Source of the DNA: a virus
Direction: 5' to 3' (one strand)
Length of the DNA stretch: 64,000 nt
Virus record (IMG/VR): IMGVR_UViG_3300031999_000005
Location: 1 to 64,000 of that record
Of the stretch, positions 1-64,000 are shown in pieces; position 1 is the first letter of the stretch, and each line of letters starts with the position of its first letter. Position numbers and translations under genes: made by a program. The notes beneath the pieces are model-generated. The model ran no database searches. It saw only the letters and a list, made by a program, of their open reading frames with translations, and was not told where the DNA came from.

Positions 1-9
1 GTCGTTTTC

Positions 10-705
10 GTGTGCCCACAAGCCGACTTGTTCCATGAAGCTGTACCAATTGAGACGATAGCGCAAATCTTCGACGTGATGTCTTGCGTCACCACCGACT
101 GCGGCAAGCGGCATGAGCATGAAGCCGAGTGTTACCAGGGCGATCCTCACCAATTCCTCATTTTGACGAAGCGGGCCGATCGGATGAGGCGGGTAATGGA
201 GTCGGAACTGGCGGACTACGCTGGCAACTATCTGCCTGGAGATTGCGCCCTGAACATCGGTTTCGAGGGGAAGTGGCCGCCGGATAACTGGTGGTTCGGC
301 GTCTCTGTCTGCGGGCCGGAGGATGACGAGAAAATATCGGTGGTCCTCAATGTTCCCGCCGCACATCGCTGGCTGTCGCTTGAACCCTTGCTCGGTCCCA
401 TAGATTTTACGGAATACGGCCCGGAGATTTGCTTCAATCGGTTGCGCGGATATGATGGAAGCGATCCGCCGATTCCTGGAATCGACGCGGTAGTGGCCGG
501 TTGCGAATCCAGCCCCGGCGCTCGGCCGACCGGACCCAATTGGTTCCGAGACATCCGCGATGCCTGCGCAGAAGCGAACGTGCCGTTCTATTTAAAACAA
601 ATGATGGTGGACGGGAAACTGGTCCACCTGCCGTACCTGGACGGGCGGCAGTACACCGAACTGCCGTGGAGGAAAGAACACAGACAGAAACTTGAAAGGA
701 GGTGA
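10..705 (+). CDS. DUF5131 (phage Gp37/Gp68-like) protein, 5' end probably outside window
   Basis: Family motifs HQFLILTKR, WWFGVSV, SLEPLLGPID, GCESxPGARP, WFRDIRDAC, VPFYLKQ. Confidence 0.85.
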   Translation: MCPQADLFHEAVPIETIAQIFDVMSCVTTDCGKRHEHEAECYQGDPHQFLILTKRADRMRRVMESELADYAGNYLPGDCALNIGFEGKWPPDNWWFGVSVCGPEDDEKISVVLNVPAAHRWLSLEPLLGPIDFTEYGPEICFNRLRGYDGSDPPIPGIDAVVAGCESSPGARPTGPNWFRDIRDACAEANVPFYLKQMMVDGKLVHLPYLDGRQYTELPWRKEHRQKLERR

Positions 706-971
706 GTATGGGTGGAAGAACGATCCAATCTCAGATGGTTGAGTGGTTCAACGAAACAACGGTGCCGGAGTTGAAATTGCTCTACCCGATTCTCCGGGAC
801 ATCTACAAGCGGCGGACAGCGGAGGAAGACCGTGCCGGTGCTATCCCGGCCAAGAAAGCAGCCCCGAAGAAACGGCACCGGAGAACCAACGCCGAAATCG
901 AAGCGGCGAAGAAGGCAACGGGGACAGCGGGGACAGCGGGGACAGCGGGCTCCGCAGCCTTTGATGGATAA
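702..971 (+). CDS. Small basic hypothetical protein
   Basis: Strong SD (aaaggaggtg) at the upstream stop; 9-nt tandem repeat GGGACAGCG x3 near the end. Confidence 0.55.
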   Translation: MSMGGRTIQSQMVEWFNETTVPELKLLYPILRDIYKRRTAEEDRAGAIPAKKAAPKKRHRRTNAEIEAAKKATGTAGTAGTAGSAAFDG

Positions 972-993
972 TGCCCGCAAAGGAGAGAGGAGC

Positions 994-1560
994 ATGAAGA
1001 TTTTTACCGAACGAAAAACACAATTCCGGTACGAACTACCGGTTCTCAGGCCCTTCAACTCGCGGCGGGATCGCCGGCCGATAAACCTGAACTTCAGCGT
1101 GGCAGTTCCCGAGTTATCGGGGATTGCTGCCCTGGGCAAGCGGTTCCAAACCGCGTGGGCGGCGGTCGAGGCCGGCGTAAGCTCCTGCAACCTGAAGGGT
1201 GAGGCCATCATGGGGCAGAACGTGCGGTTCTTCTCGTTCATCGACCAGAAGAACCCAACACAGTTCCTGCACAATGTTGACCTCAAGGGGTTCTCATTGG
1301 TGCGGGACAAAACGGGTGCCCCGGTTCTGCACTTCTCCATCCGGGCCAAGGTGGACAAGGACAGCGCAACATGGTTCCTCACCCAATACGGCACGGATGT
1401 CTATATGGAGATCGAGGACGTTCAGCCGTCACTCCTGGCCGAGGAAGCGGCCATCGAGGAAGCGGCTGAAGTGAAGGCCAAGGAGAAGAAGGCCCCGGCC
1501 AAACCCAAGGCACCCCCGAAGGTCCCGAAAAAGAAAGCGGCCAAACCTGAAAAGAAGTAA
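994..1560 (+). CDS. Hypothetical protein with Lys/Ala/Pro-rich tail
   Basis: ATG 994 after gagaggag SD; globular-looking body followed by a KAPAKPK tail. Confidence 0.65.
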   Translation: MKIFTERKTQFRYELPVLRPFNSRRDRRPINLNFSVAVPELSGIAALGKRFQTAWAAVEAGVSSCNLKGEAIMGQNVRFFSFIDQKNPTQFLHNVDLKGFSLVRDKTGAPVLHFSIRAKVDKDSATWFLTQYGTDVYMEIEDVQPSLLAEEAAIEEAAEVKAKEKKAPAKPKAPPKVPKKKAAKPEKK

Positions 1561-1628
1561 CGTGGCGGCGGGTTGCAGGCGCCCGCCTTCCACATCCAAA
1601 TTTGGACCCTTAGCGAAAGGAGCCATCC

Positions 1629-2162
1629 GTGCCCATGTACCAACCACTGACTGGTAATTTTTCTGCGCTCCGTCCTTTTGGCGTTTCATGGGTAACTCTG
1701 CGCGGTGGGATAATCCCTGGTGTCAGAACGCCAGTGAAGGCCGTTACCGTTTGCGCCATCTATGGGGATGGTGAGCGTCCCCTAGCCATGGGCTTTGCCT
1801 ATTGCTCGGCAAGTGACAAATTCGACCAAGCAGAAGCTGAGGATCGTTCGTTTAAACAAGCAGTCTCCGGGCCGCACGGTGATCCCGCTGTTCTTCGGCG
1901 CATCGGCAGAGTGTTCACCAAGGCAGAACGACACGCCCTGCGGGAGGCGGTGTGGAAGTTGCGGAATCCACAGGGCTGGAAAAAGGATGCGGTCGATGTC
2001 AGCACTGCGGATAGGGACCATCCGGCTTCATCTCCCGGCCCGGTTGAAACCTTGGTTCTCCAACGGATGAAAGATGCGGGGGCTTATCCCAATCGTTATG
2101 ACCATCCCACACCCAAAGAAACGGAGAAGTTGAATGTCAGAGAAGAAGACCAAGGTTTCTGA
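1629..2162 (+). CDS. Hypothetical protein
   Basis: SD aaaggag upstream; operon-contiguous. Confidence 0.6.
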   Translation: MPMYQPLTGNFSALRPFGVSWVTLRGGIIPGVRTPVKAVTVCAIYGDGERPLAMGFAYCSASDKFDQAEAEDRSFKQAVSGPHGDPAVLRRIGRVFTKAERHALREAVWKLRNPQGWKKDAVDVSTADRDHPASSPGPVETLVLQRMKDAGAYPNRYDHPTPKETEKLNVREEDQGF

Positions 2163-3192
2163 ACCGGCGAACCTGGAATGCCTGCATTGCCACCGGACGG
2201 ACTTCAAAGATTCGGCCGGCCTGAAGCGCCACATCACCCGTGCACACACGCATCTCAATGTGGAATTGCCAACTCCGGTCGATGACCTACAGAAAAAGCC
2301 GATCATCTACACCTCGTATTCCGGCTTTGAGGTGCGGGATTTCAGCTATTCGATGGCGAACGACATTGCAGAATGCGGCTGGCGCGCACGGGCAAAGCGC
2401 ATCTACGGGTGGACATCTATAAAGGATAAGGCCGCACTGCACTTCGGGGATTGCATTGAAGAGGCTCTCATGTGGCACTTCGATGATGAGCGGCGCATGG
2501 AGATGCCCGCAGCGTTCGAGTTTCTCTGGAAAGAATACAAGGATGCCGACCTGATCTATACAGAGAAGGACGGCAACTGGCAGGAAATGATGGACATGGG
2601 TATGCGGCTCTCCGACCAGTTTGTGTCGGATTTCAAGAGCGGCGAATTCACCCGCGATACTGTGGGATTCGTGAATCCGCGATTCGGGATGGAATTTCCC
2701 AAGCCGAGCGAACCTCACGAGTGGTACAACGGAACGACGCTGCGTTACAAGGCCGACGCTGTGTGTTGCCCAAGCGAACTTGCCGGGTTCGTGCGAACCC
2801 TGGTTGACGTGAAGACCTCGGCATCATCCTACCCAGAGAAAGAAAAGAATGCAGGAATCATCGCGCTGGACCGGCAGCTTCGCGTGGGTGCTCTTGCGAG
2901 TGGTCTCCGCAATGTGGGGTTCCTGGTCTTCGTGAAGAGCAAGAAACCGAAGGTCCAATGGCTGACAGGATTCATAACGGATGAACTGTTGCGGGACATT
3001 GACCTGTGGCTGCGTGAACAGTACCACAAGTGGTTGAACCGCCGATTCCACCGTTCACCCGGCATCCGGTTTCCGCAGGAACAGTGCATGGCCTGTGAAT
3101 TTTTCCCGTTGTGCATCGGCCGACCAGACTTGGCGGGGGGTCTGCGGCAGAAGGAATCGAAGAAGACGGGTTCGCTGAACGTGCTGGATTGA
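2134..3192 (+). CDS. PD-(D/E)XK Cas4/RecB-like exonuclease with N-terminal C2H2 zinc finger
   Basis: CxxC...HxxxxH finger, HFGDCIEEAL, KADAV...DVKTS, QL motif, C-terminal CxxCEFxxxC cluster. Confidence 0.8.
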   Translation: MSEKKTKVSEPANLECLHCHRTDFKDSAGLKRHITRAHTHLNVELPTPVDDLQKKPIIYTSYSGFEVRDFSYSMANDIAECGWRARAKRIYGWTSIKDKAALHFGDCIEEALMWHFDDERRMEMPAAFEFLWKEYKDADLIYTEKDGNWQEMMDMGMRLSDQFVSDFKSGEFTRDTVGFVNPRFGMEFPKPSEPHEWYNGTTLRYKADAVCCPSELAGFVRTLVDVKTSASSYPEKEKNAGIIALDRQLRVGALASGLRNVGFLVFVKSKKPKVQWLTGFITDELLRDIDLWLREQYHKWLNRRFHRSPGIRFPQEQCMACEFFPLCIGRPDLAGGLRQKESKKTGSLNVLD

Positions 3193-3205
3193 AAGGAGTA
3201 GTGAA

Positions 3206-3559
3206 ATGAGCTTATTCAAAATCGGCCCCGTTGTTAACGAAGTCCCACCCTGTTTCGCTCAGGCTAGTTCTGGGTTTGGTCCCATTCTGAAGCGACTCCG
3301 TGCCCTATACAAAGGGCAATGGCTGACCATCGAGTTCAAGGATTCCAAAACGGCAGAAAAAGCATGCGATTTCCTAGTCGGGGAACTCGCTCTTGAACAG
3401 GCGAAGTTAATGAATGATTCCATGGCTGACTTTAATGCCTGCGCAGAGACAATCTCTGGAGATTTCAAGATGAACTATGGGCGGGATCAAGATGGCGAAT
3501 TGACTACTCTATATGCTCAGGGAATCAAGCGGGGGACACCACCCAAAGCGGACCTGTAG
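3206..3559 (+). CDS. Hypothetical protein
   Basis: SD aaaggag, ATG start. Confidence 0.6.
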   Translation: MSLFKIGPVVNEVPPCFAQASSGFGPILKRLRALYKGQWLTIEFKDSKTAEKACDFLVGELALEQAKLMNDSMADFNACAETISGDFKMNYGRDQDGELTTLYAQGIKRGTPPKADL

Positions 3560-3660
3560 GCGTCGGCCGGACACTCATTGGATGTTACGTGAAGGGCGCC
3601 TTGCAACTTTACCGCCTTCGCATCCAGGAACCAAAGATTGAGCACGATACGAGGTGAACG

Positions 3661-3903
3661 ATGTGGGACGCTAACCAGTGGCAGGAATTCTTCAACGGCC
3701 ACGGCAGCAATTTCGACAATCTGGCCGCGGCGCTGACCAAGGGTGAGATCGCCGATTCGGATGCCATCGTGGAATCCCTTGTCAGGCTTCAGGCCGGTAC
3801 CGTACTTCGGGTGGCCATGGAGAATACCTATACGATGGTCCGGCTGATGGGGAGAATGATCGGGGAGAAAACGGTGTTCCCGATTGGAGGGAAGCCGTCG
3901 TGA
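3661..3903 (+). CDS. Hypothetical protein
   Basis: SD gaggtg; ends in GGKPS like the next gene. Confidence 0.6.
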   Translation: MWDANQWQEFFNGHGSNFDNLAAALTKGEIADSDAIVESLVRLQAGTVLRVAMENTYTMVRLMGRMIGEKTVFPIGGKPS

Positions 3904-3912
3904 GAAAGGAGC

Positions 3913-4155
3913 GTGAGAACAATGAGAAAAACTAGAGCCTTTTTATCAATGGTCTGGTGGATGTGGGGTTACCATTTCCGTTCTAAGTACGGCAGTGCAG
4001 TACGCTCTGCGTGGTTTTCGGCCTTTGGGCAGAAGGCCATTGAAAATCCGAAGTTGTCCCCTCCACGATGGCTATACCGTTTGGTGACAGCGAAGCGCCA
4101 TCGCCCGTTTGCGACGTTTTCTTTGGATATCGGATTTGGAGGGAAACCGTCGTGA
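3913..4155 (+). CDS. Hypothetical protein
   Basis: SD aaaggag; ends in GGKPS. Confidence 0.5.
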   Translation: MRTMRKTRAFLSMVWWMWGYHFRSKYGSAVRSAWFSAFGQKAIENPKLSPPRWLYRLVTAKRHRPFATFSLDIGFGGKPS

Positions 4156-4165
4156 GGGATTTGTG

Positions 4166-4195
4166 TTGACATTTACACCGCTGGTGTAAAATACT
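4166..4195 (+). promoter_or_regulatory. Sigma70-like promoter with overlapping operator (TTTACACC-gct-GGTGTAAA)
   Basis: TTGACA 4166-4171; 8-bp inverted repeat 4172-4179/4183-4190; TAAAAT or AATACT as -10 candidates. Confidence 0.65.
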
Positions 4196-4220
4196 TGCGG
4201 TGCCATGAAACGAGGAAGCG

Positions 4221-4367
4221 ATGCGGGCAAGGAAAAAGACAATAACCCAACTGCACTGCCTGCGCTGCGGGGGCTGGTGGACACCCGAAACAGCCAACCC
4301 AAAACGCTGTGGCCGCTGTAAATCATGGTGTTGGAACAAGCCGAGGAAACCAAAGAAAGGGAAGTGA
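4221..4367 (+). CDS. 48-aa zinc-ribbon protein (not in ORF track)
   Basis: MRARKKTITQLHCLRCGGWWTPETANPKRCGRCKSWCWNKPRKPKKGK; two CxxC pairs; SD gagga; stop 1 nt before the initiator ATG. Confidence 0.7.
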   Translation: MRARKKTITQLHCLRCGGWWTPETANPKRCGRCKSWCWNKPRKPKKGK

Positions 4368-4368
4368 C

Positions 4369-5400
4369 ATGCCCCGGATGCGCACCATCAAACCAGAGTT
4401 TTACACGGATGAGAAAATCTGCCGGCTCTCCCATTCCGAGAGGCTACTATTCATCGGAATGTGGAATGCGGCCGACGATAACGGTGTTGGGCAAGCTGAC
4501 CCAACCCTTTTACGGGTAGCTATTTTCCCAAAAGACAAGCCAGTAAATGCGATCCTGCCAGAAGAAAACGTCGAAATTCTGCAAGAACCCGTTACAAAAG
4601 TGGAAAAAGGCGTTACAAAAGTGGAAAAAGGCGTTACTCGATCGGAAAAAGGCGTGAAAAAAGCGCCTGATCCACAGTGCAATCATGCCCCATGTGTCAC
4701 AGATGAAATAGTGGCAACTTGGGTGACATTCCTAGCAAAACTTCGGCTTATCCGCCTTTTTCAGTCCAAGGGAGAGATTTTGTACTACGTCACTAACTGG
4801 AAGAAACATCAGAGGATAGATCACCCTGGAAGGTCCCGATTCGTGGTTCCTGAGAAGTTTCTTCGGACGAGAGAATCTATCGAGGGCGAACGAGAGGGCG
4901 AACGAGAGGGCGAACGAGAGGGCGAACGAGAGCCATTCGCGCCTGATTTAAAGAGGATTAGAAGGGAAGGGATTAGAGGGGATTGTAAGGGGAGAACCGC
5001 CGGGGACACCAGCCCGGCAGAAGAAAATCTTTCTCAAGGCACCGCCACTACAGACCTCGACCTCGGCAGGGATGTGATCGCCTGGATGGAAGCAGTGGCG
5101 AACGGGCAGCGGTTTAGGAAGCACTGGCCGCATAAGGGCAAGGCCAGCCGGGGACCGACCGACAACATGAGGGATGCCCTCCGGGAGAAGGAGCGCACCA
5201 TCGGGGCCGAGAACTTCCGGCAGGCGTGGGTGGACTTCCTGCTCGGGGATGAATGCACCGCCCGGTGGCCGTACCGGAAGTTTATGGACACGGCGCTTGA
5301 TCGCCGGATGGAGGAATTGGTGGACGCCCAGGTGCAGGAAAGGCATGCTGCGGAGGTGGCTCAGGAGGCCGAGGAACGGAACTTGGGGTTGCCAGGGTGA
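4369..5400 (+). CDS. Phage replication initiator / replisome organiser
   Basis: N-terminal MPRMRTIKPEF...LLFIGMWNAADDNG and NWKKHQRI motifs, internal repeats, position upstream of primase-helicase. Confidence 0.8.
   Translation: MPRMRTIKPEFYTDEKICRLSHSERLLFIGMWNAADDNGVGQADPTLLRVAIFPKDKPVNAILPEENVEILQEPVTKVEKGVTKVEKGVTRSEKGVKKAPDPQCNHAPCVTDEIVATWVTFLAKLRLIRLFQSKGEILYYVTNWKKHQRIDHPGRSRFVVPEKFLRTRESIEGEREGEREGEREGEREPFAPDLKRIRREGIRGDCKGRTAGDTSPAEENLSQGTATTDLDLGRDVIAWMEAVANGQRFRKHWPHKGKASRGPTDNMRDALREKERTIGAENFRQAWVDFLLGDECTARWPYRKFMDTALDRRMEELVDAQVQERHAAEVAQEAEERNLGLPG
4590..4652 (+). repeat. 21-bp tandem repeat x3 (iteron candidate)
   Basis: CGTTACAAAAGTGGAAAAAGG twice exactly, third copy degenerate. 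Confidence 0.85.
4882..4929 (+). repeat. 12-bp tandem repeat x4
   Basis: GAGGGCGAACGA x4, encoding EGER repeats. Confidence 0.9.
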
Positions 5401-5566
5401 AAAAGCGGGGTGGGGTAGGTGCGTAGACCTATTAACGGCGAACCCTGACACTACCAAGGCTGGTCCAAAAGCCTTCTAGGCAAGGAAAGGGACGTTCAGG
5501 GATTGGCAGGGGCTTTAAAACGCCTCCTGCGGCAATGTCCAAATTTGGACGCAGAAAGGAAAAAAG

Positions 5567-5794
5567 ATGGAATTGAAAGAAATTCAAGCGCTCGTTTCAT
5601 CGTGCTTGGAGATTGACCCAACCAAGCGGCACGTACTGGTGGTTGACAGTAGCTATATAACCGAGGCAGCAACCTGCACCCTCATGAGAGTTTGGAAGGA
5701 TCTGACTGGGTACGGGCCGATAATTCTGGCCACAAAAGGCGGCGAGGGCCTTCGCATTTTCGAGATCAAAAAGGAGGACAACCATGAAGGCTGA
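5567..5794 (+). CDS. Hypothetical protein
   Basis: SD gaaagga; lies directly after a palindrome copy. Confidence 0.6.
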   Translation: MELKEIQALVSSCLEIDPTKRHVLVVDSSYITEAATCTLMRVWKDLTGYGPIILATKGGEGLRIFEIKKEDNHEG

Positions 5795-6005
5795 AGAGAT
5801 TCGCAAACTGTTCGAGACGAAATCAATGACAGACGCCGCAGAGCAAGAGCCGAAGATCGTCGCGGTTATGCAACTCGTGGCCCTTGGAGAGATCGCGGCA
5901 CAGCTTGCCGAGTTGAACGATTACCTGAAAAACAGCAGGTTGGGTAAGGAGTTTTGACACGTCAGGATTTCGGTCGCACTGTAAGTGAAAGGTGTGTCTC
6001 CAAGG

Positions 6006-8036
6006 ATGATCGAGAAATCCGAAGTCGAGCGAATCAAATCCCAAGTAGACTTGGCGCACATCATCGGCCCGTACATTGATGGCGGCCTGCGGAGAATGGG
6101 CGCTGACCTGAAGGGGCTGTGCCCGTTCCATGAGGAAAAGACGGCATCGTTCATCGTTCATCCCGAATACTGGAAGTGCCACGGCTGCGGTGAGGGAGGT
6201 GATGTTTTCAAGTTCTTCCAGAAACTTGAAACCTTGCCGTTTCCCCAAGCCGTAAAGCGCGTGGCAGAATTGGCGGGCCTCACGGTGAATGAATCCAGAT
6301 CATACCGACTAGCGCCAGCCAATCGAAGGACGGAACCTCCACCGCAGACGCCCGATGATCCAGAATTGGAAGCGCGGGTTGACCGCAGTTTCCAGAAATT
6401 CGGCGGGAAGCGTGAGATGACGCTGGAGCAGTGGCGACCCTACGCGGAGGCCCTGATGGATTCCGGCGCGGAAGTGATAGGCCAGTTCCCGGCACTCCGC
6501 GGCATAACCGGCACGACGGTGGAGAAATTCAAGCTCGGCTATGCAGCGACGGGGGAGAAGATCGTGGGTAGCAATCCTGAATACGCAGAGTACCGCGACA
6601 AGCCCTGGATCGGATTCCCGTACATCTACGGTGACCGGGTGCGGATGGTGAAATGGCGGACGCTGTTCTCAGTCGGGAAGAAGTTCGCTCGGCCAGCAAG
6701 CATGGCGGAGTGCCTCTACATCGACGGAGAACCGGACCCATTTGACGACGTGGTACTCCAAGAGGGTGAATTAGATGCCTTGACTTTATGGCAAGTCGGA
6801 ATCCGGGCGGCATCGCTACCTTCCGGAAGCAATTCACGAATCACAAAAGAGATGCGCGACTGGCTGTTGGGTTTCCGGCGAATCCTGATTGGGATGGACA
6901 ACGATGAAGCTGGCCAACTGGCGCTACGCAAGATTCTGATGGACCTCCCGGTTGACCGCACGGCGATCCTGACGCTGCCTGATGGCTGGAAAGACGCAAA
7001 CGAAATGCTGGTGAAGGGTTGCGGTCGGGACAAGGATAAATTCCGCGAGGAAGTCCAAAAGGCATTGGCAGCAGCGGCGCGGCCGACCTCGGTGGCATTC
7101 TCTTCGCTGGATCAAGCATTCGATGCCTACCTGCGGAAGTTGATGAAGGCGGACGGGAAGGAAGAGGTGTTCTTCCAGTTCCCCTGGAGATCGGTGGACC
7201 GAATGATTCGGGTGATTCCAGGGGAGGTGATTGCGCTCAGTTCAACAACTTCCGGCCAGGGGAAGACGACCTTCGCGGTTCAGTGTGCCTTACATAACGC
7301 TCGGCACCTGCGCAAGCATGTGGGCTACTATACCGCAGAGATGGATGCGGTTGAGGAACTTGTCCCGATGGTTACCGCACAACTTGTAAAGCAGAACCGT
7401 CTGGACCTGGACGTAGGCCACGTAGAAGAAGCCAAGATGAGATGTGAAGGTGCCGAGTTTTACTTCGGCTATGACCGGGAAGCGGAAAACTGGACAGAGA
7501 CGCAGCGAGTCTTGGACTTGGCGGTGCGCCGGTTGGGCCTCGACATCCTGATTATTGACCACTTGGATTACATCATCCGCGTTCAGGATTTTCGTGAAGA
7601 GATTCAGCAGAAGGCGATGGCAATGAAGTGGCTGACAGAGAATCTTGCAAAAAAATACGGGATCGTTGTGGTAGTGTTGCGGCAACCCACGAAAATTAAA
7701 TCAGACACACGGCGTAAGGATGAGCCAATGGCGGCCGAGAATATCCAAGGCGGTGTGGCCGGCATCACGGACGCACAGCATGTGATCCTAATTCACCGCA
7801 AGCGGGTGTCAACGAACGAAGAACAGGAAGACGGCGGCGACATTTACGAACGAGAGACGAGCGTAATCCGGGGGAAGACGCGGCACGCCGGACCAGGTGG
7901 TGCGGTGGTGAAGCTGATTCTTCTCGGGCAGTACGCCTGTTTTGAGCGGCTGGAGCGGGAGGACCAGAAGAAGGCCGAACCAAAGAAACCGAAGGCGAAA
8001 GCGGCCACAATGGGGAACCTGCCATATAAAGATTAA
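6006..8036 (+). CDS. Bifunctional DNA primase-helicase (CHC2 zinc finger, TOPRIM, DnaB-like)
   Basis: CPFHEEKTAS...WKCHGC, EGELDAL, MDNDEAG, KDANE, Walker A SGQGKT, Walker B IIDHL. Confidence 0.93.
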   Translation: MIEKSEVERIKSQVDLAHIIGPYIDGGLRRMGADLKGLCPFHEEKTASFIVHPEYWKCHGCGEGGDVFKFFQKLETLPFPQAVKRVAELAGLTVNESRSYRLAPANRRTEPPPQTPDDPELEARVDRSFQKFGGKREMTLEQWRPYAEALMDSGAEVIGQFPALRGITGTTVEKFKLGYAATGEKIVGSNPEYAEYRDKPWIGFPYIYGDRVRMVKWRTLFSVGKKFARPASMAECLYIDGEPDPFDDVVLQEGELDALTLWQVGIRAASLPSGSNSRITKEMRDWLLGFRRILIGMDNDEAGQLALRKILMDLPVDRTAILTLPDGWKDANEMLVKGCGRDKDKFREEVQKALAAAARPTSVAFSSLDQAFDAYLRKLMKADGKEEVFFQFPWRSVDRMIRVIPGEVIALSSTTSGQGKTTFAVQCALHNARHLRKHVGYYTAEMDAVEELVPMVTAQLVKQNRLDLDVGHVEEAKMRCEGAEFYFGYDREAENWTETQRVLDLAVRRLGLDILIIDHLDYIIRVQDFREEIQQKAMAMKWLTENLAKKYGIVVVVLRQPTKIKSDTRRKDEPMAAENIQGGVAGITDAQHVILIHRKRVSTNEEQEDGGDIYERETSVIRGKTRHAGPGGAVVKLILLGQYACFERLEREDQKKAEPKKPKAKAATMGNLPYKD

Positions 8037-8279
8037 AAACTTGGAGGCGTAGAATGCGCATCACCATCAGTGACGTTCCGAACGCAGAGTATTTTGCGCT
8101 GCTCAAGGAAATGAGTCATGCGCTGCATGAGGCTTTACAGAAACCCCGGCAACTGGATAATGAAAGGGGACTTCCGGGGATCAAAATGAGTCCCTTCCAA
8201 CTTGCCACCTCGATAGAGGAGGCAATCATCCCGATCTTGAAACGAAAGGGATGGCTTGTAACTAAAAAGGAGATCAACG

Positions 8280-9077
8280 ATGGCAACAGAAACGACGACC
8301 AAAAAGGAATCAGCAGCGAAGACCACCAAGGCGGTGGTCAAGAAACCAGTGACAGCAATAGCGAAGCCTCCGCTACCCAAGACGGCGGTGGTGAAGATCA
8401 GCAAGGACACAGCCCGCGAGATCATCAAGCGTGATCTGCGCTGGCTCCAACAGACGATTGGGGAAGGTGAACGTCGCTGGATGCGCCTTGCCAGCGCGGT
8501 GACCATGGTGAAGACCCAAGGATGGTGGCGCGGTTGGGAAGACGCGAAGGGCGAAGCGTTCAAAACGTTCGACGACTGGCTGGCCGTAGACTGTGCTGAT
8601 CTGGCTCGGTCAAAGGTTTACGCTTTGATTGGCGTGGTCGAGAACTTAGCTGGAGAAGTGTCCGAAAAGCGACTCGAAGAGATCGGGCGCTCTAGGGCCT
8701 ACGAACTTTCCCGGTTAGCGAAGGAGAAACCAAAGGCGCTGCCAGCGCTCCTGGAGCAACTGAAGAAAGACCCCGAGATGTCGGTCGCGCAGGTGAAGGG
8801 CGCCGTGGCCGCGGCGCTGGAAGGCCGGCACATGGACTCAGGCAAGTACCAGCAGTTCGAACTCTCGGTACCAATCGAAGACGTGCCCACCGTGAAGAAA
8901 TGCTTCGCGCTGATGCAGGCGCAACACGGCGGGAAGAACCCGGACGGGGCATCAGCGCTCGGCCGGCGCTTGGTGGACCTGTGCATGTACTACCTCAGCG
9001 CGCCAGCGCACAAGGACCTGCTAAAGCAAATGGAGGCTAAGGAAGAGGGCAAGGCGGCCTTCGCGGTGGAAGCGTGA
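8280..9077 (+). CDS. Hypothetical protein, possibly DNA-binding
   Basis: SD aaggag; FKTFDDW...RSKVYALI helical segment. Confidence 0.7.
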   Translation: MATETTTKKESAAKTTKAVVKKPVTAIAKPPLPKTAVVKISKDTAREIIKRDLRWLQQTIGEGERRWMRLASAVTMVKTQGWWRGWEDAKGEAFKTFDDWLAVDCADLARSKVYALIGVVENLAGEVSEKRLEEIGRSRAYELSRLAKEKPKALPALLEQLKKDPEMSVAQVKGAVAAALEGRHMDSGKYQQFELSVPIEDVPTVKKCFALMQAQHGGKNPDGASALGRRLVDLCMYYLSAPAHKDLLKQMEAKEEGKAAFAVEA

Positions 9078-9340
9078 CGGTGCTGGGGCAGGGTCTCTCC
9101 CGCTTCTGCTATCACTGTGGGGCATACTTGGGGGACAAATGCCAGAAGTGCGGAGAGACCCAGCACCGGTTCATCTTCGCCTACGATTACTGGACTGGCG
9201 TGGCGATGTACGTGCTGTGCCAGTGCGTGTGTGGGAACGTGTGGGAGCGGCTGAAGGGCGAGAAAACTAGCGGGGCTTGCCAACCGTGCTTTAAGCGATT
9301 TCTAGAAGAGAATCGGCCGAGAGAGGCGGTAGCGGTATGA
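9074..9340 (+). CDS. Cys-rich zinc-finger protein
   Basis: Multiple CxxC pairs; GTGA overlap with upstream stop. Confidence 0.55.
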   Translation: MTVLGQGLSRFCYHCGAYLGDKCQKCGETQHRFIFAYDYWTGVAMYVLCQCVCGNVWERLKGEKTSGACQPCFKRFLEENRPREAVAV

Positions 9341-9548
9341 GTAAACGAGAGTGTCCAGGTTTTTTTCTTCAGTGGTTGCGAGAACAAACTCTTGTTGCTC
9401 GGACCAAAATGCGATTATTGCAAGAGCAAGACCCTTGTTCCGTTCCGGCTGAGTTTGAAACCCTCATAAACCAGTTGGACGACTTTTGGGATCAAGTCAG
9501 GGATTGTGATGTGAGGATAACCGCCACGCCCAAGAAAGTGAAACGTTC

Positions 9549-9788
9549 GTGCCCTGCGTGATTCTCGGTCCAGCGGAGTACCGTAAGCTGCGCTGGCAGA
9601 AATACGTGGAGCAAGGCGGGCGCTGCGCCCACTGCGGGAATGGCATGAGTTTCACCGAGATGGGGCTGCACCACAAGATTGCGAGATCGGCTGGCGGAGG
9701 TTTTCGGATGGACACGAAAGAGAACACAGAGGGTTTGTGTAAGGAGTGTCATGGGAAGGCGAAAAACAGGTCCAAATTTGGACGTTGA
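9549..9788 (+). CDS. Small HNH endonuclease
   Basis: QGGRCAHCG...LHHKIARSAGG...N...LCKECH. Confidence 0.75.
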   Translation: MPCVILGPAEYRKLRWQKYVEQGGRCAHCGNGMSFTEMGLHHKIARSAGGGFRMDTKENTEGLCKECHGKAKNRSKFGR

Positions 9789-10839
9789 GAAAAAGCCGAA
9801 GGGCACCGGCCACGCCGGATTGGATGAAGTCATTGCGCGGGTGGAGAAGAAGCACGGTACCGGTGCCGTGATGCAACCTGGCCGGAAGCCACTACCGAAG
9901 GTGAACTTCATCCCTTCCGCATCGCTGACATTCGACCTGACGATAGGCGGGTTTGCCCGCGGGATGATTACCGAGTTGTGGGGGCCGGAAGGATGCGGCA
10001 AGTCGAGTTTCATGTTGCAGACGATTGCTGCGGCGCAAGCGGCTGGTTTGCGTGCGCTCTTTACCGATGCCGAACAAGCCTTGAATTTCCCATACGCCAA
10101 ACAACTCGGGGTGCAGATGGAAGACCTACTGATCTGCCAGCCAAATTCCGGGGAAGAGGCCCTGGACACCCTGGAAGAGATGATCGGCTCTGGAGCCATT
10201 GACCTTGCCGTGTTTGATTCTGTGGCGGCCATTGTGCCGCAGGCCGAGTTGGATGGAGAAATAGGAGACAGCATAGTGGGCGTGGTGCCGCGGTTGATGG
10301 GCCAGTTCGTGCGCAAAGTGGTTTCTTCGGGCATCCTCCGCAAGAGCAATACTGCCTTGGTTTTCATCAACCAGATTCGGGAAAAGATTGGCATTCTTTT
10401 CGGGAACCCCGAAACGCAGCCCGGCGGTCGGGCGTTGAAGTTCACTGCCTCATTGCGAGTTGACATGCGGCGCATCGCGGCGCTGAAAGCAGGAGAAAAG
10501 ATCATCGGTGCCAGGACGAGATTCAAGGTTCCCAAGAGCCGGGTGTGTGCTCCATACGTGGACGGTGAGTTTGACTTGATCTACGGGGAAGGCGTCAACC
10601 GTGCCGGCGAGATCGTGGATCTGGGCGTGGACCTAGGCGTGGTGGAAAAGTCCGGGTCCTGGTACAGCCACGGCGGGGAACGTTTAGGTGCTGGTCGGTT
10701 CAAGGCATGTGCTATCCTGCGGGAGAACACGGAATGGGCCGAACGAATCGAAGGGGAGATCAGGGAAGCATGGACCAAGCGGGCAGAGGGCAAGACGGAA
10801 GAGGCAGCAGAAGCGGTAGGAGCAGAGGCCGAAGAATGA
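9751..10839 (+). CDS. recA: Recombinase A
   Basis: GPEGCGKS, DAEQAL, DSVAAIVPQAE, FINQIREKIG, GNPETQPGGRALKF, KSGSWYS. Confidence 0.96.
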   Translation: MGRRKTGPNLDVEKKPKGTGHAGLDEVIARVEKKHGTGAVMQPGRKPLPKVNFIPSASLTFDLTIGGFARGMITELWGPEGCGKSSFMLQTIAAAQAAGLRALFTDAEQALNFPYAKQLGVQMEDLLICQPNSGEEALDTLEEMIGSGAIDLAVFDSVAAIVPQAELDGEIGDSIVGVVPRLMGQFVRKVVSSGILRKSNTALVFINQIREKIGILFGNPETQPGGRALKFTASLRVDMRRIAALKAGEKIIGARTRFKVPKSRVCAPYVDGEFDLIYGEGVNRAGEIVDLGVDLGVVEKSGSWYSHGGERLGAGRFKACAILRENTEWAERIEGEIREAWTKRAEGKTEEAAEAVGAEAEE

Positions 10840-11417
10840 TCGCTCAGGAAAATATGGCGTTGATCGACCGTGCTCGACAGAGGGACAGCGAAGCCTTTTC
10901 CTCCCTCTGTGTGCCCTGCATCACGCGCCTGAAGTTCTTCCTGATGAGCCGTGGTGCCGAAGAACAAGATTGCGAGGATTTGATCCAGGATACTTTCCTG
11001 CGGGCTTGGCGGGGCATCAAACACTTCCGCGGGGATGCGGCGGTTTCCAGTTGGCTGACGAAGATCGCCTACAACGTATTGGTGGAAGATGCCCGCAGAA
11101 AGAAATGCCGCATCCAGGCGGTTTCCTTAGATACGCCAGAGTTCGAAAATGGGCAGACACTTTCCGGTCTACCAGATCCCGAGGTGGACATTCACGCCGA
11201 TGCCGAGAATCGGGAGTTGGTGGTGTTGATTTCCCGGTGGGTGCATCCCAAGAGATTTCGCCTTCTCTGGATGCGCTTTGCCGAAGGGATGAGCGTGAAA
11301 GATGTTATGCGGAAAACCGGGGAGAACCGGACCACCGTAAAAAGCGCGACCGTATGTGCTCGGCTGAACGCCCAGCAGGTGCTGGAACAAAAAGCCAACA
11401 TCTGCATTTGGATGTGA
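10836..11417 (+). CDS. ECF-type RNA polymerase sigma factor
   Basis: EDLIQDTFLRAW...FRGDAAVSSWLTKIAYN (region 2) plus C-terminal region-4 HTH. Confidence 0.88.
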   Translation: MIAQENMALIDRARQRDSEAFSSLCVPCITRLKFFLMSRGAEEQDCEDLIQDTFLRAWRGIKHFRGDAAVSSWLTKIAYNVLVEDARRKKCRIQAVSLDTPEFENGQTLSGLPDPEVDIHADAENRELVVLISRWVHPKRFRLLWMRFAEGMSVKDVMRKTGENRTTVKSATVCARLNAQQVLEQKANICIWM

Positions 11418-11428
11418 TAAAGTAAAAC

Positions 11429-11998
11429 ATGGAAGGAACAACACACATGCTCAAGAAAGCCACTGCTGCTACTGAAGCGGCGCACCCTTTGCTACTGGCC
11501 ACGCTTTGCCCGCAGTGTCTCAAGGAGATTGAACTACTCCCCGGCATTGAGATACCCACTTTGCAACTGGCCGACGACGGCAGATTCGCTTGCAAGAACG
11601 GCCACGCCTACGACACTCTGCCGGAAGAGGCCGCAGTCGAGGAACCTGCGATTTCTGACGAGACACCCCCGTGGGAACTACCTGACCTGGAAACTCCACC
11701 TCCAAAGGCTCCGCCCCTGGCAACGATAGCGCCAGAAGCGATTCCACCCGTGGGAGTGCCGGTTGTGGAAGTTCCTCTGCCAGAGGCCGTTGCTTTCGAG
11801 AAACCACGGGGAACATCAGCCCCCGGCGATGACGGAGCGCCGCGTGAACTTCCTGGAGGAGACGTGATTTTCACCGTTCGTGTTTCCGAAACCCACGTCA
11901 CGAATCTGCGGGCAGAAGCAGAAGTGAAAGAGATGACGCTGAAGGGCTACTTCGATGCCTGGGTCGATTATTGTCTCAGTACCGGGCTGTATTTCTGA
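11429..11998 (+). CDS. Zn-ribbon plus Pro-rich linker protein (paralog of 55246-55887)
   Basis: CPQC...CKNGH N-terminus and a short C-terminal RHH-like segment. Confidence 0.65.
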   Translation: MEGTTHMLKKATAATEAAHPLLLATLCPQCLKEIELLPGIEIPTLQLADDGRFACKNGHAYDTLPEEAAVEEPAISDETPPWELPDLETPPPKAPPLATIAPEAIPPVGVPVVEVPLPEAVAFEKPRGTSAPGDDGAPRELPGGDVIFTVRVSETHVTNLRAEAEVKEMTLKGYFDAWVDYCLSTGLYF

Positions 11999-12008
11999 GG
12001 ACCACCGG

Positions 12009-12239
12009 ATGAAACGCAGATCATTCTTTGCATTGTTACTCGGGGCCTTGGGGTTGAAGTCTGTACCGAAAGCGGAAGAGATCTGTTGGCTTTGCAAAAA
12101 GCCGGGACATCACCCGAACGTCGGCACTCTGGTGCCTATTTATCAGAATTGGCCGGTTTCGATGGGAGACCTTACCGCTTGGTGCCCAAACTTCCCGGTC
12201 AATTGGTCGGTTTACCGGCACCTAAAGCCAACGGGTTAA
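12009..12239 (+). CDS. Small protein with twin-arginine-like leader
   Basis: MKRRSFFALLLGALG after gagga SD. Confidence 0.55.
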   Translation: MKRRSFFALLLGALGLKSVPKAEEICWLCKKPGHHPNVGTLVPIYQNWPVSMGDLTAWCPNFPVNWSVYRHLKPTG

Positions 12240-12253
12240 CGGAGGTTGTGAAG

Positions 12254-12547
12254 ATGACCTTTGACGATATAGACAAGGCCATGCTGGACCGGTTCTTGCG
12301 CGAACCTGAATGGCTCGAAGAGGCAATTAGGATTGCTGGCTTGGTCGAGCACCCGGCTGCCGCACTGAACAGACTGCGCGAACAGTGCGAGTCCAGGGGC
12401 ATCGACTTTGGCGCTGCGGTGGTGAGGTCATTCAACAACAGCGAAAAGAAAATGTCGGCCTTGCGCAGCAAGGAACTGCTGAGGTTTGACGGTGGGACAA
12501 CCATCGAGGTGTCCCATCACTTTTTCTTGAGGACGTCCCGAAAGTGA
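12254..12547 (+). CDS. Hypothetical protein (paralog of 12982-13275)
   Basis: SD ggagg; shares GIDFG...SALRSKE.L.FDGG. Confidence 0.65.
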   Translation: MTFDDIDKAMLDRFLREPEWLEEAIRIAGLVEHPAAALNRLREQCESRGIDFGAAVVRSFNNSEKKMSALRSKELLRFDGGTTIEVSHHFFLRTSRK

Positions 12548-12556
12548 GGTAAAAAA

Positions 12557-12988
12557 ATGACAACGACTGGAAAGCTGCCGAAGCCTGTGGGCTTGTGCTA
12601 CTTTACGCTTGGCCCCTTCTTGCAGAATGACCGCGAGATTGTGCTGGATGACGGAACTACGTATCCTCCAACGTACAACTGGATATCAAACCTAACCGCC
12701 GTGCGCGTTAAGGACCAGCAGAGTTTTTTCGTCAAGGTCACAATTCCTGATGGTCGAAAAAACGATTTGCAATTCTTCGCGCAGGTGATTGAGAACGGGC
12801 TTTCATCTCTGGAACACTACGCAATGAAGACCCCGCTGAGTAGAAAGAAGAAAACCCGCAGGGCCATCAGCGTGAAGAAGGCGCTTGAAAATTATGGCGC
12901 TGGCATGGGTAAACTTCTATTCAAGACGCTTCCGAGATCACCTGTGCACAAGTTGATGCAGAAGATCAAAAAGGAGAAGCAATGCTGA
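12557..12988 (+). CDS. Hypothetical protein
   Basis: SD gaggt; operon-contiguous. Confidence 0.6.
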   Translation: MTTTGKLPKPVGLCYFTLGPFLQNDREIVLDDGTTYPPTYNWISNLTAVRVKDQQSFFVKVTIPDGRKNDLQFFAQVIENGLSSLEHYAMKTPLSRKKKTRRAISVKKALENYGAGMGKLLFKTLPRSPVHKLMQKIKKEKQC

Positions 12989-13275
12989 CCATGGAAGACC
13001 TGGACAGGACTTTGCTGAATGATCTGGTCTCGCGACCTGAAGCCCTGCAACACGTACTTGAACTGCTCCAGATGTCGGACGATCCTGATGCTGCGATGGT
13101 GTGCTTTGAGGCTTTGCACAAAGCCTGCAAAGAGAAAGGCATTGATTTTGGGATCGCCGTTGCCAAGTCTGTCAAGAACGTGAATGAGAAACTGTCGGCT
13201 TTGCGTAGCAAGGAACCGCTGAAGTTTGACGGTGGTAAAACCTTGCGATCTGCGATTATTTTTAGTAGCGGGTGA
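12982..13275 (+). CDS. Hypothetical protein (paralog of 12254-12547)
   Basis: SD aaggag; shared motifs. Confidence 0.65.
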   Translation: MLTMEDLDRTLLNDLVSRPEALQHVLELLQMSDDPDAAMVCFEALHKACKEKGIDFGIAVAKSVKNVNEKLSALRSKEPLKFDGGKTLRSAIIFSSG

Positions 13276-13354
13276 GGGACTCGGACCCTCCGGGGCACCC
13301 CGATCTAGGGCGGCTTCAGGTTTATAGGACCCGCCTGCACACCCGTGCTACCCG

Positions 13355-14083
13355 CTATTTGGAAGGAAAGAGACCACGTAACCAGGACCAGACCTTGGCG
13401 CCCTCACTCAACACCAGCCCACCAATCCGCACCGCAAACGAACCCGGCCGCGTGGCACGGTGAACAGCGTCCTTCAAATCAGTGCTCACCTGCACACCGT
13501 TGTCGGCAATCGTGATTCCGTCCCGGCTGATGGTTTCCAGGTGCTTGCTGCTTTCAGCGATGGCCTGCAATGCCACAGGGATGTTGGGATCGGCCAGCAC
13601 CTTCCGCAGGTCCTGAAGGGCAAGAGTGGCATTTTCGGCCAGGGGCTTCACATCCGCAGCAGTCTGTTGGATAGCCTTGGCTGAGGCATCGGAGACTTTG
13701 CCGATGTCGTTGGAAGTATTCAGCACGGATCGCGTTATGGCAGGAATCAGTGCCCCGTTGACGGCTTGGTCGGTATTCTCCACCAGTTGGGTCAATTGAG
13801 ATTCAAGCACGATCAGCTTGTCGAGCGATTCCTTGGTCTTCTGGAGGGATTCCGTGGTGGCCTTGGCTTGTACGACCGATGCCTTCTTCCATTCTTCGGT
13901 AGCTTTGCGCAGGTCTGCTGAGACTCCCCCAATGGATAACACCACGCGCCGAGTGTCGGTTAGGAGAGGGCGAAGACCTTCGGTGAGCGTCCAAGCCAGC
14001 CGAGCGATTGAAAGGCAAGTGAGAATCCCCGCGACCAAGAGCAGGTCGCGGAGGATTTCACGAAGAGATGGACGGATGTTCAC
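13355..14083 (-). CDS. Membrane-anchored coiled-coil protein in lysis cassette (spanin-like candidate)
   Basis: N-terminal TM segment, long heptad region, downstream of hydrolase and holin-like genes. Confidence 0.55.
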   Translation of the reverse strand: MNIRPSLREILRDLLLVAGILTCLSIARLAWTLTEGLRPLLTDTRRVVLSIGGVSADLRKATEEWKKASVVQAKATTESLQKTKESLDKLIVLESQLTQLVENTDQAVNGALIPAITRSVLNTSNDIGKVSDASAKAIQQTAADVKPLAENATLALQDLRKVLADPNIPVALQAIAESSKHLETISRDGITIADNGVQVSTDLKDAVHRATRPGSFAVRIGGLVLSEGAKVWSWLRGLFPSK

Positions 14084-14346
14084 TTGGGCCAGCCGACCTT
14101 ATTGAACAGGCTGACAATTCTGCTGACGATGCTCACCACGGCAGAGATGAGCGCCGACAGGCTGAGGGTTTTCTGCTGTTCAGCGTCAAGAACGCCGTAG
14201 GCATCCTCAACGATGCCTTTGACCACCGCCAGTTTTTCGCTGCCGATGCCGTTCATCGGTATGGCGTCTTCCAGTGTGCGAACCACTTGAACGATTGCCG
14301 GCAACAGACTCACGATGATGCGAAGCACATTCAAGAACGCAGTCAT
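14080..14346 (-). CDS. Holin-like small membrane protein
   Basis: 88 aa with two hydrophobic or amphipathic helices, lysis context. Confidence 0.55.
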   Translation of the reverse strand: MTAFLNVLRIIVSLLPAIVQVVRTLEDAIPMNGIGSEKLAVVKGIVEDAYGVLDAEQQKTLSLSALISAVVSIVSRIVSLFNKVGWPK

Positions 14347-14537
14347 TTTGATGTTTCCTTTCTGAAGCGGGGCGCGTAGGTACCAGCCACGAAGTCCTCC
14401 AGCGCCCGGTGGAGAACGGTGGACAGAGTGATGTGAAGCCTGTGCGCCCGGAGATGGCCGGCCCGCCGGAGGGCGGCGGTCGCACGAAATGCGCAGATTT
14501 GCTTTCTGTCTTTAGTGGGTAACGGTTTGCGGCCCAT
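14343..14537 (-). CDS. Ribbon-helix-helix-like small DNA-binding protein
   Basis: MGRKPLP...CAFRAT...TLSTVLHRALEDFV. Confidence 0.55.
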   Translation of the reverse strand: MGRKPLPTKDRKQICAFRATAALRRAGHLRAHRLHITLSTVLHRALEDFVAGTYAPRFRKETSK

Positions 14538-14708
14538 GGTCTTGGTCCCTTCTCGCCTGGCACTTGGATTATCGGATTATTGTAAAACCAGAGTCAAGGA
14601 CAATTATGCGGGCGTGGACGTATCGGTGGTGATGAACGGCACTTGGCGGTATCTGCCAGCATTATGGAATTCGCCAAGCAGGGCCATCTGGCGGGGTACA
14701 CCAATTGC

Positions 14709-15140
14709 CTAACGGAAAAACTCATGCTGTCCGATGACAGCTACGCGAGGGTGTTCTGCTGGCTTTTGAAGCACTTCGCGGTCGAACCATCCGTCCTTGT
14801 CGATATGTTTGGGGTTGCAGTACAATACTGCTCCATCAGTGATGTCCGGGTCTGAACCATCATAGATTTGATCGGCCAGCGACATGGCTGTCTCAAACGA
14901 CGGGTCGGGCGAATCCGGCCATTTGACCAACATCGGATCGCCGGGAGCGGTCAAAGATGAAAATTGCCACTTGGCCGTGATGACATGATCCCAGTCGCCC
15001 CATTTGGCATTCACCCGATTGCGGATAACGTGGCCTACGGCTCGCATTCCGGTTCTGCCCTCGCCGGAAGCTTCGCGCCATATTGTCAGCGCAAGTGCGA
15101 TTTTGTACCAGTCCTGCCATGAAAGCGGTTGATGATCCAT
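14709..15140 (-). CDS. Cell wall hydrolase, SleB/Hydrolase_2 family (endolysin)
   Basis: LALTIWREASGE...AVGHVIRNRV...QFS...DITDGAVLY...IGQHEFF. Confidence 0.9.
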   Translation of the reverse strand: MDHQPLSWQDWYKIALALTIWREASGEGRTGMRAVGHVIRNRVNAKWGDWDHVITAKWQFSSLTAPGDPMLVKWPDSPDPSFETAMSLADQIYDGSDPDITDGAVLYCNPKHIDKDGWFDREVLQKPAEHPRVAVIGQHEFFR

Positions 15141-15155
15141 GGTCTTATTTGCCTC

Positions 15156-15239
15156 CTACGGATATTTGCTTTGCCCTCTCGTCTTGCCGACATAAATCTT
15201 GTCGTTGACGATGTTCCGAATGAGGTAGATGGCCGGCAT
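15156..15239 (-). pseudogene. GIY-YIG endonuclease remnant (27 aa)
   Basis: MPAIYLIRNIVNDKIYVGKT followed by an early stop. Confidence 0.7.
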
Positions 15240-15247
15240 GGTGCGCT

Positions 15248-15466
15248 TCAGTGTCGCCAGAAGTAATACGCCAATCCGAAAATGACTCCTCCGCCACCTG
15301 CTCCTCGCCAGAACCAAGATTCCAGTCTTGTCACCCGCGCCTTCAATGCTGAAATCTCACCGGGTTGACCGTTGCCAAATAGTCGCTGATTCATTTGGGT
15401 GAGCACCGCTTCGATAACGCCTAGCCGGGTGGCAATCTCTGATTGTGACAATTCGGGTGTTGCCAT
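15248..15466 (-). CDS. Small C-terminal-TM protein (holin or hemolysin-like)
   Basis: Coiled coil LFGNGQPG...RVTRLE plus a C-terminal TM; SD ggagga. Confidence 0.6.
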   Translation of the reverse strand: MATPELSQSEIATRLGVIEAVLTQMNQRLFGNGQPGEISALKARVTRLESWFWRGAGGGGVIFGLAYYFWRH

Positions 15467-15796
15467 TACGATCCTCCGCAGTTTTTCGGCCTGCCTTTGC
15501 AAGTCGTGGTAGTCCATGTCGTCTCATCCATGGTCGTTATCTTTCGTTCTTGACTCTAGAACACAGAGATGGTACGTTGCAAGCACCTTTCGCTAAAAGG
15601 TCGTCGTCGGATAGGGGCCGGTTCCATCCCAGGGGAATCGGCCCTGTCTTTTTTTCCCTTGCTTTCAGTGAGTATCGGGCTGAGAATGTGACTGCGGGCC
15701 GGCGAGGCGGGCCAGCGTGTTGAGCGTTTCCCCCCGGATTCGACCCAGCATCCGTGCTTTGCGCCTTGACGGCCCGTTTAAGCGAAAGGGCAAGCG

Positions 15797-16135
15797 ATGC
15801 CAGCCGTAGTCGGCGAAATCTATAAACCCGAATCAGGTTACCCGACAGCCACGCAACCGGCTGGCCCTGGAACCGCTACCACCTTCGGCGGCAATCCGAA
15901 CCGTTACATTGATCCCACCTACCGACCGGAATGGCAATTGCAGCCGGAGGAAAAGCAGGGGCTATTCGCGCCGGGTTGCGGGCACGCAATCAATTTCTGG
16001 AGGATCTTCAAGGACACGGTGGGGGGGATTGCTGTCGCAGTGGTTTGTTGCCCATATTGCTTATTCGTCCAGAAGATCATCACGCCATACGAGGATGTGC
16101 TGGACACTGAAAAATTTCCTATCATCACAGGGTAG
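15797..16135 (+). CDS. Hypothetical protein
   Basis: SD gaaagg; CGH...CCPYC motif. Confidence 0.65.
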   Translation: MPAVVGEIYKPESGYPTATQPAGPGTATTFGGNPNRYIDPTYRPEWQLQPEEKQGLFAPGCGHAINFWRIFKDTVGGIAVAVVCCPYCLFVQKIITPYEDVLDTEKFPIITG

Positions 16136-16157
16136 CCGCTTGGGAGGGCGGTAGGAG

Positions 16158-16346
16158 ATGGCGAAAAAATGGATAGCTGGCGCGATTCGGCACCCTGGCG
16201 CCTTCCGCGAGGAAGCTAAACGCGCTGGCAAGGGCACGATGGAATACGCCCGTGAGAAAGCGAGTGCCGGTGGGAGAACCGGAAAGCGAGCGCGGTTGGC
16301 GCTGGCGTTGCGGGGATTGTCTCACCGCAAGAGTTCGGGCAGATAA
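16158..16346 (+). CDS. Small basic phage protein
   Basis: MAKKWIAGAIRHPGAF...RARLALAL pattern recognisable from phage head-region small proteins. Confidence 0.65.
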   Translation: MAKKWIAGAIRHPGAFREEAKRAGKGTMEYAREKASAGGRTGKRARLALALRGLSHRKSSGR

Positions 16347-16855
16347 CATCCAAATGCGGATGCTGCAAACAGCGGAGATTGCCGAACCCCCGAAGCGGCC
16401 TCACAAGCCCCGCGTTGGATTCGCTCCCCGCATCAACAAGTCTTGCCAGGATGGCCGGCACAGCAGGTGCTTGTCGCTTCATTGTACTTGCGAATGCCAC
16501 ACCCAATGGGCCAGGGCCATCGGGGTCTCAGCCCCCCCATCTTCTCCTTGCTGAGGCCCCCAGGGGCGCGTGTCGCAACCCACGCGCCCCCTGCCTTTAA
16601 AGTTTTACAAGAAAAGACTTGACATCCATTCTCCCGGTGCGATAGAACAGGGAAGCAGAGCAACACAGCCAACCAAACAAAGAAGGCCGCCCAGCCCAAC
16701 GAGTTGAGCGGCCTTTGATTTTTGTGCGGGCGGTAGACGTGATTTTTATTTCCGTTTTACGTTTTTTCCTCTTGACAAGAACTTTTCCATGGTGTAAAAC
16801 AGCAAGACATGCTTTTCTTGGACGACGACCGACGATTAGTGAAAGGAGTGTGCTG

Positions 16856-17620
16856 ATGGCGGATCAAGACTTTTGCCCCTTCGATACTATTGCTCCCTCG
16901 GTTCTCCTTGCCGAAGTGCAGCAGGTTTTCATCCCTCAAGCAGTTCCCCCGCAGGTGGGTACGGAACTCGAAAAAATCGCTCCAACCTGGGCGCAAACGG
17001 CGCTGGCCATGCCAGCGCGGATCACCACCGAAACCGAATACCTGAAGGTCGTGGACCTCGTAAAGCAGGGTCGGCAGTTGGAGCGCGATATCGAAGAACA
17101 TCACGACCCGATCATCAAATCCGCCCACCACACCCACAAGGTGGCGTGTGAACAAAAACAAAAACTACTGGGGCCGGTTGCCAGGGCCGTGCTGTTTCTC
17201 AAAGGCTTGATCGGCACATGGGATGTCGAACAAGAACAGAAGCGCCGGAAAGAGCAGCAGCGATTGCAAGCGGAGGCCGACCGGCTGGCGCTGGAAGATC
17301 GTCAGCGGCAGATTGAGGAAGCGAAGGCTGCTGGCCAGAAGAAAGAGGCCCGCGAACTGGCGAAGGCGCCGGTGATGGTTGTGCCGGTTGCGGCGCCCCC
17401 GCCAGCGGCGAAGGCTGCGGGGGTGTCCGTCTCGCGGCCATGGAAGGCGCGGGTGGTGAACATCAAGGCGCTGTGCCAGGCAATCGGGGAAGGCAAGGTT
17501 CCTGAGCATTACGTCGAGGCGAACTTGTCGGCCCTAAACTCGGAGGCCAAGGCAAAACAGGCACGGCTGGCCATTCCGGGCGTTGAGGCGTACCAAGATG
17601 TCGGTGTGTCAGTGAGGTGA
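16856..17620 (+). CDS. Coiled-coil phage protein
   Basis: SD aaaggag; long helical body, C-terminal WKARVV...IPGVEAY; TTGACA promoter-like elements at 16619 and 16772. Confidence 0.7.
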   Translation: MADQDFCPFDTIAPSVLLAEVQQVFIPQAVPPQVGTELEKIAPTWAQTALAMPARITTETEYLKVVDLVKQGRQLERDIEEHHDPIIKSAHHTHKVACEQKQKLLGPVARAVLFLKGLIGTWDVEQEQKRRKEQQRLQAEADRLALEDRQRQIEEAKAAGQKKEARELAKAPVMVVPVAAPPPAAKAAGVSVSRPWKARVVNIKALCQAIGEGKVPEHYVEANLSALNSEAKAKQARLAIPGVEAYQDVGVSVR

Positions 17621-17652
17621 ATTGTGAAAGTGGGAACGGAGGAAAAGAAACC

Positions 17653-18249
17653 ATGAAGAGATTTATCGGCTATATCATGCTGGTCTTGGTGCCGGTAGTG
17701 GTCTTTTGGTCACTGGACTGCATTGTCAATCGTCACCTGTATGCCCAGACTGTGACGCAAGACCTTATCTCCGGTCGATTCGACGGTATCTGCCCGATCT
17801 GCAAAAAGGGAGCCAAGACATCGACGGTTCAGGTTGGATACAGCACCGGAACGTTGCTGGCCAACATGCCCTACTATGACGAGAAAGGGGTGTTGCGGGG
17901 CACCGAAGACCCCAATACGTACACCACTCACTATCGTTGCAGTCGTGGCCATGAGTTTCTGCAAACCTGCGGAGGCTCGAAGTGCTGGGTAACAATCACC
18001 AAAACGACTGAGGATGCGCCGATTGCTAGGTCTGAGGAAGTGAACATTTCTGGAACGGCCACCATCTCATCTGGAGTGAGCTTCGCATCTACAGGGACAT
18101 TGGGCCATCAGGTATTTTCGTACCGATGCCCTGAACCCGAAAAGTACCAGTTTGAGTGTCTGGTCAAGTTGATGGTCGAACTAGATAATCTAAAAGATTC
18201 CCACGTCAAGCGCGTATTCAAAAAGTACGACGTGCGGGTCGGGAAGTAG
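17653..18249 (+). CDS. Signal-anchored protein with Cys/His cluster
   Basis: N-terminal TM; CPIC...DPN...YRCSRGH. Confidence 0.6.
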   Translation: MKRFIGYIMLVLVPVVVFWSLDCIVNRHLYAQTVTQDLISGRFDGICPICKKGAKTSTVQVGYSTGTLLANMPYYDEKGVLRGTEDPNTYTTHYRCSRGHEFLQTCGGSKCWVTITKTTEDAPIARSEEVNISGTATISSGVSFASTGTLGHQVFSYRCPEPEKYQFECLVKLMVELDNLKDSHVKRVFKKYDVRVGK

Positions 18250-18267
18250 CGTAAGAAAGGAGACGCA

Positions 18268-18486
18268 ATGGTGAAATACCAAGTGAGATTTCAGGACAAC
18301 GAAAAGGCGGTAATAAAGGAAGTCGAAATCGAGGCCGCCGCCTACCTTGTGGAGAACGGTGACTTGACCTTTTTCTCCACGGTGGAAGGAACCACCTACA
18401 GCAACCGAGTGGCCAGCTTCAGAACGTGGGAATCGGTGTTCGCCAGCACTGTGGTTGTTCGTGGTGAGCCGCGAAAGAGAAAGTAG
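18268..18486 (+). CDS. Hypothetical protein
   Basis: SD aaaggag. Confidence 0.65.
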   Translation: MVKYQVRFQDNEKAVIKEVEIEAAAYLVENGDLTFFSTVEGTTYSNRVASFRTWESVFASTVVVRGEPRKRK

Positions 18487-18492
18487 GTCGGC

Positions 18493-18602
18493 ACCACCAA
18501 GACATCCGGGTGAGGAGCCGCCGTATAGTCACTCGGCTGAAATCGCCTGCGGTCGGCCGGTGGATTCTCCCAGGCGGCTTCTCACTGGAATGTCTTGGTG
18601 GT
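18493..18602 (+). other. Long imperfect hairpin (30-nt arms), intergenic
   Basis: Arms 18493-18522 and 18573-18602 pair with G-U wobbles on the + strand. Confidence 0.7.
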
Positions 18603-18632
18603 AGCGGCTAATGACACTGAACGGAGGAACCC

Positions 18633-18860
18633 ATGTGCGATTCTGCTCTTTGCGTCCGTGATCGAGAAAGGGATGCCCTCGTTGAACGCGGTCAGCCGGA
18701 AGAACTGAGGAAACTCATCACAGAATTGCGAAACGATGAGTGCTGCATGGGTGAGGAATTGTCGGTCTATAAGGCCATCATGGATGGTTCCTGGCCGTCG
18801 GCGATGAAGCAATTGACCGAAGCGCTGGAAAGAGCGAAAGCTAAAAATCCGGCGGCGTAG
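18633..18860 (+). CDS. Hypothetical protein between two hairpins
   Basis: SD ggagga. Confidence 0.6.
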   Translation: MCDSALCVRDRERDALVERGQPEELRKLITELRNDECCMGEELSVYKAIMDGSWPSAMKQLTEALERAKAKNPAA

Positions 18861-18874
18861 GATAAATGTTCAAA

Positions 18875-18979
18875 AGGCCACTCCGCACGTGGCCGGCTTT
18901 CAGGGCTTGTCTTCCCACCGCCTTCCAAGCAACGGGCAAGCCACGGTGCGCGAATAGCCGGCCACGTGCGGAGTGGCCT
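18875..18979. repeat. Perfect 24-bp inverted repeat, intergenic
   Basis: AGGCCACTCCGCACGTGGCCGGCT 18875-18898 and its reverse complement 18956-18979. Confidence 0.9.
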
Positions 18980-18998
18980 ACAAAAAGGGGGGTGAGGT

Positions 18999-19307
18999 AT
19001 GAAATCACTTTGCGTAAAGTGCAACGTTGAACTCCAAGTGAAAACGAACGATGTGACCGTGATCCGCATGCACACCAATCCGCCGACCCCGTGGCAGGTG
19101 TGGAACGCTGATTTACTGGCCTGCCCGAAGTGTGGCGTGGAGATCGTCACTGGGTTTGGTACAGGGCCGTTTGTCGAGTTGGGCGAGATGAACTTTCCCA
19201 ACGCTTTGGAGCAAGTCCAAAGCCGATTGCACATCCGCAGTTATGAATCTATCGAGGATGCCGACCGGCTGCGGGACAAGCCCCTGGATTTTAACGAGGT
19301 TACATGA
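18999..19307 (+). CDS. Zn-ribbon hypothetical protein
   Basis: CVKC...ADLLACPKCG; SD present. Confidence 0.6.
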   Translation: MKSLCVKCNVELQVKTNDVTVIRMHTNPPTPWQVWNADLLACPKCGVEIVTGFGTGPFVELGEMNFPNALEQVQSRLHIRSYESIEDADRLRDKPLDFNEVT

Positions 19308-20208
19308 GCGAATTCTTGTGGTACCTCATTGACTTCTTCCTCGGGTGCTCCCATCCGAGGACAAGCTGGCCGCAATCCCCTCGCGGCGGTGGGCGCATGT
19401 GGGTCTGCTGTTTGGAATGCGGCGCGGAGTTCGACTACGATTGGGACCGCATGAAAATTATTTGGAGACCACGCCGACAGCAATCTGTTGTTTCAACCCT
19501 GCTCGCTTCTGACCTGTGCGGCCCGCCCGAATAGCGGCCTTCATGTCCTGCTGGCATCCCCAGCAGTGCTCAATCCCACCTTCGTGAATCCCTGATTGAG
19601 AAACGGTGTGCGTCCTGATTCCCCTTTCAATGCGGATTTGACTGGCCTGTTCTTCGGCTGTGCGCTTGGGGAGATTGTGCGCCAGGATCTCAGTGAGGTC
19701 AGTGAGAGGATTGCGCCACAGGAGCATTCGGATCTTCGGAGGCTTCATGCGGGCATGGTAGCACGGAATGAAACATGGGGCGAAGCAGGGAGGTCTTATT
19801 TTACAGGACGGGCGTTTGGTGAAACAAGCGGCCTTATCGAGTTTCCTCGGTGCGGTAGAGCCTTTCCAGTTCGGACACCTGATCGGCAGGTGCATCGGGT
19901 ACGATCTGCTGGCCTTTTTTGCGGGACATTTTCTCAATGTCAACCTCAAAGTGGCGATAGTCTCGGTAGTCTATGATCTCTGCTGCAATGCGTGCCAGCA
20001 CGTAGAGGAAGAAGAAATACCCGCAGATATGCAGCAGACCGTGGAAGGCGTGATAGAACCAGTCGAGGTAGATCATGGCCGCACCATCAGGTAGATCAGG
20101 AAGATCGCTGCGGTTGCAACAGACAGCCAGCCGACAGCGTTCTTCAACTTGCGCGCTCGGCGGTCGGTGACCAATCGCCGAAGGAATGGATCAGCCTTCC
20201 AGCCGCCT

Positions 20209-20330
20209 TGTTGAAACTCCATCGGCACGTGACCACTCCGTCGCTTTTAGGCGACGGCTTCTCGGGTTACGCATGAGCTTACTGCCTCTACGTTAGCGCC
20301 CGAAAGCCTGATCCAGGCTCGTTGCAAAAT
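20209..20330 (-). ncRNA. TnpB omegaRNA (scaffold overlapping tnpB 3' end plus guide); 5' limit approximate
   Basis: Right-end hairpin CCGTCGC-CTAAAA-GCGACGG and GTCAC terminus (20229-20233); predicted guide GTGCCGATGGAGTTTCAACA. Confidence 0.75.
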
Positions 20331-21386
20331 GACCATGGCGGACGCATGATCGCGTCCCAAAGACAACCCGCAAGAGGGGCAGTGGTGCCAGCGGTCCTTC
20401 AACCGCTTTGGCACATTCGCACCGCACACGCACACTTGGCTCGTTCCCCGTGGGTCCACCTTCACAAAACACCTATCAGCATCCTCCGCTTTATAAGCGA
20501 TTTTGCTCAGGAATTCAGACCAGCCTGCGTCATTCACGGACTTCGCCAGTCGGCTCGCCGCAAGGCCCTTTACGTTCAAATCTTCAACGGCAATCGTGCC
20601 GTACCCGTTCACAATCCGCCGGGAAACTTTGTGGTGGAAATCCGCCCGCTGATTACGCACATGGGCGTGGGCACGCTGGAGCAGCAGCACCGCTTTGCGG
20701 CGACGGTGGCCACCTTTTTTCCGTCGTGCCACGCGGCGCTGCGCCCGCCGCAACTTGGCTTGCGCTTTGCGATAGCACCGGGGATTCTTGATCTCCGTTC
20801 CATCAGAAAGCGTAGCGAAGGCTGTCAACCCCACATCAATTCCAGCAACGTTGCTGTTCGGCTCAAGTGGTTTAGGGTCTCTCTCCACGGTGAAGCACAC
20901 GAACCACCGCCCCGCCTCTCGTTTAATCGTGGTGGTTTTGATTTTACCTTCTACTGGACGATGCAATTTGATTTTGATTTCGCCTGTCCCTTGGACATAT
21001 AGTTTATCAATCTTGAGGAGTTTACAACCATTGCCGTATATCGGGAATGTGATGCTGTCATAGCGACGGCTGGAGCGATAGCGTGGGAACCCTGGCGTCT
21101 GCCCTCTCTTAATACGATGAAAGAAATCCTTAAAAGCTCTGTCCAACCGCCGCAGTACGTTTTGAGCACAATGGTGATTGGCCAGCCGAAGCAATTCCTC
21201 ATCTCGCATGGGCTTCAATTGCCTTGCTTGATCGTAATAGCTGATCGACTTGCGGCAGGTCTTCCAGGCCCCGATGCGCTCTTGAAGCGCGCAGTTGTAA
21301 AGGTCACAGGCTTCGCGGAGTTGTTCCTCCAGGAAAACTCCTTGCGCTTTGGTCGGGTAGAGCCGGTATTTGAATGCCAGCCGCAT
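20247..21386 (-). mobile_element. tnpB: IS200/IS605-family TnpB RNA-guided nuclease (no TnpA)
   Basis: AFKYRLYP, LYNCAL, GIDVGL (RuvC I), VEDL (RuvC II), TSQVC..C / CPSC zinc finger, RDH (RuvC III). Confidence 0.93.
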
Positions 21387-21387
21387 C

Positions 21388-21528
21388 TCACTCGACCTTG
21401 CGCTTTTTTGCCAGATCACGAATCCCTATTTCCAGGGCGGCGGCTTGGCTTATCCCGAGTTTCGACGCCAGCAACTTCAACAGTCGAAGTGCCTCTGGCG
21501 TCAATCGAAAACCGGCTGCATGTTTCAT
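21388..21528 (-). CDS. CopG/RHH-like small regulator upstream of tnpB
   Basis: GFRLTPEA...LGISQAAALEIGIR; TTGACA-18-TACACT promoter at 21564-21535. Confidence 0.7.
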   Translation of the reverse strand: MKHAAGFRLTPEALRLLKLLASKLGISQAAALEIGIRDLAKKRKVE

Positions 21529-21628
21529 GTAAGCAGTGTACGGCTGAACGCAATACAATGTCAAGAGGAAAAATACAGGGCAACGCACTAATCTGCGCTT
21601 GCCCTTCGGCACATCCAAATTTGGATGT

Positions 21629-22264
21629 TTAAGCGAATTCCTCCAGTTGTTTGCTTCTCTGTGGATGGCGGAGGTTGCACATTGCTCTGGCTTCGATCTG
21701 TTTGATTCGTTCTTTTGACACCCCCATCTCAGCGCCGATTTCTTTGAGAGTTTTTTCTTCTCCTTCTAATCCAAATCGTTCCCGTATGACTCGTTGCTGT
21801 CGTGAGTCGAGACTCGACACCACACTATCGAGGGTCGCCTTCAGCCTTTCGTTCTCCCCTCCCTCCATTTCGTAAACTGGCAATAGTTTCATCGCCCGTG
21901 CTTCCTGGAAAGATAAAATGCGCTCGGACTCGACCTCTTTGATTGCTACCTTTGGGAGCCGAAGCTGATATAGGGACTGCGGGAAAATTGTTTCAGGCAA
22001 GGTATTGAAGAAGGTGGCCACCTTTTTCGCGCTCCTTCTGTATTGGTAGTAGCCCTCGCTCGTCTTTTTGGACCTGTCGAACGGGGAGATCCTTAAGCTC
22101 AACAGGCCCATGAGCACGCCGTAACAAACCCCGATGATGCCTGCCGCTGTCCCTACGCCGGTCCATCTTGCCCGGCAGGCGTCCTCTGGACAGGGGAAAT
22201 GCTCCTGGATCAGATTCCAAAGGAGCGCGTTCTTAAACCGCAATTCAAGACGCAAATCCTTCAT
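21629..22264 (-). CDS. Sigma70 region-4 domain protein
   Basis: LDSRQQRVIRERFGL...TLKEIG...VSKERIKQIEARAMCNLRHP. Confidence 0.85.
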   Translation of the reverse strand: MKDLRLELRFKNALLWNLIQEHFPCPEDACRARWTGVGTAAGIIGVCYGVLMGLLSLRISPFDRSKKTSEGYYQYRRSAKKVATFFNTLPETIFPQSLYQLRLPKVAIKEVESERILSFQEARAMKLLPVYEMEGGENERLKATLDSVVSSLDSRQQRVIRERFGLEGEEKTLKEIGAEMGVSKERIKQIEARAMCNLRHPQRSKQLEEFA

Positions 22265-22536
22265 GCTATCCTCCTACCAACCCTCTCCGATGTCCCTGGC
22301 CCGCTCGTCAAGAACGAGGTACGTGCGGATCACGCCTTTCTCATCATACCGCTCCTCCGCGATCATGGGTGCCGGCCGCCGTGGGAGATTGCCGCGAAGT
22401 TGCTGCATAAACCGGCGATGCCGCCAGAGGCGCAGCGCCCTCCGCAGTCGGCAATGCCAGGGGCAGTGCTCAAGGCAGCGCCGACAGATAACGCAGAAGG
22501 CGGCGAACCGGACAGCGCAGATAGGGCACTCCATGG

Positions 22537-25115
22537 TTAACCTCCGTTCATTGCCTTGATAACGTCCTCACCAAGCTGGCGGCCGTATTTCTTGAGCAGC
22601 TTTCGGCCGAGGGCCGCAGCTTTTGCCGAAAGAGTGGGCGCCGCCGCCAGGGAATGTCCGATCCTCGCGTCCATGCGGTTAAATCCGTGCCCGTCGAGTA
22701 GCCGGGCACCGTCGCACACGCCGGCCAGGGTCCGCAGCGCGGAATGGACGGCTTGGATCTGCGCGGCGGTGATCGTCTCGGCCTCTTTCTCCACCGTGGC
22801 ACGGGAGACATTCCTTGTAGCTGCCTGTTCCTTTGCAGGGGTGATTGGTACGGTGGATTCGATCTTGTCGTCCAGGGCGGCGTCGAAGACCTTTTGTTTT
22901 TCCACCAGCGTCCACGCCATCTTTGCGTCGAGCGAACCGTCCAGCACTAGGTATTGAACCAGCACCGGGTTGACAGTGCCAATCCGGTGACACCGAGCGA
23001 TAGCCTGCGAGATATTGGTCGGCACATAGTCAAGCTCGGCGAAGATTTCGTGGCTGCTGGCCGTTAAGGTGATTCCTATGCCTGATGCCTGGATGGAGCC
23101 GACGAATAGTTTAATCTCGGGATCATTCTGAAAGCGGTGGATCGCCTCGTCCTTCTGTGTCTCGCTGAGGCCGCCGCGATGCAGGACTGCCACGCCGGGG
23201 AACTCGGCTATCAGCGCATTTCCTACATCGTGATGGTGACACCAAAGCACCACCTTCCCCCCCTCCTCCAAGGCATTGCGCACATGCTCGGTAACCAGAG
23301 GCACCTTGCAGACAGCGGTATCATGGCGCAACTTGGCGATCTCGGTAAAGGCGGCGTTCACTCCCTTGGTGAGTTTCGCTATGGCCTTCCGGTAATCCTC
23401 AGGGTCCTCGGATGCTTTCGCCAGTTCGACGGCAACGCGCAGTTCTTCTATGGCCTCTTCATGGCGCTGGTAACCTTCTTCCTCAGCGGCTATGAACCGT
23501 GCCATCTCTGCTGTTGGTGGGATTTCAATTACCTGATGCAGGATGGGCGGTAGTTCACGGAGGACATCTTGCTTCAGTCGGCGGATCATGCAAACTTTTC
23601 TCAGCAGTTCTTGCAACTCAGGAAGATTGCTTGCGCCGGAAAAGTCCCAAACCATTTTGCCGCGTCGGTTCACGACCTTTTGGTGCGCGTTGCAGAATCG
23701 TCGCAGGAATTTCCAGGTGCCGCCGAACTGCTCAATCACTCCAAGAATCTCCAGCGGGAAGGCCAACTCTTGCGGTCTGTTTAGAAAAGGTGTGCCACTA
23801 AGAGCCATGATCCGCTTGCCATTCCCTTCGCAGAGTCCCTTGACGGCTTTCGACCTGGCCGCCTTCGAGGACTTAGCCATGTGGATTTCGTCAATGATGA
23901 TTGTCTGCGGAGCAACCTGTTTGATAGCTGGTAACCATGCGTGCAATATATCGTAGTTACAGATAATGAGGGCCTTCGGTGGCAGCGGCCAGAGTTCCGA
24001 TTGTTTCCGGGTGGAGAGGGGAACTGGAGTGCAATCAGGGATGAGCCTTCGGGCTTCCCGAGCCCAGTTCAACTTCAAACTGGCCGGCGTAATCACGATA
24101 GCAGGCCATTCCTGAGTCACAGCAAGCACGCCAAGCGCCTCCCAAGTTTTACCCAAGCCGGTCAGCCCATCTCATCGCCGAACAGGACTCCTGTTTTGGC
24201 GTGAGATGGGCTTGCACCTCCTTTCAGTGCTTGAAGCGAATGACTTTCCAACCCAAAGCTTCGAGCACTTCGGTTTTTTTCTGATCTTTCTCCGCTTGCC
24301 ACCGGCACCTGTGGGACGCCCCGTCTAACTCGATCACGATTCTGAGGGACGGATGGGCAAAGTCCGCCTTGTAACTGCGTGGCGGTTGGTGTTCCGTCCC
24401 GTGGCCCTTCGTTCTGATGATGTATTCCTGGATGCAACCAAGAGGTTGGAGCATTCTCGACATTGCTTGAGACATCGGTGTCGGAGGTTGCCCGTTGCCC
24501 CCGCTGAAGTAGCTTGGATTTTTGGCTAAAGCTCGAAGATGTTTCTCTCGCACCTCCGGCCGGTGCATCGCCTTGCGTGTAGCTTCGGAAACCCTCATTC
24601 GCCATTCCGGGTTTGCAGCTATGGTTCTGAGGGCCTGTCTGGCCTTGCGTCTGGCAGCAGGGCCGTGTCCCAAGGCTAGATTCTGGCGGGCTGCTTCCAG
24701 TTGCTCTTTCGTTCTCCGGTATACCCCTGTTGGCATTGACTTCCTCCCTAACCCCATTATGGGTCTTGAGAGAACTGAAATCAAAGCCAAATTTCTCCAA
24801 AGCGTATTTGATAGCGGCTTTCTGGAACCCGAAGTAATTGATGCCGTTCGGTGCCGGGATCTCAATATCGGCATCGGTGGCTCGGCTGGCGGCCATGGAT
24901 TGCTCTCGGGCGTCGGCCGCGCCCTGGAGCACTGCGCGGGTTTCATCGTCGGCGTACTGAATCAGCCGGGAAGCGGTTTCGATGGATTCGGTGTACCAGC
25001 CGCGGCGTTCTCCAAGAAGGCCAGCCGACCACCGAAATCCGGCGGACTTGGGCACCGTGCGTTCGTCATAGGAGCACACGCAGTAGAACCGCTTTCCATC
25101 GGTGATGAGTGTCAA
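22537..25115 (-). CDS. SNF2/HARP-like helicase interrupted by an 8-nt coding gap (24157-24164) and carrying an in-frame insertion
   Basis: Part 1 ends GVLFGDEMG*, part 2 begins LGKT, then DEIH, LSGTP, RRLK, GITLT, QAIARCHRIG; Q-motif FQKAAI in part 1. Confidence 0.9.
24224..24736 (-). CDS. Vsr-like / DUF559 (EDxHD-type) endonuclease nested out of frame in the helicase gene
   Basis: SD GGAGG then ATG; basic repeats; ADFAHP...IELDGASH...KDQKKTEVL...GWKVIRF. Confidence 0.85.
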   Translation of the reverse strand: MPTGVYRRTKEQLEAARQNLALGHGPAARRKARQALRTIAANPEWRMRVSEATRKAMHRPEVREKHLRALAKNPSYFSGGNGQPPTPMSQAMSRMLQPLGCIQEYIIRTKGHGTEHQPPRSYKADFAHPSLRIVIELDGASHRCRWQAEKDQKKTEVLEALGWKVIRFKH

Positions 25116-25281
25116 GCCGCAACCACCTTTCGTAGCTGTCGAGATCCCCGCGAGTAGAGCCGTGCGCAGTCAGGGCAGATCACCCAGTTGCTTACCGCCA
25201 TGCACCGCGGCAGATCATGGGTCCATGGTTTTCTGCACCGAGGGCAGACATGCGGGTGCGGCACGCTGGTGGATGGTGCCT

Positions 25282-25785
25282 TCAATCCTTCACCTTCCAT
25301 CTCACGTCATCCCACTTCCGCAGGACCTCTCTCCGCATCTGTCGGCTGAGATGGACAAAGAACATACGCCCATCGAGATGGTCTAGCTCATGGGCCGCTG
25401 TCCGGGCGTCCAGGTCGAGCAGGACGGATTCGTGGGCGACTCCGTAAACGTCCAGGTAGAACATGCGCACCCACCGGGGGCGCTGAACCTGTGCGCGGAT
25501 ACCCGGCAGGGACAGGCAACCCTCTTCCATCAGGGCAGTATCGTGCTCCTTCACTTCCAAGCGTGGATTGCAGACTGCCAAGGGCGCCCCGACCCGCCGC
25601 TCCATGACGAAGACGCACCGAGCAACACCCACTTGCGGGCCGGCCAAGCCGACACCGTGGCGTTCTTGCATCGTGGCGATCATGTCTTCGGCCAACCGAA
25701 TCAGCCAGGGTTTACCAAACGCCGCTTCTGCGACTGGCAGGCAGCGAGCGGTAAGGATTGGATTGGGCCAGAGGATGATTTTCAA
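25282..25785 (-). CDS. def: Peptide deformylase
   Basis: GVGLAGPQVG, EGCLS, HELDHLDG. Confidence 0.95.
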   Translation of the reverse strand: MKIILWPNPILTARCLPVAEAAFGKPWLIRLAEDMIATMQERHGVGLAGPQVGVARCVFVMERRVGAPLAVCNPRLEVKEHDTALMEEGCLSLPGIRAQVQRPRWVRMFYLDVYGVAHESVLLDLDARTAAHELDHLDGRMFFVHLSRQMRREVLRKWDDVRWKVKD

Positions 25786-26157
25786 AGTTCACCTTTCTGC
25801 TTTCGGGCTTTGCGGGGAAGCAAACTGCGAATCTCTCTCTGTAACTGCCGACGCTTGGCGAAATAGTTGAACCGCTCAATCGCCGGCGATAATTTTTCCA
25901 AAGAACGGATTGTGCGGTCTAGTCCCTTGATCTTTCGCATTAGACTTCTCCTTTCTCTTCCAGGCAGCGGGCCAGGAAGGACGACGACTTCTCGATGCTG
26001 CGGACACCAGAGCCGTCCAGCATAGTGATGTGTGCCCACGCGCGGCATCGCTTGCAGCAGACGGTGTACCGCATGGCGGAGCGCTTGAACCGGCCAGGGG
26101 TGTGTCCCTGCGCGAGAGCCATCGCTGTGATATCGGTCTTGGCTGTGAGCAGTTCGT

Positions 26158-26757
26158 TCATATCTGCCCCGTCTCTTTTGCGGCTTTGATGGTATTGACC
26201 GCCCGAATATCGGCGTGCGTGATGGCGTAGCGGTGCAGAAGTTTCGTCTCGCCGTTCCACAGACAACGATGGCAAGTCTTGCAATCGTCAGATGGCGTGT
26301 GCATGGAGGAACAGGCGACGACAACCTGTTTTTCATCATTGAAACTCGTAACCGAGACTTGTTCTCCCTTCCACTTGAACTCTGCGCCGATGACTAAACG
26401 CGGCAGGTCGCCGTCCATCCGACCACCGCCGAACTCGCAGGTGCGTGGCAGTTTCGCGCCCTTAATGATGAACGCCTTCCGGCCCCATGCGTTTTCGCAA
26501 GCCTTCCAGGCAGACGCATTGCGGTAGGCGACGGCGCGGCGATAGAACATCTCGCCGTGGAACCAGTAGCCGGGCCGGAACTGGCCGAGGTTGGTGTCCT
26601 TCAGATCATCGGGACCGAACCTCATGCCCGCTTCAACTGCGAGGTTGAGCGCTGACTGCATCGCTTGGTTCAGGCGCAGCCAAGAATGACCGGTGGCCTC
26701 TTGCTTGTGTTGCCAGACTAGAGTTAATAGCTGTAAGGCAGGTGACTTTTCACTCAT
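26158..26757 (-). CDS. Hypothetical protein
   Basis: SD ggagga; operon-contiguous. Confidence 0.65.
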   Translation of the reverse strand: MSEKSPALQLLTLVWQHKQEATGHSWLRLNQAMQSALNLAVEAGMRFGPDDLKDTNLGQFRPGYWFHGEMFYRRAVAYRNASAWKACENAWGRKAFIIKGAKLPRTCEFGGGRMDGDLPRLVIGAEFKWKGEQVSVTSFNDEKQVVVACSSMHTPSDDCKTCHRCLWNGETKLLHRYAITHADIRAVNTIKAAKETGQI

Positions 26758-26943
26758 CTAATTCCTCCAATTCTAGCGGCGATGGCTGTGCAACATCCAA
26801 ATTTGGACGTAGCGCCTCGACCGTCTCGCCGCAGTTGGTACACGTGGCCGTACCGTCCTCGGTGGATGCTGTGAACCAATCATCCGAGACACCGCAGGAC
26901 GGGCACCGCTCGGGCATGTTGTAGAACTCGGGCATGGCGCTCC

Positions 26944-27357
26944 TTACGGCATCAGGGCCAGAACCAGAGCCATCTGCCGCATGATCTCGCGGTGGAAAGA
27001 CAGGCGCTCAGAGCATTGGCCCTGAAATTCGACTATCTCTTCTGCGATGATTTCAAGTCTCGCTGCTCTGTGGGCAGTTTCCCGGTTCAGGCTTTCTTGA
27101 TACGCCTGGACCATCGCTGCGAGTTTTTGCTTCTCATCTTTCAGCAGCATGGTAATTTCCAGGGTGCGTGACTGCCGCTCGGCCGATTCGAAACTGATGA
27201 CCTGCTTCCGGGCCTCCAGAAGATCCCTGACCAGCGCCTCTACGATGTGGCCTGCATGCAGAAAATGTCGGCCCTTGGGCATACCTCCGCGACCGATCAG
27301 GCGGATCTCCGCCAAGGTCAACCGGCGCATAGAGGCTTTCTTGTTTTTCGATGTCAT
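26944..27357 (-). CDS. Hypothetical coiled-coil protein
   Basis: SD aaggaggt. Confidence 0.6.
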   Translation of the reverse strand: MTSKNKKASMRRLTLAEIRLIGRGGMPKGRHFLHAGHIVEALVRDLLEARKQVISFESAERQSRTLEITMLLKDEKQKLAAMVQAYQESLNRETAHRAARLEIIAEEIVEFQGQCSERLSFHREIMRQMALVLALMP

Positions 27358-27369
27358 GACAACCTCCTT

Positions 27370-28260
27370 TCACTTTTCTAACATTGCGTAGCCCAATTCC
27401 TGCGGCCCAGTTGGGAGCGCAATAACCAAGCCAGCGGCGTAAGCATCGCGGATTCCGACCGTCAGTAGATCAGGAGGATGCTGTATCCATTGCATCAGAC
27501 TGGCGTAGTAGACCGTTAGCGCGGCCCAAGCGTCCCGAGCGTCCCAAGCGTCCCGAGCGTCCCGAGCGGCCCAAGCGGCCCGAGCGGCCTGAGCGGCCCA
27601 AGCGTCCTGAGCGTCCCAAGCGGCCCGAGCGGCCTGAGCGGCCCGAGCGGCCTGAGCGGCCCAAGCGGCCTGAGCGTCCCAAGCGGCCCGAGCGTTCCGA
27701 GCGGCCCAAGCGGCCCGAGCGTTCCGAGCGGCCTGAGCGTCCTGAGCGTCCCAAGCGGCCCGAGCGTTCCAAGCGGCCCCAAATTTCTTCACCGTCCAGT
27801 CAAGGCTGCGAACATTGAGCGCCGTTTTCAGCCCAGCTAGAACCAATACTGGATCACGTTGCGGGCGTGCCAACGCACCCCGCCATGCCATCTGTTCGCG
27901 GCACATGGTTTCGGCGTGTGTGCCGAACGCGGCAGACAGTTCGAGGACTGCGATAGAGACTTCCTCCGCTGTTGCCGCCCGCACCAGTCTTAGAGATGAA
28001 GCCCGGTGCTTATCATCCCGCTGGATCATGTCAGCAGACGGCTCAACCTCGAATGCGGTTGACGGCCATCCATCCGGCCACAACCCGCCGATGCGGAGCG
28101 CCGTTGCGAGATTGTCGGTGAAATTCCACCCGGCGGCGCACTCGGCAGGTCCCACATCGAGCCTGACCACAGGCAATCGATATGGCAGCGTGCCGTTGAA
28201 CAATGGTTCTCCGCCCTGGATAGGCGGACGGTAATCGTGGGTCAAAACCTTCCAGTACAT
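27370..28260 (-). CDS. Protein with Ala/Trp-rich tripeptide repeat tract
   Basis: SD aaggagg; globular N-terminus, then (A/D/N)A(W/R/Q) repeats. Confidence 0.7.
   Translation of the reverse strand: MYWKVLTHDYRPPIQGGEPLFNGTLPYRLPVVRLDVGPAECAAGWNFTDNLATALRIGGLWPDGWPSTAFEVEPSADMIQRDDKHRASSLRLVRAATAEEVSIAVLELSAAFGTHAETMCREQMAWRGALARPQRDPVLVLAGLKTALNVRSLDWTVKKFGAAWNARAAWDAQDAQAARNARAAWAARNARAAWDAQAAWAAQAARAAQAARAAWDAQDAWAAQAARAAWAARDARDAWDARDAWAALTVYYASLMQWIQHPPDLLTVGIRDAYAAGLVIALPTGPQELGYAMLEK
27522..27779. repeat. 9-bp-period tandem repeat tract
   Basis: Units GCGGCCCAA / GCGTCCCGA / GCGGCCTGA / GCGTTCCGA on the + strand. Confidence 0.9.
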
Positions 28261-29004
28261 CACACCCTCCTTTTATTTCCGCCATCCGTAGTGGATGGCG
28301 AACCACAGAAACAGAAACCAGCAGACGTACAGCATGATCTCTTCAATGATGGCCCAACCCCGCCAGCGTCGACCGACGGGGTTCGAGTACAAGTGGATAA
28401 TGACGCGCATCGTCAGACCCGCACCGCGAAAAAATGCCGGCCACACGCAATGATGACCTGCCGGCCAGTCTCGGCCTCCCGCAATTCGGACAACTCTTGC
28501 TGGATTTGCTGGCGCCCTTCCTCCCGCTCCCGGTTGGCAACCTGTCGAAAGTTGCCGGGGCGTTCGCGGTTCTTCTTGCGATTGCGCTGTTCAAGCTCAT
28601 ATGCGGATTCCTCCGCGTTGTGTTCCTCGACGGTCCTCAGAATAGCCATTTGCGCGTCCTCCAAGGGCATCAGGACAGCCCGACGCCTCACCTGCCGAAT
28701 ATCTTCTTCCTTGCCGCAGCCAAGAGAGTCCGTAGCGGCGACCTGGGGGCCTTTTGCTGGGGCACCACCCGCAGCGCGATCTTGCGGGCCAGGAACTCCG
28801 CCTCATGCCGGTGCCGGTCCTTTGCGATCTTGGCGGTTTCCTTGGCGTGTTCCCGCCCAAGGCGGCGGTTTCGGGCGTTGGGAAGCCCGCGGTACCGTTC
28901 AATGGTGCGGCGAATCTGGCGTAGACTGGTGCCGAATCCTCGGATGCTGCCGGGGCTTGGAATCTTCATAACCTTTCCTTTCACGTCCAAATGCGGATGT
29001 TGGG

Positions 29005-29349
29005 TTACTTCATGGCCTCTTCCAGGTCTTTGTAGTCGAACGGCTTGCTCAGAATCCGCACATCCGAAATACCCCGCGCTTCCAAATCCCTTTGCGCCTC
29101 AGCGGGATTCCCGGTCATCAGGATGATCCACTGGGCAGGCTTGCGCTGGCGGATCTCGGCGGCCATTTTCACGCCGTCCATATTCGGCATCTGGTAGTCA
29201 GAAAGAATCAGATCAATCCAGTGGCGGGACCAGACAGCAACTCCCTCCATGCCATCACAGGCGGTTAAAACTCCGTAGCCCTTCGAGTTGAGCCGCTTCG
29301 TCAAAAGCCCACGGATTGCGGCATCATCGTCAACAAGCAAAATCGTCAT
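29005..29349 (-). CDS. Stand-alone response regulator receiver (CheY-like)
   Basis: ILLVDDD, ILSDYQMPNMDG, ILMTG, SKPF. Confidence 0.92.
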   Translation of the reverse strand: MTILLVDDDAAIRGLLTKRLNSKGYGVLTACDGMEGVAVWSRHWIDLILSDYQMPNMDGVKMAAEIRQRKPAQWIILMTGNPAEAQRDLEARGISDVRILSKPFDYKDLEEAMK

Positions 29350-32300
29350 AATCCCTCCGTCTTGTATTTGCCGGCTTGGTAGAGCCGTCCGCCGAGTTCG
29401 CACGCCGCTCGGCCCACATCTGCCGCTTCAGCAAAAATCTTCCGTCGCTTTGTGTCGTCCTTCTCGCGCCAAGCTCGGTTACTAAGCCGACGTTGCTTGG
29501 CAAGCAAAGCGTAAAAGCGTGGAGTCATTTCCATGTTGCTCAAAATCCCTCAAGGTGATTCATCAACCAGCGCCGCAACTTTGGATCTCGGATCGCTTCC
29601 TGATTCCGCGCCCCAATTTCCGGCGTCACCGGGTAAGTCCAGTCGAGCGGCAGGGATTGAAGCACTCTCAAGACAATCTCGGCACCCCGCTTGCTAACGG
29701 GATTGGGGCCAGCCCTTTTCCCAGTGCTGAGGTTTTCCACCGCGTAGCGTAGACGGCCCCGTGAATTGTAATCCTTGCCAACAACAAGCATGTCTTACCC
29801 CCTCGCCAGTCGGCGTTGCCTCAAGGTTGCCACGGCCAACCGCAGCGTGTGTTCCGCTTGGTAGGCCAGGAGCACAGTCAATTCCCCGCCACCGATAGCC
29901 TGCCCGCTGGCCATAGCGCGGGCAGCCCGCCAAGCCAAGGCCCAAAGTGTTCGCTTCATGTCAGGCCCCTTTCTTCTCGCCGGCCAACTTTACCGCGAGC
30001 GCTTCGACTTCGGCAGTGGTCAAGCTGGTCATACTGAGTTCCCAGGTTCCTTTCACACCCTCATGCACCCAAGCATCCTCAGGAAAGAGTCTGGAGAGCC
30101 GTTCACATTCCTGTTGCCGGTGGGCCTGGTCAGCTTGCCGTGCCTGTTCGGCCTGGTGCTCGGTGGCTTGCTTGGCGTCCCATTCGGCGCGCTCGGCTGG
30201 AGTGGCGATCCCCACGATGGACGGTGAGTTTCCGAAGCGTCCTATCTTGTAACCGTTCTGCCGGTAGTAGCGGTCGGACTGCCCTCCGCTACCCAAAACA
30301 ATTTGAGTGGCGGTGATCCGACGAACAGTTTCAATGTGCCGACGGTTGCGCCATTGTTCCATCCACACCCGGTTGCCAGCCTTGATGTCTTCGAGAAAGT
30401 TGTCGCTCATGGTTCCTCTGCAGACTTCCGGCGGGGATCGTTAACCCGCAGGTGGATGGAGTCGCGCAGGTCCAGGCCACACTGAGCGCAAGTGTCCGCG
30501 TCGTCGCTGCCCTGTATGCGGACGTGAACATGGGGCATCCCTGTCTCCGTTGCGGACTTGATTGCGGCCATCGCAGTTGCCTCGATTAAGGCCCCGGTTT
30601 GCTGGGCTGCTTCAATTGCGGCAGCAGGTAGCTGGATACGGTTCAATTCTCTGAATGCGGTTGCTTGCCCTAGAATTACCAGCAAAGCATCCCGCAGCCT
30701 TCGATTGATGCGCCCCAGCTCGTTCACTTTGCTCAACTGCCGTTCGCGGGCGGTGGGATGGTTAGTAACGTTGGTCATTTCAACCTCTCTTCCGGCTTGG
30801 CTGTCCAAGCTCCGCAAACAGAGCAATACCAGCCGGGGCCGTCGTTATCGTACAGAAGCCGAACATTACGCTCACAGAGATGGCAGTAGCCGACAATTGG
30901 CGACCGAACCGGCGGTTGCTTCCTCGTCTTGCTCATGGCAATTCTCCTTTCGCCTTCAGCAGCACAGCGTCTACGCGGTTGGCCCAGGGACGGCCCGCAC
31001 CGTACTGCTGGTATTCGGCCTCTTTTGTCGCTCTTTGCGGCCAGTGGGTGTGACATACCTGGCAAACCATCACGCCCTCGTATAGCCGGTGTAGTGTTGT
31101 AGCAGTGCATCTTTTGCAATACTCGAAGACAGTCACGGCAATTCCCCTTTCGCCTTGGCTACAGCGGATTGAACTTGCTGCCGCCATTTGTCCGGCTCAA
31201 ACGGCACATCCGCTACCCGCTGGCACGCCTCCAGCAGTTCCGGCGCGGCGGCGATTAGGCTGGCGTTGGCCTCGTTCTCTGCCGATTTGCCTTGGCCCCT
31301 ATCTACTATCCGTGCGGTGGCTGTTTCACCCGCCATAATCTGCGGAGTGCTAAGTTTGCCACGGTCCAGAATAGTCCACGGTCCAGGTGTGTGTTTCATC
31401 GCTTCATCCTTTTAGCGGTTGACCCGCTCCCAAATGAGCCGCAGCTTGTCGGCCTCGATTCCCTGCCGGATCACGTTCGGCTGGCGGCACATCTTCCAGG
31501 TAGCTGAGGAATAATTCCCGTTGAGCAGGACCTCGCCGGTATCCCGCAGGCTGTAGAGGGTGCCACTGTTGCGGTTCTTCCAGCGTGCGGTTTCCGTGCC
31601 GTGCTTGTAAAGTGCTGCCACTGTTCACGCTCCTTTACTCGTCGCTCTGCGGGTCTTTTTCTTGGCCTTCGTTTCTTCCTGCCGCTCCTGTTCTTCGGAG
31701 CGTCGGCAGAACGGGCAAACGCTCGGTATCGGGTGCAATTGGTGATTCGCCACAGTGCCGCCCTCCTGGTAATAGTGAGAAACAGCATTGTGAACGTCCC
31801 GCAGATCCGCAACATACACCGAATAGCTACGCCAGCCCATACCCGGCGCACTGACCTTTATCTTGAACCCGTTTCCATGCCGTGAGATTGTCAGCATTGA
31901 TTTAGCTCCCATCCGAAGGCGCGCCGCTCAGGCACGCCCTCGGTCGAAGCTAAAGCGCGTCCGCCTCCTTCTTGGTAATCTCCCCGGCTGCCGCTCGGTG
32001 TGCCAGAGCAATAGCGGCACCTCGGCTCAACTTATTGAACGGGCCGAAGGTGTCGATGCTGGCGTTTTTGGGATCGAACTGGCGAACAGTGAAACGCCGC
32101 CCAGCCGCGTCGAATCCGCTATCTTCGGAACTGACAAAGAACACGCCGCCCGGCCCGTTGTAGACCTTCGGCAGAATGCGCGAACGGAAAGATTTCATGT
32201 TGGAGCGGTCGAACCAATGGCCGCCGGCTTCCCAGTTCACTTGTTTGATCGCGGCCATGCAGGTAAACCGTGCTTCTGGCTCCGGGGCCTTCTTCGGGCG

Positions 32301-32946
32301 TACCAAATCAACGTACCGCTCCAGGACGACCGCAGCGGCAAGAGCAAACTCGGTCGGGTAATACTGGCCGGTGGTGTACTTCAGGCTCTTGCCGTTCCAT
32401 TGCAGGCGCCCGGAAAACGCCTCGAAAGCCTCGGTGAGAGCCTGTGCGTTGTGAAGGTATGCGTTAGCTTGGCTCCAGGCTGCCCGCGCCCGCTCCCGCT
32501 GTTTCAGAATTGAGCGGTACTCACTCCGGTATGCTGTGCCATCGCTGTCGTAGTTGGCAGGGTCAAGGCTAATCCGCTGGTTGATCCACTTGGCAAGCGC
32601 CGCTAATACCGGCGCTACGTCTGCGGCTACTTTGATTGTCGTTTCGTTCATCTCTTCATTCTCCGTTTTTCTCGGCGTGGTTCCCGCCGGTTGTGGGACG
32701 GTTTAAGCCGTCCGGCTTGCCGGGTTGCTTGTGCCAAGGTCATCTTTTGCCCCCGCGCCGTGATGCCCACCGTTCCAATTCCACCAGCCGGTGCCGCTGC
32801 CAGAACGTGAGCAATCCGGCCTTTTCCATCCCAAGTAGGTCCTTATATTCACCCGCCAGGTTGCGTTGTACGAGCCACGCAACCGCAGCCGGGAAAGCCT
32901 TGGCGAATTCTTCCCAATCGCTACCGTGGATGAATTGAGTTTCCAT
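29346..32946 (-). other. Array of small co-oriented hypothetical genes (e.g. 29961-30410, 31133-31399, 31412-31621, 31950-32651, 32740-32946)
   Basis: Tightly packed or overlapping ORFs with SDs; MKHTPGPW...NASLIAAAPELLEAC is a familiar phage early-gene pattern. Confidence 0.7.
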
Positions 32947-33099
32947 GCGTCCACCTTACGCCTGTCCTTTTTATTCGCCTAACACTTTCCATCGAACGGT
33001 CAAAAATAGCAGGTGAACGGCGAGAATCCGGGGTCGAATGGCAAATCTGTGCATTAAAGCCCATTTGACACCTGCCAAAAGTCGCCTTATAGTTTCGAC

Positions 33100-33300
33100 A
33101 TGCGCCGGAAAGGCTGGACGAGACCGAAGCGGCGGCCGGCAGCACTCGGGCCGCCTTGCCCCGCATGTGGTAAGCGCATGGAATTGCGCTGCTGGTCCTG
33201 CGAAGGCAAGGCCGGCGGTCGCGGGCATAGAAAATATGCCGCTGCCCCTCCAGAGCAGGAACTTTACCGGCAGAAGCCCGGTTTTATTGTGGAGGATTGA
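33100..33300 (+). CDS. Small Cys-containing protein upstream of recombinase
   Basis: CPAC...CWSC; TTGACA (33065) and TATAGT promoter-like elements just upstream. Confidence 0.4.
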   Translation: MRRKGWTRPKRRPAALGPPCPACGKRMELRCWSCEGKAGGRGHRKYAAAPPEQELYRQKPGFIVED

Positions 33301-33305
33301 ATTTT

Positions 33306-34034
33306 ATGGATGCCCTATACTTTCGCGTGTCCAGCGTTCGCCAGACAGCAGAAAACCAGTTTGAGGATCTGCTTGAAGTGGCTGAAAAGGACGGCTCCGC
33401 CCGTGACTGGTCAGCTATCCGCGCCGGGCTCGCTGCCGCCGTCTACACTGAGGACAAAGGCGCTGGCCGTATCGTGTACCATGTCCGCCCTGAGGTGGTC
33501 GCCACGCTCGCTGGCCAGTGCGTTTACGTGGAGCAAGGCAAATCGGGAAAGGTGGGTGCCGCCGCCCGACCGCTATTCGAGCGCATGAAGCGGGATGCCG
33601 CTGCCCGGCGTTTTGACAGGCTCCTGGTGTGGAAGGTGAGCCGGTTGGGGCGCGACATGCGGGAGGTGATTTCGACTGTTTACGAGCTCGCGGATCTCGG
33701 TGTTACGGTCGTACCTGTCAAAAGCGCAACCGGCCCGATCTCATCCACCATGGGTAAACTGCTGTGGGCAATTCAAGCTTGGTTTGCCGAATATGAGAAC
33801 AGTGAACGCTCTGAGACGATCAAAGCTGGCCAGTCACGCGCCCGCGCCAGTGGGAAGCACATGGGCCGACCACGTACAGCGGTCAACGCTGAGGCTGTAG
33901 CGGCCCGCCGTGCCCTCGGTGAGTCCTTTGTGGCCATCTCTGCCGCCCTGGATATCTCGCAGGCTACAGCACGGCGGCTACACCGTGCCGCCAAGCTCCC
34001 CCCGGACCTGCCCACCACCGCGCCGGTCGTCTGA
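33306..34034 (+). CDS. Small serine recombinase (resolvase/invertase) with C-terminal HTH
   Basis: YFRVSS..Q, RPLFERM, VWKVSRLGR, SETIKAGQSRARASGKHMGRP. Confidence 0.92.
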   Translation: MDALYFRVSSVRQTAENQFEDLLEVAEKDGSARDWSAIRAGLAAAVYTEDKGAGRIVYHVRPEVVATLAGQCVYVEQGKSGKVGAAARPLFERMKRDAAARRFDRLLVWKVSRLGRDMREVISTVYELADLGVTVVPVKSATGPISSTMGKLLWAIQAWFAEYENSERSETIKAGQSRARASGKHMGRPRTAVNAEAVAARRALGESFVAISAALDISQATARRLHRAAKLPPDLPTTAPVV

Positions 34035-34452
34035 ACCCGCTCAACATCTGTATTTGGATGTAGTAGGGTATCGAAAGCCCTCAGGCGTTGCGTCCTGGTG
34101 CCTTCTATGCCCTTGTTTTTGTGTGGATTGCAGGAATTGGGGTTTTCTTCAGTAGCCCTCGGTGGTTCCCAGCGGTACACAAGCCTTCCAGCCCCGTGCA
34201 AAGTCCACTCCCCGCTCCTGCATACGGATCGAGCGCGCCATTGACGCCCGGTTCGGCCATACCTGGAATAAAACATCAAAGTCCATAATCCCACAACCGG
34301 CGCGTTTACGTGCGGTACGTTCCGGGTGTTCTGGGACGTGCCCGCTGGTCTCGGCCCCCGACAGGATATAACGCTGCATGTCTTGATTCCAACCCCCGCC
34401 TGCTGCCCTCTGTGCAGAGCCGCAGGCCGGGGCTGGTCTCCCCGGCCGCGAT

Positions 34453-37400
34453 TCATTCCATAGGCACCCCCCTTTCTACGGCCATGCTGCCGTCTGTTGC
34501 GATGGCCTCGGGAAACTGCGCGGTCCACGGACACCGGCCCTTTACCACCTCCAGCGACACCAAGCTAAGAGATGTGGTGTCCTCCATGTCGTGATTAAAG
34601 CCGCGATTCTCCCCGTGCTGGATCGCCTCTCTGACCGCCTCACCAGCAGATTCTTTCATCCGCAGTTCCAGGGGATCGTCGGCCTCGGGTTCACGAATGC
34701 CGAAAAACTCGTCTACCAGTTCAATGGACATCACGAGCTTCAATTCAACCTGCATCGGTGGTACCTCCCGCCCAAGCCAAACAAGGGCCTGGGGGCGGGG
34801 CGCTACGCTGCCCGCGGTAGGCCGATCTTGTTCCATGCCTCGTCGGGGACAAAGGCCACGCGGCTCTTGAGGATGTCCGCCAGTAATTCCGTCGGCTGCA
34901 CGATCCGCCGCACAGCCTCTTCTTTCACCACCACCCACCCCCCGGTACGGTAGGGGTTGGCGCCCTGCTCCCCCTCCCGGACGCTGATAAAGATAACCCC
35001 TTGCTGCATCAGTTCCTTGCACTTGTCGCATGGGCGCTTGTCCCATACCGCTGCGTGGGGAGCTTCTTGATCGCCTTGCAGTTGGCCGGCCAAGATGATC
35101 TCGTTCTTGGCCTCATTGCAAAAGAAGCACACTGGGATAGCTGGGTTAACACCGTGTTTCGGGCTAAGTTTTATGCTCACTTGATAGTACCTCCTGCCCG
35201 GCTCGACCTGGAGCCCGGCGCGAGCCACTACCCGCCTACCTGCCGCCCAAGTAGCCTGTCCTGGTCCCTTTGCCCTTGGTGAAGATTTGCTCCCCGTAAG
35301 TCCAGTAGAATTAACGCGTGACTGCCGTAAACCCCCTTTACCTGCCATAAACCCCCTTTATCCCTCCATAGCGCCACCTGGAATCCTCTGAGTTGGACAG
35401 CGTGATGTGCGGCGCTAGAAATCCTCCCGGCCCGTAAACCTCCCTGGAATCCGCTTCATCAACAAGCCGCGCCAGTTACCAAGCTCGTTTTCCCTGACTA
35501 TGACACGGCTATTGACTCTCTCAGCGAGCTGGCACAGGTGACGGTAGCCATAATCACCAGCAGATTTACGCGGGTACTTGCCGTTCACGGGCATACAAGA
35601 GCCGCGTGAGCATGTAGGATCATCCGGCCAGCCTGCCCGCCGATTGACAGCCATATTAACAAGCCATGCGGGATCGTCGGTATAGCCGACAGATTTACCG
35701 CTGGCACGCAATCCCTGACAGTGCTTCAGTAAAGCGATTGTCCCAAGTACCTGCGCATGGGTGTGCTTCACTTTGTAGTACCTCCCGCTCACTACTCCAT
35801 CCGGGAGCAGTCAGCGGGAGGGGCGACCCTATCGCGTTCGCCCCTTGGTGATTCGCGGGTCGCCCGCTCCCCTCTGGCCCGCTGCTGCGACAGTGGGCCG
35901 GAGGCAATGGCTGCGATTACCTGCGCAGATCGAATCCCTGTGTATGGCAGTAGCTGTCGTCAATGGCCGCAGGGAACGCGGCCCGCAACGCTGCGAGTAC
36001 CGCCCGGCCCTCATCGCTGTGGTCGATGACGCCGACTAGGTACTGCCCGCTACGACGATGCATATATCCCCAGGTACGCCTAGCATCGGTCTGCCCGAGC
36101 AAATATATATCGCGTCCGTCGATGGTCAGCCCGCCCTCGTTGTCGTGGCGCTCCTCCTCGTCACTCGATAGCTCGATCAGAGTGTAGCGCGAGTACCCGG
36201 CTGCGATAGCGCGGCTGATTAGTTTCGCTCGTTTCGTTCGCCCTATTTTTTGAGTGTCCATTAGCGTTTCCTCGTTTCGTGTCTGGCCCGCCAGCCTGCC
36301 GGGCTGGCGCGGGGCGCTACGTGTACTTGGCCACCTCGCTGGGCGTGCAACCATGTACCTCGATCAGGTGGTACGCGGAGCCGCGCCACGGTTGGCGGTG
36401 GTCGCAGAGAGGACATTGCCACTCGGTTTCCCCGAGTATGCGGCCCTCTGTCGCCAGGATCTGGATGTGTTCATTGGGATTGTCACACGTCAAAAACGAA
36501 GGGCACTGGTGTGTCATAATGTTTCTCCTCCCCGCGTTGAATCGCGGTGCCAGCGGTCGCAACCGCCCGCGTCGGGACTCAGGCCGCTATCCTTAGAAGA
36601 TGAGCAGGAGCCGGAAGGCACACTCCCCGGCCTGGTCCTCAGTGGCGCCCAGATATACCGCGATGTGAGAGCCGCCGCAGTAGACCCACCGGCCGGGAAA
36701 CGCATCATGGGCACGACTGGCAAGATTGCCGGGGTTGTCTTCGGGGCGTGCCGTGGTGCGGAGCCGGTCGTATTCGGCCTCTTCTGCCCGAGTGAGGCTG
36801 TCAAAGCCCTTGTCGGGTTCGCCTATCCATTGTTTATAGAGCATGTGATCCTTTCTGGTGCGTTAATTAACGCAGTTGCGGGCCTAAAAGCAAGCTGGTG
36901 GCCGCCAATTTGTGCGCTGGAATAAACCAGCGCAGGCCCAGGTTGCGCTCTTCCAGCATAGTCGCTCTTAGCGGTACCGCACGGGCATCGTTGGGTCGCC
37001 GAGTCCATGCCGGCACGAGTCTGTCAGTATCCCATATCGCGTACTTGCTGCGTACCCGCATTGCCAGTACCTCCCGCTCACGGTCAGAACCTCCAGGTCT
37101 GGCCGTGGTGCGCGGGGCGCTACGCGTTGCGCTTGCGCGGGGCTGGGATGATCCTGCCTCGCCGGATATCCTGTCGCCGCTCTATAGCGGCCTTCTCTGC
37201 ACGAGCTGCTATAGCATCCGCTCGGTCGGCTGCCTTGGCTTGTCCTCTCGTCATTGTCTCATCCTCCTCCTCCTGCCAGCGGGTTGCGCCGGCACGGGCG
37301 GCTGAACGCCTCCCATGCGCCGCCCGAATCCCCCGAGTCGGACGGCGGAGCGGGGCGCTACAAGGCCACAGAGACAACCGTGTCGGGCTGGCCTACGGGG

Positions 37401-37600
37401 TTCATGGCGTACTGAACCGTTCGCCTGTGGTGTCGGCGTAAGGGATAATCGCCGGGGTTGTCCTTGAGGTATTGCCGACGCCACTTCCTCCATTCGTGCT
37501 CGATCCGGCGTGCCTCCTCGACCGTGGCACCGGTCGCCTCCGCTGATCCTGCGTGGTTCAAGGTGCCTTCGCAGTCGAAGGCGTAAATCTGGTATTTCAT
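34453..37600 (-). other. Second array of small early-type genes with shared intergenic motifs (e.g. 34803-35180, 35415-35792, 35917-36261, 36317-36518, 36593-36844, 37358-37600)
   Basis: Co-oriented ORFs; recurring GTAG-CGCCCCGC after stops and GGGAGGTAC SDs. Confidence 0.65.
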
Positions 37601-38280
37601 TGGTTGCGCTCCTTTCAAAACTACCGTTCGCCCGTGGCCCTTAAGCCCTTTGCTTTCTTCTGCTGTGCTGGTGTTTTCGGCTCTTCCAGAAGTGGTTACT
37701 TTTGGTTGCCGTGCCTGGTGAGCCGCGTTCATGCTCTCAGCCTACACCCGCCCTTTCCAGCCTCCAAGCCTTTTCCATTGAACGGCTGCAAATCGGGGTC
37801 GAATGGCGAGAATCACGGGTCGAACTGCTAATGTACGGAAAGCGTCCACGTCCAAATTTGGATGTTGGGCGCCGCTGGTCGTCGGCCTGGTGGTGTCGCC
37901 CCTGGTGCGTGTCGGCGTTGAAGACCAGGCGCCTCCAGTCGCCGGCAGAGCCGCCCCCGCCTGCCTTCGGTGGTGAGCATGGGCGCCGCCTCTGCCCTTC
38001 CAGGTGCAGCGGTGGAGGCGGGTACAAGGGCCTCGATCCGCCCCCGGCAGAGCCTCGCGCCCTTTCTGCGTCCCCGCTTCCGCCTGCCTTCGACCCCTGC
38101 CGCCGCCCCGTGCCAGCCCCGCCAGCCTGCCGCCTTGCCTGCCTTTGCCCCCTGCCTGCACTCGCCACCGGCCCGGTAAGGGGTAAAGGGGTAGCGGTGG
38201 TAATCGCCGCGCGCGGGAGGGACTCATTGGAGGGCCAGCGCACAAAAAATTCAAAAAGTTTTTTAGTTGTAAAACGAAAA

Positions 38281-38290
38281 GTGATAGGAT
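38281..38290 (+). promoter_or_regulatory. Extended -10 promoter candidate (TGaTAGGAT), repeated near 39076; related site near 42955
   Basis: GTGATAGGATAGG before two consecutive genes, each preceded by TGTAAAAC and A-tracts. Confidence 0.5.
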
Positions 38291-38299
38291 AGGCAGGAG

Positions 38300-39004
38300 A
38301 TGGAGCATATAGTGGCATTATCAGGGGGGAAGGATTCGACGGCGATGGCGCTGAGGTTAGCAGAGGTAGAGGGACGGGGATACGAATACATCTGCACGCC
38401 GACAGGGGATGAATTACCAGAGATGGAGGGACACTGGAAGAGACTTGAGGGGATACTGGGGAAGGAGTTAATCCGACTGAAGAACCACGATCTTGATTTT
38501 TGGATAGAGGAATTCAAGGCTTTACCAAACTGGCGGCAGAGGTGGTGCACGAGGTTGCTAAAGATAACACCTTGCCTTGCGTTTTTACGGGTGCATCAAC
38601 CGGCAACGCTTTACGTAGGACTCCGGGCGGATGAGGAGGAGAGGAAGGGGCTGTATTCGACGGAAGTTTTAACTGACTTCCCGTTACGGCGGTGGGGGTG
38701 GGGGATAAAGGAGGTGCGGGAATATCTAAAGGTGCGGGGCGTTTGCATCCCACGGCGGACGGACTGTGCTCGGTGCTACGACCAGCGGCTGATCGAGTGG
38801 AAGCGCTTGTGGCAATTGCATCCTGAGATTTACGCGAAAGCAGAGGCACAGGAGCAAAGATTGGGCTGCACTTTCCGCGGCCCTGGAAGGGATAATTGGC
38901 CGGCGCCGCTTGTAGAACTGCGCGTGGCATTTGCAAGCGGTCGAAAGGTGCGTGGAGAAGCACAGTATGAGGAATACGAGCGTTGCCGAGTGTGCAGGAT
39001 GTAA
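38300..39004 (+). CDS. PAPS-reductase-family (adenine nucleotide alpha-hydrolase) protein
   Basis: SGGKDS PP-loop, RWCTRLLKI, GLRADEEER, RTDCARC. Confidence 0.85.
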   Translation: MEHIVALSGGKDSTAMALRLAEVEGRGYEYICTPTGDELPEMEGHWKRLEGILGKELIRLKNHDLDFWIEEFKALPNWRQRWCTRLLKITPCLAFLRVHQPATLYVGLRADEEERKGLYSTEVLTDFPLRRWGWGIKEVREYLKVRGVCIPRRTDCARCYDQRLIEWKRLWQLHPEIYAKAEAQEQRLGCTFRGPGRDNWPAPLVELRVAFASGRKVRGEAQYEEYERCRVCRM

Positions 39005-39093
39005 AGTGTCCATTCGAGGGCCGACTGGCAAAAAATAAATTCAAATTTTATAGATGTAAAACAGGAAGAGGGTGGTGATAGGATAGGGGGCGG

Positions 39094-40896
39094 ATGGAAA
39101 AGGCATACTACAACGAAAATGACGGTTTCGCGGCTGCATGGCTGCGGGAACTGATAAAGGAGGGAGTAATTGCCCATGGTGAAGTCGATGAACGAGACAT
39201 TTGGGATGTTCGGCCAGAGGAGCTTGCTGGATTTACCCAATGTCATTTCTTCGCCGGAATCGGAACTTGGTCCTACGCCCTGCGTTGTGCCGGTTGGGCC
39301 GATGATAGACCCTGCTGGACTGGCTCCTGCCCTTGCCAGCCTTTCAGCGCGAGCGGCAAAAGAAAAGGGTTTGCTGACGAGCGGCACTTATGGCCGGCGT
39401 GGTTCCATCTCATCCGCGTCTGCCGACCTCCAGTGGTCTATGGCGAGCAGGTTGCGGGAGGTGACGGCGAAACTTGGCTCGACCTTGTTCAGGCTGATTT
39501 GGAAGGAGAAGGTTACGCAGTCCCACCGTTTGATCTACCGGCTGCGGGCTTCGGCGCGCCGCACATCAGGCAGCGATTGTACTTCGTGGCCGACGCCGAA
39601 GACCCCAACCGGAGGGCCGGAAAGCGCGGAGAGAAAACAGGAATTGGGACGAACAGAAAGCGGGGGCGGGGATTTGCAGGCAGTAGCGCAAATGGCGGCA
39701 TGGCCGACGCCGCAGAGTCACGACGAACGGGAGCGCGGGAACACGGAAGCGGACCATCACTATTTCCCCCACGACCTGAGCAATGCGGCGAAGATGGCCG
39801 CATGGTGCAGCCCCTCAGTTGCGGACGGAACCGGAGGGCATTTGAGTCGCGGCGGGAATCGGAGGAACGAACCGTTGCTTCCGGGACAGGCGAAACTGGC
39901 GAGTTGGGCCACGCCGCGAAGCACGGACGGCCAGAAGGGCGGGCCGAATCAGCACGGCAGCAAGGGCGATCTGATGCTGCCGAGCCAGGCGGCGAGGGCT
40001 TCCTGGGCCACGCCAGCAGGGCGAGATTTTCGGGACGGGCGAGCCAGCCAGAAAACAATGGAGAAGAACGCACGGCCCCTGAACGAACAGGCGGTCCAAC
40101 TAACGGCTTCTGGGCCAACGCCGAATGGCTCCACTGCCGAGACCAGAAATACCGGGCAGTTGAACCCAAGTTTATCTCGCTATTTGCAGGGTCTTCCGGT
40201 AGAATGGGACTTGGCGGCTACAAGGGTAGAAAAGAAGCCGTCAAGGAGGAAGTGAATGCCAATCCCAGCGAAGCCGGACCCTGTAAGATTCTGCGCACTG
40301 TGCGGAAAGCAAATGCAGCGCCAGCGATACAACGGAGTCTTGGAGTCAAACCTGAACTTCCGGCGGCGGAAATACTGCAATCGAAACTGTATGGCCGTGG
40401 GGCAAATCCGCGAAGTAGTAATGAGCGTGAGCCACAGTCGGATCAAATCGCACCGCAAGGCCAAGGCGGAGTGCGAGATATGCCGGAAGTCCGACAAGAT
40501 CCATGTTCACCATCGCGACGGAAACCCCCTGAACAACGCGACCGACAATTTGCAGACTTTGTGCGCCTCGTGCCATCGTCTTACGCACTCGCCCAACTAC
40601 ATGGGGACACCGTTACTGCCGAAGCCATGTTCACACTGCTCAAAGCCAGTGGCGCGGAAAGGCTTGTGCAATACCCACCTTACCAGGTTGAAGCGGTATG
40701 GCGATCCCTTGGTCAAGAAGTTCAAGATCGGCTCCGAATGGGTTTTGATGCGGGTAACTTCGTGAGAATAACGGAACCGCCCCTCATCAAGGGAACCGTG
40801 AACAGAGTGGGACGCCTGCGCGGTTACGGCAACGCGCTCACGGCACCGGTTGCCGAGGCTTTCATCAGATGTTATCTTGAAATCCATGGGAGATAA
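39094..40896 (+). CDS. DNA (cytosine-5) methyltransferase, large (alpha) polypeptide
   Basis: FFAGIG (I), GSCPCQPFS (IV), EQV (VI), PHIRQRL (VIII), RLRGYGNA (X). Confidence 0.9.
   Translation: MEKAYYNENDGFAAAWLRELIKEGVIAHGEVDERDIWDVRPEELAGFTQCHFFAGIGTWSYALRCAGWADDRPCWTGSCPCQPFSASGKRKGFADERHLWPAWFHLIRVCRPPVVYGEQVAGGDGETWLDLVQADLEGEGYAVPPFDLPAAGFGAPHIRQRLYFVADAEDPNRRAGKRGEKTGIGTNRKRGRGFAGSSANGGMADAAESRRTGAREHGSGPSLFPPRPEQCGEDGRMVQPLSCGRNRRAFESRRESEERTVASGTGETGELGHAAKHGRPEGRAESARQQGRSDAAEPGGEGFLGHASRARFSGRASQPENNGEERTAPERTGGPTNGFWANAEWLHCRDQKYRAVEPKFISLFAGSSGRMGLGGYKGRKEAVKEEVNANPSEAGPCKILRTVRKANAAPAIQRSLGVKPELPAAEILQSKLYGRGANPRSSNEREPQSDQIAPQGQGGVRDMPEVRQDPCSPSRRKPPEQRDRQFADFVRLVPSSYALAQLHGDTVTAEAMFTLLKASGAERLVQYPPYQVEAVWRSLGQEVQDRLRMGFDAGNFVRITEPPLIKGTVNRVGRLRGYGNALTAPVAEAFIRCYLEIHGR
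39170..40255 (+). CDS. Overlapping alternative-frame polypeptide (putative beta subunit carrying motif IX)
   Basis: 361-codon open frame inside the MTase gene; WPTP/WATP repeats; ends GQLNPSLSRYLQGLPVEW; true start uncertain. Confidence 0.7.
   Translation: MPMVKSMNETFGMFGQRSLLDLPNVISSPESELGPTPCVVPVGPMIDPAGLAPALASLSARAAKEKGLLTSGTYGRRGSISSASADLQWSMASRLREVTAKLGSTLFRLIWKEKVTQSHRLIYRLRASARRTSGSDCTSWPTPKTPTGGPESAERKQELGRTESGGGDLQAVAQMAAWPTPQSHDERERGNTEADHHYFPHDLSNAAKMAAWCSPSVADGTGGHLSRGGNRRNEPLLPGQAKLASWATPRSTDGQKGGPNQHGSKGDLMLPSQAARASWATPAGRDFRDGRASQKTMEKNARPLNEQAVQLTASGPTPNGSTAETRNTGQLNPSLSRYLQGLPVEWDLAATRVEKKPSRRK
40256..40765 (+). CDS. HNH endonuclease nested in the MTase gene
   Basis: SD GGAGG; CEIC...HVHHRDGNPLNN...NLQTLCASCH. 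Confidence 0.88.
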   Translation: MPIPAKPDPVRFCALCGKQMQRQRYNGVLESNLNFRRRKYCNRNCMAVGQIREVVMSVSHSRIKSHRKAKAECEICRKSDKIHVHHRDGNPLNNATDNLQTLCASCHRLTHSPNYMGTPLLPKPCSHCSKPVARKGLCNTHLTRLKRYGDPLVKKFKIGSEWVLMRVTS

Positions 40897-40904
40897 ATAA
40901 ATAG

Positions 40905-41363
40905 ATGAGAAGTCCATCAAGGCAGGCACTCTCAAATCAGCAGAAAAAAGCCGCACTTGTGGCGTACAAGGGCGGCAGGTGTACAGATTGCGGAGGAACG
41001 TTTCCGCAGTGCTGTTATGACTTCGACCATAAGGACCGGACTCAAAAGCGATTCCACGTTGGTAGTCATATAGGAGGGGCGCTTCCAGCACTGATGCTGG
41101 AAGCCGACAAGTGCGATCTCATCTGTGCAAACTGTCATCGCATCCGAACGGCTGCGGATGCTGGAATAGCAGAACATCTTTCTCGGATAAGGAAGGGCAA
41201 ACCCGGCAGGCCGATGTCCGAAGAAAACAAGAAGCGGTTAAGCATCGCCACCAAGGGCAGGCGGCTGTCACAAGAACACAAGGAAAAACTCAGTGAGGCC
41301 AACAGGGGCAAGGTTCCCTGGAACAAGGGATTCTCTGCGCGCCGGTCGCGCAAGCCTTCATAG
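40905..41363 (+). CDS. HNH endonuclease with NUMOD3 repeats
   Basis: KGGRCTDCG...DFDH...KCDLICANCHRIRT; SEENKKRLS / SQEHKEKLS...PWNKG. Confidence 0.85.
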   Translation: MRSPSRQALSNQQKKAALVAYKGGRCTDCGGTFPQCCYDFDHKDRTQKRFHVGSHIGGALPALMLEADKCDLICANCHRIRTAADAGIAEHLSRIRKGKPGRPMSEENKKRLSIATKGRRLSQEHKEKLSEANRGKVPWNKGFSARRSRKPS

Positions 41364-41382
41364 AGGCGTACATGGGGTGCAG

Positions 41383-42108
41383 ATGAACGGATTGCCGAAG
41401 GCGTACTACGATGACGGGAGGGGGATCAGGATATACCTGGGAGACTGCCGTAAAATTCTTTTCTTGCTTGAGCAGCATGATGCCTGCCTAACGAGCCCGC
41501 CGTACAATCTCAGGAAGGGATATCCATGCGATGATTGGCCGACATGGAATAATTATTACGGGTTCCTGCGAGGTGTGTACGGAGCGGTTCCGGCGCCGAT
41601 CCAGGCGTGGTTATTTCCATTTTCGCTGAATGACGAGGACTCAGGATTGATCCGCGCAACATGGAATGAATGTGCCCTCCCATGGAAGCGGCTAAGACTT
41701 GTCCTGCGGCATCCTTCCGTGGACGACAGCAAAAGCCTAATCGCAATGCCGCCACGAGCGGAAATCCTCTGCATCAATACTTGGGCTGAAGAGAACGGGC
41801 CGAAGATCTGGTGGGTGCCACACGCGAAGTTCGCGGCAAGTAGATTATCTATGCGGGTTGGTCATCCGGCCAGTTTCCATGAACGGTTGCCAGCAGAGTT
41901 CTTCGCAGCCTTCCCAACCGTTAAGTCGGTGATTGATCCATTCATGGGTACGGGGACGACGCTTGTGGTCGCAAAGCAGCGTGGGATACAAGCGACCGGG
42001 ATCGAGATTGTTGAGGAATTTGCCGAACTTGCAGTGAAGCGTTTGGCGCAGGAGATGTTGCCGCTTCGAGCACCTGCTTTGGAGCCAGAGCAGGGGAGTC
42101 TGATCTGA
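41383..42108 (+). CDS. DNA N4-cytosine/N6-adenine methyltransferase (beta class)
   Basis: TSPPYN, HPASF, DPFMGTGTT, GIEI. Confidence 0.88.
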   Translation: MNGLPKAYYDDGRGIRIYLGDCRKILFLLEQHDACLTSPPYNLRKGYPCDDWPTWNNYYGFLRGVYGAVPAPIQAWLFPFSLNDEDSGLIRATWNECALPWKRLRLVLRHPSVDDSKSLIAMPPRAEILCINTWAEENGPKIWWVPHAKFAASRLSMRVGHPASFHERLPAEFFAAFPTVKSVIDPFMGTGTTLVVAKQRGIQATGIEIVEEFAELAVKRLAQEMLPLRAPALEPEQGSLI

Positions 42109-42123
42109 TTGCCAGGAGGGAAG

Positions 42124-42411
42124 ATGGTGCCATGGGGCGAATGCAGCCAGTGCGGGTTGTGCTGTTTGAGCAAGGGCGGACGGTATATCTGCGAACACCT
42201 GGAGGTGATTACCGCGGTGGGGGAGGCTGGGGGGACGCGGTGCAAGGTTTACGGGGAGCGGTGGCACTTAATGACGATTCGGATGCTAGACCGAGAGCGG
42301 GGGCGGGCGTCGTATGTGACAGAGTGCTTGATTTCCGAGCAGATGCCGTTTGAGGAGCGGAGGAGGAATTTGCCGGCGGGGTGTACGCTGGTGAATCCGG
42401 TGCTGGGGTGA
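42124..42411 (+). CDS. Cys-cluster (CxxCxxCC) protein
   Basis: CSQCGLCC...CEHL...CKVYGER. Confidence 0.6.
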   Translation: MVPWGECSQCGLCCLSKGGRYICEHLEVITAVGEAGGTRCKVYGERWHLMTIRMLDRERGRASYVTECLISEQMPFEERRRNLPAGCTLVNPVLG

Positions 42412-42439
42412 ATGTCCAAATTTGGATGTTGGAGGGGGC

Positions 42440-42913
42440 ATGGAGGAAAGGATCACGGTCAGGTGCCCACGGTGCAAGCTGGTGCAGTACGTGGCTGCGG
42501 CCAAGCGTTGTCGGCGGTGCTGGTTTGCCGGTGTGATTGTTCCGTTGGGTGCTGATCCTCTGGCCGCAGTGAGTAAAGTGCAACCTGCAAGCCCCGACGA
42601 GGCAGTGGATTTTCTTGAAGCGTTGCGATACTGGCGAAATATCGCTGGAATGAACAGAGCACAATTGGGCACCCGCATGGGCAGATACCGCCGGACGTAT
42701 ATCTATAGATGGGGAAGAGCGCGCCGTTCTCCGAATGTTGAGAACATCATGTCTGTGGCAAAGGCGCTTGGCATCCCGGCGAGGTGGCTGCTGGTTCCCT
42801 GGCCCACCGACGGAACATCCCGGATGATCTTGTGGGAGGCGAGCAAGTTGCCAGCCAAGCGCCGCTGGGAGTTGATGGGGAAGGTGCGGGGCATGGCTGA
42901 GGGGCGGGCATAA
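42440..42913 (+). CDS. Zn-ribbon plus XRE HTH transcription regulator
   Basis: CPRC...CRRC; LRYWRNIAGMNRAQLG...RTYIYRW...P..ENI..VAKALGI. Confidence 0.75.
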   Translation: MEERITVRCPRCKLVQYVAAAKRCRRCWFAGVIVPLGADPLAAVSKVQPASPDEAVDFLEALRYWRNIAGMNRAQLGTRMGRYRRTYIYRWGRARRSPNVENIMSVAKALGIPARWLLVPWPTDGTSRMILWEASKLPAKRRWELMGKVRGMAEGRA

Positions 42914-42991
42914 AAAAATCCGCAGAATTTACTTGTAAAACGTAAAACAGGCAGGTACGATAGGCAGCGGCTATAAAGGAGGCCGACAAGG

Positions 42992-43390
42992 ATGAAACTG
43001 AGATGGCGAGGAATTCTGGTTTTGGTGATGGCGTGCGCGGTGGGCTTGGCGGGGCAGGTGAAGCCGGGTGCTGAGAAAGCGAAGGCCAGCGCCGACTCGA
43101 TGGTTCTGAGCGAGGTGGAGACCCTCAAAGGCAAAAACCTGGACTTGAAAATCCTCACAGCGCGGCAGGAGCAGGAACTTCTTCAAGTGCGCTTCCAGCA
43201 GATGCAGCAACGCTTCCAGTTGCTTGAGAAAGAGATCGAACTGCTAGATGCCGATATTAAGCAGCATGAAAAGGACGTGCTGGCCGCGCACAAGGCACCG
43301 AAAGGTAGCAGGGTGGACACAAGCACCGGTCGGATTGTGCCGCCGCCCCCGGAGGCCAAACCGACAGAGAAACCACCTGAGTCGAAGTAG
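42992..43390 (+). CDS. Secreted or periplasmic coiled-coil protein
   Basis: Signal peptide MKLRWRGILVLVMACAVGLA; SD aaggagg. Confidence 0.65.
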   Translation: MKLRWRGILVLVMACAVGLAGQVKPGAEKAKASADSMVLSEVETLKGKNLDLKILTARQEQELLQVRFQQMQQRFQLLEKEIELLDADIKQHEKDVLAAHKAPKGSRVDTSTGRIVPPPPEAKPTEKPPESK

Positions 43391-43585
43391 AGAGATCATG
43401 CCGGCAAGACGCAACGACAAACTGATGACCCCTGAGCGGCGTCGGGAACGCTGGAAGGAATGCGCGGAATATCTGCGCCGACATGGGAACCTGTCGGCTG
43501 CCAGGGCGGCAGCCAAGAAAGACGGGAAGAACCAGAACGTTAGCGTGTGGATCTCGGCCCTGGGGAAGATGCTGGAAGGGAAACT

Positions 43586-44077
43586 ATGAAACTTCAGGAA
43601 TGGTGGACGAAGGCGACACCGGCAGAGCGGAATGCGCTGGTGGCCGAGAAGATCATAGGCATCACCGATTTCCGTAAGGACTGGCCGTGCTACATCTCGC
43701 CGGAAGACGGAAAGTTGGTGCCTTGGCTTGAAGAATGGGGTGACTTCACGGAAGGAGAACGTGATCGTGACCTCTTTACAGAACGTGGCCTTTTCTTCCG
43801 CAATGAATACGGTATCCTTGAGGCTGTTCCTGATTATCAAGGGGACATCGCAGCCGTATGGCAGGTGGTGGAGAAATTGCGGGATATGTGGACCATTGCT
43901 ACGGCTAAAAGCGATGGAATCCATGGCGACTTTGAACACCCCTTTGACGACCTTCGATTCTTTGAGCATCTACACCGTGCGGCAGACCGACGTTGGCCCT
44001 GGGCATTTTTGTATGTAACGCCTGAAATAATCTGCCTTGCGGCGCTGGAAGCCCTCGGCGTCGAGGAAGTCGGATAA
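43586..44077 (+). CDS. Phage ABA-sandwich-like protein (paralog of 44978-45343)
   Basis: NALVAEKIIG...DIAAVWQVVEKL...PEIICLAAL. Confidence 0.65.
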   Translation: MKLQEWWTKATPAERNALVAEKIIGITDFRKDWPCYISPEDGKLVPWLEEWGDFTEGERDRDLFTERGLFFRNEYGILEAVPDYQGDIAAVWQVVEKLRDMWTIATAKSDGIHGDFEHPFDDLRFFEHLHRAADRRWPWAFLYVTPEIICLAALEALGVEEVG

Positions 44078-44977
44078 TGGGCAAAGAGCCAACAGGGGCG
44101 GAATCCCGCTGGATTGAACTCAAGGAGCGGGATTTCATTTCAGAAGATCGGCAAGGGCGGATTGCGCGCTCCCTGGAAGCATTGTGCGGGGGAACGGGGA
44201 TACGGTTATCGGCCGAGGAATGGAAGCGGGTTGCGGAAGATTCAGACCTGGAGGATGAAGAAAGATGAAACTTAAGATCATCGTTCCTGAAGGCACGGCG
44301 TTTTTAAAGTGGTACGGCATGGCGTGGTTATGCTGGGACAAAATGGCCTGGGTGGCCTATCCGATTCCGCTGAATCTGGTGATGCGGTTCCTGCACTGCG
44401 TTTGGATCATGTTGCGGAACGGCTTCCGCCCCAGTTGGCTTGACTACTTTATCCGTGAAGTGCGCAAGCGGGAATACGACCGTGGTTATGCGGCTGGCTG
44501 GGCAGATGCGGTCAAGGAGAACTACCAGAAAGGATTTCTCCGTTTGGGGAATCAGATTGGTAACGAGTTTGAAACCCTGCGTCGTGCTCTGGTGGGGAAA
44601 ACAGGAGCACGCGAAGCAGACGAGTCTCTGCCGCCGGAACATCCTGGTTGAAGTGGAAGGAGTTGGCCATGAAAAATAATGTTGTCTCAATGCCGAAGGG
44701 ATACCCTACGATGGCGGAGATTGATCTCCAGTATCGGAAGGCGGCAGTAGAATGGCGTTGCTCAGGATTGAATCCTGACCTTTTTGCGTGCAATCGCCCG
44801 TCGCGCAGTTGGCGGAGAACCGTGCTGTGGTTTATCACCGGCTGGCGATTTGTGGTGCTGCTGGGACTGCTGGCCTTTGGGATTACGTGGTTCCTGACGC
44901 GGCGATAATGTTTTACTTTTTCCCTTGCATTTCACGTAAAACGCGGCTACGCTTGTTTTCCTACGGAGGTGAACCCC

Positions 44978-45343
44978 ATGCCAACCGATGAAGTTCTCAA
45001 CCGTCTAATAACCGAAAAAGTTATGGGGCGCGTTCTTCCACGCCTTTCCATTGATGTGTTCGATTTCCAGGGTTTTGTCGAAGGTGCTTGGCTGGTGATC
45101 GAGAAGATGCTGGAACGTGGATTCAGCCCCACGGTGAACCACAACGGCCCTCCAGGGCATTTCACCCACAGTCCCGATTGGGCTGGCCCTTGGCATTGCT
45201 GCTTCCATAACACCAAGGGATGCCTCCACTGTGGGGATGAATCATGCAAGTGCTATTCCCATGCTGAGGCGGACACGCCAGCGCGGGCGATCTGTTTGGC
45301 TGCACTCAAAGCCCGTGGAGTGGAGGTTTCCGATGCTGACTGA
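44978..45343 (+). CDS. Phage ABA-sandwich-like protein
   Basis: NRLITEKVMG...AWLVIEKM...ADTPARAICLAALKA. Confidence 0.65.
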   Translation: MPTDEVLNRLITEKVMGRVLPRLSIDVFDFQGFVEGAWLVIEKMLERGFSPTVNHNGPPGHFTHSPDWAGPWHCCFHNTKGCLHCGDESCKCYSHAEADTPARAICLAALKARGVEVSDAD

Positions 45344-45812
45344 GGTACATCCAAATCTGTACGTTGCGGGCATTGAACATTGCCCCCTGACCTACCGGCG
45401 GAACGAAGATTGGGCCGGCATCGTTCACGCCTGCAAAGACCCCTGCCACGCCCGCGTCGTCGGGCACCGAGTCGCCAAAGACGATCCTCAATACCTGTGG
45501 GCAGAACGACCGGTTGATCTATGGCTCAACATGATTGACCCGCCGGTGCCGCTGTTCAAGGCGGAGTTGTTCAACAAGGCCCTGGACTTCATCTCGGAGC
45601 GCATCCAGAAGGGGCGTGTGCTGGTTCACTGCAACGAGGGGTTGTCGCGGGCGCCGACAATCGCGCTGGTGTGGCTGGCGAAGCGGGCCAGGATGCTTCC
45701 GGTGGAGAATTACCAGGATGCGCGGGTAGCATTCGAATCAAAGATGCCGGACTATGCGCCGGGCCTTGGGATTCAGATTTTCCTGCGGGGGCATTGGGAG
45801 GAGGTCGGATGA
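45333..45812 (+). CDS. Dual-specificity / Cys-based protein phosphatase
   Basis: VLVHCNEGLSRA (HCxxGxSR); EVHPNLYV N-terminus. Confidence 0.88.
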   Translation: MLTEVHPNLYVAGIEHCPLTYRRNEDWAGIVHACKDPCHARVVGHRVAKDDPQYLWAERPVDLWLNMIDPPVPLFKAELFNKALDFISERIQKGRVLVHCNEGLSRAPTIALVWLAKRARMLPVENYQDARVAFESKMPDYAPGLGIQIFLRGHWEEVG

Positions 45813-46642
45813 TTGTCCTTATCGTTCTCCATGCAGTTATGTTTATGGTTCTCGGCTGGTTTACGGTGGGGTATCTGCGGAATCACCGGAAGTTGGCCGA
45901 AACCGCGCAGTTACTCCACCTACAGAAAGAGCACGAAAACTACCTGAAAGAGCAGATACGTGTACTGACGGGTAGATTGTGCAAGATGGCACCTTTCGGG
46001 AAGCCGGTTCTTGAGCGCTTGCTGAAAGAGGAACCGAGACCCATTACCCTGCATCACCTGAGCACTGGCCGATACGCACGCGGGGAGACATTAGAAATTG
46101 ATCCAGCAGAGATTATTGCGGCTGGCTGGATAGTCCCCCCGCACGAATATGAAGCGCTACGCCAGCATCTGAAGTGTGGCCTCCGGCAGCAACAATCTTT
46201 AGAACCGCGGGCACTGGACATCGGCTATGACGAATTGATGTTGAACAGAAAAATCACGGTGAACGGCCATCCGGTACTTGAAGGGTTGGAAGAACCAGCG
46301 AAGAAGGAGGAATATGACCAAAAAGGCGAAGAAGGATGACAGGCATCTGATCGGGCAGAAAACCCGAGAGGGGTACATCGTCAAAGACGGGAAGTTCTAC
46401 ATCTCCCTAAGCATGGCCTCCAGGATGAAGAACGTCATGGCGCAGGCGCTTGCACTTAAAAGATTGGCTAAGGAAACCAACACCTTTGTGGCGGCCCGCT
46501 ACACTGAACTGGAAAAGGAAGGCCAGCGTTTTTGGACGGACATCTGCGATGACCTTGGGATTGAGATAGAAGGGCATCGCTGGATGTTTGATCCCTACAA
46601 GGATTGCGTTTTCGAGGCCCTGCCCCCAGAGAAGAAACAGGA

Positions 46643-48406
46643 ATGAGTGTTGCTCTGCACATCGCGGAAGGACTGAACCTGCCGATTGATCTGGCAACGC
46701 AGACCATTCTCATTGTCGGCAAGCGCGGCAGTGGGAAGAGCACCACCTGCGTCCGTCTGGCCGAACAATTTTTCAAGGCGAAGATACCATTCGTCTCGAT
46801 AGACCCGACCGATACATGGTACGGCCTGAAGGCTTCCAAGGATGGAAAGGGACCTGGACTGGGCGTCTACATCTTTGGTGGCCGGCACGCTGATCTCCCA
46901 CTGGAGTCCACCGCAGGGGCGCTTGTAGCTGATGTGGTGGTGGATCATCGCATCTCCGCAGTTCTCTCCATTAAGCACTTCTCTGGCCGGGAGCGCGGTC
47001 GGTTTGTGTCGGACTTCGCTGACCGCCTCTACCACCGGAATACCGAACCTCTGCACCTCTTCTTGGAGGAAGCCCATGAAGTGGCACCTCAGCAACCGTT
47101 CAAGGGCGAAGAAGAAATGCTTGGGCGAGTCACGCGGATCTGGAAACTCGGTCGATCATCTGGCCTTGGTGGTTCAGCCATCACGCAGCGGCCAGCCTCG
47201 TTGTCGAAAAACATCACGACGCAGGCAGAGGTTCTAATAGTCCACCGGATTCTTGGGCCGCAGGATGTTGCGGCCATTCGGGAATGGATCAAATACCACG
47301 GGGAGAGCGACCAAGTTCTTTCACAACTGTCTGGATTGAAAACCGGTGAGGCATGGCTTTGGGCACCGGACTTCCCTGAAGGGTCTCCAATCGGACTTCG
47401 GCGGGTGAAAATCCTCGACCGCGAGACTTTCAATTCTTCGGCAACACCGAAGGCCGGGGAGCGCCAAACCGAACCGAAGGTGCTAGCCCCGGTTGATCTC
47501 GATGCCCTCCGTTCGAAGATGGCGGCTACCATTGAGCGTTCCAAGGCCGACGATCCGAAGGAACTGCGGAAGAAACTTGCGGCCAAGGATGCGGAGATTC
47601 GGAAGTTAACCGCTGGCATCAAGCCGGTCGATCCCGAAGCGCTGGAGCGTGCCCGCCAGGAAGGCGCGGACAATGCGGCCCGGCAGTTTCGCGGAGAGAC
47701 CAAGAAACTCCAGGACAAGATAAAGGATACGGCGCAATTGCTGGCTGGCATCCGGGGGAGTTTCGATAAAGCCTGTGAGATTTTGAATGAGGCGTGCCTG
47801 GGAGAAATCAAGGCTGTGCCGTTCACTGAGGTAATGAGTCGGCCGAACCAGAGATTCAAGGCACCCGCTTTCAGACCCACGCCCCCCATCCTGCCGCGCA
47901 GGAACAAAGTGGTCGTTGAGGATGACGGGAATCTGACCGGCCCGGAGCAACGCATTCTGGACGCTATTGCTTGGATGGAAAGTATTGGAGTGAATCAGCC
48001 AGAGCAACCTGCCGTGGCATTCTTGGCGGGATACAGGATTGGCGGGGGTGCCTGGAATAATCCTCGCGGTCGATTGCGAACCAGGGGACTGGTTGAATAC
48101 GCCGGGAATTGCGTGCTACTGACTGAGGCTGGCCGTGCCCTTGCCAACAAGCCTGATACACCGGCTACCACTGAGGGTCTGCACGCTGCCATCATGGCCC
48201 GGCTTCGCGGCCCTGAGCAGAAAATCCTGCGCGTGATCTTGGAGCGGTATCCTCACAGTATCTCGAACGAGGAATGCGCGGCAGAGGCGGGGTACTCCCT
48301 GGGTGGTGCTTACAATAATCCCCGCGGTCGACTGCGGACACTGGGATTGATTGAATACCCTAGCGGCGGGATGCTGCGGGCGCGGGGCATCCTTTTCTTG
48401 GAGTGA
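46643..48406 (+). CDS. HerA/DUF87-like ATPase with coiled coil and two C-terminal winged-helix-like repeats
   Basis: GKRGSGKS, IDP, EEAH, GRSSGLG, TQRPA; duplicated GPEQ.IL...NNPRGRLRT.GL.EY. Confidence 0.85.
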   Translation: MSVALHIAEGLNLPIDLATQTILIVGKRGSGKSTTCVRLAEQFFKAKIPFVSIDPTDTWYGLKASKDGKGPGLGVYIFGGRHADLPLESTAGALVADVVVDHRISAVLSIKHFSGRERGRFVSDFADRLYHRNTEPLHLFLEEAHEVAPQQPFKGEEEMLGRVTRIWKLGRSSGLGGSAITQRPASLSKNITTQAEVLIVHRILGPQDVAAIREWIKYHGESDQVLSQLSGLKTGEAWLWAPDFPEGSPIGLRRVKILDRETFNSSATPKAGERQTEPKVLAPVDLDALRSKMAATIERSKADDPKELRKKLAAKDAEIRKLTAGIKPVDPEALERARQEGADNAARQFRGETKKLQDKIKDTAQLLAGIRGSFDKACEILNEACLGEIKAVPFTEVMSRPNQRFKAPAFRPTPPILPRRNKVVVEDDGNLTGPEQRILDAIAWMESIGVNQPEQPAVAFLAGYRIGGGAWNNPRGRLRTRGLVEYAGNCVLLTEAGRALANKPDTPATTEGLHAAIMARLRGPEQKILRVILERYPHSISNEECAAEAGYSLGGAYNNPRGRLRTLGLIEYPSGGMLRARGILFLE

Positions 48407-48409
48407 ACC

Positions 48410-48646
48410 ATGATCGAATGCACCCTTCACGATTTTCACCAATGGCTGGATGAACAGGGTTGGCCGAGTGAAATCATTCTGCATCCAGACGACTTCACGC
48501 TGCTACAAGCCCGCTTTGGACCCGGAGACCGCAAACTGCTGTTCGATGACTGGAGAAACTATTTTATCTGTGGGCCTACGCGCATTCGACCGGGTGCCTC
48601 CAACAAGAAGTTTCTGGACGTGAGCAAGGAGAGACTGTTCAAGTGA
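48410..48646 (+). CDS. Hypothetical protein
   Basis: Operon-contiguous; PSEIILHPDDF motif. Confidence 0.55.
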   Translation: MIECTLHDFHQWLDEQGWPSEIILHPDDFTLLQARFGPGDRKLLFDDWRNYFICGPTRIRPGASNKKFLDVSKERLFK

Positions 48647-49497
48647 AGCGCCAACATCCAAATTTGGACATGCCGAAGGGCAAGCGCAAGTTCCACTGGA
48701 AGAGAGTCAACTACGCCTTGTTCGTCACGATTCGCAAGACGCCGAAGTTGGAAGCCTCTGCCGTCTACGGTCGTGCCATCGGGTTGAGGAAGGACGGCCA
48801 GACGTTTTCTGCGCTGGCCGCGTTGCCCTGGATCATCCCAAGGAAATTCGACTGGCGCCCGATAGCCAAGGCCCGCCTGGATTCTTTTCTTCTCGCAGAT
48901 TGCCGCTGCAAATCGGAGGGTTCCGAAGTCACCACCTGCAAGATGCACCACGGGATACGAGGAAAGTGGTTGGCCGAAGACGCCAAGAGAACCAAAGAAC
49001 TGCCAGCACAGCCAAATCTCTCGCTTGATTCTGGGCCGGTGTCTGGCTTCAGGGTGATGAACAGAAACTATCCCTGGTGCGTGATGATCCTGGAGAAGAA
49101 CGAGTGGTTCTGCGACATCTGCAAGGCCGCACACCCAGCGCATGAGGACAACCCGAGCTACCGGAATCAATTCATCCTGAGACATTCCCATTGCGGATTT
49201 CCGGCGGCGGGATATGCAGAATCGCTGCGGAAGTGCAATCTCAGCACATGGGCAGACGCAGCGGCTGAGGCCAGGAAGCGCATAGATGAAGCTAGAAGGC
49301 GGGCAGACAAGGTTGAGGGAGAAGTGCAAGGTTATCGTCTCTTGGAGGTAGCCTTCAAAGAAATCTCTGCCGGTCGGTGCAATCCATACCTTCCTGAGCG
49401 AATGTCCTTTGAGGAAGTGGTCCAGCATGCTGTAGGGGAAGGGGTGGCGATTCCCGAATCGCTACGCCCGCAACTGTTGGAGGGAAAGAGCCGATGA
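48643..49497 (+). CDS. Hypothetical protein
   Basis: Long ORF overlapping neighbours at both ends. Confidence 0.55.
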   Translation: MKRQHPNLDMPKGKRKFHWKRVNYALFVTIRKTPKLEASAVYGRAIGLRKDGQTFSALAALPWIIPRKFDWRPIAKARLDSFLLADCRCKSEGSEVTTCKMHHGIRGKWLAEDAKRTKELPAQPNLSLDSGPVSGFRVMNRNYPWCVMILEKNEWFCDICKAAHPAHEDNPSYRNQFILRHSHCGFPAAGYAESLRKCNLSTWADAAAEARKRIDEARRRADKVEGEVQGYRLLEVAFKEISAGRCNPYLPERMSFEEVVQHAVGEGVAIPESLRPQLLEGKSR

Positions 49498-49919
49498 ACA
49501 GGCGCGAATTCTTCAAGAGCCTTGCCCTTGGTGCTGCGGTGATTGCCATTCCGGGCGCGGCACTGAAGGTGCTTGCTCAGAATCCAGGCAACCCGGCTGC
49601 TACCGCTGCCATCAAGACACAGGCGCCGCTTACGCTTCGTGCCCTCCAGAAAGCATTCTTTGAGTGCTCGGTAGGCAAGGAATGCCCTTCGCAGATTTTT
49701 CTCAGTTCCTCTTGCTGGATCAAATTCGAGGAAATGATGCGCAACCACGATGAACGGCAATTATTCGTCAATCCTAAACGCCCGATCCAGAATCTCACTT
49801 TCCATGGTGCCGATGTCTGCCCCGATCCTGACACCCCGGACGACATGATGGTCTTCATCAACGAAGAACATCCTGATAATCCCAGTCTGAACAAGCGTTT
49901 CCGTCTGGACGAAATCTGA
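49494..49919 (+). CDS. Twin-arginine-like leader fused to a major-capsid-like fragment
   Basis: MNRREFFKSLALGAA; body aligns by eye with the capsid region LSLKEVQTAF...WFLN. Confidence 0.7.
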   Translation: MNRREFFKSLALGAAVIAIPGAALKVLAQNPGNPAATAAIKTQAPLTLRALQKAFFECSVGKECPSQIFLSSSCWIKFEEMMRNHDERQLFVNPKRPIQNLTFHGADVCPDPDTPDDMMVFINEEHPDNPSLNKRFRLDEI

Positions 49920-50490
49920 GATTGACAGGTTCGATGTTTTACAAGTATGCTGACAATCGCCGCAGCAGAAAGGAACTGACAAATGCCATACCCGAACGAA
50001 AGTCCATTGGTTCTTCTCGACTCCCTGGTTTGCAGCATGTGCTTGCATATCATGCGCCGCGTGTTGGAGATCGATGCGAATGGGAAGTTCAAGAAAGCCA
50101 CCCACTACTGCGACACCTGCAAGTACGGATACGAAATAACCAGGGATAAGGCCCTGCATCCAGCCAATGGCCGTGATGTGCCGTGGGTTGCCGAAGTGAA
50201 GGATGGTGCCAAGTGATTCGTGACCCGCTCGGAAGAATTTTCAAGCCCGGCCAGAAGGTCATTCTCGCCAAGGGCATCCTGCCGGAGATGATCTTGGCGC
50301 AGGTGATGGAGGTCAACGACAACATCCTCACCACGGGGCCAAACCAGCAGCAGCCGCGGACGGTGGTGTTTGGTCTCGGCAGTTTCACTGTGGCCTTGGG
50401 TGGTCCCGGAGATGTAGTCAACGTTTCGATCATCGTCCAGGAAGCTGACGAGAAGATCCCGCAGATCGAAGGGGAAAGCAAGGTGAACTG

Positions 50491-50973
50491 ATGAAGGACG
50501 CATTATACGCCCTTGTTTTGGTGTTGATTGGCCTGCTGGCTGGCGGCATGGTTCTGGCCCTGGCCTTTCTCTTCTACCTTGTCCGCCAAGCAGTGATGAA
50601 CCTCACGGCGGCCTGCGCTGCGCTCCAGAAGGACATCAGCGACTTCCGTGGGGCGATGGAGAGATTGGCGGTAAGCCCTGATTACCAAGGAGCGATTACG
50701 GCCGTCCGCACGATTGCGGTTCTTGGGCCGGCAGTGACGGCGCGGGTGGAGGCCCTTACTGTGGTGATTGGGAACTGGGTCAAGATCATGAACATCAGGG
50801 GAGAAGGGCCAGCGAAGGAAGTGGACTCAGCGGCCTACGGGTACAGCGAACAAATGGCGGCGCAGAACGAAGCAGCAAGGGAACTGGGGAAGCAAGGGAT
50901 CGTTCTTGCGGAGGCGCCGGCGGAGATCCCGGTGGACAAGATGCGGACGCTTTCGCAGGAGCCGCCAGGGTAA
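50491..50973 (+). CDS. Membrane-anchored hypothetical protein
   Basis: Long N-terminal TM segment. Confidence 0.6.
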   Translation: MKDALYALVLVLIGLLAGGMVLALAFLFYLVRQAVMNLTAACAALQKDISDFRGAMERLAVSPDYQGAITAVRTIAVLGPAVTARVEALTVVIGNWVKIMNIRGEGPAKEVDSAAYGYSEQMAAQNEAARELGKQGIVLAEAPAEIPVDKMRTLSQEPPG

Positions 50974-51210
50974 AGAATCGGGGCCGGTTGTGGGGAGTTC
51001 GTCGAATAGGAGTAGAATAAGGCGGGCCGCAGCGGTGCATGGTATTCGAGGAAACCTCGAACCAGAAACACACCGCTGCGTTTTTAAGGCTCCTCCGCTC
51101 AGAAATGAACAGCCGGCCTCCGAACGGCCCTTGCGCTCCAGGCTAAGATTCGTGGCACGCCGGTTGCAGCCCGGCGGGATTCTAGGTGACGTGACTCTTA
51201 GCTTGGAGCG

Positions 51211-51359
51211 GAGCGGCCCGATGCGGCGTGGAAGGACACGCGGGCGCAAGCCAGCACGGGGATTCGGCGGACGGCCCCTGGTGAAACGGCCTAATAGCCA
51301 GGGGTGGCGATTACCGATGAAAGTGCAGCCGGGTTAGAACCGGCCATCGGGTCGCTCCA
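51211..51359 (+). ncRNA. tRNA-like structured RNA with expanded central domain
   Basis: 13-bp terminal stem, D-like arm 51226-51241, T-like arm 51328-51344. Confidence 0.6.
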
Positions 51360-51365
51360 CTACTT

Positions 51366-51442
51366 CGGGGCGTAGCGCAGCCTGGTAGCGCGCTTGCCTT
51401 GGGCGCCGGTAATCCCCGGTTCAAATCCGGGCGCCCCGACCA
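51366..51442 (+). tRNA. tRNA-Pro(TGG)
   Basis: Cloverleaf CGGGGCG/CGCCCCG, D arm GCGC, anticodon loop CTTGGGC, GGTTCAAATCC, encoded CCA. Confidence 0.93.
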
Positions 51443-51521
51443 ACCTAACGAACGTCCACATTCGGATGTAAAACCTACCTCTTGACTCCCTGCCGGTTCT
51501 CGAACCACAATATCAGCGAAT

Positions 51522-52082
51522 ATGCCGCCCAACGTCCTTGCCTCGCCTGTCCACCGATTTCGCTATGCTCGGGCACGAAGCGGGATGACCATTGAGGACA
51601 TCGCCGCACAGGATCATGTGTCCGTCGATACGGTCAGAACCTCCATCAAGGCGGTCGAAATTCGCAAGCAACTGTGCAGCATTCATGAGGTAGAGACGGC
51701 GGAGGCGCAATTGCTGCTCGACACGATTCCCTTGCAACAGAAGGCTCTTACAGAGGCCCTGGTTGCCACGCAGATCGTCATGGGAACGAAGGGAAGGGTC
51801 AAAGAGGTTCCTGACCACACCACCCGGATGCGCGCTGTTGACGTGCTGACACAGAAATCCGCATCGCTCCGACCGCAGGTAAAGATCGCCCCGACCACTC
51901 AGGTGAACGTCAACACCGGGAACCAAACACTGGTAAACGGCATGACGTTTGAAGACCGGGTGCGGCAGATCGTGGAAAAACGCCGAGAAGCTGAGACCGT
52001 GCCTGCGCTGGCCGCCCCAGTTGATTTGGGCGGCTACATCGAGGCTGAACCCGAAGGGGATGTCGATGGCGATAAGCCGTAA
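51522..52082 (+). CDS. Putative terminase small subunit
   Basis: N-terminal HTH, directly upstream of and overlapping TerL; TTGACT-18-CACAAT promoter at 51482-51511. Confidence 0.6.
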   Translation: MPPNVLASPVHRFRYARARSGMTIEDIAAQDHVSVDTVRTSIKAVEIRKQLCSIHEVETAEAQLLLDTIPLQQKALTEALVATQIVMGTKGRVKEVPDHTTRMRAVDVLTQKSASLRPQVKIAPTTQVNVNTGNQTLVNGMTFEDRVRQIVEKRREAETVPALAAPVDLGGYIEAEPEGDVDGDKP

Positions 52083-55000
52083 AGACCCCTACCTGAACGA
52101 AATCCTCGAAATCCTGGACATGATCTACGATCAGGCAGGGAATGACATCGCTCGGGCCTATTCGAGCCTCGGCACGCACGAACTGAAATTCATCGAGGAA
52201 GAAACCACCCGTTGCGCTGACTGGCGGTACTACGTCGAAAATTATCACATCATCCGCACCGTGGACGGGAATCTTCAGACGCTCTATCCACTGTGGGACA
52301 GCCAGGAAATCTTTTATGAACCGGTGCTTCTAGCGCAGAGAGCACACCTGCCGGTTCGGATAATTACGCTCAAGGCAAGGCGACTCGGCCTCTCGACAGA
52401 ATGTCAATCGCTGATCTTCCATAAAACCATCTTCACCCATAATTGGGATTCGCTGATCGTTGCGCAGGACCCTGACCAGACAGCGTACCTTTTTGAGATG
52501 AGCCGGCTCGCCTACGAGAAATTGCCCTGGTGGATGCGGCCTGAATCGCGGTATGACGTGAAGGGCACCCAATTGGTGTTTGACCGCAAGGACCCGAAGG
52601 AACGTTTGCTGCATCCGGGTTTGCGCTCACAGATCATGGTTGCCTCAGCTAATAAAATGTCAGGAATTTCTGTGGGTAAGGCGCTCATGTCAACGCACCT
52701 GTGCCTGACTAAAGAAAACTATGTGTTGCGACAGGATGGGAAGATAACCCCGATCTCAGAAATAAAGGTTGGTGACAGGGTTGAATCCCGTTGCGGACCT
52801 GTCCCGGTGTCTTTCGTGTCTTTCAGGGAATCAGATGCTAATGTCAGTGTCACGCCTTGGTGCAATTCTGCATTTCCGATCATCGGCACACCGAACCACC
52901 GCATTCTCTGTGGGGAACTCGTCAAGAAGCAAATTGCCGGAAAGCGGGGACCTGCAATAAGGAATATCCGGTGGGTAGAACTGGGCAAGGTGTCGCTGAA
53001 AGATTGTCTAGTGATTCCAGTAAAGAAAATTTCTGACACACGAGAGTTGCCTGTGGCACGTTTGCCCGAGTCATTCCGTCGAAAACATGGAGGAGGCTCG
53101 ATCCCGCTCCCGATCAGTCCACAGAAAACCAGAGAATGGGGATTTGCCATTGGCCTTTATCTGGCCGAGGGAAGCATCGAAAAGGCAAAAGTCATAATCA
53201 GTCTCGACAAAAAAGAGAATGGGTTGGCTAGTCGCTTTTCAAGGGCAATCGGAGTCGCTGAAGGGAAAGTGGGAAAGTCCCGAAAAACAAGGACCAGGGT
53301 GCATCGTTTCTATAATGCTGCGTTGGCTACGTGGCTTGCTGACAATTTCGGGCATCATGGAGAAAAGATCATCCCCGATTGGGCATGGGAGACGGGCCGC
53401 GACTTTTTGCTGGGGATTATCGAAGGTCTGATGCTCGGAGACGGCCACTTCCCGCTCAAAAATAGAGAGTGCATATTTTGCTCCATCTGTCCACAGTTGT
53501 CGATCCGCCTGCGAGACGCCGTAGCGTCATTGGGGATCGGTTACGGTTCGCTGTATCTCAGGAAAGCTGGAATTCGATACGGGAGAAACTGCAAGAATGC
53601 TTGGTTGACCCATTTTGCGATGAAAACAAATGATTCGCTTCGCCTACTCTTTGGGATCAAGCCATCTAGAAAGGTCCAGAGACATCATGGTAAGCACTGG
53701 TATTATTCCTTGAACAGATCAGAGATTTACGTGCGTCTGCGAAAAATAGAAGAGGTCCTCGGTGATACGGTCTATGACATTGAGGTCGATTCCCCAAACC
53801 ACGAATTTTTGCTTCCTGGAGCCGTTACACACAATTCAGAATTGAGCCTCTGGCCTGATCCCAAGAAGCTGGCCGAGTATCTTTTCCCGACGATGGAGAG
53901 CAACCAGGGTTTGTACTTCATGGAATCCACGTCGCGTGGTCGGCATGGATTCTGGCCGCGATTCTGGAAAAAATCGGTGCGGCGGGAAACTAACTGGACC
54001 CCTGTTTTTATTGAGTCATTCCGGGTGAGGAAGTATTCGATCCCAATTGACGCAGGTGAGAATTTCGTGCTGACGGCTGAAGAAAAGGCCATCCGCGACA
54101 AGGTTTTGAGGCAGCGGAAAGTCGAAATCCCCCTGGAGCATTTCAAGTGGCGCCGGAAGACAATCCAGGACTTTGTTGCGGCAAATGGCGATGATTCGAT
54201 GTACTACCAGGAATTCCCGGCCACGAGTCCTTCAGAATCATTCGTGGGCACTGGCTTGTGTGCGTTTGACAAGAAAAAACTTCAGCGGATCAGGGAAGAA
54301 ACGTGTTGCGATCCAATCTGGTTTGGTGAGATTCGCCTGGAAAAGAAAAAGCCGCGAGCCATCCTGTACGAATCTGCCAAGGCTGCACATATTCCTCCGC
54401 AGACAGTGGAAGGTGGTCGGTTATACGTTTGGGAGATGCCCGAGCCGAAGGAAATCTACTATGTGTCAGGTGACGTGGCCGAAGGAATCATCGGAGGTAA
54501 TTTCTCGGATGCGCAGGTGCTTCGCAAGGGGAAGGGACCGGCTCCAGATGTGCAGGTAGCCGAATGGCACGGGTGGATCAGCCCAGAGGAATTCGCTGAA
54601 GTTTTGGCCGCCCTGGGGATGCTCTACAACAATGCTGAAATAGCGCCGGAAACCAACGCGAAGTGTGGTGGACTGATGATCGGGCACCTCTCGCGGGTGG
54701 TTGAATACGAGAACATTTTCCGGTGGAAGCATTACGACAAAGTGAAAAACCAGCGGACGAACTACCTTGGTTGGGCCACGAACACCAAGAGCCGAGCGGA
54801 CATCATTGCTAAGGGAACCCGTGCGGTCAGAGAGGGCCTAGTGATAATCCGCAGCGAGGAGTTGGTCGAGGAAATGTTCGATTTCGCCAGCACTGATGAC
54901 TCGGTGAAGATCGAGGGCCAGGACAACTGGGATGATCGTGTGATGAGTTTCCTAATTGGCTATTTCTGTGCGCACGATTCAGACGAATACACGGACTACG

Positions 55001-55191
55001 GAAAAAGCAGCGAACCAGAAAAGGACAGAGGGCGAGATTTCTACAACACCGAATCCTGTGCGCCTTGTACCAATCGACCACCGAGCCAGACGGTCTTCCA
55101 CGATCAAAAAATGCCATCGGACATGAGCCTGTACTTGGCGAATGCACCGATGCCTGAAGGAGATGACAACGAACTGTGGAAGAGGTTATAA
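52066..55191 (+). CDS. terL: Terminase large subunit with intein
   Basis: LKARRLGLST (Walker A), HL|SE (Walker B split by intein), ESTS, QEFP, DVAEG, APETN, DDRVMS. Confidence 0.92.
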   Translation: MAISRKDPYLNEILEILDMIYDQAGNDIARAYSSLGTHELKFIEEETTRCADWRYYVENYHIIRTVDGNLQTLYPLWDSQEIFYEPVLLAQRAHLPVRIITLKARRLGLSTECQSLIFHKTIFTHNWDSLIVAQDPDQTAYLFEMSRLAYEKLPWWMRPESRYDVKGTQLVFDRKDPKERLLHPGLRSQIMVASANKMSGISVGKALMSTHLCLTKENYVLRQDGKITPISEIKVGDRVESRCGPVPVSFVSFRESDANVSVTPWCNSAFPIIGTPNHRILCGELVKKQIAGKRGPAIRNIRWVELGKVSLKDCLVIPVKKISDTRELPVARLPESFRRKHGGGSIPLPISPQKTREWGFAIGLYLAEGSIEKAKVIISLDKKENGLASRFSRAIGVAEGKVGKSRKTRTRVHRFYNAALATWLADNFGHHGEKIIPDWAWETGRDFLLGIIEGLMLGDGHFPLKNRECIFCSICPQLSIRLRDAVASLGIGYGSLYLRKAGIRYGRNCKNAWLTHFAMKTNDSLRLLFGIKPSRKVQRHHGKHWYYSLNRSEIYVRLRKIEEVLGDTVYDIEVDSPNHEFLLPGAVTHNSELSLWPDPKKLAEYLFPTMESNQGLYFMESTSRGRHGFWPRFWKKSVRRETNWTPVFIESFRVRKYSIPIDAGENFVLTAEEKAIRDKVLRQRKVEIPLEHFKWRRKTIQDFVAANGDDSMYYQEFPATSPSESFVGTGLCAFDKKKLQRIREETCCDPIWFGEIRLEKKKPRAILYESAKAAHIPPQTVEGGRLYVWEMPEPKEIYYVSGDVAEGIIGGNFSDAQVLRKGKGPAPDVQVAEWHGWISPEEFAEVLAALGMLYNNAEIAPETNAKCGGLMIGHLSRVVEYENIFRWKHYDKVKNQRTNYLGWATNTKSRADIIAKGTRAVREGLVIIRSEELVEEMFDFASTDDSVKIEGQDNWDDRVMSFLIGYFCAHDSDEYTDYGKSSEPEKDRGRDFYNTESCAPCTNRPPSQTVFHDQKMPSDMSLYLANAPMPEGDDNELWKRL
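52702..53835 (+). mobile_element. Intein with LAGLIDADG homing endonuclease (378 aa)
   Basis: Starts CLTKEN, block B TPNH, GLYLAEG and GLMLGDG, VYDIEV...THN followed by Ser+1. Confidence 0.95.
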
Positions 55192-55245
55192 TCTAACCGC
55201 TGGCGCCCCGGCAGGCAGCGTCCAGCGAAGGAGGAAGTTTCAATA

Positions 55246-55887
55246 ATGCTAAAACACAATATCGCCTGCCCTGATTGTTTGCTCACCGGCGTGGAAACCC
55301 CTCTTTGCTCAGACCCTGGGAGAGTCATTGGTTATTTCTGCGGTTCTGGGCACGAGTTTAAGGACACCGAAGCCCTGATGAGAAGGAACGCGCCGAAACT
55401 CTCTCGACCGCCCGTTCCGCTTGCCCCGATTCCTCAAGCTGGCTTGGTGGAGATCCGCATTGCGCTTCCTGGCGTTGTGGACAGCGCCCTGACCCAGCGG
55501 TTTGGCCCGAAGAAAAATCCGACCATCGTGGCTGTATTGCAGGCGCTCTGCGACCCGCAGACTCTACTGATCTCGGCTGAAGACCGGGCACAGATCGTGG
55601 AGAAACTGGGCGAGGAATTCAAGACGGCTGGCGAACTGGCGGGGATGATCTTCTCCTTCAGGGATACGGCCCGCAATCTTGAAAAAGACAAGGAGGACCT
55701 GGAAAAACAGGTGGAGAACCTGCGGCAAGGGAAAATGGCGGAGAGCGGCGGCGGTGGGGGTGTGTTCGTGGTGCTGGAAACCAGTGTCCTGGAACGGTTG
55801 CAGCAGATTGCTGAATTCCGCGAGATGGACCTGGGCAGGATGCTGGCTGAGACGGTTACTGGGGGTCTTGAATCGGGCTGGTTTTAG
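55246..55887 (+). CDS. Zn-ribbon protein between terminase and portal (paralog of 11429-11998)
   Basis: CPDC...CGSGH; SD aaggagg. Confidence 0.7.
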   Translation: MLKHNIACPDCLLTGVETPLCSDPGRVIGYFCGSGHEFKDTEALMRRNAPKLSRPPVPLAPIPQAGLVEIRIALPGVVDSALTQRFGPKKNPTIVAVLQALCDPQTLLISAEDRAQIVEKLGEEFKTAGELAGMIFSFRDTARNLEKDKEDLEKQVENLRQGKMAESGGGGGVFVVLETSVLERLQQIAEFREMDLGRMLAETVTGGLESGWF

Positions 55888-55953
55888 TCGCGGGGGCGAA
55901 CACGCTTGACAAGCGCTGAGTTTACGTCCAAATTTGGACGTGAGGTTTAGTCC

Positions 55954-57801
55954 ATGGCTGCTGCCGCTTCCGCTTATCCTGAACTGAAGCCGAAATACGA
56001 ATTGCATCCGAGTACCGGCCAACCCTACTGGCCCTCTGGCGAAGAGGGAACCGAATACCTCCGCAGCATCCGCGCCTATACAGAAGCGGCTTTTGAGGAA
56101 GCCAGCTACGACAACCGGCAATCCGAGGAAGTCCGCGAGGTCCAGAAGTACATCAACTACATCGTCGGGGACCAATGGCCGGTGGGCCGGCCAACGTACA
56201 AATCCAAGCCAGTGAACAACCGTATCTGGCCGATCTTTTGGGAACTGGTGTCGCTGCTGACGGACATCCGACCGATGTTCGAGGTGCTGACGTACAACAA
56301 GGAATTCCAGCGACATGCGGACATTCTGAACGCGGCCACAAAAAGCTGGTGGTTGGAGAACGACGCCGACCTGAAGTTGGCCTTCATCATTATCTATGCG
56401 TTACTGGGCACCGGCTACGGGAAGTTGACGTGGGACAGGTTTGCCAGGAATGGTCAGGGGGATTTCGATTTGATCCCCTGCGGCCCAAGCGACGTGTTGC
56501 CGCTCAAAGCCCGGTTTCACATTCAGGATGCGCAGGCGGTGATCTACCGGTCGGTGGTGGCGGTTAATTGGGTGAAGAACAAATTCCCGCTTACCAGCGC
56601 AGGGATTGAGGCGGATGCCAAATACTCACGATTCCAGGTCACGGGAGATAAGGGGAACTTCCCTGGATCGAAGATGATGTTTGACATGCTGTCGCCGCAG
56701 ATGCAGTACCGGTATACCGGTGGCACGGCCAACATGAAGCCATCCTCTTTCCCGATGTGTCTGTACCGGGAGTATTGGCTCCGTGATTTTACAGAAAACG
56801 CCTCCAACGCTATCGTGAAAATGGGCCGCGGCGGGTGGTCATATTTTGTGAAACCTGGAGAACGGCTTTATCCGCGGGGCCGACTGATTATCATGGCTGG
56901 AGAGGGTGCGAAGGCAATGCCCATGGATGATTGCCCAAATCCCTACGCTCACGGGATGTACCCATTCGGTTGCCTGCGGATGAACCCGGTGCCCTGGACG
57001 TTTTCGGGCTTGAGTGACCTTCGACCTTTGATGTCCCTGCAAGACATTGTGAACAACATCTTGGCCGGCATTCTGGACATGGTAAAGAAGGCGCTGAATC
57101 CGGTTATGCTGGCGCCACGGAACGCAATCGCGGAAGGATTGTGGAATTCGCTGGACAATTCAATGCCAGGGCTACGGATTGCCTACAATCCAAACGCAGC
57201 GGCTGCTCCGTTTTACCAGCCGACACCCAACATCCCCGGCTACGTGATGATGACCTATGATCGTGCGGCGGCCGAGATGGACCGCACATCAAGCGGAGCA
57301 ACGGCGGCTTCAGCGGCGCGAAAAAAACAGGTGCCCGGTGCTGAGACTCTTGCGGAACTTCAGAACGCACAGCAGACCCCGGTGCGGCTCAAGGGCCGGT
57401 GGACAGAAGTTTTCCTGCGGGATCTTGGGAAAATGGACATCTACAACATTTTCCAGTTTTACGACAAAAAGCGCCGGTTCTTCATGCTGGGGGATAAGGG
57501 AATCACGGTGGAGGATTCAGACCAATCGCCGAACAGCATGGTACCGCACGGGTCAACAGTTGAAGACCATGCCAAGAACTTCGCGTTCTTCATTCGGCCA
57601 GGCACGCTACTGAATCTGGACAAGGCGCAACGAGCAATGACGGTGCTTGCGCTGCGGCGCCAGGGCGACATCGACCGGAGCACGATGTACGACGAACTGG
57701 AAATGGGCGTGGACGTGGGGATGATCGAAAAGAATCTGGAAGCGGAAATGGCCAAGAAATTGGCGCTGGTCGCAAAAGCCCAGCGACCGGGGGGCGGATG
57801 A
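55954..57801 (+). CDS. Portal protein
   Basis: 615 aa after TerL; GDQW, VNNRI, NPYAHGMYPF, LQDIVN patterns of P22-like portals. Confidence 0.85.
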   Translation: MAAAASAYPELKPKYELHPSTGQPYWPSGEEGTEYLRSIRAYTEAAFEEASYDNRQSEEVREVQKYINYIVGDQWPVGRPTYKSKPVNNRIWPIFWELVSLLTDIRPMFEVLTYNKEFQRHADILNAATKSWWLENDADLKLAFIIIYALLGTGYGKLTWDRFARNGQGDFDLIPCGPSDVLPLKARFHIQDAQAVIYRSVVAVNWVKNKFPLTSAGIEADAKYSRFQVTGDKGNFPGSKMMFDMLSPQMQYRYTGGTANMKPSSFPMCLYREYWLRDFTENASNAIVKMGRGGWSYFVKPGERLYPRGRLIIMAGEGAKAMPMDDCPNPYAHGMYPFGCLRMNPVPWTFSGLSDLRPLMSLQDIVNNILAGILDMVKKALNPVMLAPRNAIAEGLWNSLDNSMPGLRIAYNPNAAAAPFYQPTPNIPGYVMMTYDRAAAEMDRTSSGATAASAARKKQVPGAETLAELQNAQQTPVRLKGRWTEVFLRDLGKMDIYNIFQFYDKKRRFFMLGDKGITVEDSDQSPNSMVPHGSTVEDHAKNFAFFIRPGTLLNLDKAQRAMTVLALRRQGDIDRSTMYDELEMGVDVGMIEKNLEAEMAKKLALVAKAQRPGGG

Positions 57802-58344
57802 GCGCAGCACAACCAATTTTTCAGTCCGCACCGTATAGAATCGTTAGCCCGGATGGCCGTTGGATTCCAGTAACGAAAGAAGTGTTCCATGCCTACGCCC
57901 GATTTATTGAGGGAAAGTCATGCGGGGTGGTTGAGGTTGCCTTCAAGGCAGGCGGAATAGCGGGTGTGATCGCCACCGAGAAGACCACATACAAATGATC
58001 CAGGCTGGCGACAGATGCGACCGGAACCGATGCCGGGGCAAGGTTTGTGCGGTGAAGGACCTGAACCGCAAGCAGATAATCCTCAGATGCAACCAGTGCG
58101 GCGCGGTGCATGGTGTGGAGAAATTGGAAGATCCCAAAGACCTGATCGTCCAGAGCCGACCCGCAATAACCCCTGAAGCGTGGGGGGAGTAAAAAGAATC
58201 GCTTGACAACGCATACCGCCCTGTTGTTTCCTTAGAGCGGATCAAAGGCCACGGGTTCCCATTCCAGGTGGGACGAACAAATGGGCAACTTGGCTCCGAG
58301 GGGGTAAAACCCTTCGGGGCCAATTTGCATTTTAGGGGCCGACA

Positions 58345-58530
58345 ATGCCGCTACTGAAGGGCAAGTCAGACGCGACGGTCAGCAAGAACATCAGGGAGAT
58401 GATGCACGCTGGGCATCCGCAACCCCAAGCTATCGCTGCTTCGATGCGCATGGCTGGAAGACCGAAACCGAAGTGGGGAACCACTGGTCGCAGTTCGAAA
58501 CGACAATCAAACCGGCCAAGCAGCCGGTAA
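58345..58530 (+). CDS. Small basic head-region protein
   Basis: MPLLKGKS...SKNIREM...QAIAAS pattern; hairpin at about 58290-58323 upstream. Confidence 0.7.
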   Translation: MPLLKGKSDATVSKNIREMMHAGHPQPQAIAASMRMAGRPKPKWGTTGRSSKRQSNRPSSR

Positions 58531-58702
58531 AGGAGATACGACGATGGCAGGCTATGAGAATCACGAAACCCCAACGAACGCCCCGAAAGTAAGCAAGGGC
58601 GAATTCGTCGGCATCGGCACGTTTATTCCGCTGTCGGAGAAGCCGTTCAGCCCGAACCAAAAGACCGGCGAACCGAAACCGCAGAAGTAGAGGAATCTGA
58701 CC

Positions 58703-59086
58703 ATGCCGCCGCAACCACTTGATGCTCCTCCAATGCTCCCGTCCGAAGTCTCGTCACAGTTGGGGGCCGCCCCTTTTGCCGGGGTGACCGCGAATCTTTC
58801 CGACAGGTTAGGTGCGCCCCCACCTGCCGGCGGGGTCAACCCCACGGGATCAATTGACGCGATGGCGGATGCGGTCAAGACGATCGTGCAACGGATGGCG
58901 TCCATGGCCCCGGTATTTGCCCCGTTCGGGACCCGGATATCTACGGTTCTCGATTTGGGGATGTCTGAAGTCAAATCGCAAGGAGCGCCAGGAATGGGTC
59001 CTCAGCCTGCTGCTGGTCCACCGCCGGGAGTCGGTGGGGCAGCGATGCGGGAAGGACCGCCCCCAGGGGCAAACGTTCCAGCGTAG
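58703..59086 (+). CDS. Pro/Gly-rich head-region protein
   Basis: SD gagga; located between portal and scaffold. Confidence 0.65.
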   Translation: MPPQPLDAPPMLPSEVSSQLGAAPFAGVTANLSDRLGAPPPAGGVNPTGSIDAMADAVKTIVQRMASMAPVFAPFGTRISTVLDLGMSEVKSQGAPGMGPQPAAGPPPGVGGAAMREGPPPGANVPA

Positions 59087-59107
59087 CCGCAGGCGAAGGA
59101 GACTTGT

Positions 59108-60055
59108 GTGGCATTACCGGAAGCAATTGAAGAGATGCTGAAGACCCTTCCCGCAGAGGATCAGGAGGCTCTGCGCCCACGCTTCGAGAAGCACCAACCA
59201 CTCCGCGATGGCTACCTGCGCCAGAACGAATTTGACCGCAAGTTCAACGAGTGGAAAGAGCAGAAGGAGAAAGAGCAGGCCGCGATTGAAGCCCGCAAGG
59301 CGGAGATCGAAAAGGCAATCGCAGAACCCAGGGATTGGCTGAAACGCAATAAGAGCAAACACGACCAACTCCTTACTGAACACAAGGCCCTGGAAACAGC
59401 GAACCAGGAACTGACGGCGCAACTCGAAGCGGCAGAAGCAGCACGAAATAACGGGAGGGAAACGGACATGGACGAAGCAGCAGTGAAAGCAGCGGCGCAA
59501 GCCGTAGTGGACGAGCGCGTGAAGGCGCTCAAGGCAGAGCAGGCTGGCTACATCACGCAGAAGCAGATGGACGATATCGTGAAAAGCACCACGGACCAGT
59601 TCTTCGCGGTGACTCTTCCGAACTCAATGAATTTCGCCTCAGCCGTGTTGGATTGCCAGTTGGAGCATCGGCAGGAATTTGGTGAACGCTTGGACCGCAG
59701 CAAATTTGCGGAGTGGATGCAGAAAAAGTTGGAGGAGACGAAGAACCCCATGTATGGGGACCCCTACGTAGCCTACAACGAATACATGGCACCACGGCGC
59801 GCTGAAGCCACCGAGAAAAAGCGCCAGAAGGACCTGGACGACGCCCGCACTGAGGGTGCCGAAAAGGCCCGCAAAGAATTCGCCGCAACCGCAGGCGTAC
59901 CGGGGAGTGGCGTTCCGCCAGCCCCATCAGAACTTGGTCCAATGCAGAGGCACGTTCTCGGCAAAGACGTACAATTGCCGGCGGGCGTGGAGATCGGCGA
60001 TGGCCGCGCAGCGATGGCGGCTGCCGAATCGCTCCGTGCTGAGGGCAAGTTCTGA
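59108..60055 (+). CDS. Capsid scaffolding protein (putative)
   Basis: Acidic coiled coil, GYLRQNEFDRK, directly upstream of capsid. Confidence 0.75.
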   Translation: MALPEAIEEMLKTLPAEDQEALRPRFEKHQPLRDGYLRQNEFDRKFNEWKEQKEKEQAAIEARKAEIEKAIAEPRDWLKRNKSKHDQLLTEHKALETANQELTAQLEAAEAARNNGRETDMDEAAVKAAAQAVVDERVKALKAEQAGYITQKQMDDIVKSTTDQFFAVTLPNSMNFASAVLDCQLEHRQEFGERLDRSKFAEWMQKKLEETKNPMYGDPYVAYNEYMAPRRAEATEKKRQKDLDDARTEGAEKARKEFAATAGVPGSGVPPAPSELGPMQRHVLGKDVQLPAGVEIGDGRAAMAAAESLRAEGKF

Positions 60056-60089
60056 AGTCGTGCCCCGCATGGGGTGCGTGGAAGAAACC

Positions 60090-60190
60090 GGGTGGGGAAC
60101 CCGCCTTCAGGAGTTAACGTAGAGGTTGTAAACTCATGCGTTTCCTGAGAAGCCCTTTTGGACAGTTCACCACTGCCCATCGGAAGGCCA
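60090..60190 (+). ncRNA. Orphan TnpB omegaRNA-like scaffold plus putative guide
   Basis: Aligns with the tnpB 3' end at 20229-20310; ends TTCAC at 60170. Confidence 0.65.
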
Positions 60191-60317
60191 TTCAGCCCCA
60201 GCCGATTGGGGAGCAGCGATTAAGAGGCCCGCAGAGCCGGAAGTCGGAGTGAACGCAGCCGGCGGCGGATGATTCTAACCCTCAAAATCCCTGCCCCTTT
60301 GTCGGGGCAAAAGGAGG

Positions 60318-62482
60318 ATGGCCTTCCCGGTGGGAGGGCCAACATACCAAATGGCACTCACTTGGGGTGATTTAACTTCAAAAACCAATAGCCATATCGT
60401 GCCACGCTTGATTGACACGATCTACCGCACGTCCGCTCTGCTGACGCGCATCAGGACGCGCAACACCGAGCGGTTCGAAGGCGGGGATTCTCTCAAGGTT
60501 CCCATCATGCACGCCGAACTGAAGGGCGGTCCCTTCACTCGCGGCGGCACCTTCGATTGCTCGTATGTCGAGTCCGATACGGCCCTCAATTTCTTGATGA
60601 AGCCGTATTACGTCAACGTTTCCATCTACGGCCTGGACTGTGCGCTGAACCGCGGTCCCGAAGCCGCAATGACGATCATTGACTCGAAGATGGCGAACGC
60701 CGGCGGGAAGATGGCGAAGTTGCTGGCAACCGATATGTACCTGGACGGCCAGGGCACCGCTTCTTCGGCCATCGCATTGGATGGATTTTCCGGAGCCCTA
60801 GACGATGGAAGTAATTTTCCAGTTTACGGCCAAATCACCCGGACGGATCTTTCCGCCACGGCGAACACCGGCATCAACGCCTACTACAAGGTGGTGGCCA
60901 CGCTGTCCCTGAAGGAAGTGCAGACGGCCTTCGGAAGCACGTGGTTCGGCGGAGAACACGCGGATCTGCTCACCACCACCCAGGCCGTGTGGGACATCTG
61001 GTGGAACAAACTGCAACCGCAACAGCGGTTCAACGAAGAGTCCAGCGATGTGGGCAAAATCGGCTTTCAATCGTTCAGGTACAATTCCGCTCAGGTAGTG
61101 GTTGACCAGCATTGCCCAGCGGGCAAACTCTGGTTCCTGAACATGAAGTACGTGAACCTGTACCTGAGCACGATGCCGCAATTCCAGTTCGGGTTCACAG
61201 GATCAACTTTCGGTCCCCTTTCAAGCACCGTCAGCGAAGGAATGACGGTAAACTAGGAAGGAAAATTCTGCTATATGCTGGGACAACAGGTCATGCCGAG
61301 CTACTTACAAGGTAAAAAGGCGACGGATAATCCTGTCAATCAGCAAGGAAGAATCGTTCAAATTGCTCGTCTCGCAGGAATCTTTGATTGCGAGGGATGC
61401 TTCTACCTGAACCGCTATGGTCGGTCTCATGATTGCTATTCCGTGGTTGCGAGAGTCAGCAACTCGAATATGCGGATCATCGAGGAAGTTTGCTCTACAC
61501 TGTCGGTTCTGGGTTTCAAGTACAACAGAACTGATGGTCTGCCGACAGGAATGGGCGGTCGGGTGTCGGAAATTAGGCTGCATGGGACAAAGAGGGCGAA
61601 GCCGCTTATCGAACTCATCGCCCCGTATCTGTCAGCCAAATCCCGCGTTACTGACCTTCTGAAGATGTTTTGGGAACGCAGAGATTCAGTAGCGTATGGG
61701 GCATCCTACACAGAAGAAGATTTCAGAATTCACCGGGCTGTCCGGGCAGTCAATTCCAACGGCACAGCAAAGGACATACCCGTTGGAGATCATCTGGAAT
61801 TGGTTGGACCGTCGAGAGTAGCACGGCTTGGAGAGGTGGAAGCGAAAGCCAAACTTGCAGCCATCGTGGAATGCGATGGTTCTCTCGGCCTGACTAATCT
61901 GAGGAATGGGGAGAACTACATGCCAGCGATTTACATGGTGAACACGAACGAATCTTTGCTTGCAGAGATTCGTCAATCACTGGCTATGCTTGGAATTCCC
62001 TACTACTTCCAGATGAGACCGCCACGAGGCATTTCGATCAAGGCCATCGGTGAATTCCACATTCAGGGAATGAAGCGTGCCAAGCGGTTCCTGGATGCCA
62101 TAGGTGATTATTTCGTAGCCTACGCGGAACGGGCAAAATTGATTCGGCAATTCATCAATCGTCGGCTTTCTCTCCCGGCCAACTATCCGTATTCGGAAGT
62201 TGAGCGGGAGATCAAGAGGGCCTTGGACGAAGAGAAACCGAAGAGCGATTCCCTTCAACGACTGCACGCAGAACCGGGCAAGTCCCGGATGATACAGTCT
62301 GTTCTGCATGGAGACATGCAGACGGCGGCAGAAATGACCGCCGCGCTCGCGTAAGCGAGAGGTAACAGCAAGGGAAGGAAAATCAATTCTCGATTGATGT
62401 GGCCGGGCAGTACCTGTTCCTTGGCAACATCGTCGTAACCGCGCCTCGGCTGATGGCGCAGATAAGTGGAATAACTGGTTGA
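60318..62482 (+). CDS. Major capsid protein, spliced: join(60318..61203,62373..62482); alternative start 60351
   Basis: Splicing gives FGFTG-W-KENQFSIDVAGQYLFLGNIVVTAPRLMAQISGITG; located after scaffold. Confidence 0.88.
61204..62372 (+). mobile_element. Group I intron
   Basis: P1 GGAU/GUCC with U.G; P ATGCTGGGA, Q AATCAGCAAGG, R TCAACGACT, S GATACAGTC; terminal G. Confidence 0.9.
61275..62354 (+). CDS. Intron-encoded double-motif LAGLIDADG homing endonuclease (start uncertain)
   Basis: LAGIFDCEG and LAAIVECDG. Confidence 0.9.
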   Translation: MLGQQVMPSYLQGKKATDNPVNQQGRIVQIARLAGIFDCEGCFYLNRYGRSHDCYSVVARVSNSNMRIIEEVCSTLSVLGFKYNRTDGLPTGMGGRVSEIRLHGTKRAKPLIELIAPYLSAKSRVTDLLKMFWERRDSVAYGASYTEEDFRIHRAVRAVNSNGTAKDIPVGDHLELVGPSRVARLGEVEAKAKLAAIVECDGSLGLTNLRNGENYMPAIYMVNTNESLLAEIRQSLAMLGIPYYFQMRPPRGISIKAIGEFHIQGMKRAKRFLDAIGDYFVAYAERAKLIRQFINRRLSLPANYPYSEVEREIKRALDEEKPKSDSLQRLHAEPGKSRMIQSVLHGDMQTAAEMTAALA

Positions 62483-62512
62483 CATGTATCTGATTCTAAG
62501 GGAGTTAGCCAA

Positions 62513-63193
62513 ATGGCAGCTTGCTTAACACTGGGTCAAGCCGGGGTATATAGAGTGATGGCGGAACTCTTGCTCCGCGGTCACAGGCCGTACATTCCGG
62601 CAGTGGACGATCATGGTGTTGATTTGGCTCTTTCCACTGGAGTCAGAATACAGGTCAAGACGGCTCGTCTCCACACCAGGAAGAATTGGCCGAGAAAGCC
62701 AATCTACCATCTGACATTTGGATGGGCACAGATAGGCCGGACGCACATTCCTATCCGCAGAAAGAAGAATTACAGTTCAGAATGCGATTTTCTCATCATC
62801 TACGGTGTTGATGAAAACCGCTTTTGGATTGTTCCTAGCTTCCTGTTGGACGGGAGAACATGCCTGATGCTTGGACCCCGATGCCGAGTTGTTCGTGGGC
62901 AGATAGAGGAACTTCTCGATGTCGGGGTGACGAGAATCGAGGCAGCGAGGAAACTCGGCGTTGATCGGCATACCATCACAAGGCGGTTGAAGGGCGAGGG
63001 AACGAAAAATGGCGGCTTTGTGAGATCAGTCAGAATGTGCGAAGACCAATGGGGACTTTTGGGTTCTCCAGTTTTCGCTCCATTCGTGGGGAACCCGCCC
63101 AGTCTTCCAGGCGGTGAGACGGCCCAACAGAAAACAAGAGAGGAAACACAATGTCAGTCGCTGTCACTAACAACAATCTGCCATACCTCCTGA
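62513..63193 (+). CDS. Free-standing PD-(D/E)XK endonuclease with HTH
   Basis: GQAG...AELLLRG...P.VDDHGVDL...RIQVKT...CDF. Confidence 0.85.
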   Translation: MAACLTLGQAGVYRVMAELLLRGHRPYIPAVDDHGVDLALSTGVRIQVKTARLHTRKNWPRKPIYHLTFGWAQIGRTHIPIRRKKNYSSECDFLIIYGVDENRFWIVPSFLLDGRTCLMLGPRCRVVRGQIEELLDVGVTRIEAARKLGVDRHTITRRLKGEGTKNGGFVRSVRMCEDQWGLLGSPVFAPFVGNPPSLPGGETAQQKTREETQCQSLSLTTICHTS

Positions 63194-63735
63194 TTCCCGA
63201 GATTTCAACCGGCAACGTTGCGACCGTCAACGATGCCTACAGCACCACAATCAGCGCCGCAAACCCCTACGGGAACGGCGCAAAGAATGCACCTGGCGCA
63301 GCGTTTTACGCAGCCGATTCGGCTGGCCGGGTTGCCAAGTACCGCTACGTGCGGCTTTACCCAGGCACGCCACCGGGGGCCTACATCGTGGGGCCGGTTT
63401 ACTGGAAGGACAACACGTTCACCATCGTGACCACCACGCTGTCCAACGCTGTGACGGCCGAGGCAAGCGCCTTTGCCGGCATCCTGCTGCGGGCAGAGGC
63501 CACACCGGCACTGATGACCGGCAACTGGGTGGTGATCCTGGTTCGCGGGTTCCTTGCTGCTCTCGTTGTCGCGGCCAGCCCTACCGCAGGCGATGAAGTA
63601 TACGGGACGGCTGGTGATCAGATACTTAACGGCAAGGTGACCAGCGGCACGGCGCCGAAATTCCCTGGTCATGACATCCGGGCGCTGACCACCAGTGCCA
63701 CGCCCGATGTCTGGGTTGAAGCCGAGGGTGCGTAA
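63151..63735 (+). CDS. Capsid decoration/cement-like structural protein
   Basis: Follows capsid; KYRYVR, W..VRG pattern; SD gagga. Confidence 0.65.
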   Translation: MSVAVTNNNLPYLLIPEISTGNVATVNDAYSTTISAANPYGNGAKNAPGAAFYAADSAGRVAKYRYVRLYPGTPPGAYIVGPVYWKDNTFTIVTTTLSNAVTAEASAFAGILLRAEATPALMTGNWVVILVRGFLAALVVAASPTAGDEVYGTAGDQILNGKVTSGTAPKFPGHDIRALTTSATPDVWVEAEGA

Positions 63736-63818
63736 ACGGGGTGACCTGATTCCAAGGGGTGGGCCTAACTAGCCTTTCCCCTTGGGGCCGGGACACAACC
63801 AAAAGAGAGGACAACACA

Positions 63819-64000
63819 ATGGCAGTAGCAGTGACGAACAACAACATCCCGTACCTCCTCGAACCCGAGATCAGCACCGGCAACATCGCCACCGTCAATG
63901 ACGCTTACAGCACGACCAAGAGCGCGGCCAACCCTTACGGGAATGGCGCGAAGAACCAGCCGGGAGCGGCATTCTACGCTGCTGACTCGGCTGGCCGAAT
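63819..64000 (+). CDS. Tandem paralog of 63151-63735, truncated by the window end
   Basis: MAVAVTNNNIPYLLEPEISTGN..., highly similar N-terminus and leader. Confidence 0.75.
   Translation, partial: MAVAVTNNNIPYLLEPEISTGNIATVNDAYSTTKSAANPYGNGAKNQPGAAFYAADSAGR

Follow-up and report, generated by a model that had tools for sequence, protein, structure and literature searches.

The stretch of DNA analysed here, hereafter the window, comprises the first 64 kb (64,000 nucleotides) of the viral record IMGVR_UViG_3300031999_000005, from a soil phage, which in total is 103,756 bp long and an estimated ~88% complete. A gene in the position of a scaffold protein is followed in the window by a non-coding leader and by the interrupted gene of the major head protein:

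59108..60055, + strand: upstream gene in the scaffold-protein position; stop codon at 60053-60055, then the leader
60351..61202, + strand: major head protein gene, exon 1, from alignment with 24 homologues
~62375-62482, + strand: continuation of the major head protein gene; C-terminus at 62375-62479 by tblastn of homologues

The major head protein aligns over ~285 residues with more than 300 homologues, and PHROG 9953 (major head protein) was matched by one of these capsid homologues, P0004 (E 1.9e-35). The start methionine of the homologues corresponds to the ATG at 60351, giving an untranslated leader of 295 nt (60056-60350); this start, shared with the relatives in the alignment, replaces the one at 60318. 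The upstream reading frame has no match in Pfam or PHROG and is instead recognised by synteny, with tblastn matches at 24-34% identity directly 5' of the relatives' capsid genes. No tnpB reading frame thus precedes the leader, as had been stated, the place being taken by the syntenic scaffold-position gene of the relatives. GenBank phages gave zero blastn matches to 59000-62400. The capsid gene is interrupted after ...QFGFTG by a 1.17-kb intervening sequence (window 61203-62374) containing a LAGLIDADG-type ORF (61275-62354), and the C-terminal 35 residues resume at ~62375; in this intervening sequence Rfam returned just a weak group I intron match (62288-62319, 17.6 bits).

Related capsid loci were collected by capsid alignment, yielding 79 loci with capsids 51-66% identical to that of the window. 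Their scaffold-to-capsid gaps measure 94-241 nt. The capsid leaders of L147-L218 carry recurring modules of the form GGAAG, short hairpin, GCAGCC, usually in two copies, as well as a CTGCCC-loop-GGGC hairpin just 5' of the ribosome-binding site. These leader motifs recur in the window at 60180-60310, where the hairpin takes the following form:

60291..60309, + strand: native capsid-leader hairpin UGCCCC-UUUGUC-GGGGCA, with equivalents in relic-free relatives

Its counterparts, likewise placed before the ribosome-binding site, are found in the relic-free loci L151, L158, L160, L163 and L218. The TGCCCCG/CGGGGCA pair reported earlier as enclosing the region is indeed present, but it does not mark the limits of an element, since each half lies in its own local hairpin and the 3' arm (60303-60309) is native.

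Some 40 kb upstream, on the opposite strand, lies a tnpB element of the IS200/IS605 type, hereafter the resident element:

20209-20228, - strand: resident guide, directly after the resident scaffold
20229..20339, - strand: resident omegaRNA scaffold (cmsearch, 107.9 bits), stem 4 intact
20247..21386, - strand: resident tnpB, 379 aa from the ATG at 21386
21388..21528, - strand: small ribbon-helix-helix (RHH)-like gene upstream of tnpB
21564-21535, - strand: promoter TTGACA-18 nt-TACACT, preceding the small RHH-like gene

The resident TnpB carries the Pfam domains OrfB_IS605, Cas12f1-like TNB and HTH_OrfB and matches ISDra2 TnpB (8bf8) with an E value of 1.8e-52. Alignment to ISDra2-type TnpB places its RuvC residues at D195, E279 and D357 and shows the zinc-finger CxxC..CxxC pairs to be both kept, and as judged from its sequence this tnpB, ~40 kb from the capsid leader, is apparently active. 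Its nearest cellular relatives are found in Acidobacteriota MAGs (Bryobacteraceae, Terriglobales, Acidiferrales). The small RHH-like gene has a weak match to RHH_3 (E 0.003, below the Pfam cutoff) and one to the transcriptional regulators of PHROG 3887 (E 6e-4).

The resident element is without the left-end hairpin of its family. A hairpin 5' of the RHH gene was considered as a left end and rejected, because 26 nt that overlap with it are duplicated at the start of the ORF at 48672, and the left end of the resident element is therefore degenerate. This duplicate (a palindrome plus GTGCCGAAGGGCAAGCGCA; window 21586-21628(-) and 48650-48690(+)) repeats the start region of that ORF (ATGCCGAAGGGCAAGCGCA, MPKGKRK...), and the duplication suggests that the resident element landed in a paralogous gene start or recombined with one. 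The palindrome RTCCAAATTTGGAY itself occurs in 11 copies, mostly 10-30 nt 5' of gene starts (window 1596, 5539, 9772, 21615, 26797, 37852, 42416, 48658 and 55928; G000 67249 and 97162). Also on this strand, ARAGORN called a 92-nt tRNA-Ile (anticodon TAT) at window 13265-13356(-), where the Rfam tRNA model is silent at its gathering score; the call may be spurious or may point to a tRNA with an intron.

The capsid leader contains a sequence related to the 3' end of the resident tnpB, as the first-pass annotation had noticed. In a search within the viral record, 60103-60154(+) and 20256-20307(-) were 81% identical over 52 nt (E 2.4e-8), and the 11-mer TAACGTAGAGG has its only two sites in the leader and at the tnpB 3' end. 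A 17-nt repeat of 60077-60093 lies within coding sequence at 96881-96897 and was judged to be chance. A covariance-model search, which had been suggested as a check, was carried out with a model (R1) built from 11 tnpB-linked and three gene-less other copies of the family; the leader was left out, and the resident omegaRNA sequence is part of the seed alignment. RNAalifold predicted 23 pairs on this alignment, 15 of them with compensatory changes. R1 matched the leader at window 60074-60170(+) with 66.2 bits (E 1.6e-20, cmsearch), and over the whole 103.7-kb record it gave two matches only, the leader and the resident tnpB 3' end (107.9 bits). Rfam, in contrast, found nothing in the leader at gathering or permissive thresholds, so that no label independent of our custom model is available, and it could be argued that the resemblance is fortuitous or that the region belongs to another RNA family such as a terminator or riboswitch. 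This is effectively refuted by the 66-bit match from a model trained without the leader, by a 27-nt core identical to that of tnpB-linked copies in other contigs, and by covarying stems that lie in register. The leader thus holds an omegaRNA scaffold remnant with the following parts:

60089..60170, + strand: omegaRNA scaffold remnant, structured part (covariance-model match 60074-60170)
60090-60106, + strand: stem 1, with loop GGAAC at 60096-60100
60096..60099, + strand: loop GGAA, 5' strand of a predicted pseudoknot; partner UUCA at 60166-60169, just 5' of the guide position
60107-60113 with 60142-60148, + strand: stem 2
60117-60124 with 60133-60141, + strand: stem 3
GAGAAGC: linker, ahead of stem 4
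60153-60161, + strand: remnant of stem 4, 2 bp
end at 60170, + strand: 3' tail ACAGUUCAC

The remnant is therefore shorter than the 60061-60309 first given for it, its structured part being ~60089-60170, and the central earlier observation, a tnpB-less omegaRNA scaffold in the capsid leader ~40 kb from tnpB, is borne out by the R1 match and the retained stems. In the R1 alignment the leader copy retains all base pairs of the three stems, and stems 1-3 were recovered in its minimum free energy (MFE) fold. It also has the AACGU..GCGU core conserved in the family, together with the GAGAAGC linker and the ..UCAC end. The compensatory change described before is real: UCGGG/CCCGA in the resident omegaRNA corresponds to UCAGGAG/UUUCCUGA in the leader, with 7/7 pairs retained, and the same stem covaries among 24 family members. 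Across these 24 sequences pairing in the structure amounts to 93%; its covariation score is 0.45 versus 0.16 for shuffled alignments (0/500 as good), and slid controls were all below 53% paired. Of 28 positions invariant across the 11 tnpB-linked members, 27 are kept in the leader copy, the single missed position falling within a deleted hairpin, while the other gene-less copies examined retain 18-26 and so all lie below it. The deleted hairpin is stem 4, the right-end hairpin (5-7 bp in the family), whose loss had also been seen at first pass: 16 model positions are reduced to 5 nt, with 2 bp remaining.

The family alignment also contains a pseudoknot helix (A6 columns 28-30 with 128-130), which is paired in 93% of cells and includes one variable pair of five types (U-G, C-G, A-U, G-C and G-U), such that the family loop GGAN can pair with N'UC directly before the guide. 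In the remnant the partners GGAA and UUCAC match, as they do in L016/L231, and the remnant is predicted, by analogy with ISDra2, to form this pseudoknot between the stem-1 loop and the pre-guide bases.

Absent from the leader copy are a recognisable left end, the promoter, the 85-nt 5' domain and both genes. The 82-nt insert lies within the 295-nt non-coding leader with no protein-coding gene inside it, and it neither overlaps nor follows a tnpB 3' end, the nearest tnpB being that at 20247-21386. A further hairpin precedes it:

60059..60078, + strand: 8-bp hairpin CGUGCCCC-GCAU-GGGGUGCG, just 3' of the scaffold-gene stop, from the fold

This hairpin is followed by UGGAAG and so loosely resembles the family left ends, which consist of a hairpin and RGGAAU. 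The conserved outer left-end sequence (of the ATAAATTTTTATGCGAGGGG type) is absent near it, and post-stop hairpins are present in some relatives too; it could be either a native post-stop hairpin or the remnant of a left-end hairpin.

The 79 related loci share the scaffold-capsid layout, yet none carries the remnant and none gave an R1 match above 13.5 bits. Because their leaders nevertheless share the motifs found downstream of it, the remnant is an insertion into a native capsid leader, and the sequence 3' of 60170, the would-be guide included, is native leader. The remnant is single-copy in the 103.7-kb genome. With stem 4 excluded, its identity over scaffold columns is 72% with the resident omegaRNA and 75-78% with several other members of the family; at 72% it does not derive from the resident element by recent copying. 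Descent from an L119-type element was considered and rejected: identity in stem 2 is genuine, yet overall the remnant is just 72-78% identical to any member. The remnant is best called a truncated and immobilised structured remnant, of a known kind of selfish DNA already described in bacteria, namely the gene-less IS200/IS605 derivatives.

The family from which it derives has a consistent layout (L010/L013, L015, L016 and the window) of left-end hairpin and promoter, RHH-like gene, tnpB, then omegaRNA and right end, and no tnpA was found in the examined loci. A 46-aa RHH-like gene, preceded by a sigma-70-type promoter within the left end, stands regularly 5' of tnpB (L010, L011, L015). Searched with a pattern of the 27-nt core, other contigs show the motif both at the 3' ends of tnpB genes and in gene-less loci; a degenerate motif scan of viral contigs returned mostly chance matches and five usable new tnpB-linked loci. 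In L009 the TnpB is 43% identical to the resident TnpB and the 27-nt core is identical to that of the remnant; as far as these sequences go, the omegaRNA core is more conserved across the family than the TnpB protein. In 6/9 elements an ATA-rich left end is preceded by a flank with CC as its last bases, a tentative hint at a target-adjacent motif (TAM). Viral TnpB homologues of L012 / L014 (~2501-3700) are 58% identical, with a match that stops at residue 366; a ribosome-binding site and a new gene come next, the GAGAAGC/TCAC omegaRNA motifs are absent, and these proteins may have diverged or been domesticated.

In the Acidobacteriota MAGs that carry the family, gene-less copies are common and range over every stage of decay. 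One Acidiferrales MAG has eight R1 matches, at least four of them tnpB-less complete mini-elements, and others visibly decayed with core deletions. Further gene-less copies lie in the viral contigs L008 and L257 and the MAG contigs L022 and L025. L008, L233, L238 and L240 are full mini-elements with the promoter and the 85-nt 5' domain. A missing stem 4 is seen again in other copies borne by phages, both in the tnpB-linked L256, from a phage with three tnpB copies, and in the gene-less L257. The former lies in a 66.6-kb phage record (G008, IMGVR_UViG_3300044801_000206; L119, L255 and L256) with three omegaRNA copies, at least two tnpB-linked, where stem 4 is gone from the copy at 117-213 (GAGAAGC-GAACGGTAG-TTCAC) even though a tnpB reading frame precedes it. 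The latter, on an unrelated 86-kb viral contig (IMGVR_UViG_3300048790_000078, 7230-7348), stands right after a small ORF; its stem 4 is likewise absent, and its pseudoknot partners, GGAA and UUCAC, are the same as those of the remnant.

In all family members the guide position has the same relation to the ...TCAC end, which in the remnant places a guide in the native leader:

60171..60190, + strand: would-be guide CACTGCCCATCGGAAGGCCA, native capsid-leader flank

As the first-pass annotation had it, these 20 nt are unlike the resident guide, and a second copy is absent from the whole 103.7-kb record. No target of either guide, leader or resident, was found in the phage record, and none of the would-be guide in the related phages; searches of viral, metagenome and genome collections with exact 20-mers, for targets or relic-free alleles, returned the same virus and chance matches only.

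These searches bear on the possibility that the remnant is maintained as a second guide, which the resident TnpB would use in trans to cut relic-free competitors at the capsid leader, leading to homing or exclusion, the loss of the transposition hairpins having fixed the element in place. Several observations would fit such a role: all scaffold pairs and 27/28 invariant bases survive, the lost parts either serve transposition or are dispensable in ISDra2, stem 4 is also lost in L256 and L257, an intact nuclease is encoded in the same genome, and the idea that nucleases home into co-infecting phages is accepted (PMC13565253 Table 1). We nonetheless consider it unlikely. The collections searched hold no relic-free allele or target, conservation is uninformative with the remnant in 0/79 relatives, and palindromes delete easily, so that the hairpin could be lost without any need of selection.

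A second strain (L007, IMGVR_UViG_3300032046_001906) is no help to a maintained guide either. It is 95.4% identical to the window over 14 kb, with divergence distributed as a mosaic, and a 3.8-kb block that includes the remnant (59797-63650) shows one difference, while flanking patches have up to 70 differences per 200 nt. This block is roughly centred on the LAGLIDADG insertion, with 1.4 kb to the left and 1.3 kb to the right, and not on the guide site; judging from this arrangement it is better explained as resembling the co-conversion tract of a homing endonuclease. The identity between the strains is therefore uninformative on selection for the remnant. The zero changes at intact invariant positions bound neutral divergence to less than ~10%, and thus a young dead relic would look alike.

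The native flank that would serve as the guide is also predicted to pair with the region of the capsid start:

60176..60334, + strand: predicted long-range helix, in which 60176-60193 pairs with 60316-60334
60316-60334, + strand: end of the AAGGAGG box and 5' arm of a local hairpin (60319-60341), upstream of the capsid AUG at 60351

In the MFE structure this helix is 18 bp long, and the predicted ensemble gives it ~20.7 expected pairs. The duplex of the guide stretch reaches -35.0 kcal/mol versus -18.8 +/- 4.4 at random genome positions, of which 3/3000 are as good, and when 60074-60190 is blocked or removed in the fold the local 10-bp hairpin at 60319-60341 forms. Leader-to-start pairing was considered as a shared native feature and rejected, comparable pairing being significant in just 3/13 relatives by a crude duplex test. 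The helix is a lead for a cis-regulatory reading, and not a finding. In such a reading, binding or processing by TnpB at the scaffold would free or remove one strand of the helix and so alter translation of the capsid mRNA. The ~20.7 expected pairs, a complementarity that beats 2997/3000 random positions, and an alternative hairpin that forms only when the upstream segment is blocked or removed would be in keeping with this, and TnpB is described as processing transcripts that bear its omegaRNA (PMC10278001). The pairing strand, however, is native flank and not element sequence, the relatives with significant pairing are few, neither predicted state leaves the GGGAGG box at 60332-60337 unpaired, the position of the capsid ribosome-binding site is uncertain and the support consists of predicted folding throughout. 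Regulation in cis thus appears quite improbable. In a more specific form, the would-be guide would at the same time be an inhibitory strand that masks the capsid ribosome-binding region; the grip or trimming of TnpB would withdraw it, the hairpin at 60319-60341 would form and bring the AAGGAGG box beside the AUG, and capsid translation would become TnpB-dependent. This is very improbable, though if true it would mean that a transposon guide RNA has been co-opted as a protein-operated riboregulator.

On balance, the remnant is somewhat probably an immobilised, gene-less leftover of a 'small RHH gene + tnpB' IS200/IS605 element, neutral or selfish and possibly still bindable. An IS200/IS605-type element would have entered the leader that natively precedes the major head protein gene, and deletions would have stripped it of its left end, its promoter, the two genes and the greater part of the right-end hairpin. 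Left over would be ~82 nt of near-complete minimal scaffold, with stem 1 and its pseudoknot loop, stems 2 and 3, the GAGAAGC linker and the UUCAC tail. Lacking its own promoter and oriented in sense, the remnant is probably transcribed within the late scaffold-capsid transcript, and it would persist as selfish or neutral baggage, not as a selected phage tool. Among the options raised by the first-pass annotation a relic in the late mRNA leader, not necessarily a domesticated one, thus fits best; the observation itself is confirmed and its interpretation partly supported.

It is possible, if somewhat doubtful, that the resident TnpB still binds the remnant RNA; its use in trans by this catalytically intact protein is plausible. 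Pointing towards residual function are the conserved core, the recurrence of stem-4 loss and the nature of the lost parts, which serve mobility or are dispensable in ISDra2; against it stand the contact of stem 4 with the protein in ISDra2 and the reported essentiality of the 3' omegaRNA segment. If bound, the complex would carry the 16-20 nt after 60170 and would cut insertion-less copies of the locus, for example in a co-infecting relative, as any IS605 omegaRNA complex would; the phage itself would escape, since in its own copy the target is preceded by the end of the element in place of a TAM.

The scaffold of the family can be mapped onto that of ISDra2. The omegaRNA of ISDra2 has a 116-nt scaffold with stem 1, stem 2 closing stem 3, and stem 4 with a tetraloop; bases -5 to -3 form a pseudoknot with an upstream stretch, stem 4 is contacted by the WED domain, and the 5' region and stem 3b are dispensable (Nakagawa et al., PMC10097598), while the 3' segment is reported to be essential (PMC13639567). 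The window's family shares with ISDra2 (8H1J, 8BF8/8EXA) a homologous protein (E ~1e-52) and the same layout of stems 1-4, pseudoknot and guide, but has a shorter stem 3 and carries the pseudoknot strand in the small stem-1 loop (GGAN). The remnant differs further in lacking stem 4, the WED contact of ISDra2.

Closest to the remnant among known elements are the PATEs (palindrome-associated transposable elements) and PATE-like minimal IS200/IS605 elements of Geobacillus stearothermophilus (Meers et al., PMC10055086). PATEs 'often encode omegaRNAs', which must then be used in trans (PMC10055086), and like them the remnant is gene-less, sets its scaffold beside a new flank and would depend on a TnpB encoded elsewhere. 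Unlike them, it has no recognisable left end and a right-end hairpin of 2 bp, and so cannot be a mobile PATE; nor has it a promoter of its own, lying instead in the sense orientation inside a phage late-gene leader. The signs of mobility that mark PATEs are missing too, the remnant being single-copy with no relic-free allele found. The full mini-elements of its own family (L008, viral; L025/L238, L233 and L240, Acidiferrales MAG) are likewise tnpB-less, have the same core and are 72-75% identical to the remnant, but they keep the left-end hairpin, a TGGTACACT-type promoter, the 85-nt 5' domain and the right-end hairpin, none of which is recognisable in the remnant.

Homing into co-infecting phages is a listed mode for transposon nucleases (PMC13565253). 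If its guide were used, the remnant would resemble the T4 seg/mob and intron homing endonuclease genes (PMC13565253) in cutting the insertion-less allele and spreading with flanking markers; it would differ from them in that recognition would be RNA-guided and the nuclease would be encoded 40 kb away. We saw no evidence of co-conversion or marker exclusion events attributable to the remnant site.

The elements with an RHH gene and tnpB but no tnpA form a little-described family in Acidobacteriota and their phages, and as it stands the remnant is mainly one more case, clean and heavily truncated, of a class known from bacteria. Should the resident TnpB use its RNA, this would be a compact natural case of one viral nuclease with two guides; it would also exemplify selfish DNA reduced to a guide, which spreads by cleaving competing phages in the leader of a head gene. 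Stem 4 would then be dispensable for guiding in this family, which would be of some use for the design of minimal omegaRNAs.
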